Positions 1 to 64,000 of a stretch of DNA of 64,000 nt are shown piece by piece. A program made the position numbers and the translations under genes. Below the pieces are notes generated by a model that worked only from the letters and a program-made list of their open reading frames with translations, made no database searches and had not been told where the DNA came from. The DNA comes from a virus (Duplodnaviria > Caudoviricetes), in the IMG/VR virus record IMGVR_UViG_3300037312_000330, positions 128,001-192,000 of that record; one strand, written 5' to 3'. Each line of letters opens with the position of its first letter. The first letter of the stretch is position 1.

Positions 1-1515
1 CAGAACTCGCTGTATCGTGGCGCCGAGTACGGGGTAGCCGTCGAGGCGTTCCAGAAGATGCAGAAGCAGTTCCATGCTCTCAGCGTCGCTGACGAGGACA
101 ACTTTGCATGGACGAACTACAACGGCACGTTCAAGACGGCGGCTCGCATTCGCAACACGGCGATCGGCACGTTGCTGGTGGATCTGAGTGGTTCGCCGGC
201 CACTGTCGAGAGCGCGGCGAAGGCTCCGCTAGATCTAGAAGCCGCAGTGCGCAAGTACGAGGTCGTGGTGGCTCCATCCAACTATCGTCGCACCACGGCT
301 CTCGTGACGCCGGCGATGATCAAGAAGGCCAAGGAGAAGGTTGCCGAACTTGGACTGACATCGGCTCTGGAGCGTCGCTACGCCACGATCCACGACATCT
401 CGATCAACAACATCTTGTTCGCTGACCGAGCTGCACGCAAGGTCATTAACGGTGATGCGTTCGACGATCTGCTGGCTGTCACTAGCAGCCGCGTGTCGAG
501 CAAGGCGCTGGACAAGATCGAGGAAGTGCCGATCGAGAAATTCCTCAAAGACATCGTGCCGCGCATCGACAGCATGGAAGTGCTGGTCGAGAATCATCAC
601 AAGGCGAACCTTGTCAGTCTCGTGGCGCCGCAGGACGCAACTGCCAAGCCACTGTTCAAATGGGACAATCGCTTCAGTTGGTCGTACAACGGCGAAGTGG
701 CCGATGCGATCAAGGAACGTGTGAAGAAGGCTGGAGGCAATGTCGAGGGTGACTTGTGCTGCCGTCTCGCATGGTCCAATTACGACGACCTCGACTTCCA
801 TATGATCGAACCTGACGGGTACGAGATCAGCTTCCGCACTCGTGGCAGTGTCTCTCGCTGTGGGGGACAACTGGACGTAGACATGAATGCTGGTCGTGGC
901 CAGACGCGGGAGCCCGTGGAGAACATCTTCTACGGAAACCGACGCACCATGAAGGAAGGCAACTACCACCTGTTCGTGCATCAATACGCCAAGCGTGAGA
1001 CCAAGGATGTCGGCTTCACGGTGCAGTTCGACTTCCTCGGCAAAGTCACGCAATTCACATACGACAAGGCAGTGCCGGACAATGCGAAGATCACTGTGGT
1101 GAAGTTCAAGTACACTCACAAGGAAGGTATCCAGATCATCGAATCCTTGCCTGCTGGCAACGATCCGTCGGCACCTGGAAGCGTGGTTTGGGGAATTCCG
1201 ACACAGACTTACCACAAGGTCAATGTCATGATGCTGAGCCCCAACTTCTGGGATGAGAAGGAGGTGGGGAACAAGCACTACTTCTTCATGCTGGATGGAT
1301 GCAAGAACGACGGCACGGCGCGGGGCTTCTTCAACGAGTTCCTGCGCAGTGACCTCGACCAACACCGCAAGGTGATGGAAATGGTGGGTAGCAAGATGCT
1401 TCTCGAGAACGCTGACGAACAAATTAGCGGCCTCGGCTTCTCTTCTACTCTCCGCAACACCCTCGTGGCCCGGGTCAATGGCTCATTCACTCGCACGATC
1501 AAAATCGTGTTCTAA
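1..1515 (+). CDS. Conserved phage hypothetical protein with YfaP/DUF2135-like domain (5' truncated by window)
   Basis: Frame 1 open from base 1 (QNSLYRGAEYG...); motifs DDLDFHMIEPDG and GQLDVDMNAG resemble YfaP/DUF2135. Confidence 0.6.
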   Translation, partial: QNSLYRGAEYGVAVEAFQKMQKQFHALSVADEDNFAWTNYNGTFKTAARIRNTAIGTLLVDLSGSPATVESAAKAPLDLEAAVRKYEVVVAPSNYRRTTALVTPAMIKKAKEKVAELGLTSALERRYATIHDISINNILFADRAARKVINGDAFDDLLAVTSSRVSSKALDKIEEVPIEKFLKDIVPRIDSMEVLVENHHKANLVSLVAPQDATAKPLFKWDNRFSWSYNGEVADAIKERVKKAGGNVEGDLCCRLAWSNYDDLDFHMIEPDGYEISFRTRGSVSRCGGQLDVDMNAGRGQTREPVENIFYGNRRTMKEGNYHLFVHQYAKRETKDVGFTVQFDFLGKVTQFTYDKAVPDNAKITVVKFKYTHKEGIQIIESLPAGNDPSAPGSVVWGIPTQTYHKVNVMMLSPNFWDEKEVGNKHYFFMLDGCKNDGTARGFFNEFLRSDLDQHRKVMEMVGSKMLLENADEQISGLGFSSTLRNTLVARVNGSFTRTIKIVF

Positions 1516-1530
1516 CTTGAAAGGTAAACA

Positions 1531-1950
1531 ATGGACCAGAACATCAACATCTTCGAACAGGCCTCCCGTCTGGCGCTGCGTTTCGATTCCCCGAAGGGCA
1601 AGCTGTCTGTTGAGGATCTGTGGAACCTGCCGCTGCAGTCCACCAACAAGGACAAGGCCAACCTCGACGACATCGCGATCGCGCTGAACGAGCAGAACAA
1701 GACGGCCGCGCAGACCCTCTCGTTCGTCTCGCCGACGACCTCCTCGAAGGAGAACGCCGAAGTGTCGCTGAAGTTCGAGATCGTAAAGTACATCATCGGC
1801 GTCAAGGTGCGCGAGCGTGACATCGCGGCCCAGGAAAAGGAACGCGCCGAAAAGAAGCAGGAGCTGCTGGCGGCGCTGGAGCGTGCGGAGAACCGTGCGC
1901 TGGACGCCAAGTCGCCGGAAGAACTCCGCGCGATGATCGCGGCGATGTAA
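1531..1950 (+). CDS. Conserved phage hypothetical protein
   Basis: RBS AAGGT; IFEQASRLALRFDSPKGKLSVEDLWNLPL N-terminus; coiled-coil C-terminus. Confidence 0.8.
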   Translation: MDQNINIFEQASRLALRFDSPKGKLSVEDLWNLPLQSTNKDKANLDDIAIALNEQNKTAAQTLSFVSPTTSSKENAEVSLKFEIVKYIIGVKVRERDIAAQEKERAEKKQELLAALERAENRALDAKSPEELRAMIAAM

Positions 1951-1957
1951 GTCGCAT

Positions 1958-1977
1958 GGGTGGCCTTCGGGCCACCC
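1958..1977 (+). terminator. Hairpin terminator with UUCG loop
   Basis: GGGTGGCC-TTCG-GGCCACCC just after stop at 1950. Confidence 0.75.
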
Positions 1978-2175
1978 CTTCACCATGATCTTCTGGTCTG
2001 AAGAACAACAGTCATGGATGTGAGACCGGTGGAACTGCGGTAACGCTACGCCCCTGCGGTCTTGGACTGCAGTCCATCTCCACTTCAGCAACGGTGATCC
2101 AGTTCGTGAGGAGGACCTTCCTCGTCTCGAACAAGCCAAGTTGGCACTGGAAGCAGAGAGGTATAAATAGGTTGT

Positions 2176-2403
2176 ATGGACAAACCACTCCTGAGCGCTG
2201 ACAAGATTCAGCTTGCGGACATCATCAACGACTTCCGCTACAACACGAAGCCTACGGACATGAGTCCGCCGAACATGAAGCAGGAACAGTTGACAATTCG
2301 CAACTTGGCCATCATCGATCTGACAAACAAGATCGCCAGCGAGATGGCTCCGGAAGACAGAGAGAAATTCCTGGAAAGAGCACTTGCGAGGAGAGGCGAG
2401 TGA
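2176..2403 (+). CDS. Hypothetical protein
   Basis: ORF with AGGT RBS, coupled to next gene. Confidence 0.65.
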   Translation: MDKPLLSADKIQLADIINDFRYNTKPTDMSPPNMKQEQLTIRNLAIIDLTNKIASEMAPEDREKFLERALARRGE

Positions 2404-2648
2404 CACATCTAATGTCCGCCCTAGAAATGCGTTCTGCTATGCGTCTTCCAGATGGTCCGAACGCCGGGCGCGTCCGATTGTTTGCTGAAGCACAAAAGCG
2501 TGCTCTCGAGCAGAAAGTGTATGAGATGCACCTCAACTTTGCCGAGTTCGGTTACTCCTGGAACGATGTCCAATGGATCCAGGACTTAGGATTTACCCTC
2601 AACCGAAATGGCGCGTGTTTGTGGTGGGAGGTAACATGGAACGAATGA
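2400..2648 (+). CDS. Hypothetical protein
   Basis: GTGA overlap with previous gene. Confidence 0.6.
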   Translation: MTHLMSALEMRSAMRLPDGPNAGRVRLFAEAQKRALEQKVYEMHLNFAEFGYSWNDVQWIQDLGFTLNRNGACLWWEVTWNE

Positions 2649-2687
2649 CAAAGCAATGGCCATTCATCAGCACTGCCTTCCGAAAGG

Positions 2688-2939
2688 ATGAGGATGAAAG
2701 AACAGAGTGTCACTACGAACATCAAGGAATCGTACGAGCAACTGCGTGCTATGGTGGAGAGGCTCGACATCAAGATCGTGACAGCAACACAGCATCCTCG
2801 TCCGGATCCCGTGTGGCACCATCCACGTCGCACATCTCTTCGTCATGAATACGAAGCGGAGATGAGGCGTCTGTATCCCGGTTGGGAATCCCCGCCTAAC
2901 GATATCCTCATCATTGACTACATCACACTTCTACCATGA
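2688..2939 (+). CDS. Small hypothetical protein with DnaB-like motif fragments
   Basis: IVTATQ and ILIIDYI; stop overlaps next ATG. Confidence 0.5.
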   Translation: MRMKEQSVTTNIKESYEQLRAMVERLDIKIVTATQHPRPDPVWHHPRRTSLRHEYEAEMRRLYPGWESPPNDILIIDYITLLP

Positions 2940-3283
2940 GCGACAACACGTTTGAAGACCCCAAGTACTCTTGGGAGTCTGGCTATCAACCTTACTGCCT
3001 CCGCTGCAACACAATGTATCGCATGCGACGCAACGACGACGGATGGAAGTGCCAAGGACGTCGGTGTGGTCTGCAGATCACCAAGAGTGGTGAGAGTGTG
3101 CCCGACGGCAAGAAAGGCCCGATAGACAACTTCGCAGACAACATGCGTGGACGGTCGATCATCGACAGCATGATCGAGAATCGCTATTCGGAAGTTGGCC
3201 CGTCGGACGATCCGTTGGAAGAGGTCCGTCGCATTCAGGAAGCAGGTGAACTACTGCGTGGTGTCTTGTCAAAAGGAAAATGA
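2936..3283 (+). CDS. Hypothetical protein with Zn-ribbon-like CxxC/CxxxxC
   Basis: YCLRC...KCQGRRC; ATGA coupling at both ends. Confidence 0.7.
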   Translation: MSDNTFEDPKYSWESGYQPYCLRCNTMYRMRRNDDGWKCQGRRCGLQITKSGESVPDGKKGPIDNFADNMRGRSIIDSMIENRYSEVGPSDDPLEEVRRIQEAGELLRGVLSKGK

Positions 3284-3456
3284 TGGAGTTCCACGAACGA
3301 CCTGACTGGTGGTTGCACCACGCAGTGGATAGCTATCTACGCGCGGAGTTCGCAGCTACCGATGAACACGTGTCCACGGTTTGGGCACATCGCATGTGGT
3401 TCGAACTGCTGATGTGGGCAGCAGAGGAGCCAGTTGTATGGCAGGAGTGGTGGTGA
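3280..3456 (+). CDS. Trp-rich small hypothetical protein (58 aa, not in ORF track)
   Basis: MMEFHERPDWWLHH...WQEWW*; ATGA overlap upstream, TGATG overlap downstream. Confidence 0.6.
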   Translation: MMEFHERPDWWLHHAVDSYLRAEFAATDEHVSTVWAHRMWFELLMWAAEEPVVWQEWW

Positions 3457-3659
3457 TGGACAAGAAACAAGCTGAAGATGAAGCGTCTGCCGTCAGTAGG
3501 TGGCAGAAAACAGTGGGACGGGCTCTCAAGTGCGATTGGTGCAACGGCAGTGGTCGTCAATACGCGCCGATTTACGACGACCCGGCTCTGGGGTACACGG
3601 AAAACGGTCCGTGTACGTGGTGTAACGGTACTGGCAAGGACATGACGAAAGTCTTCTGA
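3456..3659 (+). CDS. Small DnaJ-type zinc-finger protein
   Basis: CDWCNGSG ... CTWCNGTG (two CxxCxGxG repeats). Confidence 0.7.
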   Translation: MDKKQAEDEASAVSRWQKTVGRALKCDWCNGSGRQYAPIYDDPALGYTENGPCTWCNGTGKDMTKVF

Positions 3660-3661
3660 TC

Positions 3662-3874
3662 ATGGAACAGGTACGAATCACAAGGCCGTGGCCTTTCAGG
3701 TCTACGGACCAGCGTCTTGCATCGCAACAACAGGCGTTCGACAACTGCACGGCGCGTGGATACCGACCAAGTTCACTTCCTCCACAGTGTGCTTATCCCT
3801 TCTGCGAACCGCCCGAGTGCTGCGGCAATCCGCCGCCACGCAGACCTGATCCCTTCGATGGGACGGAGTGCTGA
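3662..3874 (+). CDS. Pro/Cys-rich hypothetical protein
   Basis: ORF track; in operon order. Confidence 0.5.
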   Translation: MEQVRITRPWPFRSTDQRLASQQQAFDNCTARGYRPSSLPPQCAYPFCEPPECCGNPPPRRPDPFDGTEC

Positions 3875-3875
3875 C

Positions 3876-3997
3876 ATGCCTAGCAGACTGATGAGTGTCA
3901 CCAGCATTGTGATCCCAACCTAGGATACGCGGACAACGGTCCATGTCCGTGGTGTGAGGGAACTGTCGAGGATAAGACAAAGGTCTACATTTCTTAG
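3876..3997 (+). pseudogene. Frameshifted paralogue of the 3456-3659 C-terminus
   Basis: DPNLGYADNGPCPWCEGTVEDKTKVY matches DPALGYTENGPCTWCNGTGKDMTKVF; ATG at 3876 is one base out of frame. Confidence 0.45.
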
Positions 3998-4005
3998 GAG
4001 AAGAC

Positions 4006-4173
4006 ATGATTTTCAAGTTGGAAGAAAGTCCTATCACCCCCGAAAAGGTGATCGTCCCGATCGACGGTGACGGATTTGCTGTCTACGAACTGTTGGAAAA
4101 AGCTGGATTGCACAAGAACGTTCGCGTTGCGTGTTGGGACGGATACGAAGACTGTATCGTCTTCAACGACTGA
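4006..4173 (+). CDS. Small hypothetical protein (55 aa, not in ORF track)
   Basis: RBS AGGAG; MIFKLEESPITPEKVIVP...CIVFND*. Confidence 0.65.
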   Translation: MIFKLEESPITPEKVIVPIDGDGFAVYELLEKAGLHKNVRVACWDGYEDCIVFND

Positions 4174-4182
4174 GGAACTCAC

Positions 4183-4416
4183 ATGGAGCTCAACCCTGTC
4201 AAGACCGTAACGTCAAAGACCACGTACACTCACCGCATGGAGTTCGATCTGGCTACTGTATTGAAAGCGTTGGGCATCCCTGAAAATTGCTCCGACATTG
4301 TGATCGAGTTGCCTGGAACTCCATCGTCACAGGCACAGACAATCAACTTGCCTCTCAAGTTTGGCCGGATTGTGGCAACTTGGGAGACACAAGAACAGGA
4401 GACCAAGAATGGGTAA
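4183..4416 (+). CDS. Hypothetical protein
   Basis: RBS GAGGA. Confidence 0.7.
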   Translation: MELNPVKTVTSKTTYTHRMEFDLATVLKALGIPENCSDIVIELPGTPSSQAQTINLPLKFGRIVATWETQEQETKNG

Positions 4417-4708
4417 GATCGAGGACATCAACAGTTTCCGATTGAGAACCGGATGCGGTCTGCGTGAAGCCAAAGACGCCATCGACAGGTACGGTAGCTT
4501 GGAAAAGGCGCTGGCTGCCTTGCATCCTGCAGATCCTGCAGCGGAACTGGATCCGTATGCGCGCGCAGTGGCGGATCGGGAACGTTGGCACGCAAAATCA
4601 TCTGAGTATCGGAACGGGTTGATTCGTATCCTGAACAGCACAACAGATGCAGATTCAGAGATCAAGGAGCTAGCAAAAGCTGCTATCCTGCGGGGCGATT
4701 ACCTGTAA
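4409..4708 (+). CDS. Hypothetical protein with L7/L12-CTD or EF-Ts N-terminal-like helical hairpin
   Basis: INSFRLRTGCGLREAKDAID; RBS AGGAG before ATG 4409. Confidence 0.55.
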   Translation: MGKIEDINSFRLRTGCGLREAKDAIDRYGSLEKALAALHPADPAAELDPYARAVADRERWHAKSSEYRNGLIRILNSTTDADSEIKELAKAAILRGDYL

Positions 4709-4710
4709 AT
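4703..4710 (+). promoter_or_regulatory. Recurrent motif CTGTAAAT (candidate phage promoter)
   Basis: Just upstream of the topoisomerase operon; recurs upstream of other replication genes. Confidence 0.5.
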
Positions 4711-4743
4711 AATACCAATACCACCGCACAGGACAGAAAGAGA

Positions 4744-6642
4744 ATGGCGAAGAAGTACGACACCGAAGATATTGAACGGTACGCTGGCCTCAAGGGAATC
4801 CGCAAGAAACCCACTCCGTATATCGGCCCGAACGACGGCGACGGTCTATGGACTTGTATCCGAGAGCCACTCGACAACTGCGTCGACTTGATTCTCAAGG
4901 GCATTGGGAACAACTTGGCGCATCTGATGTTCGATCCTGAACCCAACGTGTACTGGATCATCGACGCTGGTCCTGGGTTCCCGGTTGGAACTAAAGTGTT
5001 CGAGAATGAACACGGCCAGAAGGAGAAGCTGAACACCTTCTACGTGGCAACCGGCCTGACGCACGCTGGTTCCAACTTCAAGGGAAACGCCACTTCACGC
5101 GGAACGCACGGCATCGGTATCAAGGCCACCAATGCGATGTCCAAGCGTTTCCAGGTGTGGACCTGCCGTGATGGTCAGTGGTGGACCATCAAGTACAAGG
5201 ACACCGTCAAGCAAGGTGAACCTGAGAAATGCAAGGCGCCGAAGCTGCCACATGGCATCAAGGTCAAGAAGGGTAGTGTCATCCGTGCGGAACCCGACTT
5301 GTCCTTGTTCACCAAGGATGCCAAGATCGATGCGTCTGCCATCCAATCGTGGTGTGAACTCACAGCCTATCTTGTTCCTGGCATCCAGGTCAAGTTCACC
5401 AACCGTAAGGGCAAGACGTTCGAGCTCCTGCACAAACGTGGCCCTATTGAGTTCATCGAGAAGCGGGTATCAGAACTCAAGTGCAACGTACAAAAGAAGA
5501 TGTTCCAACACCACAGCCAGCTTATGGATGTGGTGATCGCGTTTACGGACGCGGATGGCGATCAGATTTCTGCCTACACCAACGGCCTCCACAACAAGGA
5601 CGGCGGTGAACACGTGACGGCTGTCATGGACGGGATGTTCAAGAGCTTGAAACCGTTCTGGCCGAAGACACGCGGCAAAGACAAGAAGAAAGAAGCACCG
5701 TTCAACATGAACGACCTGCGCGATGGTCTGGTTGGTCTCGTGAATGCCAAGGTCGCGGCACCGAAGTTCAACAACCAACCCAAGGACAAGTTGGTTGACG
5801 ATCGCGTGTATCCGGAAGCTTACCCGGAGATGGCACAGGCATGGACCAAATTCTGGGAAGCGAACAAGTCACTGGCAAAGAGCATCGTGGATCGTGCCAT
5901 GGAGCTCAACAAGGCGACCACCAGCTTCAAGGCTGACAAGAAGCTGATCAAGAACGTGAACAGTGCCAGCAAGGGTCTGAAAACCAAGCTGTCTGGCATC
6001 GTAGGTAACGCTCCGGTGGAGAAGCGTGAACTCTTCATCGTAGAAGGCGATTCAGCGGCGGGCACTGCAAAGCGTGCTCGCGACAAGAGCTTCCAAGCCA
6101 TCTATGCTTTGCGCGGCAAACCATTGAACGCAATGGAAGCGCAACAGGCGAAGGTTAACAACAATGCTGAACTCGTTGGTCTGCTAGCGGCAATCGGTGT
6201 TAAGCTGGACGCCAAGGACACTGAGAAGTCGCTCAAGGCAATGCCCTACGGCAAGATCATCAAGCTTGCCGACCCGGACGTTGATGGCAAACACATCAAC
6301 GTGCTGATCGATGGCAACATCTGGAAGTATGCACCGCAGGTCATCACGAGTGGTCGCATGTACGCGGTGGTCGCTCCACTGTACAAGTGTCTGCACAAAG
6401 GCAAGACGTACTTCGGCATGACCAAGGAAGAGATCTACAAGAAGACTGGCAGTCAGAAGGTGGACATCCAGTACATCAAGGGATGGGGTGAGATCAACGA
6501 AGAAGACATGTCCGTGGCTCTCGATCCAGGTGCACGTAAGCTCATCCGAATCATGCCTCCTTCCAAGAAGGAAGCCGAGGAGTTCCAAGCTCTGCTCGGC
6601 AAGAACGTGGCGTACAGGAAGAAGTTGCTTGGCGTAGAATGA
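4744..6642 (+). CDS. gyrB: Type IIA DNA topoisomerase, ATPase/TOPRIM subunit (GyrB/ParE-like)
   Basis: GHKL motifs REPLDNCVD, DAGPG, GTHGIGIKATNAMS; TOPRIM ELFIVEGDSA, LRGKPLN, DPDVDGKHI. Confidence 0.95.
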   Translation: MAKKYDTEDIERYAGLKGIRKKPTPYIGPNDGDGLWTCIREPLDNCVDLILKGIGNNLAHLMFDPEPNVYWIIDAGPGFPVGTKVFENEHGQKEKLNTFYVATGLTHAGSNFKGNATSRGTHGIGIKATNAMSKRFQVWTCRDGQWWTIKYKDTVKQGEPEKCKAPKLPHGIKVKKGSVIRAEPDLSLFTKDAKIDASAIQSWCELTAYLVPGIQVKFTNRKGKTFELLHKRGPIEFIEKRVSELKCNVQKKMFQHHSQLMDVVIAFTDADGDQISAYTNGLHNKDGGEHVTAVMDGMFKSLKPFWPKTRGKDKKKEAPFNMNDLRDGLVGLVNAKVAAPKFNNQPKDKLVDDRVYPEAYPEMAQAWTKFWEANKSLAKSIVDRAMELNKATTSFKADKKLIKNVNSASKGLKTKLSGIVGNAPVEKRELFIVEGDSAAGTAKRARDKSFQAIYALRGKPLNAMEAQQAKVNNNAELVGLLAAIGVKLDAKDTEKSLKAMPYGKIIKLADPDVDGKHINVLIDGNIWKYAPQVITSGRMYAVVAPLYKCLHKGKTYFGMTKEEIYKKTGSQKVDIQYIKGWGEINEEDMSVALDPGARKLIRIMPPSKKEAEEFQALLGKNVAYRKKLLGVE

Positions 6643-7103
6643 TGGAAGACGAAGCCATCTGGAGGCGAAAGCTCTCAAACCTACGCAGCAATGCCACTCG
6701 ACGCGGCATTGAATACCACCTAAGCTTGAAACAGTACGTTCGTCTTGCTGAGAAAGCAGACATAACCCATTCGGATATAGGAAGGGGCGGTGGTCAATAT
6801 GTGATGGCCCGAAAGAGAGATCGGGGCTGCTATGAGATTGGCAACTGTCGTTTCATCACCAAAGAGGAGAATACTGCCGAGATGAACCTCTATGGTGGTG
6901 GTCAGCGTCGAATAGATGCCATGACTGGTCGCACAAAAGAGACTCATCCGGGTGTAGCTCGTCAGGCGATGAAGAAGACTGGTCGTAACAAACACAACGA
7001 CCCTTCAGTAGCTAGAATGGCCGAAAAGATGGCTGGCAGATCGAAGGCCACTCATGAACATCTGTTTAAGATGTCCCTCAAGAGGAGCAAAGCCTCATCA
7101 TAA
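6639..7103 (+). mobile_element. Free-standing putative homing endonuclease (HNH-like domain + NUMOD-like repeats)
   Basis: NATRRGIEYHL...YVMARKRDRGCYEIGNCRFIT..EN; three GR[TNS]K..[HD] repeats at C-terminus. Confidence 0.55.
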
Positions 7104-7106
7104 AGG

Positions 7107-7346
7107 ATGGACGGGCAAGTACGTGAAACGCAAGAAACTCTTAGGAGTGGAATGATGACGTTAGACGAACGCAAGGCGCAGCTTCTTCCTAAGCTGACAC
7201 CAGAATTCTTGGCTACTCTTGCGGAAGCAGTCCGTGTAGTAGGTTGGGAAGTGGACGCCCATGAGACAACTTCCCTAGTGAAGGTGTTGCATGACTACGT
7301 TGGATCGCCGCGTCCTGATGATCTCTCTCCATACGAGGACGAGTGA
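7107..7346 (+). CDS. Hypothetical protein
   Basis: ORF track; coupled to next gene. Confidence 0.6.
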   Translation: MDGQVRETQETLRSGMMTLDERKAQLLPKLTPEFLATLAEAVRVVGWEVDAHETTSLVKVLHDYVGSPRPDDLSPYEDE

Positions 7347-7462
7347 TGTTCGAACGCAAAGTGAAGTGGCAGTTCGTGATGCCCCTGAGTTTCACTGACA
7401 AGGAGCACACGACAATCGACCTGTACGCGTTCTCCCAAGATCTCGTCAGGAGTCTGCGGTGA
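7346..7462 (+). CDS. Small hypothetical protein (38 aa)
   Basis: TGATG and GTGA couplings on either side. Confidence 0.4.
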   Translation: MFERKVKWQFVMPLSFTDKEHTTIDLYAFSQDLVRSLR

Positions 7463-7812
7463 TCAACCACGAAGGATTCTGGTGGTCGAAAGACGAGCCA
7501 CACCTTCCAAAGCCAATCGCGCTTCCATACAAGTGGGTGGGACGCAAAGCTTTTCTGCAGTCACTACGGCGCACCGAAGCGCGTATCGATACACACAAGA
7601 TCGGCCGCGTCTCCGAGTGCAAAGGTAGTTCGTGGTGTCGCATTTGCGAAGAGAAGAACGGCAGCAAGGAATACAGTCTGTCGTTTATGGAATCGATTTG
7701 GGAGTGGCCTGCGGGCTATCTCCACTACATCAAGGCCCACAACGTGAGACCGAGCCAAGCATTCCAAGAGTTCATCATGGCAGTGGACGCTGGGTCGTCA
7801 AAGGTCAAGTAA
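7459..7812 (+). CDS. Conserved hypothetical protein
   Basis: CKGSSWCRIC...WEWPAGYLHYIKAHNVRPSQAF. Confidence 0.7.
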   Translation: MINHEGFWWSKDEPHLPKPIALPYKWVGRKAFLQSLRRTEARIDTHKIGRVSECKGSSWCRICEEKNGSKEYSLSFMESIWEWPAGYLHYIKAHNVRPSQAFQEFIMAVDAGSSKVK

Positions 7813-7994
7813 TGCAAGAACTGTCAGAAGTCCAGAAGCTGACTCTAGATTTACTGCGTTTTCAAGAAGCACACAACGATCAGCTCAGAATCGATCCAAC
7901 CCACGAAGTAGCATTAGCAATGTTGGATAGGGACATCAAGCGCGCCAAGTTGGTGCTGGAACTATCAATGGGAAAGAACTATGAGCAAAGATAA
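7812..7994 (+). CDS. Hypothetical protein
   Basis: TAATG coupling; start MQELSEV. Confidence 0.6.
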   Translation: MQELSEVQKLTLDLLRFQEAHNDQLRIDPTHEVALAMLDRDIKRAKLVLELSMGKNYEQR

Positions 7995-8274
7995 TCCTAA
8001 CGCGGTTGAAACCGAGATGGCTGAAGTGCAGATCCGCATGACCAAGGAAGAACGTGAGCTGCTGCTGTGCACGATCGCTAGTCTGGCTGAAGACTACATG
8101 GCGGCACATGGTGCTGTCTATCCAGAGGACAGACGCCCGATCTGGCACTTCATCGATCACACTGCTGTAAAGTGGGGTGTCGTGAATCCGTTCCGACTGA
8201 ATCCGGACAACGCAGGCAACAAGGAAAGCAATGCCCAAGAAGGTCAAGAACAAGGTCAAAACCAGCAAGGCTGA
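7981..8274 (+). CDS. Hypothetical protein
   Basis: ORF track. Confidence 0.6.
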   Translation: MSKDNPNAVETEMAEVQIRMTKEERELLLCTIASLAEDYMAAHGAVYPEDRRPIWHFIDHTAVKWGVVNPFRLNPDNAGNKESNAQEGQEQGQNQQG

Positions 8275-9769
8275 TCATATCGTAGAGGAGGGCCTCCTCT
8301 CGTTTGCGCGTCGCAACTATTACGAATACGGGATGAGCGTGATCGAAGACCGCGCCATCCCCGATGCGTTCGACGGGCAGCTACCAGTCACTCGTCGTGG
8401 CTTGTACTCAGCGTATGACATGGGTGTCCGTTCCAACGCCAAGTACGTGAAGGCGGCTCGCGTGGTTGGTGACACAATGGGTCGCTTCCACCCCCACGGT
8501 GATAGCTCGATCTACAGTTCGCTGGTCAACATGGCGAAGCTGAACCCGATCATCCCGTATGTGGATGGTATGGGGAATTGGGGCACGTTCTCCGAACCGC
8601 GACCGTCGGCAATGCGCTACACCGAGATGCGCCTGTCGAAATTCGCCGACGAAGTGTTGTTCAACAAGTTCTACACTCCGGTGATGTTCAACGAATGGAT
8701 GGTGCCGAATTACGACGGCTCGTTCACAGAACCGTTACGTTTGCCTGCACTCCTCCCGGTGTCGGTACTTAATGGTAAATCAGGTGTGGCTCCTGGTGCG
8801 ACAACTGACATCCCAGCGTTTACCAGCAAGTCTGTTCTCAAGACTCTGTCCAAGATCTATGGTGGTGAGGAGATCACTGCCAAGTTGCTCTACAACAATC
8901 TGGAGTTCACAACGGATCACGGCGGCGTGGAAGTGGAACCGGCAACTGCTGAAGCCAAGCAAGATCGGATGGGTGTGTTCAAGGGAACGCGAGGACGTGT
9001 GCTCTTCAAGTCCACCACTTCGTGGAACGAGCGCACCCTTACGCTGACGATCACCAAATTCGCGAACGTCGGCAGTATCCTCAGCAAACCGAAAAAGAAG
9101 AACGACGACAAGGAGAAGAAGGAAACCGGATTGCTGGATCGCTTGTTGGACATCGAAGGTGTGGCAGACGCACGCGACGATAGTACCAAGACCGATCGAC
9201 ATGCCGTCGTAAACGTGGTGCTCAAGAAGGGACTCACGCCGAAGATGCAGGCTGCAATCCTCAAGCACATCCGCAAGAAGATCCTCACAAAGCGTGAGAA
9301 TTACGTGCTGAACTTCACCGAGCGGTACGTAGACTCTGAGGGTCAGGCAGCGGCGCGCATGAAACCGATGTCCATCGTCACGTTCTTCACGGAATGGGTC
9401 AAGTGGCGCATCGAGCTGGAACGCAAGGCGTGCGCCCACTGGATGGTGGAGTGCAAAAAGCGCATCCGTTTGCTGGAGCTCATGCTGCTGGCCGTCGACA
9501 ACTTGGACATCATTTTCAAGGCACTGAAGCAGAAGTTCACGCGTGAAGAGTTGGACCATCATCTGGCGAAGAAGTTGAAGATCAAGGTCGAAGAAGCCAA
9601 TGTCATCAGCGGTATGCGTGTGTATCAGTTGCAAGCTCTCGAGAAGAGTAAACTTCTTGGGAAGAAAAAGGAAGAAGAGAAGGAATTCAAGACTCTGGAG
9701 ACTCGCCAGAAGAAGCCCTTCCCCTTCATGATCGATCAACTGAAGAGCTTTCCCTTACCCGAGGAGTGA
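8231..9769 (+). CDS. gyrA: Type IIA DNA topoisomerase, breakage-reunion subunit (GyrA/ParC-like, no CTD pinwheel)
   Basis: DRAIPDAFDG, VVGDTMGRFHPHGDSSIY, catalytic AMRYTE; only 512 aa. Confidence 0.95.
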   Translation: MPKKVKNKVKTSKADHIVEEGLLSFARRNYYEYGMSVIEDRAIPDAFDGQLPVTRRGLYSAYDMGVRSNAKYVKAARVVGDTMGRFHPHGDSSIYSSLVNMAKLNPIIPYVDGMGNWGTFSEPRPSAMRYTEMRLSKFADEVLFNKFYTPVMFNEWMVPNYDGSFTEPLRLPALLPVSVLNGKSGVAPGATTDIPAFTSKSVLKTLSKIYGGEEITAKLLYNNLEFTTDHGGVEVEPATAEAKQDRMGVFKGTRGRVLFKSTTSWNERTLTLTITKFANVGSILSKPKKKNDDKEKKETGLLDRLLDIEGVADARDDSTKTDRHAVVNVVLKKGLTPKMQAAILKHIRKKILTKRENYVLNFTERYVDSEGQAAARMKPMSIVTFFTEWVKWRIELERKACAHWMVECKKRIRLLELMLLAVDNLDIIFKALKQKFTREELDHHLAKKLKIKVEEANVISGMRVYQLQALEKSKLLGKKKEEEKEFKTLETRQKKPFPFMIDQLKSFPLPEE

Positions 9770-9972
9770 ACATGGAAATGAACATGGAAGTAGCCAAGGA
9801 CCCGCGTCTGATCGCAGTAAAGGAGCGTCACCCGACAGGGGTCACCAACTTCGCCTCCTTCGGACGTATCATCCAAGCCATGAAGGCCGCTGGTGAGATG
9901 CCCAAGGAATGGGAAGTGGTGTCTGTGGTCTTGGACATCAACGGCATCATCTTCGAGCTGAAGAACACATAG
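9766..9972 (+). CDS. Hypothetical protein
   Basis: GTGA overlap, RBS GAGGAG. Confidence 0.65.
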   Translation: MNMEMNMEVAKDPRLIAVKERHPTGVTNFASFGRIIQAMKAAGEMPKEWEVVSVVLDINGIIFELKNT

Positions 9973-9980
9973 GAGTGACA

Positions 9981-10226
9981 ATGAGAACTACCGCAGAGCG
10001 AGTGCAAGTTGCCATCTCCGAACAACTCGGTATGAACCGCGAAGAAGCAACACCAGAGAAGAAGCTGGTGGCGGACCTTGGTTGTGACTCTCTCGATCTC
10101 ATTGAGATAGTGATGGCCATGGAGGACGAGTTTGATATCGATATCTACGACCAGGGTGAGGAAGTTCAGAGGATCGTGACAGTGCAGGATGTTATCGACT
10201 ACATCACACCGCGAGTCAAGCAATAA
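9981..10226 (+). CDS. acpP: Acyl carrier protein
   Basis: RBS AGGAG; DLGCDSLDLIEIVMAMEDEFDIDI with phosphopantetheine Ser (DSL); acidic 81 aa. Confidence 0.9.
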   Translation: MRTTAERVQVAISEQLGMNREEATPEKKLVADLGCDSLDLIEIVMAMEDEFDIDIYDQGEEVQRIVTVQDVIDYITPRVKQ

Positions 10227-10239
10227 AAACAGAAGGGAC

Positions 10240-10310
10240 CCGCACACTGTAAATTGGCGCACGGCACCAAGTTGCTGTTTAGTTTGATGCCCGTGCCAAT
10301 ACAGGTGCGG
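10240..10310 (+). promoter_or_regulatory. Long imperfect hairpin in nrdA leader containing both recurrent motifs
   Basis: CCGCAC/GTGCGG, CTGTA/TACAG, GCACGG/CCGTGC pairings; CTGTAAAT 10247-10254; TTTAGTTTGAT 10278-10288. Confidence 0.5.
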
Positions 10311-10378
10311 CCGTGATTTCCCGCCCATGCGTGTGGGGAATCCTCCGTCCATTCCACCACAAAAACCCCGGATAACAA

Positions 10379-12703
10379 ATGCATGTCGTAAAACGTGACG
10401 GCTCAAAGGAGCCACTTGACTACTCCAAGTACGAGCGCCAGATCATTTGGGCTTGTCAAGGTCTCAGTGGTGTCGATGCTTCTCGACTGAAAGAACACGC
10501 GAAGCAACCGCTGTATGATGGCATCACGACCATCGCACTGAACAAGAATCTGTGCAACGCAGCTCGCGACCTCCAGACCGTGGAGGAACCGAACTGGACG
10601 TTCGTTGCTGCCCGTTTCGTGCTGCAAGACATCTACAAGGAAGTCTGCGGCCACTTCAAGTATCCTCATCTTGACTCCTATCTGAAGAAGGCTCACACAG
10701 AGGCTAACCTCAATTCAGCACTGACGCGCCATGACCTTTTCGATATCGACGAACTGAACAACGCAATCCAACAGGAGCGTGATTACAGTTTCGATTACTT
10801 GGGCATTACAACGCTTCAAGACCGCTACCTCCTCAAGGGGCACGGCAAGAAACTCATCGAGATGCCACAGCACTTCTTGATGAGAGTCGCGATGGGAGTT
10901 GCATTGGCCGAAGAGACGCGTGAAACACGAACCAAAGCTGCTCTCGATTACTACGAGACGCTTTCGCGCCTGGAATTCATGTCATCTACGCCGACGTTGT
11001 TCAACAGCGGCCTTAAGCGCTCGCAACTCAGCTCGTGCTTTGGCGCAACTCTCGGCGATGACACGGACGACATCACCGATGTGTGGAAGGAAGTTTCCAA
11101 ATACTCCAAGTTCGGCGGTGGGGTTGCAATGGACTACACGCAACTGCGTGCCAGCGGAAGTCCAATCCGATCCATGGGTGGTGAAGCTGAAGGACCGGTC
11201 CCATACATCGTGGTTGCTGATGGCATCTTCCGTGCCTTCAATCAGCAAGGTAAGCGAAAAGGAAGCGTCGCCCCGTATCTGGAAACGTGGCACGCAGACA
11301 TCTTCGAGTTCCTGGATCTGAAGGAACCCGGAGACTACCGCATCCGTGCCAACGATTCGTTCATGTCTAACTGGATTCCGGACCTGTTCATGGAGCGCGT
11401 GGAAGCCGGTGGCAAGTGGTCTCTGTTCGATCCGGCCGATGTTCCTGGTCTGCACTTCGTGTTTGGTGAAGAATTCCGACAAGCGTATACAGAAGCAGAA
11501 GCAGCAGGGAAGGCCAAGCGAGTCGTCGATGCAGAAGACCTGTGGTATCGGATGATCGAGCGCATCTGCGCGCATGGAGTCTTCTGGCACTGCTACAAAG
11601 ATCGCATGAACGAGCGCTACGCACTCAGCGCAGTTGGCTCAATCCTGTCCAGCAACTTGTGCACTGAAATCGCACTTCGTTCATCTGCGGACAGCAGCTT
11701 CGTGTGCAACTTGGGATCTGTGAATCTTTCAAAACCTGAGCACCTTGTTCGTAAGGACGCCAACGGCAAATGGATGTGGAACACAAAGCTTAGCGAGACT
11801 GTTCGACGTGCAGTGCGTTTCCTGGACAGTGTTATCGACATTGGCTTTGTTCCACATAAGAAGGGTGAGAACATGCAGAAATCAGACCGACCGATCGGTC
11901 TGGGTTGCATGGGGTGGACAGAGGCGCTGTATCAACTTGGTATCGACTACGAATCCAAGGAGCATGTTGAGTATTCGAACGAAGTCTACAAGCAAATCAG
12001 CATTGCTGCCACCTACGAATCTGCACTGTTGGCTCAAGAAAAGGGTTCGTTCCAGTTCCACGCTAAATCCACGTGGGCACAAGGCAAACTGATCCACGAT
12101 TCGGCAGACACTCCGATCATCGAAGAGTTTGGCCTCGACCTGAACTTCAACCACTGTCCGTTCGTGACCGAAGGTCAGCTTCGTATGATGGTCAAGTCAG
12201 GTATGCGCAACTCCACGTTGCTGGCGATCGCTCCGACGGCGACAATCAGCAACATCGTTGGCACGGAGGCATGCACTGAACTGCCGATCGAACGTGTATA
12301 CCGCAAAAAGAATCTGAGTGGAGTGTTCAAGGCAGTCGCCAAGACCGCGTGCAACAATCCACACGGTCTGCCAGTGAAAACTGCCTACAACGTGGACCAC
12401 ACGTGGACCATCAACGCAGCGGCTGCTCGACAGATCTGGATCGATCAGTCGCAATCGACTAACTTCTGGGTGGACAGCAACCGCTCGGATTTCGGAGATG
12501 TGGTTGACGAGCTGTATCGGACAGCGTGGAAGAAGCGTCTCAAGACAACGTACTATCTGTACGGAAATGATCCTGAAACAGAAGGAACGCAGTCCAGTCC
12601 TATGGACCACGCGCAGAATCTGCCAGAGCCGGAAATCGTGGGCGCAGTATGCACATTACGTCCTGGCGACGAAGGCTTTGATAGCTGCGAAGCTTGCCAA
12701 TAA
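10379..12703 (+). CDS. nrdA: Ribonucleotide reductase class Ia alpha subunit with ATP cone
   Basis: N-terminal VVKRDG ATP cone; TPTLFNSG, QLSSC, SSNLCTEI, CNLGSVNL, APTATIS, KTTYYL, C-terminal CEAC. Confidence 0.97.
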   Translation: MHVVKRDGSKEPLDYSKYERQIIWACQGLSGVDASRLKEHAKQPLYDGITTIALNKNLCNAARDLQTVEEPNWTFVAARFVLQDIYKEVCGHFKYPHLDSYLKKAHTEANLNSALTRHDLFDIDELNNAIQQERDYSFDYLGITTLQDRYLLKGHGKKLIEMPQHFLMRVAMGVALAEETRETRTKAALDYYETLSRLEFMSSTPTLFNSGLKRSQLSSCFGATLGDDTDDITDVWKEVSKYSKFGGGVAMDYTQLRASGSPIRSMGGEAEGPVPYIVVADGIFRAFNQQGKRKGSVAPYLETWHADIFEFLDLKEPGDYRIRANDSFMSNWIPDLFMERVEAGGKWSLFDPADVPGLHFVFGEEFRQAYTEAEAAGKAKRVVDAEDLWYRMIERICAHGVFWHCYKDRMNERYALSAVGSILSSNLCTEIALRSSADSSFVCNLGSVNLSKPEHLVRKDANGKWMWNTKLSETVRRAVRFLDSVIDIGFVPHKKGENMQKSDRPIGLGCMGWTEALYQLGIDYESKEHVEYSNEVYKQISIAATYESALLAQEKGSFQFHAKSTWAQGKLIHDSADTPIIEEFGLDLNFNHCPFVTEGQLRMMVKSGMRNSTLLAIAPTATISNIVGTEACTELPIERVYRKKNLSGVFKAVAKTACNNPHGLPVKTAYNVDHTWTINAAAARQIWIDQSQSTNFWVDSNRSDFGDVVDELYRTAWKKRLKTTYYLYGNDPETEGTQSSPMDHAQNLPEPEIVGAVCTLRPGDEGFDSCEACQ

Positions 12704-12714
12704 CTTGACTGGTC

Positions 12715-12753
12715 TTTAGTTTGATAGCCCGGTGCCAGCCTAGTTGCTGGCAC
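12715..12753 (+). promoter_or_regulatory. TAGTTTGAT motif plus strong hairpin between nrdA and nrdB
   Basis: TTTAGTTTGATAGCCCGGTGCCA nearly identical to the nrdA leader; GTGCCAGC-CTAGTT-GCTGGCAC stem. Confidence 0.5.
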
Positions 12754-12794
12754 TGCCCCAATATTTACCCTAGAGGTCCAGATGAATCCAATTC

Positions 12795-13886
12795 ATGCAA
12801 GACTTTGATTCGCAAGGATCAGATGTGCAGGCACGCATGTCTCCGGTTGAAATGGACTTTGAACTACCAGCGGTGAAGAAGCAGACGGTTGCTGATATCG
12901 TTAATGCACGTCGAATCATCGACGGACCGTCTGACAAGTTGCGCGCAGTGAGCGCTGTCAAGTATTCGTGGGCGCGTCCTATGTGGCGCACCATGATCGG
13001 GAACAAGTGGGAGGCCGATCAGGTGGCTGTCCTGCGCGACAAGGCTGAGTTCAAGTCCCTTACCAAACGGCAACAGAACGCGTTCCGCAGAGCTCTGGCT
13101 TTCCTGTCCAACCTGGACAGCATCCAGTGCGAGAATCTGATGATGAATGTGACACCATTCATCACTGATCCAAACATACAACAGTTGCTGGCCCGACAGC
13201 AGCTAGAAGAGTGGATCCACGTAGAAACGTACAGCACGATCATCGAATCGATCTTCGAAGATCCTCTGGAAATCTACGATATGTACCGGCAGAATCCGCT
13301 ACTTAGTGGGAAGAACGACTTCATTACCCGCAAGGGTGCAGAAGTGTCGTTGGAGCCGACACCACAGAACAAGGTGAAGGCGATTGTTTCCAACATGGCC
13401 CTAGAAGGTGTTTACTTCTTCAACGGCTTCAGTACATTCTTCGCCATAAATCGCGCGTCTGGTAAGATGAACGGTTCGGTAGATGGAATCAAGTACATCC
13501 AACGCGACGAGAAGACCCACCTGCTGATCTTCGCCAACATCTTCAACTCACTGCGCACTGAACGCCCTGAGCTCTTCACAAAGGAGTTGCTCGACGAGTG
13601 TGTGCAGATACTCCGAGAGGCTGCTGAACGCGAGGGTGTGTGGGGCAAGTACGTGATCGACGGTGGCATCCCAGAGCTTAACGACTCGATCATGACGGAG
13701 TACCCGAAATTCCGCGCAGAAGAGTGCGCCAAGCTGATCAATCTCAGCGTGTTTCCAAAGATCAAGAATCCAATCCCGTGGATAGACGACTACGACGGGA
13801 TGACAAAGGCAAACTTCTTCGAGTCGAAACCAACCTCGTACTCGGAGGCAAAGCCTAAATTCAGCCGCCGAACAACGGCCAAATAA
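12795..13886 (+). CDS. nrdB: Ribonucleotide reductase class Ia beta subunit
   Basis: Di-iron ligands LDSIQ, EEWIHVETY (radical Tyr), LEGVYFFNGF, RDEKTH. Confidence 0.95.
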   Translation: MQDFDSQGSDVQARMSPVEMDFELPAVKKQTVADIVNARRIIDGPSDKLRAVSAVKYSWARPMWRTMIGNKWEADQVAVLRDKAEFKSLTKRQQNAFRRALAFLSNLDSIQCENLMMNVTPFITDPNIQQLLARQQLEEWIHVETYSTIIESIFEDPLEIYDMYRQNPLLSGKNDFITRKGAEVSLEPTPQNKVKAIVSNMALEGVYFFNGFSTFFAINRASGKMNGSVDGIKYIQRDEKTHLLIFANIFNSLRTERPELFTKELLDECVQILREAAEREGVWGKYVIDGGIPELNDSIMTEYPKFRAEECAKLINLSVFPKIKNPIPWIDDYDGMTKANFFESKPTSYSEAKPKFSRRTTAK

Positions 13887-13893
13887 ACATCTA

Positions 13894-13916
13894 GCCTCCC
13901 GTGCAAATCGGGAGGC
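13894..13916 (+). terminator. Hairpin after nrdB
   Basis: GCCTCCCG-TGCAAAT-CGGGAGGC. Confidence 0.6.
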
Positions 13917-13926
13917 AATCTGAAAC

Positions 13927-14322
13927 ATGAAACTGTCCGAAGTCACATCACTTTACTCACAGTCACCGAACGAGGTCTGGTCCATTCTCCTCAAGAATGG
14001 AATGGAACTTGTTACTCAACTACGCGTCGAGCAAGTTCTGCAAGCAGAGGTCGTATCCGGGAAAGTTCCCGAAGGACCGAGGAATAGCGCGACTGTCTAC
14101 TTGTCCAAGCCATTCATTGTGCGTGCTGTCACTATTCCAATGCAGCAAGGGCAGAACATCCACATCCAGACAACTGCTCAATGTATGCCTCTGGTAATGA
14201 AAATGCAACAGCCGGAGTTGCCAATCGATCCAGAAGACATTTGGGTAATGACTACTGCAAGTAAAGCATCTAGCGACGAGTATCTCCAGCAAACATCAGG
14301 CATCCTAATCGGGAAGCATTAA
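13927..14322 (+). CDS. Hypothetical protein, possible Sm-like fold
   Basis: WSILLKNGMELVTQL resembles Sm1; C-terminal YLQQTSGI. Confidence 0.55.
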   Translation: MKLSEVTSLYSQSPNEVWSILLKNGMELVTQLRVEQVLQAEVVSGKVPEGPRNSATVYLSKPFIVRAVTIPMQQGQNIHIQTTAQCMPLVMKMQQPELPIDPEDIWVMTTASKASSDEYLQQTSGILIGKH

Positions 14323-14323
14323 C

Positions 14324-15100
14324 ATGCAAGAATTCGAAATCGCAGGAACTAAGTTCGAATTGGTGTTGGATGATGGTGTTTTCAACGCCAACCCGTCTTC
14401 GCTTCTCACGTTGCCTACTGCACTCATCTGCGGAATGAGCAGCGCCAGCTACCAATTCCCAGAAGAGAAGCAAGCGTTACTTGACGCCCTTTCACCGTTC
14501 CAAATCGTTTCCAAGTATTGGAGCACGATGGCCATCAACGAATTGGTGCTTCTAGATCCTAATGTCGAGACCATTGTGTTTGTTGGTTCCTGGTACGGTC
14601 AACAGTCGGCAATGTCATCACGCTTCGTGCGAGACTATCGTGATCACAGAATCTATCTTGTTGACAAGGATCCAGTGGCTAGTCGTATCGCACAGTATTT
14701 GATCAAACACGACAGTTATCATCGACGATGCGAACCAGTTGTGTGGATGAAAGACATCTACGATCTTAGTTCTGAATTCCCTCCGGACACGTTGTTCGTG
14801 TGGAACGGTTTGGAGCACTTTGACAACAACGACGTCGAAAAGTTTCTGGAACAAAACACAGAATCAACATTTCTGTTCCAGTCTACTTCGATGGAAGCCA
14901 AGGATCACGCCAACTTGGCGAGGGACATAGAAGATCTCCTAGCACCTCTGCCTGCTGGATGGGACGCAGGAGTGGTGTATCGTGGAGAACTCCAGTGTGA
15001 GTTGGGGTCCAGGTACATGCTCGCAGTGCGCGGTCCTGGTTGCGACGAACTGGAAGTCGAATCCGATGAGAACGACGGTCTCGATGGTCCAAACAGATGA
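14324..15100 (+). CDS. Putative SAM-dependent methyltransferase-like protein
   Basis: IVFVGSWYG (motif I-like), IYLVDKDP, KDIYDL, NGLEHF. Confidence 0.55.
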   Translation: MQEFEIAGTKFELVLDDGVFNANPSSLLTLPTALICGMSSASYQFPEEKQALLDALSPFQIVSKYWSTMAINELVLLDPNVETIVFVGSWYGQQSAMSSRFVRDYRDHRIYLVDKDPVASRIAQYLIKHDSYHRRCEPVVWMKDIYDLSSEFPPDTLFVWNGLEHFDNNDVEKFLEQNTESTFLFQSTSMEAKDHANLARDIEDLLAPLPAGWDAGVVYRGELQCELGSRYMLAVRGPGCDELEVESDENDGLDGPNR

Positions 15101-15106
15101 GGACAG

Positions 15107-15116
15107 TAATTTGATG
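15107..15116 (+). promoter_or_regulatory. TAATTTGATG motif upstream of hfq
   Basis: Same motif as in the nrd leaders and at 29641. Confidence 0.4.
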
Positions 15117-15150
15117 TGCGGCCACAAAGCGCCGTTCAACAAGGTGAGAA

Positions 15151-15408
15151 ATGTCCGAAAACAATCATCTACCGTTCATCAGGAACGAAATGCTCCAAAA
15201 GCTTCAGGACAATGGCACAGTGTCTGCCGTTTTTCTGAAGAACGGGATCCGTCTTATCGGGAAGATCATCAGATTCGACTCTGAAGACATTCACATAACT
15301 AGTCCGTCAGATCAACTAGGGATGTCAGTGTCGCGAGACGCGATTGCCACAATCGGAGCCTATCATCAAACTGCAAACAAGGAGACCTCTGGGATGAACA
15401 AACGCTGA
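15151..15408 (+). CDS. hfq: Hfq-family (Sm-like) RNA chaperone, divergent
   Basis: VFLKNGIRLIGKIIRFD...VSRDAIATI aligns with Hfq IYLVNGIKLQGQIESFD...VYKHAISTV. Confidence 0.8.
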   Translation: MSENNHLPFIRNEMLQKLQDNGTVSAVFLKNGIRLIGKIIRFDSEDIHITSPSDQLGMSVSRDAIATIGAYHQTANKETSGMNKR

Positions 15409-15460
15409 CGGACTGAACTCAATCACATCTCCCGCCAGTGAGCTCCAGATGCCTCGCCAG

Positions 15461-15484
15461 TAGGCACAAAGCTGCCTATTTTTT
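15461..15484 (+). terminator. Rho-independent terminator
   Basis: TAGGCA-CAAAGC-TGCCTA followed by T6. Confidence 0.65.
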
Positions 15485-15498
15485 AAGCAATCAGGGGC

Positions 15499-15527
15499 TT
15501 GCCAAGGCAAACGGCATATGGTACAAT
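15499..15527 (+). promoter_or_regulatory. Host sigma70-type promoter
   Basis: TTGCCA-N17-TACAAT with extended -10 TG. Confidence 0.75.
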
Positions 15528-15634
15528 AATGGTACGGTTGGGCTGAACCCGCGTACCGTAGGCACAGCCATTGCCGTAACAACCTATCCACAATGTGTCT
15601 AACCCCCAATCAATAGGAAGAAGGACTTTCAAAC

Positions 15635-16183
15635 ATGAAAGCGACTGCGAATATCTCCAAGCTCCTGAAGGAACTCGTTGGTGCCGTCAAGGCCTCGGCC
15701 AAGGAAGCGAAGCAAGCGAGCAAGCGCGCCGAAAAGGCTGAAGCACGTCTGGAGAAACTGACCTCCGACAAGCCTGCGAAGGCCAAGAAGGAAAAGGCCG
15801 GAAAGAAGTCCAAGAAGGACAAGGCTGCCAAGAAGGCCGAGAAGGCCGCAGCCAAGAAAGGTAAGAAGGACAAGAAGGCTGCGAAGAAGGAGAAGCAGAA
15901 CAAGAAGGCTGGCAAGAAGGCGGCTGACGAAGACGAAGAGGAAACGGCAGCCCCGGCCAAGAAGTCCAAGAAAGCCAAGAAGGAGAAGTCTGGCAAGAAG
16001 GACAAGAAGGCTGCGAAGAAGGCAGGCAAGAAGTCCAAGAAGGAAGGCAAGAAGAGCAAGGACGAAGGTTCCGGCTCCGAAAAGCCCGCTGGAAAGAAAG
16101 CCGCCGCCAAGAATGGCAAAGGTGGCAAGAAGGACGCCAAGGAAGGTAAGAAGGCTGAGAAGTCTTCGTGGCTGGACGCCTAA
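15635..16183 (+). CDS. Lys/Ala-rich histone H1-like DNA-binding protein
   Basis: Very high K/A content, KKAAKK repeats; own promoter and terminator. Confidence 0.75.
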   Translation: MKATANISKLLKELVGAVKASAKEAKQASKRAEKAEARLEKLTSDKPAKAKKEKAGKKSKKDKAAKKAEKAAAKKGKKDKKAAKKEKQNKKAGKKAADEDEEETAAPAKKSKKAKKEKSGKKDKKAAKKAGKKSKKEGKKSKDEGSGSEKPAGKKAAAKNGKGGKKDAKEGKKAEKSSWLDA

Positions 16184-16201
16184 CTTCTAAGGTTGAAGCA
16201 G

Positions 16202-16235
16202 TTCACCCCGGTAGGAGCAGTTCTGCCGGGGTGAA
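16202..16235 (+). terminator. Hairpin terminator
   Basis: TTCACCCCGGTAG...CTGCCGGGGTGAA. Confidence 0.7.
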
Positions 16236-16252
16236 GTCGTTTATCAATAGGG

Positions 16253-17275
16253 GTGATCAGTTTGAAACAGGTCTACAACCCGAAGCACTACGACAACTTG
16301 TTGGATCACATCAGAGCATGTGCCAGTAAGACCCAGAGGCAGGCTGTAGCCTACCTCGAAGGTAACGTCGTCGAGTACCTGAACAAGAAGATTGAGAAAG
16401 CATCAGGTGCGGAAAAGAAGTTCTTCGAGAAAACGCACAACTTGGTAACATCGTACCGCGACGGACTGCAGAACGGAGACATCGAAGTCCGAGAACTACG
16501 TGCGCTCCGTTCCGACATGGTGAAGACCAAAGCGGAGTATGAACAGAAGCTTGTGCAAGCTGCCGCGCAAGCAGAAGCGAAGCGTCGCAAGGAAGCTGAA
16601 CGAGCTGGGGTCAAGGTAGAAGTGGCCGCCCCGACTGGAAAGAAGGACGACAACTTCACAGCGCCAGATTGGTTCGACGAGTGGGTCAAGAATGGTGAAG
16701 AAGAGGGCTTCGATCACGGTGAAGACGCTGCGCGAGTGATGCGCAAGTACGCGAAGTTCCGAAAGGAGCTACCGAAACGAACGAACAAGCCTTACGTCTC
16801 AGTGCGGGTTCCGGTAGTGGCTGTTCCGAAAGCTGGCAGCATACCGAACGAAGCCAAGTTGGCACGTAGTGGTCTGTGCGAAGACACACTCTTTGGATAT
16901 CCAGTGATCAAGAATCAGGTCTTGATCGGTCTTAGCAACGAATGGCTGATGGAGAACTACAGCCAGAAGGTCAAGAACTCACAATCCTTGATGAAGGATC
17001 CAGAGAAGGACAAGGACTTCAAGCTCGATTACGCGAAGGCTCTTGACAAGATCCTCGAGGATATCAAGATCAAAACTGGACGCAGATTCTTGTTCTTGGG
17101 AAGTGTCCACGCGTTCCACAGTGTAGATTTGCATTGGGCATGGGCCATCAGTGAGATGGACATGAAACGCCTAGAGGGCACTCTGTCAGGACTGACTACC
17201 TTCTCTATCCAAGATTGGACCCTGCCGTTCCCGGACACCATCCAGAAACTGCGTCCACGCTCAGTGCGGAGATAA
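16253..17275 (+). CDS. Hypothetical protein
   Basis: 340-aa ORF, phage-like codon usage. Confidence 0.8.
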   Translation: MISLKQVYNPKHYDNLLDHIRACASKTQRQAVAYLEGNVVEYLNKKIEKASGAEKKFFEKTHNLVTSYRDGLQNGDIEVRELRALRSDMVKTKAEYEQKLVQAAAQAEAKRRKEAERAGVKVEVAAPTGKKDDNFTAPDWFDEWVKNGEEEGFDHGEDAARVMRKYAKFRKELPKRTNKPYVSVRVPVVAVPKAGSIPNEAKLARSGLCEDTLFGYPVIKNQVLIGLSNEWLMENYSQKVKNSQSLMKDPEKDKDFKLDYAKALDKILEDIKIKTGRRFLFLGSVHAFHSVDLHWAWAISEMDMKRLEGTLSGLTTFSIQDWTLPFPDTIQKLRPRSVRR

Positions 17276-17277
17276 GT

Positions 17278-17691
17278 ATGTATCAATACTTCGCAGTGCC
17301 AACGCAAGATTCGTTGGAACGTTTGAAAGAAATCTTCAGCAGCAGTCCAGTTCCGATCGACTTCGATAAGATCGTAGTTAGGCTTGGATCTTCACAGCAG
17401 CAATCGACAACTCGTCGTGCGTACAGAGCCCAGATAACTTGGTTCGGTCACCACTACAACCAGGAGTTGGAGTACACCGAATTGGTCGGTATGCTGGACA
17501 GTCCTGAGATGACGGAACGCCATGGCGAACTTGATGGTTCGTATGACGGAGACTTCGAACCCATGGTGATCTTCCAATCACCGGCGACGCCGTTGGCGCA
17601 AACGAACAAGTTCTTTCTCAACTCTGTGGCGAACACTTTGGTTTCCAGAGAGGATCCATTCACTTTTGTAGAACGTGTCCTGTCCTCTTGA
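17278..17691 (+). CDS. Hypothetical protein
   Basis: Start moved to ATG just after the previous stop. Confidence 0.7.
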   Translation: MYQYFAVPTQDSLERLKEIFSSSPVPIDFDKIVVRLGSSQQQSTTRRAYRAQITWFGHHYNQELEYTELVGMLDSPEMTERHGELDGSYDGDFEPMVIFQSPATPLAQTNKFFLNSVANTLVSREDPFTFVERVLSS

Positions 17692-17702
17692 GGAGGGGTC
17701 CA

Positions 17703-18158
17703 ATGGCGGACAAGGACATACCAATAACTAGACACATCAAACGGGAGTGCTGCTGGGTGTGTAGACGACCATTCGGTCACCAACTTTTGCATGAGGATCA
17801 TCACGTGATCCCCTGTGCATATGGTGGAGTGGATGGACCACAAGTCCGAATCTGCTCAGATCACCACACAGGTCTGCACACCATCGCGCTCCGTCTTTAT
17901 AGTGGCAAACCTTACTTCGAGCTCTTATCACCAGACGATACATACTCAAATGAACGCCTACTCTATCTGGCATCAGTAGCGTACAATGCCAGACTCGCGG
18001 TCGAAAACGACCCGAACAAGAAGCGCGTGCTTGTCCTGTCGCTAAAAGGAGACACATGGGACAAGCTAACGCAGCTTAAGACCGTGTACGGAAAGATGGG
18101 TCGGGAACGTCTCGTCGAAGTCGCCGTACAGCAACTCTTCAACAAACATTTTCGGTGA
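17703..18158 (+). CDS. HNH nuclease fused to a ribbon-helix-helix-like C-terminal domain
   Basis: CWVC...HHVIP..GG...ICSDHHTGLH; C-terminal RVLVLSL..DTWDKL...GRERLVEVAVQQLF. Confidence 0.7.
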   Translation: MADKDIPITRHIKRECCWVCRRPFGHQLLHEDHHVIPCAYGGVDGPQVRICSDHHTGLHTIALRLYSGKPYFELLSPDDTYSNERLLYLASVAYNARLAVENDPNKKRVLVLSLKGDTWDKLTQLKTVYGKMGRERLVEVAVQQLFNKHFR

Positions 18159-18186
18159 AAACCAATACCACCGCCGAGGGCAGTAA

Positions 18187-18906
18187 ATGCTTAAGAAGAA
18201 TAAGGTCATCCCGATTGCGAAGGCGTCAATCGGCTTGAAGTGTGGAGATTGTCTGCACTTCAAACGCAATGCGAAGTTTGAGAAGAAATGCTCAGAACTT
18301 GGGGTCAAGCACTTCGCGGTTGCACCAGCTTGTTATAGTCCGGACCCCTACATTCTGTCGGCGCAAGCGCCAGACACGTTGTATCGGTTAGGTCTACTGC
18401 TCACCAACTTCAGTGCCAAGGAAGCTCGCGTCTTCATGGCTATCTTGAAGCAGAGTGGTTCACTCGAGAAGCACTACAAGCTGAAGTTTGGCCAGCCTGT
18501 TTTCTTCAGGATCGGAAACGATTACCTGTCCAACTACTTCCGAGGTTTCGTCCTTGGCATCGCCGAAGAAGGTGACGCTCAGGTTTACGTAACTTCGGAC
18601 ATGGAGAAGAAGCAACGAAAACAACCAGTGATCGCAACTCTGCTGCGCGATTCCGTGTTCACGGTATCGGAGTTCAAGAAAAAGAAGCAGCAACTACTGG
18701 ACGACAACAGGAAGCAGGATCCCAATCCTCTGTTCGCTATTCAGAAGATCAAAACCAAGATGGACGAGCTCTATGTTCCTCAGTCATTAGACTCCGCACC
18801 TCCGGAGTGGTTCGACAAGGTGGAAAAGAAACGCCCGAAGTTTAAGAACCGGATCAAGGAAGAGGCTGACGGCACTCTTTCCTTCAAGATCAAACGGGCT
18901 GCCTGA
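18187..18906 (+). CDS. Hypothetical protein (N-terminal CGDCLHF Zn motif)
   Basis: 239-aa ORF. Confidence 0.8.
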   Translation: MLKKNKVIPIAKASIGLKCGDCLHFKRNAKFEKKCSELGVKHFAVAPACYSPDPYILSAQAPDTLYRLGLLLTNFSAKEARVFMAILKQSGSLEKHYKLKFGQPVFFRIGNDYLSNYFRGFVLGIAEEGDAQVYVTSDMEKKQRKQPVIATLLRDSVFTVSEFKKKKQQLLDDNRKQDPNPLFAIQKIKTKMDELYVPQSLDSAPPEWFDKVEKKRPKFKNRIKEEADGTLSFKIKRAA

Positions 18907-18939
18907 CACACACCAAGAACCAGACTGAGGAGCGAGCTG

Positions 18940-20061
18940 ATGAGCATTAACACACTGTCTTCCCTGTACGCGTTCTTCGACCCCGACTTCACTTTGCTGC
19001 CCAAGCCTGCGAAGATCGAGATCCTGTCGAGTACGCTTCTCTACGTGTTCCGGCTGTGCCCAGCCAAGGAACTAACGCAGACGATCCAAACGCATCTTGG
19101 CTGGACAGGCCAGGAAGGGATCGACTTCCGGAAGCAGTTGGCGTCTAGCGGTGACGTCAACAAGTGTATGAAGTTCTACATCTACGAAAAGGTGGTGAAT
19201 GGTGGTCAAGTCGACCACAAAAAATACAACGTAAGTGAGGCAGACGCAGACTTCATCAAGAAACTTCTGAAGCTGAAGAACGCGAATGTGCTGTACCTGA
19301 TCAAAGGGCTGCTCACGTATGGAAAGGAGGCTCCGCCTCGATGCATGGAGGAGTTCAACTCTGGCATCGTGCGGGTGTATCCAGAACTGGAGTTGTCCAC
19401 AGACAAGTACATCAGCAAGAAGTTCCGTTGGCTGGAAACAGCTGGTCAGAACGAGCGCGAGAACCTCCGCGCTGACATGATGATGTTTGCGATGTACGCA
19501 ATCTATCGCGCGTATCCTCACATCACTAACTTGCGTCACATGCGCAACATTGGTATCCGTGCGATCCACAATCGAGGCGTTAACATCCTCAAGGAGCAGA
19601 GCACACAGAAACGTAAACGCATGGTTCAGAACGAAGATGGTACCTTCAGTGGTGTGGTCCTGTCGATCGACCATCGCGGCTTCAATGCCGTGCAGACAGT
19701 CGACTATGGGACAGGCGGCAGCATCAGCGTATGCAACCACATGATGAGCGGCCTGGACGGCAAGTCCGTCGAGTACGAACGTCCAACAGATGTGGATAGG
19801 AAGCGTGACCTCAAGAGGACGGTCGAGCAACTTACGGTTCGCGTCAAGGGTGTCCAACCCAAGACGTTCATGTCGCTTCTCATGGGAGAGCACAACGTGG
19901 AGTTCTCGAAGTTTCTTGGTCAACCGAATGATGAGGCCGTAGACACCATGCCACGTGAAGAGTATGCTGAGCGTGTCAGGGAGTTCCTCAAAGTACCGGA
20001 GGAAAAGGCGCGGGCGTTTGTCAAGGCGCTTCGCAAGGAGTTGGCAGAATTCCGAAACTAA
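18940..20061 (+). CDS. Hypothetical protein, possible divergent sigma70-family factor
   Basis: ENLRADMMMFAMYAIYRAY...IRAIHNRGVNILKEQSTQKRKR resembles sigma region 2; ORF itself certain, function tentative. Confidence 0.4.
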   Translation: MSINTLSSLYAFFDPDFTLLPKPAKIEILSSTLLYVFRLCPAKELTQTIQTHLGWTGQEGIDFRKQLASSGDVNKCMKFYIYEKVVNGGQVDHKKYNVSEADADFIKKLLKLKNANVLYLIKGLLTYGKEAPPRCMEEFNSGIVRVYPELELSTDKYISKKFRWLETAGQNERENLRADMMMFAMYAIYRAYPHITNLRHMRNIGIRAIHNRGVNILKEQSTQKRKRMVQNEDGTFSGVVLSIDHRGFNAVQTVDYGTGGSISVCNHMMSGLDGKSVEYERPTDVDRKRDLKRTVEQLTVRVKGVQPKTFMSLLMGEHNVEFSKFLGQPNDEAVDTMPREEYAERVREFLKVPEEKARAFVKALRKELAEFRN

Positions 20062-20091
20062 AAACGAACTCCAAGACAACCAGAGGCTACC

Positions 20092-20280
20092 ATGCGTAGG
20101 ACCAAGTGTGACACGTGCGGAGGGTCAGGCGCTGTCGACAATGACAGCGACGAGGACCCGACACCGATGCAAGTGCAATCGACTCGACGTAGTCAGTGCC
20201 CGGATTGCCTAGGTACTGGACACGACCTGTCGCATTTCGCTGACGAGGAACGCCCTCGTCGTGTGAGAGGAGAACTATAG
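20092..20280 (+). CDS. Small DnaJ-type zinc-finger protein
   Basis: CDTCGGSG ... CPDCLGTG. Confidence 0.7.
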   Translation: MRRTKCDTCGGSGAVDNDSDEDPTPMQVQSTRRSQCPDCLGTGHDLSHFADEERPRRVRGEL

Positions 20281-20361
20281 TGGATGAACTGCAACGGAGC
20301 ATGGCTGCTCGTAGATCAGAAGCCCGATGGGGATTCCAGCCACTTTCTTGGAGAGACATAG

Positions 20362-20586
20362 ATGAAGATGTATCCGTATCAGCAGCGCGCGGCACGCTGG
20401 CTGATGGAACAACAGGATGTGTACTACACACTCCCTGTGGTGAACCCATCGGTGATTCACACCCCTCGCGAAATAGCAGTCGGTCCCCCGACTGCCGCGA
20501 TGGGAAAGGCCACCAATGGGAATCTTCAGATTCAACCGCGCCGAACGGCGCAGACAGACAGCACGGCTGAAAGCCAAGCGTCGTAA
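20362..20586 (+). CDS. Hypothetical protein
   Basis: RBS GGAG; overlaps next gene by 71 nt. Confidence 0.4.
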   Translation: MKMYPYQQRAARWLMEQQDVYYTLPVVNPSVIHTPREIAVGPPTAAMGKATNGNLQIQPRRTAQTDSTAESQAS

Positions 20587-20821
20587 CTATTGGGGATACG
20601 GCTCTACCCGTTGGGTGGATGGTCCGATGGAACCCAAGCAACTTGGTAGTGTCGTCCAGAACCCGCAGAATTGCTCGTGCATGGGATGTGGTAACGCGCG
20701 TCGCTACTTTGGCCGTCCTCTGTCAGAAGTGTGTGAACTTGTGGCTTTGGATGAACAACTGCGAGAGATCGCAGGACAAACAGAGATCGGAGTACCTCAT
20801 AGTCCGAAGATCGATTGGTAA
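20516..20821 (+). CDS. Small basic protein with CSCxxCGN motif
   Basis: RAERRRQTARLKAKRR...CSCMGCGNARRYFG. Confidence 0.7.
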   Translation: MGIFRFNRAERRRQTARLKAKRRNYWGYGSTRWVDGPMEPKQLGSVVQNPQNCSCMGCGNARRYFGRPLSEVCELVALDEQLREIAGQTEIGVPHSPKIDW

Positions 20822-20824
20822 TAC

Positions 20825-20873
20825 GGAGGTGACCATGTCAGTGCTTATTCATTAGTAACTGACAGGAGGTCAC
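20825..20873 (+). promoter_or_regulatory. Six-codon uORF inside a hairpin that sequesters the downstream RBS
   Basis: GGAGGT-GACC-ATG TCA GTG CTT ATT CAT TAG; GTGACC/GGTCAC and TGTCAGT/ACTGACA stems. Confidence 0.55.
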
Positions 20874-20875
20874 AC

Positions 20876-21046
20876 ATGATCCGAGAGAAGGGCTATTACA
20901 AGCGGTTCGTCAAGGTCGGGCCAGGAGGCATCAACTGCGGTTGCTGCTTCCCGCAGACCAATCCCGCTCGTAAGAGTCTCCTGCGCGCTCTCAAGCCGCA
21001 GGAACGACGCCACGTTCAGCGCCTCATCAAGGAGGAGCTGGAATGA
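20876..21046 (+). CDS. Small basic protein (56 aa, not in ORF track)
   Basis: Perfect GGAGGT RBS; MIREKGYYKRFVKVGPGGINCGCCFP... Confidence 0.7.
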   Translation: MIREKGYYKRFVKVGPGGINCGCCFPQTNPARKSLLRALKPQERRHVQRLIKEELE

Positions 21047-21372
21047 GCCGAACTTATCGCCGCATGCGCGGCAACCAATGGTGGCACAACAACATTGTCA
21101 AGCGTTGGACGGACGATCCGGAGTACGGTGGCCGACGCCGCACCCCTAAGGTCGAGAATTTCGAACTGACGATGGAGAAGGAGCTCGCCCGTTATCACAG
21201 CGACGCTGGATGGGCGATGAACAACCCGAGTTGGTGGGTTCTCCAAGAGATGACAGTGCCACAAAGACAAGAAGTGCGGCGACTGATTCACAAAGTGTTC
21301 CGTCTGCCGATGGAAGACGTAGCGGAACTGATGTTCCCGCTGGCGAAGAAGCCGCACGAGTACTATTGGTGA
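21043..21372 (+). CDS. Small basic Trp-rich protein
   Basis: MSRTYRR...; RBS GGAGG; ATGA coupling. Confidence 0.75.
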   Translation: MSRTYRRMRGNQWWHNNIVKRWTDDPEYGGRRRTPKVENFELTMEKELARYHSDAGWAMNNPSWWVLQEMTVPQRQEVRRLIHKVFRLPMEDVAELMFPLAKKPHEYYW

Positions 21373-21378
21373 TCATTT

Positions 21379-21401
21379 GGGAGGGCCTTCGGGCCCTTCC
21401 C
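21379..21401 (+). terminator. Hairpin terminator with UUCG loop
   Basis: GGGAGGGCC-TTCG-GGCCCTTCCC. Confidence 0.7.
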
Positions 21402-21408
21402 TCTTACA

Positions 21409-22083
21409 ATGAACGAATTCTTCACTCCAATCTTCAACTTCGATCTTCCTCTGACGGACCTCGTGTGTCTCAAGGACATAGTCTATGGTCATCTGCTTAG
21501 TCGACACGGAGACCTAATCGACTACCGTAAGTTCATGAACCAGCACGGTCCTGTGGGATACGATAGTCCTGCTCGCGACTGGTACTCGGTAGTGTTCAGC
21601 CGCAAGAATAATTTCGGCGGCTCGGAGTTCGTTGCTGACTTCATAAGCAAGGTGCAGCGTCGCATCCAAGAGTCCGGTCTACCAACGTTCGCAGGAGACT
21701 ACCTACAGATCCACGTCACCAACACACGAGGGGACAGTTCCCACGTTATCGTTCCGCCACACCGGGATGTAAATAGGATGGCAGGGCTGAACTTTTCCGT
21801 GTGGAACACATCCGGCTCCGCTACCACTTTCTGGGAGGACTTCAGAGTCAAAAGTGGGCAGATCACAGTGCAGGAGTCGCTTGCTCCGGAGTCAGAATTC
21901 CTCGTCCAGCGTGCAGCGATAGAGTATGGCCCATCGTCTGCGTACCTGATCGATGCAACCCAACTACATGGAGTGCGAACCGCTCCATCAAACGTGCCAC
22001 GATTCGTGGCCGCTTACGCATTCCGCCGCGAGGGACAAAGCGTCCCATATGCGGAACTTGCACCCTTGATCCGCTATCCTTAA
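21409..22083 (+). CDS. Putative 2OG-Fe(II) oxygenase-fold protein
   Basis: PPHRD (HxD), AGLNF, QLHGV (distal His), RFVAAY (2OG-binding Arg). Confidence 0.6.
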   Translation: MNEFFTPIFNFDLPLTDLVCLKDIVYGHLLSRHGDLIDYRKFMNQHGPVGYDSPARDWYSVVFSRKNNFGGSEFVADFISKVQRRIQESGLPTFAGDYLQIHVTNTRGDSSHVIVPPHRDVNRMAGLNFSVWNTSGSATTFWEDFRVKSGQITVQESLAPESEFLVQRAAIEYGPSSAYLIDATQLHGVRTAPSNVPRFVAAYAFRREGQSVPYAELAPLIRYP

Positions 22084-22099
22084 CCACATCTGCAACAAT

Positions 22100-22462
22100 A
22101 TGTCCAACGAACAACCGCAGTCCTTGACAATCAAACAGCAGATGGAGCGTGGGCGATGCATTGCCCGTCTCTATATAGCCGCTCAACACCTGAGCGAAAC
22201 AGCCAGCATTGCAGCCTTGGAATTGCTGGATACTGCCACTCAATGGGAACAGAGAGGATTCTACCAGGAGATGGCGAAGTCTCCGTATCCGGTCCGTTGT
22301 CGTGAGAGTCGCGGTCCGCTGGATCCAGCCCCAGCTTTCTTGCACATCATCCGGCACAAGTTCCACAGCAACGATTCGGCTGAACGCATCAAGGCCATGA
22401 CCACGCCACCGTGGTTGCGTGCGGACGAACCGCAGACGACCACTGCGGATGCCAAACTTTGA
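22100..22462 (+). CDS. Hypothetical protein
   Basis: ORF track. Confidence 0.65.
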   Translation: MSNEQPQSLTIKQQMERGRCIARLYIAAQHLSETASIAALELLDTATQWEQRGFYQEMAKSPYPVRCRESRGPLDPAPAFLHIIRHKFHSNDSAERIKAMTTPPWLRADEPQTTTADAKL

Positions 22463-22495
22463 ATCTTCTGGTTCGTGCCCTTAAGGACTGAAAAA

Positions 22496-23035
22496 ATGAA
22501 TTACGGCAACTACGACACCGAAGGAATCCTCGACAAACCGGGATTGACTGGCTACTACATGGAGAAGCTCCGCAAGGGCGAGGACTTTCGCTTCTGTGGG
22601 CAACACGCCAAACTCGCAGCTCAGAAACTGCTTGAAGCCGATCAAGCGTTTAAGCTGCGGAACTACCGCACCCTCGATCCGATGAAGACTCCCAAGTTGA
22701 CGCCTGAAGAGGAGGAGGCAGCGATCCAGAAGGCCATCGAGCGAATCCCTTCCAAATACACGCGTTCCAACGTGTTCCATGCTGTTCGCAGGCATCTGTT
22801 GCCGAGGAACGCATCTCTAGGTGAGTACGTGACGGTCCCGTACTGGTTCATGCAAGGGTGGTGTCAAGTGGGTGGGTTCGTCGTCCGTATCGTGGATAAG
22901 GAAGATGGACGTGCTCTCATCATTCGACTGCGAGACAGTTGGAACAGCTTTACCCCGGATGAAGGCAACGGCTTCGGCTGGAGGTACGTGACCCTTTGGA
23001 TGCACAATGGTAGTGCAGCGTCGGGATTCTGCTGA
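22496..23035 (+). CDS. Hypothetical protein
   Basis: RBS AAGGA before ATG 22496. Confidence 0.7.
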   Translation: MNYGNYDTEGILDKPGLTGYYMEKLRKGEDFRFCGQHAKLAAQKLLEADQAFKLRNYRTLDPMKTPKLTPEEEEAAIQKAIERIPSKYTRSNVFHAVRRHLLPRNASLGEYVTVPYWFMQGWCQVGGFVVRIVDKEDGRALIIRLRDSWNSFTPDEGNGFGWRYVTLWMHNGSAASGFC

Positions 23036-23044
23036 AAGACGAGA

Positions 23045-23251
23045 ATGACCACACTACATACCTGCATTGGTTCTATCGTTCTGGTCATAGTATTTGCTGT
23101 GACCGCTGGTCTCTTACAAGACTTCAACTTACCTAGCACATCACTGGCGTGTGTCGCTATGTCAATCATGTTTGCGTTCATCGCATTCGTATCAGCTCTC
23201 GAGCATGGAGATAGAGATAGAGATAGATTCAGTTGTATGAAGAGGAAATGA
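23045..23251 (+). CDS. Small membrane protein (2 TM)
   Basis: Two hydrophobic stretches. Confidence 0.6.
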   Translation: MTTLHTCIGSIVLVIVFAVTAGLLQDFNLPSTSLACVAMSIMFAFIAFVSALEHGDRDRDRFSCMKRK

Positions 23252-23252
23252 A

Positions 23253-24110
23253 ATGAGAATCGTTTCCAACTTCAAAGATTATTACGATGTCCTGCAGGAT
23301 CCTACTGACAAGGACCTAACATATGTCCGGATGAAGAAGCTTCTGACGCCGGAAGACCCGGTTTCAAGAGAGTTGCTTCTGTACAGATTCGAGGTTCCTG
23401 AGACATTTGAGTGGAGACACCATCGTAAGATGGGACAAGACCTAGCCGATCGTGTATCCAGAGAATGGAACGGACAGATTGTGCCGACATACGAGGATCC
23501 ACGTGTAGGTCATGGATACTATCCCAGCTACTCACGTTTCCAGTCGGTAGTGGTGTTGTTCTGTGGAAAGCTCTACACAGGCATCCGCTACAACGAACGC
23601 TGGCGCGGTCTAGCAGGTAGATCGGACGCGACTTTCTTCGCAACCACAGACGGCATGGTCAGTAAAGTCTATTGGAATGCACAGTCCTTTGCTGGTGACT
23701 TCCATCAAGTGAGTCGCAATGGTAAGCCCATTACGGATCCATCCCAACTACGTTCCGGAAACACCACGCTCTCACGACTTAACCAGCAGTCGAACAGAAC
23801 GTTGATGGATCTTCATTTCAAGACAGGGTGTCCGGTGCTCGCCCTGGAAAAGGAACCCGAACCCAAACTTGGTGCTAGTGGTCAACGTCGTCGTGAGATA
23901 GTGGCCGCTTTGAATCCGAATCTGCGCGATCTGCAGTTCTTCCGAATCGTGGATGTAAACATCGCCTTCCAGGAGCTTTCTATGTTCCTTGGTGGTGTTC
24001 TCGCCAACAACGACAGGCCTGAACCTGTGGACAACAAGTACAAGATCCTGGCACACGGATTCGATCTCAAGGAGTCCTTCCGAAAAGGACCGACGAAGGA
24101 ACACAGATGA
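23253..24110 (+). CDS. Conserved phage hypothetical protein
   Basis: MRIVSNFKDYYD N-terminus; AFQELSMFLGGVL...AHGFDLKESFRK C-terminus. Confidence 0.75.
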   Translation: MRIVSNFKDYYDVLQDPTDKDLTYVRMKKLLTPEDPVSRELLLYRFEVPETFEWRHHRKMGQDLADRVSREWNGQIVPTYEDPRVGHGYYPSYSRFQSVVVLFCGKLYTGIRYNERWRGLAGRSDATFFATTDGMVSKVYWNAQSFAGDFHQVSRNGKPITDPSQLRSGNTTLSRLNQQSNRTLMDLHFKTGCPVLALEKEPEPKLGASGQRRREIVAALNPNLRDLQFFRIVDVNIAFQELSMFLGGVLANNDRPEPVDNKYKILAHGFDLKESFRKGPTKEHR

Positions 24111-24295
24111 AAAGTCTCCTGACGTTCACCATTGTGTGCAGCGGAATGGCATTCCTCTTTGGTATGCTCGGATTCGCAGACCAAAGCAGTGCTTCTGTCA
24201 TGTTCAAAATCCTCTTTGGCGCCACTCTGGCGGTGGCATTTATCAGTGCCTTCGCTTGGATCTTTCTGGTAGTTAAGAGTGAGGAGCACAGATGA
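24107..24295 (+). CDS. Small membrane protein, DUF1328-like
   Basis: LFGMLGF...MFKILF between two TM helices. Confidence 0.55.
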   Translation: MKSLLTFTIVCSGMAFLFGMLGFADQSSASVMFKILFGATLAVAFISAFAWIFLVVKSEEHR

Positions 24296-24414
24296 AACTT
24301 CTCACAGATCTAGGGTTTGGCAAGGTCTTGGTTACTATCCAGAACGCAGATTGGGAAATCGAAGAAGCGTTGAACAACATGCGGAATAAAGCGAAAGAAG
24401 CAAATGTCAAGTAA
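24292..24414 (+). CDS. Small hypothetical protein (40 aa)
   Basis: RBS GAGGAG; ATGA coupling. Confidence 0.5.
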   Translation: MKLLTDLGFGKVLVTIQNADWEIEEALNNMRNKAKEANVK

Positions 24415-24979
24415 AGAATCTGTCTTCTTCATCACGGCGTTCGACGACTCTTGGCTGGAGCGCAAACGCGCGTTCACCGGCAAGCGACCTGGACATCCAT
24501 TCATCGAACCGGTGACTGACCGCGATGATTGCGAAGGTAAGGTACGTATTGCACGCATCCGTGACGACGGAGTGAAGCTCTACTACAATGGTCCAAACAT
24601 CGGCTCGTGGTTCCGAGCTGGTGGCAACATTATGGAACGAGAGAAAGCCGAGAAACGTCTCGAGATGCTAGAGTGGGCGGCTGGTCCTTATGGATACTAT
24701 GGTCACACCCATGATCGTTGCTTCATGATGCAGGATACACTAGAACAAGCGGTGAATTCTGTGATCAACAACTCCGGCGACATGCACGAGTTCCTATACA
24801 CTTGGATCGTGATTCAAGAATGTGGACCTAACGTCGACGGTTTCGAGAACGACGGTCAGACTTGGTTCAAATGGGAATATAGTTCCGCCTCGGAACATGC
24901 ACCATACGGAGGTCATTGGGTGCGGGCGGATCGTCCAGAAGAGACCAAACACATTCTGGCATTCACTCCTGTAGGATAA
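24404..24979 (+). CDS. Hypothetical protein
   Basis: 191-aa ORF. Confidence 0.75.
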   Translation: MSSKESVFFITAFDDSWLERKRAFTGKRPGHPFIEPVTDRDDCEGKVRIARIRDDGVKLYYNGPNIGSWFRAGGNIMEREKAEKRLEMLEWAAGPYGYYGHTHDRCFMMQDTLEQAVNSVINNSGDMHEFLYTWIVIQECGPNVDGFENDGQTWFKWEYSSASEHAPYGGHWVRADRPEETKHILAFTPVG

Positions 24980-24985
24980 TCTACG

Positions 24986-25258
24986 ATGAAGCACATTAAG
25001 TCTGCTGGATTGTTCTTCATTAAGCTGCTCGTGTACTTTGGTTTGATGGAAACATGGTGTCTGTTGTGGGTGTATTGGCCTCTGTTCAAGAGGGAACACC
25101 CGTGGAAACGGAATTGGCCCACCAGACCAATGCCGTTTATCAATTGGTGCGAGCATGCAACACCGACGCTTCTCGAACTGTCTGGTTGTCTATTCGCTTC
25201 CACTCTTAGTGTATTGATAGTTCTTGTCATTCTAACATATAGACACGCCTATGGGTGA
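24986..25258 (+). CDS. Small membrane protein
   Basis: Two hydrophobic segments. Confidence 0.6.
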   Translation: MKHIKSAGLFFIKLLVYFGLMETWCLLWVYWPLFKREHPWKRNWPTRPMPFINWCEHATPTLLELSGCLFASTLSVLIVLVILTYRHAYG

Positions 25259-25595
25259 CTGTCCTAAAACGTTGAAAGAACAGTTCGATGAGTTTATCAT
25301 CGAGTTCGATGCACAACGAGCCAAACGTGGTCTGGGGAAGATCTTGCCAACTGGACGTAGACTTCCTCGACCGTCAATCAAGGTCAAAGACTTAAGTCCC
25401 GAAGAACTTGAAGCCAAGTTGGAAGAGTATCGTTCGAAGCTGCATGGTTTCGATCGTCATTACGAACGGTCAGATGACCCATCTGTGTACCGTAGTGGAA
25501 AGAGAGCATTCGATGAGCTGATGTCTCTTAGAGCACTAGTCGACAAGGACTTTGCCATATGGGACGAGTTCTTTGAGGGTAAGAATCGTTTTTAA
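25251..25595 (+). CDS. Hypothetical protein
   Basis: ORF track. Confidence 0.7.
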   Translation: MGDCPKTLKEQFDEFIIEFDAQRAKRGLGKILPTGRRLPRPSIKVKDLSPEELEAKLEEYRSKLHGFDRHYERSDDPSVYRSGKRAFDELMSLRALVDKDFAIWDEFFEGKNRF

Positions 25596-25602
25596 GAGGA
25601 AA

Positions 25603-25857
25603 ATGAATAATATGTCTACGACGAAGAAGACTGTGTACAAACGTGTGCAACGACTTGATCCACTGACTAGCACCGTGTTGAAGGATTACGCGACTGAACA
25701 CTGCCTGACATCGGAACAAGTTCGGAGCGCTGAACACGAGCTGAAGCACCGTCAAGCCAACAAGAACGTCGTCAGTATGACGGCAGCCGAACTATATCCA
25801 CCGCGTGTCAAGAATCGCAGCAAGCGTGGCTGGACCACTCCTATCAAGAAGGGTTGA
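25603..25857 (+). CDS. Hypothetical protein
   Basis: RBS GAGGA before ATG 25603. Confidence 0.65.
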   Translation: MNNMSTTKKTVYKRVQRLDPLTSTVLKDYATEHCLTSEQVRSAEHELKHRQANKNVVSMTAAELYPPRVKNRSKRGWTTPIKKG

Positions 25858-26222
25858 ACATGCCGTGCCTAGGACCTGATACACGTGAGGAAGACTACGC
25901 ACGCTTCAACAGGGAGATCAACTTCCTGTCGCGTGCCCTCTGTGCTACCCTGACTTTCCTCGAATCGAAAGGAGAGTCAGCTACTAAGGAATATCTGAGG
26001 TGGCTTCTCAAGAAGGAGAACTGCGAAGAGCACGCCGTCACAGCAGACGAGATCGTCGACTGGTGGGAGAACCACAAGGCACAGGATCGCGAGAGACGCA
26101 AGCGTCAGGCGGCTGAAGACGAGGAGAAGCGTATCCGATCAGAAGCCCTTTCCAAATTGTCGAACAAGGAACGTGCTGCACTCGGACTACCGCTCCGCAC
26201 CAAAAAGAAAGTGCGACAATGA
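25854..26222 (+). CDS. Hypothetical protein
   Basis: ORF track; coupled. Confidence 0.7.
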   Translation: MNMPCLGPDTREEDYARFNREINFLSRALCATLTFLESKGESATKEYLRWLLKKENCEEHAVTADEIVDWWENHKAQDRERRKRQAAEDEEKRIRSEALSKLSNKERAALGLPLRTKKKVRQ

Positions 26223-26425
26223 AGCTTGTCCAAGCAAAGGTGGAGAAGAAAAGTCCACCTTACACTAAACTACGGGCACAGGAATGTGTCCAACTATCAA
26301 AATCGGAAGCCCGTAAGCTTCTTAAAGAGATCAAGCCGCATATAGCGGGACACGTAGTCGGTGAGTATCCTATTCTTGAGGAACTTGCCCGTTTGGTACA
26401 AGTTGACTTAGGACTAGTCTCATGA
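26219..26425 (+). CDS. Hypothetical protein
   Basis: ATGA coupling. Confidence 0.6.
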   Translation: MKLVQAKVEKKSPPYTKLRAQECVQLSKSEARKLLKEIKPHIAGHVVGEYPILEELARLVQVDLGLVS

Positions 26426-26521
26426 AAAACAGTGACCATGAAGGACGTACAAGAGTACCTCAAGAACAATTCGCCAAGTTGGTGCAGATGACCAATGAGG
26501 CACACGGAAGGAAGGTCTGAC

Positions 26522-26809
26522 GTGGCAGACTTCTGCAGACAATGTAGTCTAGTGCTGTTTGGCAGAGACCTTAAGGAGCTTGCGAACACTGGATGCACTG
26601 CCAAGCTCAATGACAAGAACGAGTACGATGTCCGACCTGACTGGAAGGAAGGTGAGGAGGGCAAGTATCTGGGCACCTTCACCTGCGTCTTGTGTGAAGG
26701 TTGTGGTCCAATCCAAGTCGACGCGGATGGCAACTGTGTGTCTGAGGATTGCATTGGCGATCACAGGACGTTCGTCGACTTCGAAATCAACAACGTGTCA
26801 ATTTCGTGA
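26522..26809 (+). CDS. Cys-rich hypothetical protein
   Basis: GTG start after GGAAGG; ADFCRQCS...CVLCEGCG...CVSEDC. Confidence 0.65.
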   Translation: MADFCRQCSLVLFGRDLKELANTGCTAKLNDKNEYDVRPDWKEGEEGKYLGTFTCVLCEGCGPIQVDADGNCVSEDCIGDHRTFVDFEINNVSIS

Positions 26810-26819
26810 AGGAAAGCGA

Positions 26820-27122
26820 ATGAGCAACTTTATCCCGGTTCTGAATCCAATCGAGAAGTTCGAAGCTCACGTTCACTCAGATGATAGAATGTGCTTCAGC
26901 TTCCCGGAACGACGCAACGGTTCTTGGAGCAAACAACAGCTACTTAAAATCGATGGTCACTGCTACGCTGCGGCCTACTACAACTACACATGGTCTTGGT
27001 ATATCTTCGATGTTGAATCCGGAGCAGAGGCCTTTGATCACGTATCTCCGAAGATCTTCGAGCGCCATTTTGCGCATCGCAAGATCGCTGATCTTAAGGA
27101 AGCTGCGCCTGGAGAGTGCTGA
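26820..27122 (+). CDS. Hypothetical protein
   Basis: RBS AAGGA; MSNFIPVLNP. Confidence 0.65.
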   Translation: MSNFIPVLNPIEKFEAHVHSDDRMCFSFPERRNGSWSKQQLLKIDGHCYAAAYYNYTWSWYIFDVESGAEAFDHVSPKIFERHFAHRKIADLKEAAPGEC

Positions 27123-27126
27123 ACAC

Positions 27127-27318
27127 ATGAAACTTGCATCTAACCTAAAACCTAAGTACTGCGAGACATTCATTCATCTACTCGCAGTAAACGTGGACAA
27201 CAAAGAGATCGATGAGAAACAGTTTCGACAATTCGTGCGAAACAGTTTGGAGATCTTTGAACAAGGGGAAGTCGGTGCCGCGCCAATCACCAGAGAAACT
27301 CGTCATTCCAGCCCCTAA
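27127..27318 (+). CDS. Hypothetical protein
   Basis: MKLASNLKPKYCETF... Confidence 0.55.
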   Translation: MKLASNLKPKYCETFIHLLAVNVDNKEIDEKQFRQFVRNSLEIFEQGEVGAAPITRETRHSSP

Positions 27319-27427
27319 GAAGCGACATAAGGAACTCTTCTCAGGTGCGTTCAAACCAAAGGTGGGACCTTCCGACAAGAAGGTCTTCAAGCGAAAACCA
27401 AAGCATCAAGGAAAGGAGGGACAATGA
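27275..27427 (+). CDS. Small basic protein, ArfA-like motif
   Basis: ELFSGAFKPKVGPSDKKVFKRKPKH; start uncertain. Confidence 0.45.
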   Translation: MPRQSPEKLVIPAPKKRHKELFSGAFKPKVGPSDKKVFKRKPKHQGKEGQ

Positions 27428-27663
27428 TCGTATGTCCAAGCTGTAAGTACACGCACGGTTCCGGATTCACTGGTGGTACAAACGGTGAATGGAAACAGAT
27501 CAACGGACGTCACGGTGAATTTTATAAACTCCCGGTTAAGATGGAGCAAGACGATTACGGATCACCTAATAGGACGGACATCTTAGGATGTCCAAATTGT
27601 GGTCAGATGTTCATGGAAGGGCGTTGGCCCAATGAGAAGCAATCTCAACAACCGGAATCCTGA
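27424..27663 (+). CDS. Small Zn-ribbon-like protein
   Basis: CPSC ... CPNC; RBS GGAGG. Confidence 0.65.
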   Translation: MIVCPSCKYTHGSGFTGGTNGEWKQINGRHGEFYKLPVKMEQDDYGSPNRTDILGCPNCGQMFMEGRWPNEKQSQQPES

Positions 27664-27682
27664 TCAGATCAAGGACAAAAAG

Positions 27683-27734
27683 AAAAGCCCCACTCAGCTC
27701 TTCCGCAAACACGCGGAGGCCGGGTGGGGCTTTT
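27683..27734. terminator. Bidirectional terminator between convergent operons
   Basis: AAAAGCCCCAC...GTGGGGCTTTT with inner TCCGC/GCGGA stem. Confidence 0.85.
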
Positions 27735-27757
27735 GACGTTTTGGAACCAGATTTCTA

Positions 27758-28492
27758 TCAGGCCGCAGCGACTGCTTTCTTCTTTGCTGCAAGTACCTTC
27801 TTCAGATACGCGATGATCTTTGGCTTATCCTCGTATTGCTTGCTGAGGAACGCCAGATCTACGCGCTTAAGGCTGCTTCCCAGTCGTTTGATGTCAGCCA
27901 GAATTTGCGTGTCCGTCTTCTCATCTCTAGATGCAGCCGCAACAAGATTCTGCACCTTGATGCTAGGACTACGCTTCGACGTATCTTCCTTAACTTTGGC
28001 CTTCTGTTCAGACTTCTTCTTGGCAGCTACCTTGCCCTTCTCTGTAGATATCTCGAAGAATTCTTCATCATCGTCTTCACCGACTCCAGAATTGGTTTCC
28101 TCTACGATGCCGGCCTTCTTCAGAGCCATCTTGGCCTTCTGTTCATCGTTCCTGAGTCGCACTTGTTCTTCCTTAGCCTCTTCTGTGGAAAGGAGAACTG
28201 CCGCGTACTCTGGAGTGATCAGCCTAAGGAACTTCTTACCAATAGTCTGTCGGAAGTCGGAACTATCCAGTAGTTGGCTGCGAGTTACTTGCAGCGTCAG
28301 ATCGAAAGGAATGAACGATCTCGGGATTCTGATCACATCCGAACCGTTTCCGTTCTTCTTTGCGATGCTTACCACCACTTTGCCCTCCAGAGCATCGCGA
28401 GTGTTATTCAGCACCCATACTGGACCCTTTTCCGATTGTTCCAGTTCTTCGATTGTCGTGTATTTGCGTCCACGAGAGATTTCAGTCGCCAT
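27758..28492 (-). CDS. Hypothetical protein
   Basis: 244-aa ORF ending at the bidirectional terminator. Confidence 0.8.
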   Translation of the reverse strand: MATEISRGRKYTTIEELEQSEKGPVWVLNNTRDALEGKVVVSIAKKNGNGSDVIRIPRSFIPFDLTLQVTRSQLLDSSDFRQTIGKKFLRLITPEYAAVLLSTEEAKEEQVRLRNDEQKAKMALKKAGIVEETNSGVGEDDDEEFFEISTEKGKVAAKKKSEQKAKVKEDTSKRSPSIKVQNLVAAASRDEKTDTQILADIKRLGSSLKRVDLAFLSKQYEDKPKIIAYLKKVLAAKKKAVAAA

Positions 28493-28548
28493 AGATTTTC
28501 CTAGCTGTGTTTATGGGGTTGACGCCCGTGCCGTCCGTGACCGTTGTT

Positions 28549-29007
28549 CTACAGCTTGATCGTTGCCAACTGTTCTTTGATATCAGTTAGCGTAAATGCT
28601 GAACCCGTCCTTGAAGCCCATCCGGAATATCGGTTTTCTGACCAGAATTCTGTCTGCTGATTGTCGGTCAATCCGAACACCTTCCGAAGAACCTTACTTA
28701 CGTGGCTGTCGATTCCATTTACAGTTCCAGCCTCAGTCTTGTACCTCATACGTAGGGCTGGGAACGACGATTTCACGAAATCCGCGTACCTGTCAACGGC
28801 TAGACCAATTTTAATGGCGCGCACACTTTGATTTATTGCTGTCTTTACTTTGTAGACCTTTTCACCTTTGAGTTCGGCAATAGTTCTCGGCTCTACATTG
28901 TCTTCTGTCAGTTCGGTAAATCCACATCCACCAGTCGCTGTCTTGTATTGGCACTTGGCTGGACACACGCTTACCGTTAGCTCGGCTTGAATCATGTGGC
29001 AGAACAT
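28549..29007 (-). CDS. Hypothetical protein
   Basis: In - strand operon; N-terminal Cys cluster. Confidence 0.7.
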   Translation of the reverse strand: MFCHMIQAELTVSVCPAKCQYKTATGGCGFTELTEDNVEPRTIAELKGEKVYKVKTAINQSVRAIKIGLAVDRYADFVKSSFPALRMRYKTEAGTVNGIDSHVSKVLRKVFGLTDNQQTEFWSENRYSGWASRTGSAFTLTDIKEQLATIKL

Positions 29008-29008
29008 A

Positions 29009-29605
29009 CTATCTCTTTGTCTTCCTATTGACTAGTTTTGTTTTTGATGTCTTCTCGATCTGATCCACGATTCTGATCAGATCACGTTTACGCATTGTGC
29101 CGAAATCTTTCTCTGCGAACGCCTGATGGATAGCCCACACACCGATCAGGCTTGCGTCCAGTTGGTGTGGAGCTGTCTTGCAGATCTTGTATTCCTTATC
29201 CAGCTCCCACCCCTGACGCCGTACAGCGTTCTTCCACACCGCAGCCGGGATGTAACGATCCGGCATACATAGCGACTGAAGGAGACCTAACATCATGTTC
29301 ACAGACTCAATAGTCGGACCCTTGATTCCGCGCGTCATATACCGCTCGGCAAACAGTCCGCTAATTTCCCACTTTTTGACAGTGCTATACACCCAATCCA
29401 GATACAGGTCGCGTTGTTTCTGGCGGATTTTGTGGTCCTTCAGATTGTTCATTGGACACGGGCACAGACCATTTTCCAATATCCGGACACCGATCTTGTT
29501 GCCGTTCTTCTTACCCTCGACAATCGCATAACCGTAATTGCGCGACCCCGGATCATGTGCGAAGATCCGCAGGACACCGCGCTGTGCCGGATGTTTGGTT
29601 TTCAT
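29009..29605 (-). CDS. ruvC: RuvC-like Holliday junction resolvase
   Basis: IFAHDPGSRNYGYAIV, LFAERY, HQLDAS acidic triad. Confidence 0.75.
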   Translation of the reverse strand: MKTKHPAQRGVLRIFAHDPGSRNYGYAIVEGKKNGNKIGVRILENGLCPCPMNNLKDHKIRQKQRDLYLDWVYSTVKKWEISGLFAERYMTRGIKGPTIESVNMMLGLLQSLCMPDRYIPAAVWKNAVRRQGWELDKEYKICKTAPHQLDASLIGVWAIHQAFAEKDFGTMRKRDLIRIVDQIEKTSKTKLVNRKTKR

Positions 29606-29640
29606 GATATACTTTACACGCCATGAAGGCGTCCCTTTCC

Positions 29641-29680
29641 TAATTTGATGCAGTCGCAGCGTGATCGCTGCATCAAATTA
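29641..29680. repeat. Perfect 13-bp inverted repeat in the divergent intergenic region
   Basis: TAATTTGATGCAG (29641-29653) / CTGCATCAAATTA (29668-29680). Confidence 0.9.
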
Positions 29681-29693
29681 CTCGAGTTCTCAA

Positions 29694-30032
29694 ATGTCTA
29701 TACGCAACAGAATAGTAGCGATGTCACTGTCGTGGGCCGACACACTAAGCATGGTCACCAAGATCATGAAGGCCATCGACGAGACGAACCCACGAATGGT
29801 AAAGCACAATTTACTGGATGGTGCCCATGTGTACATCTTGCAGGCAGATCCGTTCAAGAAGAACTACGTCAGGGACACACTACTCGCTTATGGTATGCAT
29901 AGCGGCAGCAAGGCGGTGCGTGACAGGGAGACGCTCTTTCAGGTGAATCCTGCGGACAAGGAGCAAAGCCTGATCTTGACGTATTACAATCTGACCGGAC
30001 GTATCGAACTCTCTATCGTGACAGGTGCATAA
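29694..30032 (+). CDS. Hypothetical protein with shared N-terminal tag (MSIRNRIVA)
   Basis: RBS GAG; first gene of the probable virion cluster. Confidence 0.7.
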   Translation: MSIRNRIVAMSLSWADTLSMVTKIMKAIDETNPRMVKHNLLDGAHVYILQADPFKKNYVRDTLLAYGMHSGSKAVRDRETLFQVNPADKEQSLILTYYNLTGRIELSIVTGA

Positions 30033-31295
30033 ATGCCATTCAAGCGCAGTTCCAATAACAGAATTCTACCGGCGAACAGTCGCAGTGTTGACGTAGCGAA
30101 GGCGATGTTGGACCGTGTGGTGCCTGTCCAGCAGCGTCGTTATGCGAATGCGTTTGAGGTCAATGGTTACGAAACGCTGCTGTATCAGAAGCTTCGACAT
30201 GGAGTTCCATGCAGTTGTCAGAATCATCGCGGAGCGGCCGCTACGATCCTAGATGAGAGTGGAAAGCTCCGTCCTGGACACATGGATGAACTGTTGACCG
30301 GTGGACTAAGCTTCCGCGTTCAACCATATGGAACTCGCGAGCCGATGCGTGGCGATCTGCGTGCCATCCGTGGTGCAGGACCAGCCGCTCACGAAGAGCA
30401 GATGTTCGACGGCGCCGAAGACGGTGTGCCGTTGGACGACTACGAGATCGAAGACGACTTTGAGAATCCGAACACTACGATCACACATGCTGATGATGGT
30501 GACGTAACAGACAATCAAGACAACGACAATGAGTTGGATGATGAGTCTGAGATCTTCGATGCTGAAGATTATGTCAACGATACCAAGTGCTGCATTTGTT
30601 TCGGGACCGGATGGGTCGGTGGATACAGTCTACTGAACGGTCTTAGAATGGTTCTAAGCACTCAGTGGGGTCCAAACAAACTGAGTATTGATGGAACGAT
30701 AGAAACAAAGCGTTCACCACATGCCTTCATGGCTACTCGCGTCGATTTCACTGCCGTCCTGCCGAAAGGTGTGGTAGGTGTTGATACGTTCCGCATTTGG
30801 AACAACGATCGGCAGACCTTCCCTAGCCAACTGTTGATAGATAACTTGCCATATTCTGTTGGTTTGCTACATGCGTTCTGCGACGGTAGGGAACACACCA
30901 TCAGCGTGCTACATGATCAACTTACATACTGGACGCATGCGGAACTACAGTTCAATCTGAGCACTCAGCGTGCGTTGTTCGAACTGCCGCGGAAAACCGA
31001 CGGGTCGAACATGCAACTTACGGAAGCAGCCGAAGACATGCAGATCAACGTGAGCCCACAAGTGCCGAACATCGAACGCGAGGACATCCTGGTTGAATGC
31101 ACGTTGGGCAAAGGTATGGTTGTTCAATCGGCTACCGACTGGAAGACAGCCAAGCGCGACATCCTAGGATGGGACGTCAACGTGCGTGTCCTGCAACCGA
31201 ACGAGATCGTGAACATGCTGCCTCGGCGCAGGTCCACACATCAGAAGTCCACATATATGGTAAGGGACAACATGGACGGAAGTAGGAGAGTCTGA
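30033..31295 (+). CDS. Hypothetical (probable virion) protein
   Basis: 420 aa; CSC and CCIC motifs; acidic insert. Confidence 0.75.
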   Translation: MPFKRSSNNRILPANSRSVDVAKAMLDRVVPVQQRRYANAFEVNGYETLLYQKLRHGVPCSCQNHRGAAATILDESGKLRPGHMDELLTGGLSFRVQPYGTREPMRGDLRAIRGAGPAAHEEQMFDGAEDGVPLDDYEIEDDFENPNTTITHADDGDVTDNQDNDNELDDESEIFDAEDYVNDTKCCICFGTGWVGGYSLLNGLRMVLSTQWGPNKLSIDGTIETKRSPHAFMATRVDFTAVLPKGVVGVDTFRIWNNDRQTFPSQLLIDNLPYSVGLLHAFCDGREHTISVLHDQLTYWTHAELQFNLSTQRALFELPRKTDGSNMQLTEAAEDMQINVSPQVPNIEREDILVECTLGKGMVVQSATDWKTAKRDILGWDVNVRVLQPNEIVNMLPRRRSTHQKSTYMVRDNMDGSRRV

Positions 31296-31870
31296 TGGTA
31301 GATCCAAAGAAAATCGGCAAATTGATCAGAATCTGGACCACTGATTCAATATATCGTTCTGCTCCAAGAACACGGCTGCTCAAGAAAAAAGTGGCGGTTC
31401 TGTTAAGTAAGGTGCCTGGACAAAAGTTCCCAAATATTGGCTTTCGACTGCTAGAGATAGACGTATCTCGTCTCAAACATTGGACAGATCTTGTCAGAAT
31501 GTTGGATGACAGCTACCCAGAATCTTTCTCGGGGTCGTTGACTGGTCTCAAGAATTACGAGCGGAATGCTAGCGGTGGACACGTGGATATAGGCAAGGCA
31601 GGTTTCCTGGCTTTCCAAATAGAAATGAAATCCAGTGATTGGCTCTTCAGTTTACGTAGTCTCTACGCACAGTTGCCAAGAGAAGAACGTGAGATTGAAG
31701 ACGATGCGGGATTCACGATAAAAGAATATCTGGAGCAAGACGAGGTCGTTGCACGACCAGGAACTCTAAGACGCAGTCTACGAGAGGGTCGCGCTAGTCT
31801 GATAGGGGCAGCCGCCCCACATTCAAAAATGACATGGTACGCAACGCCTAAGAGAATTAGGAAGATGTGA
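31295..31870 (+). CDS. Possible ADP-ribosyltransferase-fold protein
   Basis: GFRLL / ESFSGS / EQDEVVARPG in R-S-E order. Confidence 0.4.
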   Translation: MVDPKKIGKLIRIWTTDSIYRSAPRTRLLKKKVAVLLSKVPGQKFPNIGFRLLEIDVSRLKHWTDLVRMLDDSYPESFSGSLTGLKNYERNASGGHVDIGKAGFLAFQIEMKSSDWLFSLRSLYAQLPREEREIEDDAGFTIKEYLEQDEVVARPGTLRRSLREGRASLIGAAAPHSKMTWYATPKRIRKM

Positions 31871-32595
31871 TGACAATCAACAAGCGAGCACAGACATTCG
31901 ATCTATCGCAGGTGCGGCTTCAGCCGCACGGCAAGACGTCATACGACATCTTTGTAGGTAAGGAGGAAGTTGGCGGTATCGACTTCACTGTCGATTTAAA
32001 GATCACGAAATATGACTTCGTGTCCACGCTCTTCGAGGGCAATCCGTTCATCAAGAAGTTGATGGAACCTGTCCCAGAGAACTACCGCTTCAACTATTAC
32101 TATCTGGATGAGATCATCCTGTGGACACCGTATCGTGGTTCCGGTATTGGCGGAGTCGCACTGCAGAAATGGTTCTCCACGTTGAAGGCGCCTGCAGTCG
32201 TTGCGCTGTCACCAGCCAGAATCGGTAATGTTCCGTATACAGCTTTGCTCCGTTTCTACAAACGGAACGGGATGAGACTGTTCAAATTTCAAGGTGATTA
32301 CATGGCAATCACATTTATCAAACACCCAGACATGGCATCGTTCGTGGGTGACGAAGAAGCGGATACAGCCAACAATGGTGGGACACCGTTCTTCGACGAC
32401 AAATCAGCAGCCGATCGCTACAACCTGAACAAGACCAATGTGACAGCGGATAAAGATTTTCGATCCACAAACCACAGTGTACAGCCGGGATCGGTTCGCT
32501 ATCTGACATTTAAAGATTTGCGTGCCCACGCAGTCTCAGCAAATATCCGACGCATGGGACGCGTTCTTTCCTTCATAAAGGGTCAGAAGGAATGA
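31867..32595 (+). CDS. GNAT-family acetyltransferase with C-terminal extension
   Basis: LDEIILWTPYRGSGIGGVAL (motif A), LLRFYKRNGM (motif B). Confidence 0.7.
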   Translation: MMTINKRAQTFDLSQVRLQPHGKTSYDIFVGKEEVGGIDFTVDLKITKYDFVSTLFEGNPFIKKLMEPVPENYRFNYYYLDEIILWTPYRGSGIGGVALQKWFSTLKAPAVVALSPARIGNVPYTALLRFYKRNGMRLFKFQGDYMAITFIKHPDMASFVGDEEADTANNGGTPFFDDKSAADRYNLNKTNVTADKDFRSTNHSVQPGSVRYLTFKDLRAHAVSANIRRMGRVLSFIKGQKE

Positions 32596-32605
32596 TTAGT
32601 TTGAT
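32596..32605 (+). promoter_or_regulatory. TTAGTTTGAT motif
   Basis: 44 nt before the 32649 gene; same motif as the nrd leaders. Confidence 0.4.
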
Positions 32606-32648
32606 TCCATATATTGGCCCACACAGTTGGGCCTGTTGAGGATAATCT

Positions 32649-33896
32649 ATGGCAATCAAACGATTGTTTGGTGTTACAGAGATCGCGAGCACGCAGTTCC
32701 GGTCTCTTTCTGATGCGGAACGGCACCTGAAGAAAATTCAGGAAGAGATCAAGGATGCCGCCGCGATGTTGCGTAACTATGAAGCTCAATTCGCACGCGT
32801 GGAGCGCCATCCTGTCATGGCAGCCGATCTCACATTCATTATCAATAGCGGTGACGACAACAAAAAGAAGAGTGGAAAGATCGTCAGCGACCGCATCGAC
32901 AAGATTGTAATTCCAAAGCTCGATACTCTTAAGAAGAACTTCGACGTAGTGGATGCCATTTCCGAGAAGATAAAAGAACTCGAGGGAATGGAAGCGAATG
33001 TTGCTGTCAACATGAAGGGAATGCGTGGTCAACCAGAACTGCTGAAAGCCATCAAGAGCACAAAGGCAGCGGCTGACGCGCAAATGAAAGCGGCGCTTGA
33101 ATATCTTGAAACGGTGGGACAGAAGTATGCCCCAACTCCGTTCAAGGAATTCCTTAAGGCCGTAAGCGCCAAACTAAACCAAGATCTCGAGTTCGACAAG
33201 TCGATCATCAGTGTGTACGCGTGGACAGCTCCTACAGAGGAGAACACGTTCACGGTGTATATCCATCTGAAAAACTTCAAAGACGACAACGGCGACATCT
33301 ATCCAGACTTCTACATTGTCTTCACTTGTGTTCTGGCTCCGATCAGCGGAGACAAGCATCAACTGAGCATCGAATACTATGTGACAGTGATGCACGATTT
33401 TGAATCTCCTGGCAAGTTCCACCAAGGACGTCGTGTCTACAACGTCAAAGAGGCGATGGTCGAAATCGGTCACCTGCTGTCCATGGAGAACATCAGTCAC
33501 TCGATCGGTACGCTGCCACACGGTCTGTATCGTCGTGATGAAGAGTTCAAGAACGCGATGAAACAGGGTGCCGGAGCCCGTGTCGACAAGGTGGAGATCG
33601 ATCCATCGTCGTTGACATTCTGGTTCTTCAAGAACGTAAAGCAAGCGGAAGCGCAGAAGCTGATGTCTAGTATGTACGTGGACGTCAAGGCTCTAATGTC
33701 GCATATCCGTGGTGCCAGTCTGAAGATGCGGCAGGTGGAAGAAGACGGCAGACTTGGTGTCAAGTTCAGCCTAATCAATCTGGCTAAGGAAGGTCAGTTG
33801 AATGTCCAAGATCTGGATTGGCTGAAGAGCACATTCAGCCTGCGTGACGATCAAGTACGTGACATCGTTAAGGTCATCAACAAATCGTCGAGGTAA
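32649..33896 (+). CDS. Hypothetical (probable virion) protein
   Basis: 415 aa, coiled-coil N-terminal half. Confidence 0.8.
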   Translation: MAIKRLFGVTEIASTQFRSLSDAERHLKKIQEEIKDAAAMLRNYEAQFARVERHPVMAADLTFIINSGDDNKKKSGKIVSDRIDKIVIPKLDTLKKNFDVVDAISEKIKELEGMEANVAVNMKGMRGQPELLKAIKSTKAAADAQMKAALEYLETVGQKYAPTPFKEFLKAVSAKLNQDLEFDKSIISVYAWTAPTEENTFTVYIHLKNFKDDNGDIYPDFYIVFTCVLAPISGDKHQLSIEYYVTVMHDFESPGKFHQGRRVYNVKEAMVEIGHLLSMENISHSIGTLPHGLYRRDEEFKNAMKQGAGARVDKVEIDPSSLTFWFFKNVKQAEAQKLMSSMYVDVKALMSHIRGASLKMRQVEEDGRLGVKFSLINLAKEGQLNVQDLDWLKSTFSLRDDQVRDIVKVINKSSR

Positions 33897-33899
33897 GAT

Positions 33900-34145
33900 A
33901 TGCCCATCAAACATCGAGTGCAGGCTTTCGCGCCAAGTCCCGGATACGGTGGCGGTGGCGGAGAACCTTTCCACAAAGGACAGAAGGCTCGTGTACCTGA
34001 CATCGGAAAACTGAAGGGCGACACAGTAACAGTGGACTCCGAGTTGCAACCACCGGACAGACAGAACCCAGACGGTTGGTATTGGGTGAAGTTCAAGAAG
34101 GGTGGTCGTGTTAAGATGAAGGCGGGCGATCTGCGTCCGATCTAA
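33900..34145 (+). CDS. Small SH3/KOW-like protein with shared N-terminal tag (MPIKHRVQA)
   Basis: FHKGQKARV...WYWVKF...KMKAGDLRPI. Confidence 0.7.
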   Translation: MPIKHRVQAFAPSPGYGGGGGEPFHKGQKARVPDIGKLKGDTVTVDSELQPPDRQNPDGWYWVKFKKGGRVKMKAGDLRPI

Positions 34146-34146
34146 C

Positions 34147-34920
34147 ATGCCGATCCTACAACGAATACTGGCGGGCAAGTACACTTCAGACCGACTAACT
34201 CGCCAGGAAGCGAAAGACCTGATAGTCTCGCTACGCCCTTTGATACGCAAGCACTGTCAGCAGTTCGAGATCGCTGGCTCCTTCCGTCGTGGAAACACTG
34301 ACATTGGCGATCTTGACTTCGTTGTAGTCAACGCTGATACCGCTGGTCTGCTGCAAGCTCTAGTCCAATACAAGAACGCTGAGAAGGCACCCCGAGCTGG
34401 CAAGGACGTGATGACCGTCATCGTCCCATTTGGCAAGAAGAAGATTCAGGTAGAGTTTGTGAACGTGCTACCACGCGCAGTGGGCAGTGGTCTGTTGCAC
34501 AGTACCGGAAGCGGCGAGTTCAACGTTGGCCTGCGTTCGTTCGCCAAGTCTAAAGGAATGCTGCTCAATCAGCATGGTCTGTTCCGTGCAGACAATGAGC
34601 GCTTCCTTGCTGGTCGTACTGAAGAAGATGTGTTTGACAAACTGGGATTCGCGTTCATCCCGCCGAAGCAACGCAACCTCAGTTTTCTGACTCTCAAGGG
34701 CAAGTACCTTGTCGATCCGTACAAGAACAACTTCTTACTCAAGGAACCGAAAGGCGAAGGTAAGAAGTGGAAGGTCAAGTCGAAGTCTGATCCAACCAAG
34801 TTCTACTTTGTGACCTTGACTCCCAATGGTAAATGGAAGTGCACGTGTCCACAGTTCGTGTACCGCAAGCAAGAGTGTAAGCACATCCAATTCATTAAGG
34901 ACAAGAAGGGGTTGTCATGA
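34147..34920 (+). CDS. polX: Minimal family X DNA polymerase fused to a SWIM zinc finger; N-terminal tag MPILQRILA
   Basis: IAGSFRRG...GDLDFVV, HSTGSGEFNVGLR, LNQHGLF, EEDVFDKLG; C-terminal CTCPQF...CKHI. Confidence 0.85.
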   Translation: MPILQRILAGKYTSDRLTRQEAKDLIVSLRPLIRKHCQQFEIAGSFRRGNTDIGDLDFVVVNADTAGLLQALVQYKNAEKAPRAGKDVMTVIVPFGKKKIQVEFVNVLPRAVGSGLLHSTGSGEFNVGLRSFAKSKGMLLNQHGLFRADNERFLAGRTEEDVFDKLGFAFIPPKQRNLSFLTLKGKYLVDPYKNNFLLKEPKGEGKKWKVKSKSDPTKFYFVTLTPNGKWKCTCPQFVYRKQECKHIQFIKDKKGLS

Positions 34921-35123
34921 CCATCAGAGCAATAGCCCGACTGAAAGAGCTGGCTGCCGAGATTAAGCCCGAGAACAGAGGCAAATTGCACCGCCGGTTG
35001 GGGATCCCGGAAGATCAAGAGATACCAATGTCTCGCTTGCGTTCGGAACTCAAGAAGGCTAAGGACAGCGGTGACACAGAACTCGAGAAGATGGTGAACT
35101 TCGCTATCAATTTCAAGCACTAA
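34917..35123 (+). CDS. Small hypothetical protein
   Basis: GKLHRRLGIPEDQEIP; N-terminal ARLKELAA. Confidence 0.7.
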   Translation: MTIRAIARLKELAAEIKPENRGKLHRRLGIPEDQEIPMSRLRSELKKAKDSGDTELEKMVNFAINFKH

Positions 35124-35125
35124 AC

Positions 35126-35710
35126 ATGCCGCATCCATATCTATACAAGCTGGCCCACAAGCATGGCATCTCAGTGGATGAAGCTGAGAAGCGGTGGAAT
35201 AAGGCGAAGTCCAGAGCCAAAGACGAAGGTAAGGACAAGGACTGGGTTTACATTACTGGAATCTTCAAGCGCAGTATGGGCGAGGGTGCCTCGTTCGTTG
35301 GTGATGAAGAGGCCGACACATACGATCCAGTGCTTCCTCCTGGAATGCAGCCTAACGCTTCCGTAGCCAGATTGCGTGAAGTCGCCGCGATGGCCAATCA
35401 GGCGCAGGCTAAACGATTCCTGCAGGGGATTGGGCTCCAACCTACTTCTGTAGGAATGGTTGAAGAGAACTACATCAGCTACAAGATCAAGGATCCTGGT
35501 GAGAGCAAGACGGTCAACATCATCACGCAGGCGCTCGGCGTGGCGGGTGTAAAGCAAGCGAAAGATTACGGTCCTGTAGTCAATCGCGTTACCAAGACGA
35601 TCCAATGGATCTGGCGTGTGCCGAGCCGTGGGGTCATCAAGTACTTCCCTTCTACACACAAAGTCGCGTTCATGAATCAGGAACTTGACGACAAAGGAGA
35701 GACCGTATGA
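35126..35710 (+). CDS. Hypothetical (probable virion) multi-module protein
   Basis: KHGISVDEAEKRWNKAK module; ASFVGDEEADT; ARLREVAA. Confidence 0.75.
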   Translation: MPHPYLYKLAHKHGISVDEAEKRWNKAKSRAKDEGKDKDWVYITGIFKRSMGEGASFVGDEEADTYDPVLPPGMQPNASVARLREVAAMANQAQAKRFLQGIGLQPTSVGMVEENYISYKIKDPGESKTVNIITQALGVAGVKQAKDYGPVVNRVTKTIQWIWRVPSRGVIKYFPSTHKVAFMNQELDDKGETV

Positions 35711-36669
35711 AGACGAAAGCTGCGAAGCGTCTGCTGACAGCCGGTCGCTACGTTGGCACCCAGGAGTGGTTCCTTGGTATGCCAGAAGAGAAACAACGCG
35801 ATTATCTAGCGAAGAAACCTTGCTCCACGTTCAAGCCTGTCCACAAGGAAGTCCGTGAAACGAATGCGGACAGCAGCAAGAAGCAACAGACCAAGCTCCG
35901 CAAGCGTGCCGAGAAGCACCTGGACAACAAGACCGGACTGAGCACAGCAGCCGCGCCTAAGCTGGCCAAACCAGTGAAACTTGGCAAGACTGTAGACGGC
36001 AAGAACTACGTCTGGCGCGAAGAATGCATAATCAACCGACAAAAGGCAGAAGTCTACGTAGTCCGGAATAAGGCGGGTAAGGAGTTAGTTGCACTCAAGA
36101 ACTCTCGCGCAGCCTTCGAGTATCGACCTCTGGAGTCCAGCACCAGCACAGCGACAGCCCGTCTGCGTGAGATCGCCACGGGTCGTGGACCGGCGATTGG
36201 TGATCTCTGCAAGTTGAAGAAGCCGATTGGCGGATATTCGTACTTCCATTGCACTGGATTCGCCATCAATAAGAACAAGCAAGGTCTTGGTCCCATGGGT
36301 CTTGGAGACGGTCGCTTTCCGTTTGCTGGTGCCCAGATAGATGGGATCATTGGTAATCTGAAACCAACCCCATTGGCGACCAACGACTATGGACCCAAGA
36401 AGACTATCAAGCTAGAAGACATCGATACAGTGTTGGACGCACGCTCACGGCAACTCGAGATACAAGAATACCGTGACAAGCAACCGCTCGCCGTTGGATC
36501 AGTAGTCCGATTCAACGGACAGCTCTATACAGTGAAGAGCGGACCGCATTACGACACACCGAGACAGCGCAAGACAGACACGGCGTCCTGGTATGTGTGC
36601 GTAGACAAGAGTGGTGTCGAACACCAGATCAGCCGTGCTGCACTCGAATTCATGTACGGACCACGCTAA
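35707..36669 (+). CDS. Hypothetical multi-module protein
   Basis: 320 aa; internal ARLREIAT; C-terminal SH3-like segment. Confidence 0.75.
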   Translation: MKTKAAKRLLTAGRYVGTQEWFLGMPEEKQRDYLAKKPCSTFKPVHKEVRETNADSSKKQQTKLRKRAEKHLDNKTGLSTAAAPKLAKPVKLGKTVDGKNYVWREECIINRQKAEVYVVRNKAGKELVALKNSRAAFEYRPLESSTSTATARLREIATGRGPAIGDLCKLKKPIGGYSYFHCTGFAINKNKQGLGPMGLGDGRFPFAGAQIDGIIGNLKPTPLATNDYGPKKTIKLEDIDTVLDARSRQLEIQEYRDKQPLAVGSVVRFNGQLYTVKSGPHYDTPRQRKTDTASWYVCVDKSGVEHQISRAALEFMYGPR

Positions 36670-36672
36670 GAT

Positions 36673-38157
36673 ATGGACAACTCCACAACTTTGTGCGTAA
36701 AGTTCCCCGCTGACAGTAGCAACGTCACAGTCAGCTTTGCCGACGTACTTGTGGGTGGGGAGCAGATCGTAAGCGGAGTGCTTGGCACCAGCACTCCAAC
36801 CGGGTTGACAGTCAGCAGTCTGAGTTTCACGGGCACGACCATCAGCCTGAATGTCGCTGCTGGAACAGACAAGCAAAGTTACGGGGTCCAAGTCACTGCG
36901 AATACGGACGCCGGTCACGTCTACACGAAGGTGCTTGCAGTCGTGATCAACAGTGATCTGGCTGCCGACTATCAGAACACGAACGTAGACGCGTTCCAAG
37001 CTCTGGTCGGAAAACTGGAAGCCGGAACTGCTGCCCTAGGTAAAGCCGCGTTCATGTTCCCTGGAACAGTGGATACCACATCCGGTATCGTAACGTGGGA
37101 TCTGCTGGATCAGAATGGAGTAGTGCTTGCCAACGGACAGGCGTTCGACTATCAGACGATCGCAGTAGCAAGTGGCAAGCGTGCCGAGGCACAAGCTGTT
37201 ATCACGGCTCCGTCGAACACAACGCCTACACTGGACGGACAGTCGTATCAGCTCCGTTGGACACTGACTCTCAACGGACAGCAATACTTCTCGTTCGAGA
37301 GTCTGCAAATCACCGGTCCGGCCACTGTGCCGGAAGGTGTCGAAGATGTCATCGAGATGGATGACGTTACGGCGTTCACCATCTACATGGTATCTGATCA
37401 GCCGTGGGACACCGTGACCGTCGATGTTTACGATGAGAACACCAAGATCGTTGTGGATGCACCGACTGCAGCTCCAACACAAACTGCTGACGGATGGCAG
37501 TATATGTGTCAGTTCCAGCCGGATCCAAACAACCTTATGCTGGCGCGTTTGGAAAGCTACACTGTCGTTTGGAAGACTAGCAATGTCGCGCGTCCTGGCT
37601 ATGTGGAACGACAGACAGGACGTTTGTTTGTAGTCAATGCTTCTATCATGGCTGCTGTCACAGACATGCGGACCGTGATCGCCAAGGCAGAGACAACGAT
37701 TCTGGGCACCAAAGACATCCTGTTCACGGATACGCTGCTACTTGCGTATCTGCGTCGTGGTAAAGACGCCTTCAACATCGCTTACGGTATGTTCACGGCG
37801 TTCGACATGACTAACGCACAAGGGCCGGTACGCGAATACTGGATGCGCTATTCTGAGATAACTGCACTCCGGGCTCAATTCTTGGCCGAAGGCGAGAAAG
37901 TGTTCAACTTCTCAGGACAGGCTATCCAGTTGGATTCGGATCGCACCACCTACTATCAGCAGCTCGCTGACAACATCGAGCAGCGGATCTCAGAGGAATG
38001 CAAGATGATCAAGCAAAACCTGATCAAGAAGGGTATCCTGGGTGGTGACGGAAACCTGAAGGATCTGACGGCGATGCGACATGGTTCCAACGGTGCTGTT
38101 GCCATCACGATCACGCCGGCGTCTACTCTGGGATATCGCTTTGCGCGGAGATTCTAA
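36673..38157 (+). CDS. Probable virion structural protein
   Basis: 494 aa, Thr/Val-rich beta-type N-terminal domains, helical C-terminus. Confidence 0.65.
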   Translation: MDNSTTLCVKFPADSSNVTVSFADVLVGGEQIVSGVLGTSTPTGLTVSSLSFTGTTISLNVAAGTDKQSYGVQVTANTDAGHVYTKVLAVVINSDLAADYQNTNVDAFQALVGKLEAGTAALGKAAFMFPGTVDTTSGIVTWDLLDQNGVVLANGQAFDYQTIAVASGKRAEAQAVITAPSNTTPTLDGQSYQLRWTLTLNGQQYFSFESLQITGPATVPEGVEDVIEMDDVTAFTIYMVSDQPWDTVTVDVYDENTKIVVDAPTAAPTQTADGWQYMCQFQPDPNNLMLARLESYTVVWKTSNVARPGYVERQTGRLFVVNASIMAAVTDMRTVIAKAETTILGTKDILFTDTLLLAYLRRGKDAFNIAYGMFTAFDMTNAQGPVREYWMRYSEITALRAQFLAEGEKVFNFSGQAIQLDSDRTTYYQQLADNIEQRISEECKMIKQNLIKKGILGGDGNLKDLTAMRHGSNGAVAITITPASTLGYRFARRF

Positions 38158-38462
38158 TGCCAATCACACATCGCATTCAAGCTGCTGCCAAGGGTGACTT
38201 CGAGAAGAAGATCCTGGAATTTCTAGAGAACAACTTCGAAGCAATGGCTGATTCTACAGGAAAACGTGGCTTCGGCAAGTACAATAAGCGAACTCAGTTG
38301 GACTACTTGATGTCGTACGTCCAGAACGACCGCGAGTACTGGAAAGAGTTCAGTGACGAAGACCCTGAGTTTGACGCTAAGCTCACGAAATGGCTCAAGC
38401 TGGCCCCACACGCGCAGTTGGAACAGCTTCTGCCGTTCTTCAACAAACTCGACTACGATTGA
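38157..38462 (+). CDS. Hypothetical protein with shared N-terminal tag (MPITHRIQA)
   Basis: TAATG coupling. Confidence 0.75.
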   Translation: MPITHRIQAAAKGDFEKKILEFLENNFEAMADSTGKRGFGKYNKRTQLDYLMSYVQNDREYWKEFSDEDPEFDAKLTKWLKLAPHAQLEQLLPFFNKLDYD

Positions 38463-38791
38463 TGTTCTTCAAACGTAACAAGTCTGGAGTCACGAAGATC
38501 GTCCGTGATAACTATCACAAAGATAAGACACGTGTTGATCTGAAGAAAGTTGGTCTGACTATCAAGGACGATTGGTACACGCTGAAGGCCCGTGTCCTAA
38601 AACGTGATAACTACCGATGTAAACAGTGCGGAACAAAACACGGTTCTGACGATCCGAAACGTCTAGGCAAGAAGATCTGGCTAGACGCACACCACATACG
38701 AGAGTTGAGTAAGGGTGGCACGACAACTATGGCAAACCTCATCAGCCTATGTCGCTATTGTCATCTAACTCGACATTCACATCATTTCTAA
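38462..38791 (+). CDS. HNH endonuclease
   Basis: VLKRDNYRCKQCG...LDAHHI..LSKGG...NLISLCRYCHLTRH. Confidence 0.85.
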   Translation: MFFKRNKSGVTKIVRDNYHKDKTRVDLKKVGLTIKDDWYTLKARVLKRDNYRCKQCGTKHGSDDPKRLGKKIWLDAHHIRELSKGGTTTMANLISLCRYCHLTRHSHHF

Positions 38792-38806
38792 GGATAAACA
38801 CACATC

Positions 38807-39253
38807 ATGGGTGCTCGTTATTTTACCAACGCGTCTCGTCCACATATGGACAGCCACAATGGTATTCGCCTGTTCACTAATGAACCACGCATCCATGTGC
38901 TGTGGGACGGCAAAGACACCAATCGCCAGAATTCCACAATGGCGGCTGGAGTTATTTGGGTGCCGCTCATGTCGCTGATGCGTCAAGGAAATAGTCTCGG
39001 ATATGGATTCCAAGTGCAGGGTTCTGGTGTCACCAAGATTGAGGGATCGATGAGTCCTGCTCGTCAGGCTCTGTACATGAAGGACAACGATACGTATTGG
39101 AACGCCATCGTCACAGCAGAGAACGCCAATTTCCAGACGATTTCTACTGCTCCAACGGCAGGCACTGTGGTTCAAAGTCTGAATTTCTACACGCTCGCCC
39201 GAATCACGTTTAGCGTGGGTACTCCATCGTCTGTCGTAATCACCACCATCTAA
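38807..39253 (+). CDS. Probable virion protein
   Basis: 148 aa, beta-rich composition. Confidence 0.65.
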   Translation: MGARYFTNASRPHMDSHNGIRLFTNEPRIHVLWDGKDTNRQNSTMAAGVIWVPLMSLMRQGNSLGYGFQVQGSGVTKIEGSMSPARQALYMKDNDTYWNAIVTAENANFQTISTAPTAGTVVQSLNFYTLARITFSVGTPSSVVITTI

Positions 39254-39332
39254 TATCTGAGATCGTTGCTCAGTATTTTTATGTGTAACCCGTTGAGGTC
39301 GCTTATCAAACACAATCCCATGGAGATCGCAT

Positions 39333-39788
39333 ATGTCCGACCCCACGGGGATTCTCAGCGTTTCCGTTGAGGGATCCCCGTCCAATGAGGACCCTGCTGA
39401 TGATGGTGCTTCACTAGAGGCAATTATCCAGGCGTACCTCGACGTAAATCCCACCCCAAGTGACGAACAGATTCACCATCTCGCAGCAATGCTCGGAATG
39501 ACACCCGAGTCGTTCGAGGAGGTAATCTACAAGATGTTCGGTCAATACGTGTCTGACGACATGCCAGCTATCAATGATGCGCTGACAGGTCTGAGTATGC
39601 GTGACGCACCGGAGGATCCGATTGAGGAACTGCTAGTCAAGTTCTTCGTCGCGCATCCGGAACCGTCTGACGAACAGATCCACCACCTAGCTGCGCTTAT
39701 CGGGTTTACGCCCGAGACGCTTGAGGAGCGTTTGTATTCCATGCTGTCTGATCTGGAATCAATCGATCCTACCAACCCATCCATCTGA
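39333..39788 (+). CDS. Acidic protein with two internal homeodomain-like repeats
   Basis: NPTPSDEQIHHLAAMLGMTPE / HPEPSDEQIHHLAALIGFTPE. Confidence 0.75.
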   Translation: MSDPTGILSVSVEGSPSNEDPADDGASLEAIIQAYLDVNPTPSDEQIHHLAAMLGMTPESFEEVIYKMFGQYVSDDMPAINDALTGLSMRDAPEDPIEELLVKFFVAHPEPSDEQIHHLAALIGFTPETLEERLYSMLSDLESIDPTNPSI

Positions 39789-39796
39789 GGCCCATC

Positions 39797-40603
39797 ATGC
39801 AAGAATTCCGTTATTTCGATCTCGACAAAGTTGCTTCCCAGCTCAGCCGCTACACGGTCAGCGTTCACGACTACAAGATGATCAGCCCCACGGTAGCGCG
39901 CGTCATCCTGTCGTACACAGGCAGTGCTCCGACACAAGACGAAGTGCGCCAGCAAATCGCTTCTATCTTCCAGGGTAGTGCTGCTCCGATTGCCGGTTCG
40001 TTCCGCGAACTGACCCGTGCTGGCGACGTGAAGTCTGTCATCGGTTTCGTGAAGGCCAGTCGCGAAGTCAAGCCTTTCGAAGAAGCTGCCGCCAACGGTA
40101 AGGACTACAAGGTTATGGCTTCCAATCTGCTGATGCAGACAGCAGACGGCTCTATGTGGGAGATCAAGTCGGGTGCGATGGGCAAGTATCTGGCGAAGCA
40201 AAGCAACGACGATCTGCGTCAGCTCATCCATCTGGCGCAGAATACCTGCGCCGGCATTCCAAAGTTCAATCAGATCGCCTCGCTGGCGTCTGTGGCTGAA
40301 CCCAAGGAGTTTGCCGCGTTTGTCGACCTGAACGCTGAAGAAGTGCTGCATGGTTTCGTGGTGGCCTCCACCGAAGACAAGGTGACCGTCATTGCCAAGG
40401 AAACTGGCGAAGCTGTCGAAGTGGCTGCTGATCAGCTCGTTCACATCCAGGAAGTGAGCGCCAACGAGCTTGGTGACAAACAGATGGCTGCGGACATGAG
40501 CGATCCCAATGCGGTGATCGAATACTGGCGCTCCGTCTACCGCTACAGCCCGGAGTACATCCAGAAGATCATCGACATGGTTGGAATGCACTCGTACGCC
40601 TAA
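39797..40603 (+). CDS. Probable abundant virion protein
   Basis: 268 aa, strongly biased codons, followed by a strong terminator. Confidence 0.65.
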   Translation: MQEFRYFDLDKVASQLSRYTVSVHDYKMISPTVARVILSYTGSAPTQDEVRQQIASIFQGSAAPIAGSFRELTRAGDVKSVIGFVKASREVKPFEEAAANGKDYKVMASNLLMQTADGSMWEIKSGAMGKYLAKQSNDDLRQLIHLAQNTCAGIPKFNQIASLASVAEPKEFAAFVDLNAEEVLHGFVVASTEDKVTVIAKETGEAVEVAADQLVHIQEVSANELGDKQMAADMSDPNAVIEYWRSVYRYSPEYIQKIIDMVGMHSYA

Positions 40604-40612
40604 GAGCGCCCT

Positions 40613-40652
40613 AGGGAGCCCTGTCCGTGTGTACGGATACGGCTCCCTTTTT
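40613..40652 (+). terminator. Rho-independent terminator
   Basis: AGGGAGCC..TGTCCGT-GTGT-ACGGATA..GGCTCCCT-TTTT. Confidence 0.85.
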
Positions 40653-40668
40653 CGTTTAAGGAACACAT

Positions 40669-41064
40669 ATGGCAATTACTCATCGCATCGTGGCGGCACC
40701 TTCCAAGAAGGCGTACATGTCTTGGGCAGAAATGCAGAAGACCATGTCTAACGTGATGATGGAGCTGAGGGCAAACGGATTGAAGTTTGCTCCTGAGTAT
40801 GATTTCCTCAAAGCTCCTTCGTACGTTAGAAGAGGCTACTACAGCACAAAAGTCACTGCAAAGGAAGTCCAAGAAGTGTTGCGCAGGCGTGGCTTTCGGA
40901 TGGACAATCGCTTCGCTGTTCTCTACAAAAAGATTGGCTCCAAGTCTGTCGAGATCTCATTTGAAGAACGTGGACCAACTCTTCACATGGAACTCACCGT
41001 TTCTGACAACAATGGTCCTGAAGATCAAGATGTAGTAGGTCCAGGTCACAGCCACTATGACTAA
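40669..41064 (+). CDS. Hypothetical protein with shared N-terminal tag (MAITHRIVA)
   Basis: RBS AAGGA. Confidence 0.75.
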   Translation: MAITHRIVAAPSKKAYMSWAEMQKTMSNVMMELRANGLKFAPEYDFLKAPSYVRRGYYSTKVTAKEVQEVLRRRGFRMDNRFAVLYKKIGSKSVEISFEERGPTLHMELTVSDNNGPEDQDVVGPGHSHYD

Positions 41065-41066
41065 GA

Positions 41067-41228
41067 ATGATCGCCAATCGCATCACGGCTGCACGAGGCA
41101 ATTGGAATCCAGACGTCATCAAGCCGGTGAAAAGACTCCAGATAACGATACCCACGCCGGGCAAATCGATTTTGATGCTGCGTGGAAGATGCAAATGTGA
41201 GGACGTATGTCGATCAACAAGAAAGTAG
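41067..41228 (+). CDS. Small protein with tag-like N-terminus (MIANRITA); possible frameshift
   Basis: 53 aa, not in ORF track. Confidence 0.5.
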   Translation: MIANRITAARGNWNPDVIKPVKRLQITIPTPGKSILMLRGRCKCEDVCRSTRK

Positions 41229-41647
41229 AAGCAGCGGCGATAAGCGGAGCAGGAATTCTGTTCGTCCACGACGGGAAGATACTCCTGATCTACCGTAGTG
41301 CCGATGTAGTCGACCCCAATCTGTGGTGTGGTGCGGGTGGCAAGATCGAGCCCGGTGAAACACCGGAAGAGGCGGCGGTACGTGAAGCCAGCGAAGAGAT
41401 TGGCTATACAGAAGACGACACGCTGGAACTGATCCCGCTGTACGTCTACAACAGTGACAAGCTGGTGTTCCACAACTTTGTGGGTCTGTTGCCTCGCGAA
41501 CGCTTTCGCCCGACACTAAATTGGGAATCGGAGGGTTACGGCTGGTTCACTCTGGACAAGCTGCCGAACAACCTCCACTATGGATTCCAGGAGATCCTGG
41601 ACGATAAGGAAGCAAGCACCGTCCTCAAGGACGCGATGGAGAAGTAG
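41207..41647 (+). CDS. Nudix hydrolase with tag-like N-terminus (MSINKKVEA)
   Basis: Nudix box GGKIEPGETPEEAAVREASEEIG. Confidence 0.9.
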   Translation: MSINKKVEAAAISGAGILFVHDGKILLIYRSADVVDPNLWCGAGGKIEPGETPEEAAVREASEEIGYTEDDTLELIPLYVYNSDKLVFHNFVGLLPRERFRPTLNWESEGYGWFTLDKLPNNLHYGFQEILDDKEASTVLKDAMEK

Positions 41648-41875
41648 ATGCCGGTCAAAAATCGCGTAGAAGCGGTGGGCGAGTCTGACGACGAATTGAA
41701 GGAATGGGAAGCAATCGCCAAGTTCGTGAAACGGGGCAAAGGCTCGGCCGTCAAGGACAAGGGTAAGAAGGTGCTTTCTACATACGATAAGCTTCCCAAG
41801 AGCAATCCAACAGTTCATGAGATAGAAGTAAACGGGACACGTTATGCGATCGTAAGGATCGTGAGTCTGCGATAA
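41648..41875 (+). CDS. Small protein with shared N-terminal tag (MPVKNRVEA)
   Basis: Starts directly after the Nudix stop. Confidence 0.7.
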   Translation: MPVKNRVEAVGESDDELKEWEAIAKFVKRGKGSAVKDKGKKVLSTYDKLPKSNPTVHEIEVNGTRYAIVRIVSLR

Positions 41876-41899
41876 ACACTAACAACGAAGGCAACTGCA

Positions 41900-42739
41900 A
41901 TGAGAATGCGCAACGTAGGACCAAAGAACATCACGCGCTCTCTGTTGGAAGACAAGCCGCGTAAGCGCAAGAAGAAGTTGGAAGGCGACGATCTGACATT
42001 CAGGGTCCTGGCACGCAAGGACCCAGAAGACCTATCAGACGATGAACGCCGCGAGCTCAAAGATTTGCGCAAGAAGCGTAAGGAACGCAAGAAGAAGCGT
42101 GAGCTCGAAACCATGGAACAGGCTGAGCGTAACGACAGAGACTACGAAGCAGAAAAGAAAGGTCTCAAGCGCAAGGAAACAAAACTGAGCAAGAGCCGCG
42201 ATCTAGTTGTATCGGTTGGTGCAGGCAACCTGAGCACAAAGGAGCGCAAGGCACTCGAACGTCAAGCCGAGTCTTACTTCGGTGCCAACAGCGTCAAGAT
42301 CATGGACATGCTGGAGAACGGCGATGCCGACTCTGGCATCACTGTTCTCAAGAAGACACTGCTGATGACGATCATCCGCGTATTGCCGATGGCCGAAGAC
42401 ATCCTAACCAACAGCGGGACGGCAAAGGGCACCTATCAGTTCGTGACGTTGATCAGCCAGATGCGTGAACTCATGGCTGACATCCAGGCCGACAAGGACA
42501 AGCAATTCCTTGCACAGTCGATTGCTGAACAGATTATCAGACCTGCGTTCATGAACATGGCGCAAGAGATGATGATGCAACACCACACCTTCCGCAAGAA
42601 GGGTGACCTGTTCGTAGTTCCATCCAAGAATAGCTACTTCTCGGAACAACTACTGGAGTTGGGGAAGAATCTGGCTGCAATGATGCAGACAGAGTACAAG
42701 GAAGTGAGCACCAAGATCCAAGAGGCGCTCAAAAACTGA
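41900..42739 (+). CDS. Hypothetical protein, basic N-terminus and helical C-terminus
   Basis: 279-aa ORF. Confidence 0.8.
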   Translation: MRMRNVGPKNITRSLLEDKPRKRKKKLEGDDLTFRVLARKDPEDLSDDERRELKDLRKKRKERKKKRELETMEQAERNDRDYEAEKKGLKRKETKLSKSRDLVVSVGAGNLSTKERKALERQAESYFGANSVKIMDMLENGDADSGITVLKKTLLMTIIRVLPMAEDILTNSGTAKGTYQFVTLISQMRELMADIQADKDKQFLAQSIAEQIIRPAFMNMAQEMMMQHHTFRKKGDLFVVPSKNSYFSEQLLELGKNLAAMMQTEYKEVSTKIQEALKN

Positions 42740-42748
42740 GGACACATC

Positions 42749-42979
42749 ATGGAATTCATCCGTTCGTTCTACTCTGGGGTTGGCGACTTCCTAGCAGTTG
42801 GTCGCATGGCGTGGAAGCGTCTACTCCTGGTGTACGTTGTGGCAACCGTGCTTGCCTGTATCATCGGTTTCTTTATTCCGTTCGTGAACGCGCGCAACTT
42901 CGGGATTGGAACCGGTCTTGTGATCACATTCCTCCTGTGGATCCTTGGATATCTCGGGATGCGCAACAGCAACATGTAA
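42749..42979 (+). CDS. Small 2-TM membrane protein (holin-like topology)
   Basis: Two hydrophobic helices; RBS GAGGA. Confidence 0.6.
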   Translation: MEFIRSFYSGVGDFLAVGRMAWKRLLLVYVVATVLACIIGFFIPFVNARNFGIGTGLVITFLLWILGYLGMRNSNM

Positions 42980-43085
42980 CGACTGTTACTCTGTGTTACA
43001 CAATAGGCCACTCACCTGTGTTAAGCTAGGGTAGGCGCCCACACTCTCGCACCAATTCACCATATCCTCCTATCAGGAACCACGT

Positions 43086-43268
43086 ATGGCTATTAGAAAC
43101 AGGATAACTGCTAGTGCGAAGACTTTCTATCAGGCCAACTACTCTCCGGAATGTGTACTCTTAAGCAGATCCAGGATTTCGCCACAGCTTGGAACAAATG
43201 GCGTGATGACTTCCGTAATGGAAAGAATCCGCCAGCCTTTAAATATCCATAATAGAAAACGACAATGA
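43086..43268 (+). CDS. Small protein with shared N-terminal tag (MAIRNRITA); possible frameshift
   Basis: RBS AGGA. Confidence 0.55.
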   Translation: MAIRNRITASAKTFYQANYSPECVLLSRSRISPQLGTNGVMTSVMERIRQPLNIHNRKRQ

Positions 43269-43921
43269 GACCAGAACGCAGTACCAAATGCTTCTTGCTC
43301 CAGCCTAGTGGCTTGCATCAGATACGTCTGCGACGTTTCACACGTGATGGCGGAGAGTGCCAATGCCTCGGTAACTATGGATACCACGATGCCAGCTTCA
43401 TCATCGACACACCGTTCAAGTTGACTGAGGATGAGGATGTCAACAAGAACATCCATCCAGGCGAAGTCCATGCTGGCATCGCCTACGACGATCTGCGTTG
43501 GCCCACACATTGCGCATGCGGCTACGAATTCCCCGATTCTGTAGGACGTCAGTTCTTCCCGGAAGAACTCTACGGCAGGGAAGGTACTGCTGAGCTAGTT
43601 ACGCTCCGTAATGCACCGCATGGAGCAATGTGGTATGCTACGTGGATGGAGGACTACCCCGCTATGTGTGGTCCGGATGGTAAGGCTCTGGTGGTCAAGG
43701 TACATGGACGCGAATGGCTAGTGGACAGTCGCGCCAGCAACTGCACGATGCCGGACGACAACGTACATAAATGCTGGATACGACACGGATCGCCACCGAA
43801 TGTGACTGTTGACAAGCAAGGTCATACGTGCGCGGCTGGCGCAGGATCCATATGGGTAGGAATGAACAGCCCGGACGGCTGGCACGGATTCTTACGTAAT
43901 GGGTTCCTAGAGGAGTGCTAA
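43265..43921 (+). CDS. Cys/His-rich protein with DUF6527-like C-terminus
   Basis: CWIRHGSPPNVTV...GSI...WHGFLRNG. Confidence 0.6.
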   Translation: MRPERSTKCFLLQPSGLHQIRLRRFTRDGGECQCLGNYGYHDASFIIDTPFKLTEDEDVNKNIHPGEVHAGIAYDDLRWPTHCACGYEFPDSVGRQFFPEELYGREGTAELVTLRNAPHGAMWYATWMEDYPAMCGPDGKALVVKVHGREWLVDSRASNCTMPDDNVHKCWIRHGSPPNVTVDKQGHTCAAGAGSIWVGMNSPDGWHGFLRNGFLEEC

Positions 43922-43922
43922 C

Positions 43923-44696
43923 ATGCCTGTCTTGCCAACGGCTCCGCCAGAAAAACCAGATCAAGACGAGAGTCTTACCGATCTCTCGGTGATTGGAGTA
44001 CCGGCGGAGTACCGAGATCAGTTTCCCCAAGTGGTCGCCTATCCATCGAAATTCAGTGACGCTGGATTCGATGTATGGAAGGCAATGCTGAAAGACCAGC
44101 GATTCACAAATCGCATGGTCAGCATGGGTACTAAGGACATGGCTTGGCATACAGCAATCCAGGAGTTCCTGCGACTGTGTGACGAGTCGAATATTGATCC
44201 GATCATCGGTGGTGCGCCAACTGCGCCAACTGCCTACTTCCACAATCAGGTGCGCAGAGGCCGCATCTTCTTGGTGGACTACGCGAACGAGATCGGCCTG
44301 TTCAAGAGGATAAAGATCCAGTTTGCTACGCGAGACATGCGAGAGTATATCCGCACAGACAACGGGTTCACTATCTACTCGTATGCTCGCATGTTTCCCG
44401 TACTGGATCCAACGCTTCCAAATTGGCTGACGAGCTTGCCGATGCCTCGCTTCATCAAACATCAGCGTACTCGCATGGTTGCTACTGTGAGACCGGGTGT
44501 CCGGTTCTGGGTCAATTGCGAGAACCTGCATCGTGTGTATGTAGGCCAAGAAATTGACGTCCCGAACAGTACGATCGACATCCCGGGCAATCACACCCCT
44601 ACGAGAGCCGAAGTGGATGCGTATATCGACTACCAGATTTGGATGCCTCTCGTCCGTTCCATCAAGTACGACGACATACCCAATAGATTATTTTGA
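43923..44696 (+). CDS. Hypothetical protein
   Basis: 257-aa ORF. Confidence 0.75.
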   Translation: MPVLPTAPPEKPDQDESLTDLSVIGVPAEYRDQFPQVVAYPSKFSDAGFDVWKAMLKDQRFTNRMVSMGTKDMAWHTAIQEFLRLCDESNIDPIIGGAPTAPTAYFHNQVRRGRIFLVDYANEIGLFKRIKIQFATRDMREYIRTDNGFTIYSYARMFPVLDPTLPNWLTSLPMPRFIKHQRTRMVATVRPGVRFWVNCENLHRVYVGQEIDVPNSTIDIPGNHTPTRAEVDAYIDYQIWMPLVRSIKYDDIPNRLF

Positions 44697-44710
44697 TGGA
44701 AAATCATATC

Positions 44711-44718
44711 CTGTAAAT
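44711..44718 (+). promoter_or_regulatory. CTGTAAAT motif
   Basis: Intergenic, upstream of 44733 and the SNF2 gene. Confidence 0.45.
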
Positions 44719-44732
44719 AGGCATTATAACCC

Positions 44733-44975
44733 ATGATCTACAACCAGCTAGAGTCGATGAGCGATGAGGAGATCGACAGTGCGATCGTCGACATACTCGC
44801 TCAGTTTGAGGACAACGAACGCGACTTCGGTCTGGCGTCGGTGACGTACAATTCGAAGTTCTTTTCCGATCTTCCTGCTGCGTTCAAGAAACGCGCGTGT
44901 CTTGCTCTGAAGAATCATTTCACGAATCAAACGAACAACTACTGGAATGAGCAGTCCGAAAACCAATTCATATAA
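44733..44975 (+). CDS. Hypothetical protein
   Basis: ORF track. Confidence 0.6.
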   Translation: MIYNQLESMSDEEIDSAIVDILAQFEDNERDFGLASVTYNSKFFSDLPAAFKKRACLALKNHFTNQTNNYWNEQSENQFI

Positions 44976-44990
44976 ACCCCGAGGATAATA

Positions 44991-47900
44991 ATGCGACCAC
45001 TAACCAACCTTCGGCAACAGGTACAATTCAAGCTGGACAAGAAAGAGATGCGCTCCGGCTTCGTTGGCATCTTTGATCCGAAGCTGGGATCCCGCAACGT
45101 CCTGAATCAGGTATATTACTGTCTGGTGGCAGACGCCATCTGTCCGACAGTGCGCAACATCGCACCAGATGCTGATCTTGTCAAGAAGATCATGTCTCCT
45201 AGCGAGGGAGTGCCAAGCCCATTGCGAGATAAGGACCGCAAACGTGTCGTGCACTCTGTTCTGAAGAAGAACAATGCTGCTAAGCGTCTTGAGTTCCGTA
45301 CTACGCTGGGCATCGTTAGCGACAAGTACATGACCAGCTCGCTGGACATGGCTGGAGTCTTTCAAGGTCCTCTTAACATACAGGATCATGACTACCAACT
45401 GTCTGGTGACTATGCCACCAATCCGTCTATCGGCGGTGGAAAGATAATCACTGGAAAAGAAGTAGCGAGCTGGAAAAACATCCACCCGAAGGCGCGTGCG
45501 ATGTTCGAGACCTGTCTCGAGAAGATTGAAGCAACACAGTCCAACGGTCAGGTGTGGATTTGGGCAACTTGGATCATTTCCCAGAAGGAAGCCGAGTACC
45601 TGTGCAATTGCAAGTGGATGGAGTTGCGCATGAGCGACATCTATCCTACATTGATCGATTGGGTTGCTTCGATCTTTGGACGTTACACGCGTCTTCCGAA
45701 GACGATCTCCAAAGTGTCAATGATCGCGCACGAGGTCAAGGAAACTCTGGCTGCCGCGAAAGGAACGGTCAAGCCACGCGTCGGTGTTGACGGCATCGTA
45801 GCAGACATCAATGGTGGCTTCTACGTTATCCCAGAAGTTGATCAGAGTGCTCAGTATGAGCAGATGCTGATGGACTTTGGTCTCAAACCAGATGGCACCT
45901 ATTCGTGGGCACAGATCAAGAGCCTAGGAGGTCTGGGTGCTGGTGATGCCAGTCCAGTAGGTGGTGAGGATGACGACGAGGGTAACGGAGAAGGTAACGA
46001 CGATCTTCAGGAAGACAACGGAGACGAAGAGACCCTCCAGATAGACCTCAACGAAACGAAGCAGTCTGGTGGAAAGAAACTACCGGCCAACATGCCGATC
46101 TTCAGCGACTGGCTGAACGACAAGTTCGTGTATTCGAATACCGCTGGTAACTTGGCGGTCTACGATCTGTCGGACACCATGCCTGCCAAGGAGTTCCACT
46201 TCTCCGAGTGGCTGTCTACTACCATAACTGGAAATGAGCAGCGCGGATCTGGTTCTGCAGCTATCATGGCGCAGATGGTGAACGTTGCTGGACAGCTAGA
46301 CGGCACTGTATGGGATGCTCCTAAAGCCGATGATTTTGCTGGCTCTGAGATGGCGATGTCTATTCTCAGTCTGCCGAAGAATCAGGAACAACCACGTTCC
46401 TTCGCTGGTGCAATGGATATGGCGTTCCGTCTACAGACTCAGGTCTACGAAGGCGATGAAGACAAAATGCCGTATGCAGAACGCGGCACGAAGTTCTACT
46501 ACGTAAAGATCGAAGACCTTCAGCCAGAGTCGCAGTTCGATGGTTTCAAGTTCGTTGGTCGCATCCTTCTAAAAGCGGCTAAGGCCATCGAAGAGAACAT
46601 GGAGGTTCTCTACAATCGCATGTCTGTGATGTCGGCCCTCCAGTTGCTGGCCTACAGCCGTATGATCAAGCATGCTCCACACGCACATGTGATCCGCGAA
46701 CAGGACATGGCGAAGCGAGGCAAGTACATCAATCAGGCTGTAGATCCGAACTATAAGCTGAAACCTATCCCGAACATTCACGACAAGATCGTTCTGCGTC
46801 CACACCAATATAAGGTGCAGAACCTGATGCGAGAGCATCCGGAGAACGCTGCGTATCCAGTGGACGCCGGCGGTGGTAAGACGATCCTGATCCTGCTGAA
46901 CATCTTGGAAGAGATGCGAGACGGCAAGATTAAGAAGCCCATCATAGCTTGCCCAAGTACTCTGGTCGATCAGTACGTGCAGGAAGCCGTGGACCAAACG
47001 CATGGCCGAGTCAACATCATCCCTGTTACGAACCAGACAGCACGCATGCACGGTCTGGAACGTCTGCAGAAGATGATTGAGACTGCTCCGCCAAATACGA
47101 TCGTAGTCACAGACTTCGATTTCGTGAAGGGTAAGAATAAGAACGTAGCGTACGGAAACAAGTCGGTGGTCGTGTGGAACAACGCTGAATGGCTGCGTCA
47201 GTTCGAATTCGATCTGATCGCCATCGACGAAGTCCATAAGCTGAAGAACCTCGCGTCTGCACGTAGACAAGCAGTCGCGCGCCTGATGCAGGACATCCCT
47301 TATAAGCGGATCGCATCGGGAACTCTGGTAGATGATACCCTCGTCGATCTCGTGTCACAAGTAGCTTTGTTCGATCCTACGATCTTTGGATCTCAGGAGA
47401 AGTTCAAGTCTACATACGCTGCTTCTGAACGGGGTGGTAAGGTTCTGGCGTGGCGACAAGGTGCTCAGAAGGAGATCCAACAACGCATTTCCGAACATTG
47501 TATCTGGGCACAGGCGAAGCGCAAGGAATGGGCGGCTCTGCTTCCCACTCCGGTTGAGCAATTCTGGGCAGTGAACCTGACCGAAAACCAGCGACTTCTT
47601 TACGACTCGATCCTCAAGGAAACTACAGATCTGATCGAAGAGGCGATGGCCAAGAACCCGGAGCTGAAAGAGGCACTGGAGTCTGGTGATGAGACGCTGG
47701 CAGACGATCTGGAATCCATGTTGCGGCCTTACCTGTCGCGCCTGGAACGTTTCTTGTCGGCGCCTGAAGTCGACGAAGCTGCTTCTATCTTTCTCAAAAG
47801 CCCAGAAGACTTGGTTAGTCCGAAGGTGAGGAAGGTTCACGAGATATGTCGTGAACACATCGAACGGAAGATTCCTGGAAAGATCGTGATCTTCACGAAC

Positions 47901-49715
47901 TACACTGCCAGTGCAAAGGCAGTGTATGACCACGCGCCGCCGGATCTGAAGAAGTTGATGATCCACTACACGGCTGGTCGTAAGATGGAATGCCGTGCGC
48001 AGTTTGCGAAGGATGACAGGAAGCTCATCATGGTTGGTCAGTCGTCATCTATGGACACTGGCATCAACTTCCAAGTTGCAAGCCGTTTGATTCGCATGGA
48101 AACCATCTGGACTCCAGGTACTCTGGAACAAGGTAACGCGCGTATCAATCGTCCGCAGTTGAAATCTAAGGAGGCACGTACTCACGTATACTTCGATTGG
48201 TTGGCTGTAAACCGTTCGATCGACATTACAAAGATTGCACGCCTGACTGCGAAGATCATTTCGAAGGCCAAGTTCGACAACGCCAAGGAAGGAACCTACG
48301 ACAAAGTTGCCGACATGAAGGTGATCCCCATGCGGATCTCCACAATCGCGTCGAAAAACGATTTCGCAACCGACCTCAAGGATTATCTGCTAGCCTATCA
48401 GGACATGCAGAGGCTCCGAGACAAGGACTATGCTGATTACATTCGGGACAATCCCGACAAAATTGATCCAGTAGCCCAACCTCAGGGTGGAATGCTCAAG
48501 GGTTCCAAGCTGATGTCCAGAGTTCCGTATGTTCCAGGCATGACTATCTATGGTACGGAACAACTTGGGCTGGTTCGCTACGATGAATTCTGCAACATCG
48601 ACCTTGATGAACTTGAACTTGAAGACAACGAAGTTGACGAAGGCGGCAAGGACGATGAAGAGAAGGTAGCAGAAGACGACCCCAAGAAAGCAGAAAAGCT
48701 GCGTCACATCGCACAGTTGAAGCTGCGCTGGGCTGCTGAACTCGAACTGGCGATGAACATGCCGTGTCACACCGAATTCGGCGACGGAGTTATCTACGGA
48801 GCTCGCCGCAAGGTGTGGGTTCGTCTTCGCACCGGCGAAGTGCTTCGTGTTCCCAAGTTGCAGACGTTCGTCATAACACGCACGACAACTAACGCAAAGG
48901 ACATGCGTAAGGAGTTGCTGAAGGCCGTTGGCGATGTTCCTCTGACAGAACCGATCGAAGTCCCGGTAGAAGTGGGTGGTGAGACAAACAAACGCCGCAA
49001 GAAGATTGAGGACCAAGAGATCAAGAAGGGCAAACGAGGCGGAAAAATCATTGAGGAAGAACCTGAAGTCGACGAAGAGGAAGCCAAACCTCAAGCCAGC
49101 TTCCAGTTCACTGTCATCAATGACATGTTGGCGATTATGCTCGATGTTGAGAACTCCAGCGATGGAGTTGCCGAGGCGATGCAAAACTATGGCTTCAAGA
49201 TCAGCCCGGAGTATTGGTTCTGCCGCTTGAAGGGTCCGAAGATGATGCTCAAGCTGTTCAACACATTGGCGGCGAAGGGTTTTACTATCGACAAGAAGAC
49301 CAGCGACCACTTGCGTTCCATCTGGGCGTATATGGAAAAGCATGGTCGTCAGATGATCGGTCAAGTGGGGTTTGCCTCAACTCTCGACATCACGCACTTC
49401 CACAGGGAGGTCATTAAGCCAAGCTCCGATCCGAAGCACCTGAAGATCTATCCTATGGTGCAAGACGGTGTCTTGTATATGGTGGCTCCTTCTAAGGGTC
49501 AGACTGGCAACAACAAGGCTGTCCATGTACAAGTGCCGCAGATCCAGTGGAAGCGCGGTGGTGGTGCTGACGAGTTCCTGCGCTTCTGCCACAACAAGAA
49601 CGAAGCGAAGGACGTGCTGGCAAAGATCAAGGAAGATGGGTTTGAGATCCTGAATTCTGATGAACTTGGCAAGCAATGGAAGGCACTTAAGATAGGACCG
49701 CGAGTGAAATCGTAA
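44991..49715 (+). CDS. Large SNF2-family helicase/translocase
   Basis: LRPHQ (Q motif), DAGGGKT (I), IAIDEVHKLKN (II), ASGT (III), TGINFQVASRLI..ETIWTPGTLEQGNARINR (V/VI). Confidence 0.9.
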   Translation: MRPLTNLRQQVQFKLDKKEMRSGFVGIFDPKLGSRNVLNQVYYCLVADAICPTVRNIAPDADLVKKIMSPSEGVPSPLRDKDRKRVVHSVLKKNNAAKRLEFRTTLGIVSDKYMTSSLDMAGVFQGPLNIQDHDYQLSGDYATNPSIGGGKIITGKEVASWKNIHPKARAMFETCLEKIEATQSNGQVWIWATWIISQKEAEYLCNCKWMELRMSDIYPTLIDWVASIFGRYTRLPKTISKVSMIAHEVKETLAAAKGTVKPRVGVDGIVADINGGFYVIPEVDQSAQYEQMLMDFGLKPDGTYSWAQIKSLGGLGAGDASPVGGEDDDEGNGEGNDDLQEDNGDEETLQIDLNETKQSGGKKLPANMPIFSDWLNDKFVYSNTAGNLAVYDLSDTMPAKEFHFSEWLSTTITGNEQRGSGSAAIMAQMVNVAGQLDGTVWDAPKADDFAGSEMAMSILSLPKNQEQPRSFAGAMDMAFRLQTQVYEGDEDKMPYAERGTKFYYVKIEDLQPESQFDGFKFVGRILLKAAKAIEENMEVLYNRMSVMSALQLLAYSRMIKHAPHAHVIREQDMAKRGKYINQAVDPNYKLKPIPNIHDKIVLRPHQYKVQNLMREHPENAAYPVDAGGGKTILILLNILEEMRDGKIKKPIIACPSTLVDQYVQEAVDQTHGRVNIIPVTNQTARMHGLERLQKMIETAPPNTIVVTDFDFVKGKNKNVAYGNKSVVVWNNAEWLRQFEFDLIAIDEVHKLKNLASARRQAVARLMQDIPYKRIASGTLVDDTLVDLVSQVALFDPTIFGSQEKFKSTYAASERGGKVLAWRQGAQKEIQQRISEHCIWAQAKRKEWAALLPTPVEQFWAVNLTENQRLLYDSILKETTDLIEEAMAKNPELKEALESGDETLADDLESMLRPYLSRLERFLSAPEVDEAASIFLKSPEDLVSPKVRKVHEICREHIERKIPGKIVIFTNYTASAKAVYDHAPPDLKKLMIHYTAGRKMECRAQFAKDDRKLIMVGQSSSMDTGINFQVASRLIRMETIWTPGTLEQGNARINRPQLKSKEARTHVYFDWLAVNRSIDITKIARLTAKIISKAKFDNAKEGTYDKVADMKVIPMRISTIASKNDFATDLKDYLLAYQDMQRLRDKDYADYIRDNPDKIDPVAQPQGGMLKGSKLMSRVPYVPGMTIYGTEQLGLVRYDEFCNIDLDELELEDNEVDEGGKDDEEKVAEDDPKKAEKLRHIAQLKLRWAAELELAMNMPCHTEFGDGVIYGARRKVWVRLRTGEVLRVPKLQTFVITRTTTNAKDMRKELLKAVGDVPLTEPIEVPVEVGGETNKRRKKIEDQEIKKGKRGGKIIEEEPEVDEEEAKPQASFQFTVINDMLAIMLDVENSSDGVAEAMQNYGFKISPEYWFCRLKGPKMMLKLFNTLAAKGFTIDKKTSDHLRSIWAYMEKHGRQMIGQVGFASTLDITHFHREVIKPSSDPKHLKIYPMVQDGVLYMVAPSKGQTGNNKAVHVQVPQIQWKRGGGADEFLRFCHNKNEAKDVLAKIKEDGFEILNSDELGKQWKALKIGPRVKS

Positions 49716-49764
49716 GTGGGTGGGCTACGGCCCACTCTCTATTATCAACAACACAAGGCAACAT

Positions 49765-50337
49765 ATGAAATTCGAAACACAAGACGACATCCATGCTCTT
49801 CTGATCAACTATCTAGCCGGCAAGGGCTTTCTCTCTGAGAAACAAGCGGCCTCCGGATGGCATCCGGACGTTGAGAAGATCTACAAAGATTATGCACACC
49901 ATGGACTCGGAGTACCGCATCCGGTTATGGTCCCGCATGATGCATCCTTGATCCCGCAGGTGATCCTGGAAGACGCCGGTCTCGTAGGGCAGTTCGCAAA
50001 GCCGGGTGTAGCCGCTGCATCAACAATGCACTCTAGCGAAGAGCAGAATAGCACACCTGCTGAAGATGTAATTAAGGAGGATGATAACGGTGACCTATCG
50101 TTCATGCTCCAGACTGGTCTTAATCAACCGAAGGTCCCAACCGAGGGTGAGAAACTTGCTGACGTTGTGAAGACTGGCACGGAGGAAGTGGCATCCGAGC
50201 TGGAGTCTGGCGATGTAGTGACCAAGGAATCGTTGGAAACAGAGAAGAAGGTAGATGAGGAAGCAGAGTCCGATGAAGCACCTGCATCTGACGTAACTAT
50301 CGATTCTGACGACGATCTCGACTCGATCGACGCGTAA
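49765..50337 (+). CDS. Acidic hypothetical protein
   Basis: RBS AAGG; D/E-rich C-terminus. Confidence 0.75.
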   Translation: MKFETQDDIHALLINYLAGKGFLSEKQAASGWHPDVEKIYKDYAHHGLGVPHPVMVPHDASLIPQVILEDAGLVGQFAKPGVAAASTMHSSEEQNSTPAEDVIKEDDNGDLSFMLQTGLNQPKVPTEGEKLADVVKTGTEEVASELESGDVVTKESLETEKKVDEEAESDEAPASDVTIDSDDDLDSIDA

Positions 50338-50343
50338 GCCATC

Positions 50344-50526
50344 GTGATGAAGATCGTGCTCCTATGCTGCTGCGCAATGGTAGTTGGGTGCGCGGTCAAG
50401 TACGAACAATGTCGTCCATCAGCTAGCGCCGAAATCAAGCAAGACTGCACCTCCAACGGGTTGCACCCAATGGAGTGCTTGGGTCAGCTTTGGATCAAGA
50501 TAACATGTCCAACGGAAAACCTTTAG
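50344..50526 (+). CDS. Putative small lipoprotein
   Basis: MKIVLLCCCAMVVGC signal peptide/lipobox. Confidence 0.55.
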   Translation: MMKIVLLCCCAMVVGCAVKYEQCRPSASAEIKQDCTSNGLHPMECLGQLWIKITCPTENL

Positions 50527-50533
50527 CCTAACG

Positions 50534-50890
50534 ATGAAGAACATACACTTGAACATGGAAGGCGCAAGCAGTACATGCGCCACCGCAATCGCATGTAAAT
50601 GCAGAGGCCCACAAGGTGACGACCCGTGTTGCCCGTGTGAGATGATTCATGTGCAGATCATCAATGGACGCTACATGAAAATTGTTGATCTTGGTCCTGC
50701 ACCGAGTCATCTTAAGGACAGGCCACTTCCGCAACACAAATTCTGGGGAGCTGGGGAGGCCGACTGTCCGGAAGACCTGAAAGCACCGAATGGCGAGTTG
50801 GTCGACATGCGCTGCAAGATGTGCGGCGACGGATGGCGCAAAAGCGGTGACGTATGTTGGGCGGCGTTCCAAAATCGGGGGTCGAAATGA
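50534..50890 (+). CDS. Cys-rich hypothetical protein
   Basis: ACKC, CCPC, CKMC. Confidence 0.6.
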   Translation: MKNIHLNMEGASSTCATAIACKCRGPQGDDPCCPCEMIHVQIINGRYMKIVDLGPAPSHLKDRPLPQHKFWGAGEADCPEDLKAPNGELVDMRCKMCGDGWRKSGDVCWAAFQNRGSK

Positions 50891-50923
50891 GAGAAGGTTG
50901 GGACAGCTGAAGAGCTGTAAATG

Positions 50924-50955
50924 AAAGGGTCGCTCCGCAAGGATCGGCCCTTTTT
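50924..50955 (+). terminator. Rho-independent terminator
   Basis: AAAGGGTCG-CTCC-GCAA-GGAT-CGGCCCTTT-TT; CTGTAAAT directly upstream (50915-50922). Confidence 0.75.
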
Positions 50956-50973
50956 CATTTGCGGAGTCGAAAC

Positions 50974-51186
50974 GTGACCCATCCCAATAATCTAGGCATT
51001 CCAACTGATCATGGCCACCAACACACCGACGAGAACGGGATGCTTGTCAAGTGTTATCACAAGTGTCGAACGGAACTATCCAGTGCGGGGTTCTGGGTTG
51101 GAGTGACCATTAGCTTTCCGGTCGAACACTTCTTGTGGGAGAAAGTGTGGCCTCTTAAGATGATTACACATTGGCTTGGCCTATGA
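50974..51186 (+). CDS. Small hypothetical protein
   Basis: RBS GGAG; GTG start. Confidence 0.6.
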   Translation: MTHPNNLGIPTDHGHQHTDENGMLVKCYHKCRTELSSAGFWVGVTISFPVEHFLWEKVWPLKMITHWLGL

Positions 51187-51202
51187 GTCAGCAAGCACCG
51201 AG

Positions 51203-51210
51203 CTGTAAAT
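51203..51210 (+). promoter_or_regulatory. CTGTAAAT motif upstream of DNA polymerase
   Basis: Intergenic. Confidence 0.5.
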
Positions 51211-51241
51211 TGGTGTCTATAACAACCCATAGAGGTCCTCC

Positions 51242-54232
51242 GTGAGTAGCTTCCTTAGCAAGCGATACACACCGGACGTACGGACGTCCAAGAATGACTA
51301 CGGCCTCAGTTGTCCAATCGACGAAGACTGGAAATCCAAGCCGCAGCGTGTCATGCTCGTCATCGAAACTATCGACAGCCAAGACCTGAAGGAAGGTCGA
51401 CTGCTGCACGAACGAGCACGCACGGTAGTCAGCAATCTCATCCAGTATTCTTGTGTCCAGGCTAAGCGGGAATTTGGATTCAAACGCAAAGAGTGCGCGT
51501 TCGCCACTGTTAATTTCAATTCGTATAAGTTCTTCGATCAGCCCAGAGAAACGTGGCCTGGACATCGCAGAAAGATGGCGAAGCGTGTCTGGGAGATCAT
51601 AGCTGATAAGCGTCCAACTCATGTGATCGTCTTTGGCGATTGGGCCATGAAGGCGATGATGCCCGGCACCGATTGGCTTGAGAAGAAGCGCGGTTGGGTG
51701 TTTGACGTCGATGATGGACACGGACATCCTATCAAGATCTGTGGCAGTCTTGATCTTCAACCACTTTACTCTACTCGCAAAGAAGACATTACCAAGGATG
51801 ACGAGGAAGACGCTGAAGAGACAGGCGACGTCTTCGGTAAGGCGAACCTGCTGTTCTATGTCTCGCGAAACGTCATAAACGGATTGGCTGGTCGTAATCT
51901 GTACGACTTGTCTCACATCAAACCAAATCCTGTAGTAGTCGACACGATTGAGAAGTTCGACAAGCTGTTCAAGAGGCTGTGTACCGAAGAAGTGGTGGCC
52001 CTGGACACCGAGACCAGAAATGGTTCGGTGAATCACAATGCAATCCACACGATGCAGTTGGCTTTCTCAGAGAAGAAGGGCTACTTGCTGCCAATAGATC
52101 ACCCTGAGACACCCTTCTCAGAGGATGAACGCAAGTATATCAAGAAGAAGCTACGCAAGTTCTTCGGAGCGCGCCCAGGAAAATACGCCCTCAAATATCT
52201 GATCACACAGTATGGCATCTTCGACCTTCGTGTCCTTCGTGTGGAATTGGGTCTGCCGCTCATTTGGCACGCTGTGTGGGAGATCATGGCAGGGGAATGG
52301 GTGCTCGACGAGAACATCAAATATCTCGCTAGCGCACCGTTCAATACACCTCAGGGTGGTCTGGACCAGATCTTCACGAATTACGGGAATGACCATTACA
52401 AGACTGCGGCCTTCGGGAAGGGCGACCGTTCGAATCCGGAGCTTACGAAGCTCTCTAATAAGGACTTCGTCGACTATGGTGTTATGGACGTCCAGTCAAT
52501 ATTCGGCATTCACCAGAAGCAGATTGAGCGTGCGTCAAACATCCTCATAGGAGACAAGCCATTCACGAAGTTCTTCAAGAGACTGATTCTTAAACAGTTC
52601 TCGAACACAGTACACGTTCTGTCGCACATGAAGCAGAACGGCAGCACTGTGGACAAGGACTACCTGAAGCTGCTAATCTCGAAAGAGAGCCCACTTCTTG
52701 ATCTAATCAAGAAGGCACGTTCAGCTCTATACACGTTCCCGCAGGTTCAGAAGGCTAATCGTCTGCTGTTGGCTGAATCTAGTGGACAACAGTCGAACAA
52801 GGGACTGTTCAACCGAGTGCAGACAGTATTCAAGTGGAACAAGAGTCCACATCTGAAAACACTGTTCTTCGGTGTTATGCAATTGAAGCCGGTCTCGTTC
52901 AGCAAGAAGACGAAGCTGCCAAGCACAGACAAGTTCTTCATCAAGGCATACGAGGAAGAGCATGAGATTGTCAAGAAGTTTGGCGAGTACCAGAAACTCA
53001 CCAAGCTATATTCCACGTATGTGAAGGGTTGGTGGAAAGTCCTGTCGAAGAACATCGACAGTTTGGCTGACTTCAAGCTACGTCCGGACTACGGTTTCTT
53101 CACAGTCGTGACTGGCCGTCTCAACTCCATGAAGCCGAGTTTGCAGCAGGTTCCAGCACACGGCGAAGTTGCGAAGTACATCAAGCGCATGTTCATCGCA
53201 CTTGAGGGTCATCTGCTAATCAAGTTCGACTATAGCGCGCACGAGATTCGATGCTGGTCCTACGTATCTGGTGATGAGATCCTTGCCGATGCCTTCCGCA
53301 TTGGTCAGAAGCTGCGGCAGTTACTGTTCCGGGCAACAGACCCTAAGAAGATTGAAGAGATCAACACAGCCCTCAAGCGTAAGGGCGACATGCACATCTA
53401 CAATGCGTTCCACTTCTTCGGCAAGTGGATCGACAAGAAGGATCCTCTGCGTGACGCCATCAAGAAGGTTGTGTTCGGTGTTATCTACGGAAAGGGTGTG
53501 AAGACGCTGGCCCGCGACATCAAGCAATCGGAAGAGATAGCGCAGGAAATCGTTGACAAGCTGTACAAGCGATTCCCAAAGGCGGGCAAATGGCTGAAGT
53601 GGTCGATGAACCATGCACTAGACTATCTGTACACGTACAGTCCGATTGGTATGCGTCGAAATCTGTTCGGTGTCATGACCGGCATCAACAGCATCGTTGC
53701 AGCTATGAAGCGACGTGCGGCCAACAGTCCTATCCAAGGCTTTGCCTCACAGATCGGTGTCACCACTGCACGCTTGATTGTAGAGCACTTGTACGAAGTC
53801 CTGATGAAGTTTGGGTACATCGACAAGAAAACGAAGCGTATGCCTGCCGACATTACGAAGGCAGTGCACGATGCGTTGCATACGGAATCACCATATGACA
53901 TCGTTCTCATCGTGACACACGTTGTCCAGTGGGTTGCCACCTACGGCGTTACCGCGTGGTATAAGGAAAACTACGGTGCGAACTTCCTTGTTGAACCTGA
54001 GATCGAGATGGAGTTTGGGGCCAGCGAGGACAAGATGTACAAATGGGATTGGACTCCGACTCAGTTGGACAAGATCCTCAAGGACAGCCTGCAGGATCAG
54101 AATAAGCTGGGTAACTGCAAGGATACGGATCTGGCATACGCATCCATAATGTCACCGTATCGCAACAAGAAACTGAAGTCGTTCCTTGAAGTCAACTATC
54201 CGATTCTAGGTGTATCACCTAAGAAGGGTTAA
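51242..54232 (+). CDS. polA: Family A DNA polymerase with N-terminal UDG-like domain and 3'-5' exonuclease
   Basis: VALDTET (exo I), YGVMDV (exo III), TGRLNS..PSLQQVP, FDYSAHEIR (A), IKKVVFGVIYG (B), NSPIQG, VHDAL (C); RPTHVIVFG UDG-like. Confidence 0.95.
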   Translation: MSSFLSKRYTPDVRTSKNDYGLSCPIDEDWKSKPQRVMLVIETIDSQDLKEGRLLHERARTVVSNLIQYSCVQAKREFGFKRKECAFATVNFNSYKFFDQPRETWPGHRRKMAKRVWEIIADKRPTHVIVFGDWAMKAMMPGTDWLEKKRGWVFDVDDGHGHPIKICGSLDLQPLYSTRKEDITKDDEEDAEETGDVFGKANLLFYVSRNVINGLAGRNLYDLSHIKPNPVVVDTIEKFDKLFKRLCTEEVVALDTETRNGSVNHNAIHTMQLAFSEKKGYLLPIDHPETPFSEDERKYIKKKLRKFFGARPGKYALKYLITQYGIFDLRVLRVELGLPLIWHAVWEIMAGEWVLDENIKYLASAPFNTPQGGLDQIFTNYGNDHYKTAAFGKGDRSNPELTKLSNKDFVDYGVMDVQSIFGIHQKQIERASNILIGDKPFTKFFKRLILKQFSNTVHVLSHMKQNGSTVDKDYLKLLISKESPLLDLIKKARSALYTFPQVQKANRLLLAESSGQQSNKGLFNRVQTVFKWNKSPHLKTLFFGVMQLKPVSFSKKTKLPSTDKFFIKAYEEEHEIVKKFGEYQKLTKLYSTYVKGWWKVLSKNIDSLADFKLRPDYGFFTVVTGRLNSMKPSLQQVPAHGEVAKYIKRMFIALEGHLLIKFDYSAHEIRCWSYVSGDEILADAFRIGQKLRQLLFRATDPKKIEEINTALKRKGDMHIYNAFHFFGKWIDKKDPLRDAIKKVVFGVIYGKGVKTLARDIKQSEEIAQEIVDKLYKRFPKAGKWLKWSMNHALDYLYTYSPIGMRRNLFGVMTGINSIVAAMKRRAANSPIQGFASQIGVTTARLIVEHLYEVLMKFGYIDKKTKRMPADITKAVHDALHTESPYDIVLIVTHVVQWVATYGVTAWYKENYGANFLVEPEIEMEFGASEDKMYKWDWTPTQLDKILKDSLQDQNKLGNCKDTDLAYASIMSPYRNKKLKSFLEVNYPILGVSPKKG

Positions 54233-54233
54233 C

Positions 54234-54587
54234 ATGAAAGTCAATACAAAGCCCAAGTATCAGAGTGTGAGCATCACTTACGATCCGAATGGGCGCAATC
54301 CGAACGTGTTGTTCCATCTTAAAGGTGACTGGTCTGTTGAAGATACGGGTGTCCCTGGAATCGGAGCGAGCGGCAGCTTCGAGTTCGAGATGGCGCGCAA
54401 TCCGTTGAACAAACGATTCGAGAAGCCGCGTAAGCTAGAACTGAACGGCATCATCAACGACAACATTCCGGAAGAAGAACGCCACGCGCTTGCAAAGGCG
54501 ATCAAGTGCGACCTAAAGGACCACATCATTGCGATGCTGGAAACAGTCAACGGCGACATACGTCGCGCCGTACACGGAATCTGGTAA
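54234..54587 (+). CDS. Hypothetical protein
   Basis: ATG just after the polA stop. Confidence 0.7.
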   Translation: MKVNTKPKYQSVSITYDPNGRNPNVLFHLKGDWSVEDTGVPGIGASGSFEFEMARNPLNKRFEKPRKLELNGIINDNIPEEERHALAKAIKCDLKDHIIAMLETVNGDIRRAVHGIW

Positions 54588-54588
54588 C

Positions 54589-55239
54589 ATGGAACACAGA
54601 CAATGCCTTAGTCATCCTGAAATTGTGTGCAGGAATCGTGACTGCTTTCTGACAGAAAAAGGCTATTGCAACCACGATCCTCACGAGCGCATTTCCATCA
54701 CAACAGAGATCAAGGACATGTCAGACTTCCATCGGGGAGCGCGTGCCATGTTCGATGAGTGGATTTCTCGGGCAGCCGGTCGTTATCACGGCAATCCTGT
54801 TGTGCAGCGTATCATCGACCAAGAGAACGAACTGATATACGAATGGGCAGAGGATGCTCTGGAGACAATAAGTCCACAGTCGTATAAGCAGTGGAAAACG
54901 GCGATAGAGATGTATCGCCACGGAATCCAGACAGGCAAAAAACACCGTGATGCAGAACTAAAGGAAGAGAAGGAAGAACGACAGCGGCAGACTGACCTCA
55001 TCGCATACAACTCCTTCAAATGGATGTACGCAAGCATCTGTCTGCTTGTGACACTAGGTGCGTTGGTGGGAATCTACAAACGTTCAGTTCCAGGTATTGT
55101 TGGGTGTCTCTTAGCGGCTGTAGTCACAGGAGTAATCGCGTTCACCCTGCATGGAGCTTCCAGGGGATCTACAGAGGACAGCCAAAAGCCACCACGTAGA
55201 TCACCACCTGCAATGCCACCGGACACAAACAAGGAATAA
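54589..55239 (+). CDS. Hypothetical membrane protein
   Basis: Two C-terminal TM segments. Confidence 0.65.
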   Translation: MEHRQCLSHPEIVCRNRDCFLTEKGYCNHDPHERISITTEIKDMSDFHRGARAMFDEWISRAAGRYHGNPVVQRIIDQENELIYEWAEDALETISPQSYKQWKTAIEMYRHGIQTGKKHRDAELKEEKEERQRQTDLIAYNSFKWMYASICLLVTLGALVGIYKRSVPGIVGCLLAAVVTGVIAFTLHGASRGSTEDSQKPPRRSPPAMPPDTNKE

Positions 55240-55243
55240 TGCA

Positions 55244-55609
55244 ATGAAACACTACGAATGCCACATCACAACTCGTACTCCTTTTGCTGTAGCGTCCACA
55301 GAAATTGCTAAGGAACTACACTGGAAGACAAGTGAGATTGCTCGTGATCCTGTCCTTGGGAACGACACTTACTTCTACCTTACCACTCATGACACCGATC
55401 TGGGTCGTATGTTGGGGCGCATGCAGACCTGTGTAGCGAGAATGAAGGAAGCTGGCGTCGAAGTTGTTCGAGAGAAGATCGAAGAGATCATCCACGATAC
55501 CAAGCTTGGATTGAGCGTTAGTGTCAATCCTTCAAGTGTTTCTTCACGCGTCAACCCAATGGCTGCGTGGCCTTTCCCAACACGGACCGGTCCGGGCATC
55601 AGTGAATGA
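55244..55609 (+). CDS. Hypothetical protein
   Basis: MKHYECHITT...VVREKIE. Confidence 0.7.
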   Translation: MKHYECHITTRTPFAVASTEIAKELHWKTSEIARDPVLGNDTYFYLTTHDTDLGRMLGRMQTCVARMKEAGVEVVREKIEEIIHDTKLGLSVSVNPSSVSSRVNPMAAWPFPTRTGPGISE

Positions 55610-56316
55610 CAACGACTACAGAAGGTGAGATCCATGGAGGACTGCTGATCAGACTCTATGATCTTACAAAGATGGAGCCCATTACACTACCGTTTGGTGA
55701 AGAAACTAAACGTGGGAATCAAGTGCTAGCATATGATCCCGTAATACCACAAAAGCTGGATTACTGGCATAGCAGTTCCAAAGCAGAGAGATCAGAAGTC
55801 TTTGTTGCCGAGCGCAACATCTCTGTGGAAAGTCGAATGGTTGGGCAGAACGCGGAGCAGGTGTTGAGACACGCGCAACATCGCGTCATATCCATGAACG
55901 CAGGCCTGCGCAGAGAAGAACGCATGGACATGCTGGATCATGTAACTGCATCAGTATTGCCAACGCTAGTGACACCAGCCATGATCAGCATGGAAATGAT
56001 GTCTAGCCAACCGAAGTTCTTGTTGTTCTCGCGCGACATACCGATACATCTAAGCATCTTCTGTGATGACGCTTGCATGTTGCTAACATGGACGAACGAG
56101 TACGAGCTAGAACGAAGGATGCGTGATCATTACGGCAATCGATTCATCGTGTATCGGATGCCTTCCATTGTAAACGCTGCGTGTGTGATACAGACGCACT
56201 TTCTGAACAAGAAGCTGAAGCGTTGGATATATGAATCACGTGGCAATCATTTGAAACTGCTGAACATGCTAGAGGCGTTTATTTTTAGACGTTCCAAACA
56301 GGACACAGAGGATTGA
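55606..56316 (+). CDS. Hypothetical protein
   Basis: 236-aa ORF; ATGA coupling. Confidence 0.7.
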   Translation: MTTTTEGEIHGGLLIRLYDLTKMEPITLPFGEETKRGNQVLAYDPVIPQKLDYWHSSSKAERSEVFVAERNISVESRMVGQNAEQVLRHAQHRVISMNAGLRREERMDMLDHVTASVLPTLVTPAMISMEMMSSQPKFLLFSRDIPIHLSIFCDDACMLLTWTNEYELERRMRDHYGNRFIVYRMPSIVNAACVIQTHFLNKKLKRWIYESRGNHLKLLNMLEAFIFRRSKQDTED

Positions 56317-56319
56317 ATA

Positions 56320-56511
56320 ATGAGCTACAACCAACAACTGCGCAGCGTGTTCACGGATAAGGAACTGGAATTTCTGACGCGTGTGATTAGCGACGAACAA
56401 TTCGCTCCACTCACCATCGTGGACAAACGCACGCGACAATCAATCCAGGATAAACTGGCTGGCGCTCAGACGATCCGCAGTTCCAAAACAACCCCGCCGA
56501 GCAAGTTGTAA
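56320..56511 (+). CDS. Small hypothetical protein
   Basis: RBS GAGGA. Confidence 0.6.
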   Translation: MSYNQQLRSVFTDKELEFLTRVISDEQFAPLTIVDKRTRQSIQDKLAGAQTIRSSKTTPPSKL

Positions 56512-56513
56512 AT
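56506..56513 (+). promoter_or_regulatory. TTGTAAAT motif
   Basis: Upstream of the SSB-like gene. Confidence 0.45.
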
Positions 56514-56559
56514 GAATGCGTGACAGCGTCCTATTAACCCAAGAAAGGAGAACACTGCG

Positions 56560-57780
56560 TTGAAAGCAAAATTCAAGACTCAACGCACGTTCGAAGATAC
56601 GCAGAACTTCTCGAAGGAACCGAAGGCTGAAGACATCGTTGATGTGCTGAAGCTTCCTAACGACGAGTGGCTCTCTACGCGAGCAGTTGGTCCAGTGGTC
56701 GCAGTTGGCGGACATTGGGTCAATGTGGAACCTCCCAAGAAAGACTCGAAGACGAAAGCCTTCTGGGTTCCTTGCTTGGCGTTCGACCCGCGTACTGAAG
56801 AACGTGACAGCACGAAGAAGTGTCCGTGGTGTGAAGACACTAGCGGTTGGATCCGCAGTTCCCTAGATTACTGGCAGAACATGATCGTTCGCAGTCTCGA
56901 GGAACAGGCACCTGCCAAGATGCCGGAGCCTACCAAGAAGGAAGCAAAGACCGGATTCAAGGAAAAGGGCTCCAAGACCTGGACTCCATGTCGTGCATTG
57001 CGTATCACGCCCGGTTGGATGCGTGACTTCAAGAAGCAAGCGGCTCTCAATCGCCACACTAACAAGAAGACTGGTGAGAAGAAGGCGTTCCCGCTTAGCC
57101 ACGAGAAGTACGGTGTTGACCTGGAACTCCAGTACGCGCCAGAGGAAAGCGCAGCCAAGAAGTACTCTCTGATGAAGGGTGAAAAACGCACTCCTTTGTC
57201 GGAAGAGCAGCAGGAATATCTGCTGCAGAACATCGAGAAGCTGTCGAAGGTTCTGGAGATTGAGTCTTCTGAGGATCCGGAAGCCGCACTCAAGGCTGCA
57301 CTGAAGAAGTGGCAGAAAGAGTACGAAGACTGGGCCAAACGCCAGAAGAAGAAGTGGAAAAGCAAGTTCGGCGGCGATGACTCTGATTCCGATGAGGAAG
57401 AAGAGGACGACGATGAAGATGACAAACCCAAGGGTAAAGGTAAGAAGGGCAAGAAGTCCGCACCCAAGGGTAAGTCGCGTGACGAGGACGATGATGACGA
57501 CGAATCGTCTGATGACGATGACGACGACAACGAGTTCGAGTACGACAAGAAGAAGTCCAAGAAATCTAAGAAGTCCAAGGATGAAGACGAGGACGACGAA
57601 GACGACGAGGATGAGGATTCCGACGAGGATGACGACGAAGACGAGGACGATGAGCCAAAGTCTAAGAAGAAGTCCAAGAAGGATAAGAACAAGAAATCCA
57701 AGAAGTCTCGCAGCGATGACGATGATGACGATGATGACGAGGATGAAGAAGACGAAGACGATGAGGATGACGACGATTAA
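56560..57780 (+). CDS. Probable gp32-like single-stranded DNA-binding protein with long K/D/E low-complexity tail
   Basis: RBS AGGAG, TTG start; GHW...PCL...KCPWCE Zn-site-like motif; acidic tail; next to recA. Confidence 0.55.
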   Translation: MKAKFKTQRTFEDTQNFSKEPKAEDIVDVLKLPNDEWLSTRAVGPVVAVGGHWVNVEPPKKDSKTKAFWVPCLAFDPRTEERDSTKKCPWCEDTSGWIRSSLDYWQNMIVRSLEEQAPAKMPEPTKKEAKTGFKEKGSKTWTPCRALRITPGWMRDFKKQAALNRHTNKKTGEKKAFPLSHEKYGVDLELQYAPEESAAKKYSLMKGEKRTPLSEEQQEYLLQNIEKLSKVLEIESSEDPEAALKAALKKWQKEYEDWAKRQKKKWKSKFGGDDSDSDEEEEDDDEDDKPKGKGKKGKKSAPKGKSRDEDDDDDESSDDDDDDNEFEYDKKKSKKSKKSKDEDEDDEDDEDEDSDEDDDEDEDDEPKSKKKSKKDKNKKSKKSRSDDDDDDDDEDEEDEDDEDDDD

Positions 57781-57804
57781 TTAGTCGCATCGGCCCAACG
57801 GATG

Positions 57805-57812
57805 TTGTAAAT
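57805..57812 (+). promoter_or_regulatory. TTGTAAAT motif
   Basis: Intergenic, upstream of 57882. Confidence 0.45.
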
Positions 57813-57881
57813 GATATGCGTTGGGCAACCGCATCAACAACCTGAAACATCTTTTCTCAAACCAACGGAGTAGAAACTCAA

Positions 57882-58385
57882 ATGGCGAAAATGGACAAAG
57901 CAGTTGCGAAGCGCTTCGAAGAACTCGAAGAGAAGCTGGAAGACCTGAAGAAGGCTTACCAGAAGCTCGCGAAGGGTGGCGCGGCTGCCAAGGGTGGCAA
58001 GGGCAAAGCCAAGGACGAAGATGATGACTCGGACGATGATGACGAGGACTTCGATCTCGACGATGAAGACGAGGTGAAGCCGGCCAAGGGCAAGAAGGGT
58101 GGCAAGGCTGCTGCCAAGAAGACTGCCAAGAAGGGTGGAAAGAAGTCCAAGGACGAGGACGAAGACGAAGATGACGACGCCGATGAAGACGGCGACGACG
58201 ATTCGGACGACGAAGACGACGAGGACGAGAAGCCTTCCAAGAAGGGCGCCAAGGGCAAGAAGGGCGCTGCCAAGAAAGCCGGTAAGAAGGGTGGCAAGAA
58301 GTCCAAGGATGAAGACGAGGACGACGATGACGAGGACGACGAAGACGGCGACGATGATGACGACTTCGAAGATGACGACGAATGA
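57882..58385 (+). CDS. Charge-block low-complexity protein (coiled coil + alternating K-rich and D/E-rich blocks)
   Basis: RBS GGAG; internal duplication of AKGKKG.AAKK..KKGGKKSKDEDED. Confidence 0.8.
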   Translation: MAKMDKAVAKRFEELEEKLEDLKKAYQKLAKGGAAAKGGKGKAKDEDDDSDDDDEDFDLDDEDEVKPAKGKKGGKAAAKKTAKKGGKKSKDEDEDEDDDADEDGDDDSDDEDDEDEKPSKKGAKGKKGAAKKAGKKGGKKSKDEDEDDDDEDDEDGDDDDDFEDDDE

Positions 58386-58413
58386 TCGTCCTGCACTGAG
58401 CTGAAGTAAGATT

Positions 58414-58450
58414 AGGGGCTCGTCTGCAAACGCGGGCGAAGCCCCTTTCT
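58414..58450 (+). terminator. Rho-independent terminator
   Basis: AGGGGCT-CGTCTGC-AAAC-GCGGGCG-A-AGCCCCT-TTCT. Confidence 0.8.
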
Positions 58451-58482
58451 TGTTTCTGAGAACAACCAGACGTAGGAACAGC

Positions 58483-60132
58483 ATGGCAACAAAAGCTAAG
58501 GGCAAAGGCAAGACAGAGGAAAAGGCCAAGCGACGCAAGCTGCGTGAGAAGGAGAAGGCTGCTAAAGTAAAGGCCAAGATGAAGTCAGCAAAGAAGCGTG
58601 GCGGTCGAACCGAGGCCCTTGAAGAAGGGGAGGAAGTAACTCCGGCAAAAGGCAAGAAAGACAAGAAGGTAAAAGAACACGATACTGCACCAGAAGCACG
58701 CAAGCTGGCCTACGGTCGTGGCATTAAAGAGCCTGACGCCATCCCAGGCATGGACATCGACGATGTCCTGAATGGCATCGAGAAGAAGACCGGTCTTGGG
58801 TCCACTGGTCTTGGTGGAGAGTCGGACACTCGCATGTCCACTGGTCTGCTGATGTTGGACCTGATTTCCGGAGGCGGCATTGCCCCTGGATGGTACACCA
58901 CGTTCGGTGAAGAGCAATCGTGTAAGTCGACTCTGGCTATGAGCATTGCCAGTTTCTCTGTCACACAAGATGTTCCAATCATCGTCTATGCTGACTTCGA
59001 GGGTAGCACTACACCGAACTACGTGCAGAACATCCTGAACACCCAAGGTGTGAAGGCCACGGTGGAGGATGTGTTCGGAGTCAAGGATCGAATGGGCAAC
59101 TATGTCAAGCGCCCACGCATCCGTTACTTGCCGTGCGACACCGCAGAACAGTTCTTCGACTATCTTGCAATGCTGGAGCGCACGCTTCCAGACAAGATCT
59201 ACGAAAACGGCCAATGGTGGTATGTATATGAGAACACCAACGAGAACCGCAAGCGTCTCTCTCAAAGTGGTCACGAATACGACAAGAAGCGTTTCTCCAA
59301 GTACAATAAGTTCTACGTGCCTGCCAAAGACGGAAGTCTGCAGGTACTGATGATTACGGACTCCTATCCTGCGATGTTGCCGGAGCGTCTGGACGTAGAT
59401 GAACCGGGTGCAGGTCTGGCTGCCGTAGCTCGCATGTTTGCCGAGCAATTGCCTCGCGTAAAGGGTAAGCTGCGCAAGAAGCGTATCGCGGTGATTGGCG
59501 TGAACCAACTGCGTGACGTTCCGATGGCGAAATACGGCCCTCCGAAGAAGCAAGCTGCCGGTAATGCGGTGCGCTACTATTCGGACGTTCGCTTCCAGAA
59601 CACTGCGCGTGCTCTGTCAGCAATCGCCGATGCGCGTCCCACAAAGGATAGTCCTTATGAAGTAGAAGGTAGTGTAGAATACGAAGGCAAGGACTACTAT
59701 CGCTACATCGACGTTCGTGGAGAGAAGAACAAGTACAGTCAACCAAACCTGCGCTGCTGGCTGCGTCTGTGGATTGAAGATGGAAACGGACAGGCTCGTG
59801 GATTCGATCCGGTGTGGGATACCTACGAATACTTGAAGCAGACAGGCCAGATGATTGGCAGCCGCAAGAAGAAGCTCGAAATGAAGTTGGTTGGCAACGA
59901 AGCCAAGAAGCCAATTGAGTGGGAAGAATTCAAGCGCCTGATCCTTGGCGAAAAGAAAGAGATCGCTGAGATCTGCAAGAAGATCGGCATGAAGCCGTGC
60001 TTTGTGCGTAAGATCTGTTTCAAGCAAATGGAAGCTAAGAAGGGCATCGACATGTACTTCGAGCAACGCCGCAAGAAGGCGATGGCGAAGGGCAGCGACG
60101 ATGACGATGACAGCAGAGGTAGTGAAGATTGA
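58483..60132 (+). CDS. recA: RecA/UvsX-family recombinase with Lys-rich N-terminal extension
   Basis: RMSTGLLMLDLISGGGIAPG, variant Walker A GEEQSCKST, ITDS, IGVNQLR, GNAVRYYSDVR. Confidence 0.85.
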   Translation: MATKAKGKGKTEEKAKRRKLREKEKAAKVKAKMKSAKKRGGRTEALEEGEEVTPAKGKKDKKVKEHDTAPEARKLAYGRGIKEPDAIPGMDIDDVLNGIEKKTGLGSTGLGGESDTRMSTGLLMLDLISGGGIAPGWYTTFGEEQSCKSTLAMSIASFSVTQDVPIIVYADFEGSTTPNYVQNILNTQGVKATVEDVFGVKDRMGNYVKRPRIRYLPCDTAEQFFDYLAMLERTLPDKIYENGQWWYVYENTNENRKRLSQSGHEYDKKRFSKYNKFYVPAKDGSLQVLMITDSYPAMLPERLDVDEPGAGLAAVARMFAEQLPRVKGKLRKKRIAVIGVNQLRDVPMAKYGPPKKQAAGNAVRYYSDVRFQNTARALSAIADARPTKDSPYEVEGSVEYEGKDYYRYIDVRGEKNKYSQPNLRCWLRLWIEDGNGQARGFDPVWDTYEYLKQTGQMIGSRKKKLEMKLVGNEAKKPIEWEEFKRLILGEKKEIAEICKKIGMKPCFVRKICFKQMEAKKGIDMYFEQRRKKAMAKGSDDDDDSRGSED

Positions 60133-60134
60133 CG

Positions 60135-60157
60135 GAAGGGCCCTAGCGGCCCTTTCT
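60135..60157 (+). terminator. Hairpin terminator
   Basis: GAAGGGCC-CTAGC-GGCCCTTTCT. Confidence 0.7.
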
Positions 60158-60299
60158 CGTCTGTAGATTCAACGGAGAACGAACATGACAGTGGCGACAG
60201 GTGCCACACAGAAGACGGCGGGCAAGGGATGGTGGATGTACTCGGTCCAGTCACTGCATCTGTACGAGCCACACATGGCGTGGGCGAAGAAGACCTGAC

Positions 60300-60307
60300 C
60301 TGTAAAT
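60300..60307 (+). promoter_or_regulatory. CTGTAAAT motif
   Basis: Upstream of the kinase-sbcD-dnaX operon. Confidence 0.5.
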
Positions 60308-60337
60308 GGTTAGGCAACCAACAACCTAGGAGTCGGT

Positions 60338-61027
60338 ATGAACATCATGTTCCTGAACGGAGCGGGTGGCACTGGCAAGTCCAGTATCCTGCGTGAGATC
60401 GAAGCACTGCGCCAGAAGAACGGCAAACTGCTGGTGCATACTCTGTACAGCAGCACGCGCGAATCGTATGCGCAACTTGGTATCTCCAACGAGACGTCCA
60501 GTATCGACATGGATGATGAGACGCGTATTCGCCTTCAGTTGACAATCATGGACAACGAACGTGCTGCCATCCGCAAGAAGGTAGAGGAGATCCGCGGTCG
60601 AGAGGGTTACATGGGATACGATCTGCTGGTGGTTGATCGTGGTCCGATGGACCGCATGGCCTACTACCTGCTGACCATGATGCAGTGCTCCAAAGGAGCG
60701 TGCGCTCCGTTCTTCGACATGCTACGTCGCAACGCGCAGTTCATCAAAGAACTAGCCCCAGGACACGTGATCCAAATCGACTTCACCTATCCGGTGCATT
60801 GGGACACCAAGGATGGCTTCAGGCAGGAGAACGAGTTCCAAACATTGGCGCTCAGTCTCATGACCAGCAACATCCTACAGAGATACGCGGCGGGCACTGG
60901 CTATAAGACGGCGTTCTGGTACGATCACGACTTCGCAACGCACAAGGGCGCAGAGCAGAAGGCGAAGGCCATCATGGAGCGCTACACTCACCTGTGGCCG
61001 TTCGGTCCTGACTATAGCTGGGTGTGA
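60338..61027 (+). CDS. P-loop nucleotide kinase-like protein (dNMP kinase/AAA_28-like)
   Basis: FLNGAGGTGKSS; LVVDRGPMDRMAY. Confidence 0.7.
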   Translation: MNIMFLNGAGGTGKSSILREIEALRQKNGKLLVHTLYSSTRESYAQLGISNETSSIDMDDETRIRLQLTIMDNERAAIRKKVEEIRGREGYMGYDLLVVDRGPMDRMAYYLLTMMQCSKGACAPFFDMLRRNAQFIKELAPGHVIQIDFTYPVHWDTKDGFRQENEFQTLALSLMTSNILQRYAAGTGYKTAFWYDHDFATHKGAEQKAKAIMERYTHLWPFGPDYSWV

Positions 61028-61034
61028 GGAGACT

Positions 61035-62069
61035 ATCATCGAATACATTGGCATCGGTGATCTACATGGAGACAAGATGGATGGCATTGTAGCGGATGCC
61101 AATACCAAGATCATCAAGAGCGTTCGCAAGTGCTTCAAATATGCCGTAGAACGCGGTATCCGTGATGTCATCTTCTATGGGGACTTGTGCGAGAAAGCTC
61201 GAATGAGCTACGAGTTCCAGGTTGCCCTATACACGTTGCTTCTGGATACCAAGTGGCGTGATCTGCGTATGCACTTTATCCTTGGAAACCATGACTTCCA
61301 AGAGAACGGCAGTCACAGCCTTGAAGTATTGAAGGTGGTGTCAAATCTGACAACTAACCACATCCGTGTGTACACAGAGCAAACCCTTGTGAAGATCGGT
61401 GGACGCAAGTTCAACATGATGCCGCATCCTGTTCTGGATACACGTCGGGACAGTCTGAACATCGGCCACTTTGAAGTAAAGAACAGCTACAGGGACAATG
61501 GAAGACAGATCGACCACGGATTCACCACCCCTCATAAATGCTGCGTGGGTCATCTCCACACCAACCACAGAGTGCGAAGGGTACATTACAGCGGAACGCT
61601 CTATCAGACAAACTTCGGAGAGTCGTTGCCAAAGTACTTCCATCACGTCCGGTACGAAGACGATGACCCTTACGCTGCCGAAGTTGAGAACGTACCGTTT
61701 GAGCCACCTTGGAAGCTACTCAATTTGGAGGTAGAAACCGAGGAAGATCTACTTAAGATTGAGAACGATCCAGACACTCTATATAAGCTGTTCATCCACG
61801 AAGGATTGAATCTGGACATTGATGATGTTCTGCGTGAACACCCCAACGTAGTGCGGCACAATAAATTCAAGAACAAAGAGGATCTCAAGGAGCTTATAGA
61901 ACAAGAGTGGGACTTCTCCACAAACGCTTGGGCCGAGAAGGTGGATACGCGTGAGGTTCTCACCGAATACATGACCAAGAAGTCCGGTCTGAACAAGCAA
62001 GAAGTGAAGCGTGCGTTCAAACTGTTTGACCGCATTGTGAATAAACAAGTAGCTACTGTAGAGGAATGA
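61035..62069 (+). CDS. sbcD: SbcD/Mre11-like metallophosphoesterase nuclease (probable non-canonical start)
   Basis: IGIGDLH (upstream of first ATG), FYGDLCE, ILGNHD, GHFE, VGHLH...YSGT. Confidence 0.8.
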   Translation: MIEYIGIGDLHGDKMDGIVADANTKIIKSVRKCFKYAVERGIRDVIFYGDLCEKARMSYEFQVALYTLLLDTKWRDLRMHFILGNHDFQENGSHSLEVLKVVSNLTTNHIRVYTEQTLVKIGGRKFNMMPHPVLDTRRDSLNIGHFEVKNSYRDNGRQIDHGFTTPHKCCVGHLHTNHRVRRVHYSGTLYQTNFGESLPKYFHHVRYEDDDPYAAEVENVPFEPPWKLLNLEVETEEDLLKIENDPDTLYKLFIHEGLNLDIDDVLREHPNVVRHNKFKNKEDLKELIEQEWDFSTNAWAEKVDTREVLTEYMTKKSGLNKQEVKRAFKLFDRIVNKQVATVEE

Positions 62070-62380
62070 ACATGACTATCCATTGTGTTGACCCGGCTCA
62101 TATCTATGAACTCGGTGGCGGACAAACTGTGCGCTTTCTCAAGAAGGAACGTGTCTCTCCAGAGAGCACAGAGCTCCGCCTCGTGTACGACGGAACAACC
62201 AACGAGGAACTACTGGAAGTGCTGATCGATCGCACACAGACACTACAAGTCAAGTTCCCGTGCGACGAGAATCTTGCGGCCCTGACGTACATGCACAAGG
62301 CACTCGCCGCCTTCAACGAGCGCACGCGTCGACGTCAAAGCCAGAATGTCGAAGGCACGGACAATCCTCATACATCGTGA
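62066..62380 (+). CDS. Tad1-like anti-defence signal-sponge candidate
   Basis: GTTNEELLEVLIDR...Q..FPCDENLAALT...AL...N.R...R...NVEGT. Confidence 0.65.
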   Translation: MNMTIHCVDPAHIYELGGGQTVRFLKKERVSPESTELRLVYDGTTNEELLEVLIDRTQTLQVKFPCDENLAALTYMHKALAAFNERTRRRQSQNVEGTDNPHTS

Positions 62381-62784
62381 AACCGATAGAACATATCTGG
62401 AAGACAGTAGCACTGGCTGGTGTCTATTTCGAGTACCAGCCAGATTGCTTCTATGCTATTGAACTTCCACGTGGATTCCGGTCCGTATCAAAGCCAACGG
62501 TTACCGATCTAGGCCCAGAGATAGCAGCGGCATTGGAGCCTCTAATTGGTGGAGTTCTGGACAACATTACAGAGATCCAAATTCAGCAATCCATAGAGTA
62601 TGTGCTGCGGAAGTATCGTGAAGTAGATGCTATTCTAGTGTGGGCTGACGAAGAGAGGGCCAATCCAGTTCTGATCGACACCATCGTAATGCGCAATGAA
62701 GGTGGTGGACGACTACGTGTCAGACCGTACTTCGATCCGGCAGAGATTATGGACGAGGCACTTGCCAAGGCAGGAATACCATGA
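62377..62784 (+). CDS. Hypothetical protein
   Basis: GTGA coupling. Confidence 0.65.
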   Translation: MKPIEHIWKTVALAGVYFEYQPDCFYAIELPRGFRSVSKPTVTDLGPEIAAALEPLIGGVLDNITEIQIQQSIEYVLRKYREVDAILVWADEERANPVLIDTIVMRNEGGGRLRVRPYFDPAEIMDEALAKAGIP

Positions 62785-63026
62785 GTCGGATGAAACAACA
62801 TCCTTCACGTTCGCTAGGTTTGCAAAGCCTGTACGAAGAGTCCGCTATCGCTGTACATAAGAGGTTCAAGCATTGTGCAGAAGCAACCGGGCAACTTGCA
62901 GAGTGGGAAGCAGAAGACAAAAGGCTTCGAGAGAAGTTCCAACGGACGCGTGACTTCATCAAGAAATACGGACAGCACACTCTAACGACCAACGCAGATG
63001 GCTACTACGAAGAAGCAATCACCTGA
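62781..63026 (+). CDS. Hypothetical protein
   Basis: ATGA coupling. Confidence 0.6.
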   Translation: MSRMKQHPSRSLGLQSLYEESAIAVHKRFKHCAEATGQLAEWEAEDKRLREKFQRTRDFIKKYGQHTLTTNADGYYEEAIT

Positions 63027-64000
63027 AAAGAGAGAATCTGTCGCAGCCGCGCAGTTCCACAACAAACACCGACCGAAGACACTGGACAGAGTGATTGGTC
63101 AGGAGGCCGCAGTCAAACGCCTGAAGGGCATCATTGAAAGTGGCAGGATCCCAAGCACCATGTTGTTCACAGGTCCACCTAGTGCGGGCAAGACCACCTT
63201 GGCGAGAGCCTTCTCAGCGGATCTGCTGGGCGTCAAGAACCTGAAGCACCACCCAGATTGGCATGAGCTAAACGGTGCTGCAGACGGTAACATTGACAAT
63301 GTCCGTAACGTGATGCGGATGGCACGATTGCGTCCCCGGCAAGGGAAGCGTCGAATCATCATGATCGACGAATGCCACGGACTGTCCGGCGCCAGTCTAG
63401 AAGCGGTGCTAAAACCTCTGGAAGAACCGAGCCCACTAACTCTGTTCATCCTGGGCACAAGCGAGCCAGAGAAACTGAAGAGCAGTTTGAAGACGCGTGG
63501 CTCACCGTTCGCACTGAAACCGTATTCGCGAGAAGAGATCACCAAATACGCCAAGAGGATCGTCAAAGCTGAAGGCATGGACTACATGTCCGACGAGTTG
63601 ATCGCAACGGCTGTGGAGAATGCCAACGGTGAACTCCGTACTCTGTGCCAGATCCTGGAAGCAGTGGTTCAGGGAGCAGGCAACAGCAAGAAGGTGTCCA
63701 AGGAAGACATCCTGCAGTCGCTGTCAACCATCGAGACAGATGACGCCAAGGTTGCAATGAACATCCTATACGAGACGTATAGCGGCAATTTGGAAGGCAT
63801 CTATAGACACCTGCTGGACACCACCGACGGATATCGGATGGTCACACTGTTGATCGGGTTCAACACATTCCTGATCAATGCCACTGTGCTCAAGGGCGAG
63901 AAGCATCGCAGCGTTTGGTGGAACAAGAACAACAAGGACATGTGGGAAGCAGTCAAGGAGATGAATGTGGGACTACGTCAAATGGCAGAAGTGCAGAGAC
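62998..64000 (+). CDS. dnaX: Clamp-loader AAA+ ATPase, DNA polymerase III gamma/tau-like (3' truncated; not in ORF track)
   Basis: KHRPKTLDRVIGQE, LFTGPPSAGKTTLAR, IMIDECHGL, LKPLEEP, FILGTSEPEKL. Confidence 0.9.
   Translation, partial: MATTKKQSPEKRESVAAAQFHNKHRPKTLDRVIGQEAAVKRLKGIIESGRIPSTMLFTGPPSAGKTTLARAFSADLLGVKNLKHHPDWHELNGAADGNIDNVRNVMRMARLRPRQGKRRIIMIDECHGLSGASLEAVLKPLEEPSPLTLFILGTSEPEKLKSSLKTRGSPFALKPYSREEITKYAKRIVKAEGMDYMSDELIATAVENANGELRTLCQILEAVVQGAGNSKKVSKEDILQSLSTIETDDAKVAMNILYETYSGNLEGIYRHLLDTTDGYRMVTLLIGFNTFLINATVLKGEKHRSVWWNKNNKDMWEAVKEMNVGLRQMAEVQR

Follow-up and report, generated by a model that had tools for sequence, protein, structure and literature searches.

Tad1 (Thoeris anti-defence 1) proteins are sponges for the signal molecules of the bacterial defences Thoeris and CBASS. 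Their fold has been solved in, among others, CbTad1, the protein of a Clostridium botulinum prophage (PDB 7UAV, 7UAW, 8SMD, 8KBE, 8KBF), in which 11 residues contact gcADPR: H29, G55, R57, R78, F82, F87, N92, R109, R113, G120, and N122 (Leavitt 2022). Residues R90 and T97 supply the cyclic-trinucleotide site and hexamer contacts, with R90 also helping to form the hexamer, and Q8 and L13 hold the guanine of 2',3'-cGAMP (Li et al. 2023). Only some Tad1 proteins have this cyclic-trinucleotide site, which does not enter into the founding definition. All ten Tad1 homologues initially tested, one of them from Opitutaceae sp., inhibited type I Thoeris (Leavitt 2022). The Opitutaceae sp. TAV5 prophage homologue (IMG 2510264739) is a 104-aa short form (Hadary 2025, Table S1). 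In plaque assays, type I Thoeris was also inhibited by two further proteins with a short N-terminus, Tad1_53 and Tad1_57, whereas Tad1_51 (IMG/VR 3300014205_000435, 98 aa) was inactive on seven systems, comprising Thoeris types I, II, and IV plus two each of CBASS and Pycsar (Hadary 2025). The short Tad1 architecture defines a large clade, which has been partly tested and is already included in Tad1.

Two other groups are relevant to the comparison. In the jumbo phage PhiKZ, gp184 has already been called Tad1, and it is reported to counter both CBASS and Thoeris via signal sequestration; PhiKZ Tad1 is named as the sole anti-defence protein described so far in the jumbo-phage group (2026 review, PMC13282480). 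This protein (PDB 8Y6V chain I) is a 230-aa minor inner-capsid protein whose N-terminus is wedged into the capsid and whose C-terminal part is freed by the head protease and injected. Acb2 (anti-CBASS 2; Pfam Phage_gp49_66) has in common with Tad1 the two-helix hairpin that Pfam recognizes as PF24729, and both are hexameric sponges (Hadary 2025; Li et al. 2023), the Acb2 protomer being built on a pair of long helices and lacking an N-terminal sheet of several strands (Hadary 2025).

The gene analyzed here is located at 62066..62380 in the window (by which we mean the whole 64,000-nucleotide stretch of DNA that was analyzed) and, like all features described below, is encoded on the plus strand. 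CheckV rates the source record, a virus genome of 248,884 bp, as 100% complete, and the phage is an uncultured, 249-kb phage from soil. The ORF is genuine. Reading from ATG 62066 to the stop codon TGA at 62378-62380 yields 104 aa, but the start is likely ATG 62072, giving 102 aa, because AGAGGA, a Shine-Dalgarno-like motif read from the sequence at 62060..62065, directly abuts the first ATG and lies 6 nt before the second, and because P0002, which at 80% identity is the closest homologue, starts at the residue matching M3. The frame is open for 111 codons only, so the short N-terminus noted in the initial annotation is genuine and the start has not been mis-called. At 102-104 aa and in a virus genome, the product displays the Tad1 trait of being a small phage/prophage-encoded protein.

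On the strength of sequence and structural modelling, this protein belongs, as a compact form, to the known Tad1 family. The Tad1 motif that had been quoted for it (G43..NEELLEVLIDR..FPCDEN..ALT...R...R...NVEGT) is present, and the resemblance, as judged from sequence comparison, is far beyond chance. A phmmer search of PDB chains with the single sequence returned Tad1 entries (E values of 7.4e-5 to 2e-4), PhiKZ gp184 (5.9e-4), and nothing else, the match to solved Tad1 chains spanning residues 41-99 only. When a profile built from 91 short homologues is compared with the solved Tad1 chains, the match extends over almost the full length (E values of 1.7e-14 to 3.6e-13). CmTad1 matches at 1.7e-14, and CbTad1, aligned to positions 7-100 of the 102-position profile, at 2.6e-13; the next match after the Tad1 chains is again PhiKZ gp184 (2.7e-6). 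The protein also matches PHROG 2428 (E value of 1.6e-19). A word-indexed homologue search recovered 5 relatives only, and the short clade was revealed by an exhaustive phmmer search among 1.84 billion representatives, that yielded 1072 clusters at E ≤ 1e-3, of which 158 also passed E ≤ 1e-10. Against phage records, tblastn aligned the C-terminal hairpin alone (residues 42-99), in 73 records that are mostly from Bacillus phages; one of the 73 carries the annotation “anti-thoeris viral protein.”

Pfam returned only DASH_Dam1 for this protein, at chance level. The Acb2_Tad1_hairpin model (PF24729; gathering cut-off of 27 bits) did not report the protein even at E ≤ 10, nor did it report the gene in a six-frame search of the genome, in which the controls matched nowhere either. 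The same model scores 29.2 bits on one homologue (P0004), and precomputed matches exist for four (P0002-P0005), so the miss reflects the sensitivity limit of the model and is not evidence against homology. PADLOC yielded nothing for the gene, as expected from a library that models defence and not counter-defence. Neither Tad2 (PF11195) nor Acb2 (PF13876) was detected when the phage genome was searched, the positive control for Acb2 also being without signal, and a megablast search of positions 58000-64000 against cultured phages gave no match.

The AlphaFold2 model of the protein (pLDDT of 96.7, pTM of 0.83) contains five strands and two helices, and the whole Tad1 fold is predicted to be present. 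An N-terminal antiparallel β-sheet comprises residues 6-41, including H12 and Y14 (codons at 62081..62188; DSSP on the model and profile alignment to CbTad1), and is followed by the two long helices of the Acb2/Tad1 hairpin, residues 46-63 and 67-92 (62201..62341; model and alignments), and by a C-terminal tail, residues 93-104 (62342..62377; alignment), in which QNVEGTD precedes a short C-terminal extension that includes P101 and H102. The hairpin bears R56, L60, F64, N69, R86, and R90, at gcADPR-pocket positions, and D67 and T74, at those of the cyclic-trinucleotide site. Comparison with Tad1 by profile and by Foldseek had been proposed as a check on the family assignment, and a structural match was found: the best 20 Foldseek matches in the PDB are all Tad1 (TMq of 0.60-0.76). 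In VIA-align, residues 1-101 of the model superpose on CbTad1 residues 12-124 with a Z score of 9.8-9.9 and an rmsd of 1.7-2.0 Å over 94-95 residues, and the best non-Tad1 row has a Z score of 7.4.

Prediction with two copies of the protein scored 0.81, and the best of 3 controls scored 0.00. At least 90% of the contacts are shared between the dimer runs, and the partner pLDDT is at least 87; helix 2 packs against helix 2, the interface holds residues 12, 14, 56, 60, 64, 69, and 86, and residues 99, 101, 102, and 104 contact the partner protomer. The predicted assembly is a Tad1-like head-to-tail homodimer with the residues of the gcADPR pocket at its interface. Among proteins solved as same-chain pairs, 20 of 30 attained the same mark, versus 1 of 23 among those solved as single chains, counts that are only rough because our own alignment was used, and since Tad1 complexes have already been solved, the score may reflect likeness to those complexes.

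Seven of the 11 gcADPR contacts of CbTad1 are identical in this protein (H12=H29, R56=R78, F64=F87, N69=N92, R86=R109, R90=R113, and G97=G120), two are replaced (F82 by L60 and N122 by D99), and it is uncertain which residues match G55 and R57, as the β4-α1 loop that carries them is built differently. The profile alignment places R57 at R29, a position that is variable in the clade. Among the 91 clade members, R56 is conserved in 91, R86 and R90 in 90 each, H12 in 82, N69 in 80, G97 in 76, and F64 in 28 (with Leu in 34); Y14, corresponding to CbTad1 Y31, is kept in 89, H102 is present in 41, and Leu occupies the position of F82, the adenine-stacking Phe, in 82. The motif QNVEGTD is the equivalent of the CbTad1 lid (residues 116-122). 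Judged from these alignments, most of the gcADPR contacts are kept, and most of the identical ones are almost invariant in the short clade. Residues Q8 and L13 of CbTad1 fall outside the structurally aligned range, which begins at CbTad1 residue 12-13.

At the cyclic-trinucleotide site, T97 is kept as T74, and R90 corresponds to D67 (position 67 is Arg in 22, Glu in 15, Lys in 12, and Asp in 10 of the 91). With Asp in place of the phosphate-binding Arg, this site (e.g., for cA3) is probably non-functional, and because R90 contributes to the CbTad1 hexamer, Asp67 may also alter assembly. The initial annotation had stated that the pocket residues differ, which holds for this separate trinucleotide site and largely fails for the gcADPR/cyclic-dinucleotide pocket, where only F82 and N122 are replaced among the contacts with clear equivalents.

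Immediately upstream is an SbcD-like metallophosphoesterase gene (61077..62069; PHROG 100 at 1.3e-25, with weak Pfam Metallophos matches below curated cut-offs), whose stop codon at 62067-62069 shares bases with ATG 62066 and leaves a gap of 2 nt to ATG 62072. Downstream, a 135-aa ORF (62377..62784) has a GTG start that overlaps the stop of the Tad1-like gene (GTGA), and an 81-aa ORF (62781..63026) has an ATG that overlaps the preceding stop. Both ORFs belong to no known family, with no Pfam or PHROG match, and they stand between the Tad1-like gene and a DnaX/clamp-loader-like AAA+ gene (62998..63999; Pfam DNA_pol3_delta2 at 6.7e-17) that continues beyond the window. Throughout this recombination/replication gene block, the start and stop codons of neighboring genes overlap or adjoin. 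A scan for sigma-70 promoters and terminators detected fewer sites than in shuffled sequences, none of them on the plus strand near the Tad1-like gene, and no terminator-like site on the plus strand from 60301 to 64000.

A related phage (L004), whose SbcD-like protein is 68% identical, carries a 50%-identical Tad1-like copy at the same place, and its ORFs at the place of 62377-62784 look unrelated. Since the two ORFs after the Tad1-like gene differ between related phages, the spot is also a variable slot. The gene had been placed between sbcD and dnaX, in a replication operon and not in an accessory island. It does abut the SbcD-like gene, within a tightly packed arrangement that is kept in the relative, but two small ORFs intervene before the clamp-loader-like gene and what follows is variable, so that the earlier placement is half right.

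We consider it probable, although well short of certain, that this protein is a compact Tad1-family phage sponge, with a gcADPR-type signal as its presumed ligand. The sponge reading of the initial annotation agrees with the full-length profile homology, the fold, and the predicted Tad1-like homodimer, the sponge activity itself being a prediction. The product would be made from the transcript that carries the recombination/replication genes and would probably appear in the early or middle period of infection. It would form dimers and probably a hexamer, as in the solved Tad1 structures, and the pocket at the dimer interface would enclose 1''-3' or 1''-2' gcADPR, the Thoeris signal produced by TIR, and perhaps also some cyclic dinucleotides. 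With the signal enclosed, the host effector would never be switched on.

Counted against this reading are the inactivity of Tad1_51, the replacement of F82 by Leu, the rebuilt β4-α1 loop, and the location of Q8 and L13 outside the aligned range. One reading of such features, which we regard as unlikely, is that the Tad1 fold serves a sponge that has shifted to a signal outside the published screens or unbound by canonical Tad1, for example, a different isomer of cADPR, a conjugate of ADPR, or a cyclic mono- or dinucleotide. A shift of this kind would accommodate the failure of the short-form Tad1_51 against all seven systems, the Leu found throughout the clade, the Asp at the position of N122, the rebuilt loop, and the additional C-terminal Pro-His tail that contacts the partner protomer in the model, and specificity-switched members are included in the Acb2 and Tad2 families (Hadary 2025). 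However, most of the gcADPR contacts are identical, with R56, R86, and R90 almost invariant, the short forms from Opitutaceae TAV5, Tad1_53, and Tad1_57 do inhibit type I Thoeris, and a negative result in a heterologous screen may equally reflect poor expression. The protein belongs to a sub-branch with a compact β2-β3 turn and a C-terminal Pro-His tail, and all tested Tad1 proteins lie outside it. Given the compact turn, the Leu for Phe, the lost Arg, the Pro-His tail, and the inactive Tad1_51, it is conceivable, if rather doubtful, that the ligand range of this sub-branch differs from that of every tested Tad1 and perhaps takes in a signal without a known Tad1 sponge. As for the earlier proposal that ligand specificity may be new, we found nothing positive in its favor, the short architecture being that of an already recognized and partly tested clade.

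The gene's location inside a tightly packed recombination/replication block, at a place kept in the relative, would also suit a function apart from anti-defence, in which the Tad1 fold is reused in an accessory of the SbcD-like nuclease, the RecA-like recombinase, or the clamp loader or in a nucleotide-binding replication regulator, and an unrelated contig (L005) has a short homologue directly 3' of a gene for a DnaB-like helicase, and a RecA-like gene lies upstream there. We judge this to be very improbable: counter-defence genes are usual in early and middle operons, and the homologues in Acinetobacter phage ABMM1 (adjoining baseplate genes and the genome end) and Shewanella phage Thanatos-2 (between inh and RNA ligase) occur in quite different settings, which fits a mobile accessory gene. 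Moreover, what the clade conserves are ligand-pocket residues, not a protein-binding surface, and between the two related phages the Tad1-like copies are more diverged (50% identity) than their SbcD-like neighbors (68%). Decay, in which the fold is kept and binding has been lost, could be argued from the missing Arg of the cyclic-trinucleotide site (D67) and from the 19 of 84 sponge homologues that were without activity in the Hadary screen (Hadary 2025), but the frame is intact, the model is very confident, homologues are conserved at 80%, 72%, and 50% identity, and the pocket residues are retained, such that we give a decayed protein hardly any credence.

With a Tad1-family sponge as the preferred reading, a gene left blank by Pfam in an uncultured soil phage receives a confident functional label, and a free-standing Tad1 is added to the jumbo phages. 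Its presence would imply TIR- or cGAS-type signalling defences in the host or in the hosts of that habitat. The residue map predicts a gcADPR pocket that is kept and a cA3 site that is lost, a combination through which it would offer sponge biochemistry a natural separation-of-function variant. The ORFs at 62377-62784 and 62781-63026, which follow the Tad1-like gene and differ between related phages, are reasonable further candidates for counter-defence.

Compared with the described systems, the protein has the same fold as CbTad1 at 30% identity and shares with it the C-terminal NV.GT lid and, by prediction, the head-to-tail dimer. It is about 20 residues shorter (104 versus 124 aa), lacking the first ~11 residues, including Q8, and having shorter sheet loops, and it extends past the lid in the Pro-His tail. 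The Opitutaceae TAV5 homologue, which is ~46% identical (43 of 93 aligned positions, counted by eye from the printed sequence), has the short architecture and the motifs GH.YEL, F..K, DGTTNEE, FPC.EN, RT..R, and NVEG in common with it. The TAV5 protein differs in having an NFE... insertion between strands 2 and 3, in keeping the trinucleotide-site Arg (PCREN versus PCDEN here), and in lacking the Pro-His tail; a degenerate DNA pattern for it was unmatched in the genome contigs, and it was absent among 120 listed relatives of homologue P0063. Among the proteins tested by Hadary 2025, Tad1_51 is the most similar by eye and, from its motifs in Table S2, falls in the same short clade; again by eye, it differs from our protein in having Met for F64 (CbTad1 F87) and KKMESHYN for KFPCDEN.

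PhiKZ gp184 likewise comes from a phage of >200 kb and has a Tad1-like C-terminal hairpin, whereas the protein described here is a free-standing domain of 102-104 aa encoded among replication genes, with no room for a packaging extension, and would therefore have to be made after infection. We rejected a virion-packaged form like that of gp184, as the frame is limited to 111 codons and residues 1-101 are taken up by the fold. Membership in Acb2 was also set aside: no Acb2 chain is among the listed sequence, profile, or fold matches (phmmer against the PDB, clade profile, Foldseek, and VIA-align), and the five predicted strands fit Tad1 better than a protomer of two helices. The known picture of Tad1 action is unchanged by this locus, which amounts to a sound annotation within the Tad1 family and not to a new kind of system.

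Sequence, fold, and predicted assembly support placing the product of positions 62066 to 62380 in the Tad1 family, whose members are sponges that sequester Thoeris and CBASS signals. The frame reported in the initial annotation is present, running open for 104 codons on the plus strand from an ATG at 62066 to a TGA at 62378 to 62380, and the short N terminus also described there holds, since the frame is open over just 111 codons and the protein cannot be extended much upstream. The actual product is probably a 102-aa protein starting at ATG 62072, because an AGAGGA site (62060 to 62065) that adjoins ATG 62066 is spaced 6 nt 5' of ATG 62072 and because P0002, the closest homologue (80% identical), starts at the equivalent of M3. 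The virus record, of which the window covers bases 128001 to 192000, is itself 248,884 bp and complete by CheckV, and its source is therefore a jumbo phage.

Searched as a single sequence against the PDB, the protein matches Tad1 chains exclusively (E values of 7.4e-5 to 2e-4, residues 41 to 99) before the next hit, PhiKZ gp184, and it matches PHROG 2428 at 1.6e-19. An exhaustive phmmer search at E ≤ 1e-3 recovered 1072 representative clusters; a large number of them are about 100 aa long and aligned from end to end, and a profile (A1) was built from 91 of these short homologues. This profile matches CmTad1 (1.7e-14) and CbTad1 from Clostridium botulinum (2.6e-13), both solved Tad1 proteins, the latter over profile positions 7 to 100 of 102, so the homology extends beyond the hairpin to the N-terminal strands; it also matches the C terminus of PhiKZ gp184 (PDB 8Y6V chain I, residues 167 to 227; E value of 2.7e-6). 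Acb2 chains were absent from the results of the PDB sequence, profile, and fold searches. Pfam family PF24729 (Acb2_Tad1_hairpin) is assigned in precomputed tables to relatives that are 80% and 72% identical to the Tad1-like protein, and a fresh Pfam scan was silent on these relatives and on the protein itself (62066 to 62377), such that this sub-branch stays unlabelled under routine Pfam annotation. When P0063, which typifies the short forms, served as the query, 1583 clusters were returned at E ≤ 1e-10, and PF24729 is precomputed in all 120 of the matches listed, some of which lie on megabase bacterial contigs.

The likeness to Tad1 proposed in the initial annotation is borne out by predicted structure as well as by the profile. 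An AF2 model based on the A1 alignment (pLDDT of 96.7) is made up of five strands and two long helices plus a tail; the best 20 Foldseek matches in the PDB are all Tad1, and VIA-align superimposes the model on Tad1 with Z scores of 9.8 to 9.9 and an rmsd of 1.7 to 2.0 Å over 94 to 95 residues (model residues 1 to 101 on CbTad1 12 to 124), the best unrelated entry having a Z score of 7.4. Prediction with two copies scored 0.81 versus 0.00 for the best of three controls, a mark attained by 20 of 30 same-chain-pair structures and 1 of 23 single-chain structures, although these counts are rough here because a custom alignment was used. At least 90% of contacts agree between dimer runs (partner pLDDT of at least 87), and the predicted interface consists of helix 2 packed against helix 2 together with the sheet, matching the described Tad1 dimer; because Tad1 complexes have been solved, this result may mirror likeness to known structures.

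To locate the ligand pockets, we mapped CbTad1 residues, including the 11 listed gcADPR contacts (Leavitt et al.), through the single-sequence PDB and A1-profile alignments and counted conservation in the 91-sequence clade. Most pocket positions are kept: H29 as H12 (82/91), R78 as R56 (91/91), N92 as N69 (80/91), R109 as R86 (90/91), R113 as R90 (90/91), and G120 as G97 (76/91). F82 corresponds to L60 (Leu in 82/91), F87 to F64 (Phe in 28/91, Leu in 34/91), and N122 to the variable D99 (Asp in 26/91, Asn in 17/91); R57 corresponds to R29 by the profile alignment, where the loop differs and the position varies within the clade. Li et al. assign R90 and T97 of CbTad1 to cyclic-trinucleotide binding and the hexamer, and Q8, L13, and L119 to cGAMP contacts. 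R90 corresponds to D67 (R in 22, E in 15, K in 12, and D in 10 of 91) and T97 to T74, which is variable in the clade. Thus, in the 91-sequence alignment the short clade conserves the gcADPR/cyclic-dinucleotide pocket but not the cA3 site, which is charge-reversed in the Tad1-like protein; the earlier remark that pocket residues differ applies to the trinucleotide site and not to the main pocket. From the conserved residues and the tests of relatives, we infer that the protein would sequester gcADPR in its dimer-interface pocket and that its cA3 site is probably dead.

The short clade comes in two shapes, one with a Y14-F24 segment of 15 to 18 residues (an NFE... insertion) that mostly ends right after VEG(T/K) and the other with an 11-residue segment. 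A His at the H102 position, within a short tail after VEGT, occurs in 41 of the 91 sequences, and the compact segment and His-containing tail are combined in the Tad1-like protein and in its closest relatives, namely homologues P0002, P0003, and P0006 and the copy on a related phage contig (L004). Unlike these, the tested TAV5 (the Opitutaceae sp. prophage homologue) and Tad1_51 carry the insertion but no such tail, and none of the experimentally tested Tad1 proteins is apparent in this sub-branch. Tail residues 99, 101, 102, and 104 contact the partner protomer in the dimer model, which allows some scope for a shifted ligand range in the sub-branch, although no positive finding indicates such a shift.

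The gene lies in a tightly packed block with every gene on the plus strand and no terminator-like site on that strand in a terminator scan, consisting of a RecA-like gene (58450 to 60132; Pfam RecA, 6.6e-14), a P-loop gene (60338 to 61027; AAA_28, weak and under the cutoff), an SbcD-like metallophosphoesterase gene (61077 to 62069; PHROG 100, 1.3e-25), the Tad1-like gene, two plus-strand ORFs of 135 aa (62377 to 62784, its GTG start overlapping the Tad1-like stop) and 81 aa (62781 to 63026) with no match in Pfam or PHROG, and a DnaX/clamp-loader-like gene (from 62998; DNA_pol3_delta2, 6.7e-17). The placement between sbcD and dnaX given in the initial annotation is thus approximately right, except that the two ORFs intervene before dnaX. 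Just upstream of the RecA-like protein, whose N terminus carries a Lys-rich extension roughly 70 residues long (58450 to 58700), is a 167-aa protein (57882 to 58385) made almost entirely of alternating Lys/Gly/Ala-rich and Asp/Glu-rich blocks. The window contains 11 copies of the heptamer TGTAAAT, compared with 3.7 expected and with fewer than 11 in every shuffle, and 10 of the copies are on the plus strand, including those at 56507, 57806, and 60301 to 60307. The last of these is 31 nt 5' of the P-loop gene ATG (60338) and could mark the promoter of a transcript carrying the SbcD-like and Tad1-like genes.

Gene order across the block (RecA-like, P-loop, SbcD-like, Tad1-like, two ORFs, and clamp-loader-like) is repeated on the 72-kb contig L004, whose SbcD-like protein is 68% identical and whose 99-aa Tad1-like protein is 50% identical to those of the window. 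Its two ORFs (6293 to 7245) encode 189 and 140 aa, again with no Pfam or PHROG family; judged by length only, they differ from the 135- and 81-aa ORFs, whereas the flanking genes are conserved. The pair has the appearance of a small variable slot next to a counter-defence gene, and on that basis the ORFs at 62377 to 63026 and their L004 counterparts are candidate further counter-defence genes. A second instance in a replication/recombination block is found at 1504 to 4908 of an unrelated 21-kb viral contig (L005), where a DnaB-like helicase gene is directly followed by a 92-aa short Tad1-like ORF with a TTG start and a RecA-like gene lies upstream. Shewanella phage Thanatos-2 and Acinetobacter phage ABMM1 carry homologues among head or baseplate genes. 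Given these differing settings, the gene behaves as a mobile accessory gene, often in early or middle operons, a placement that suits a protein required ahead of host-signal build-up.

Short forms of Tad1 have been tested before. All ten homologues from four clades assayed by Leavitt et al. 2022 inhibited type I Thoeris, among them the Opitutaceae protein, which has 104 aa and the same short architecture (Hadary et al. 2025, Table S1) and is identical to the Tad1-like protein at 43 of 93 aligned positions (counted by eye). In Table S2 of Hadary et al. 2025, Tad1_51, a short form of 98 aa, was inactive against all seven systems, and plaque assays showed inhibition of type I Thoeris by Tad1_53 and Tad1_57, which have short N-terminal architectures, and of a cGAMP CBASS by Tad1_57. 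PhiKZ gp184, described as a Tad1 that the phage packages into its capsid and injects, has been called the sole anti-defence protein described so far in jumbo phages (PMC13282480), and annotation tools call tad1 in other jumbo phages. With these precedents, the family assignment is of an already known kind, and a Tad1 in a jumbo phage is likewise not new; whereas gp184 is a packaged inner-capsid protein, the Tad1-like protein is free-standing and encoded among replication genes.
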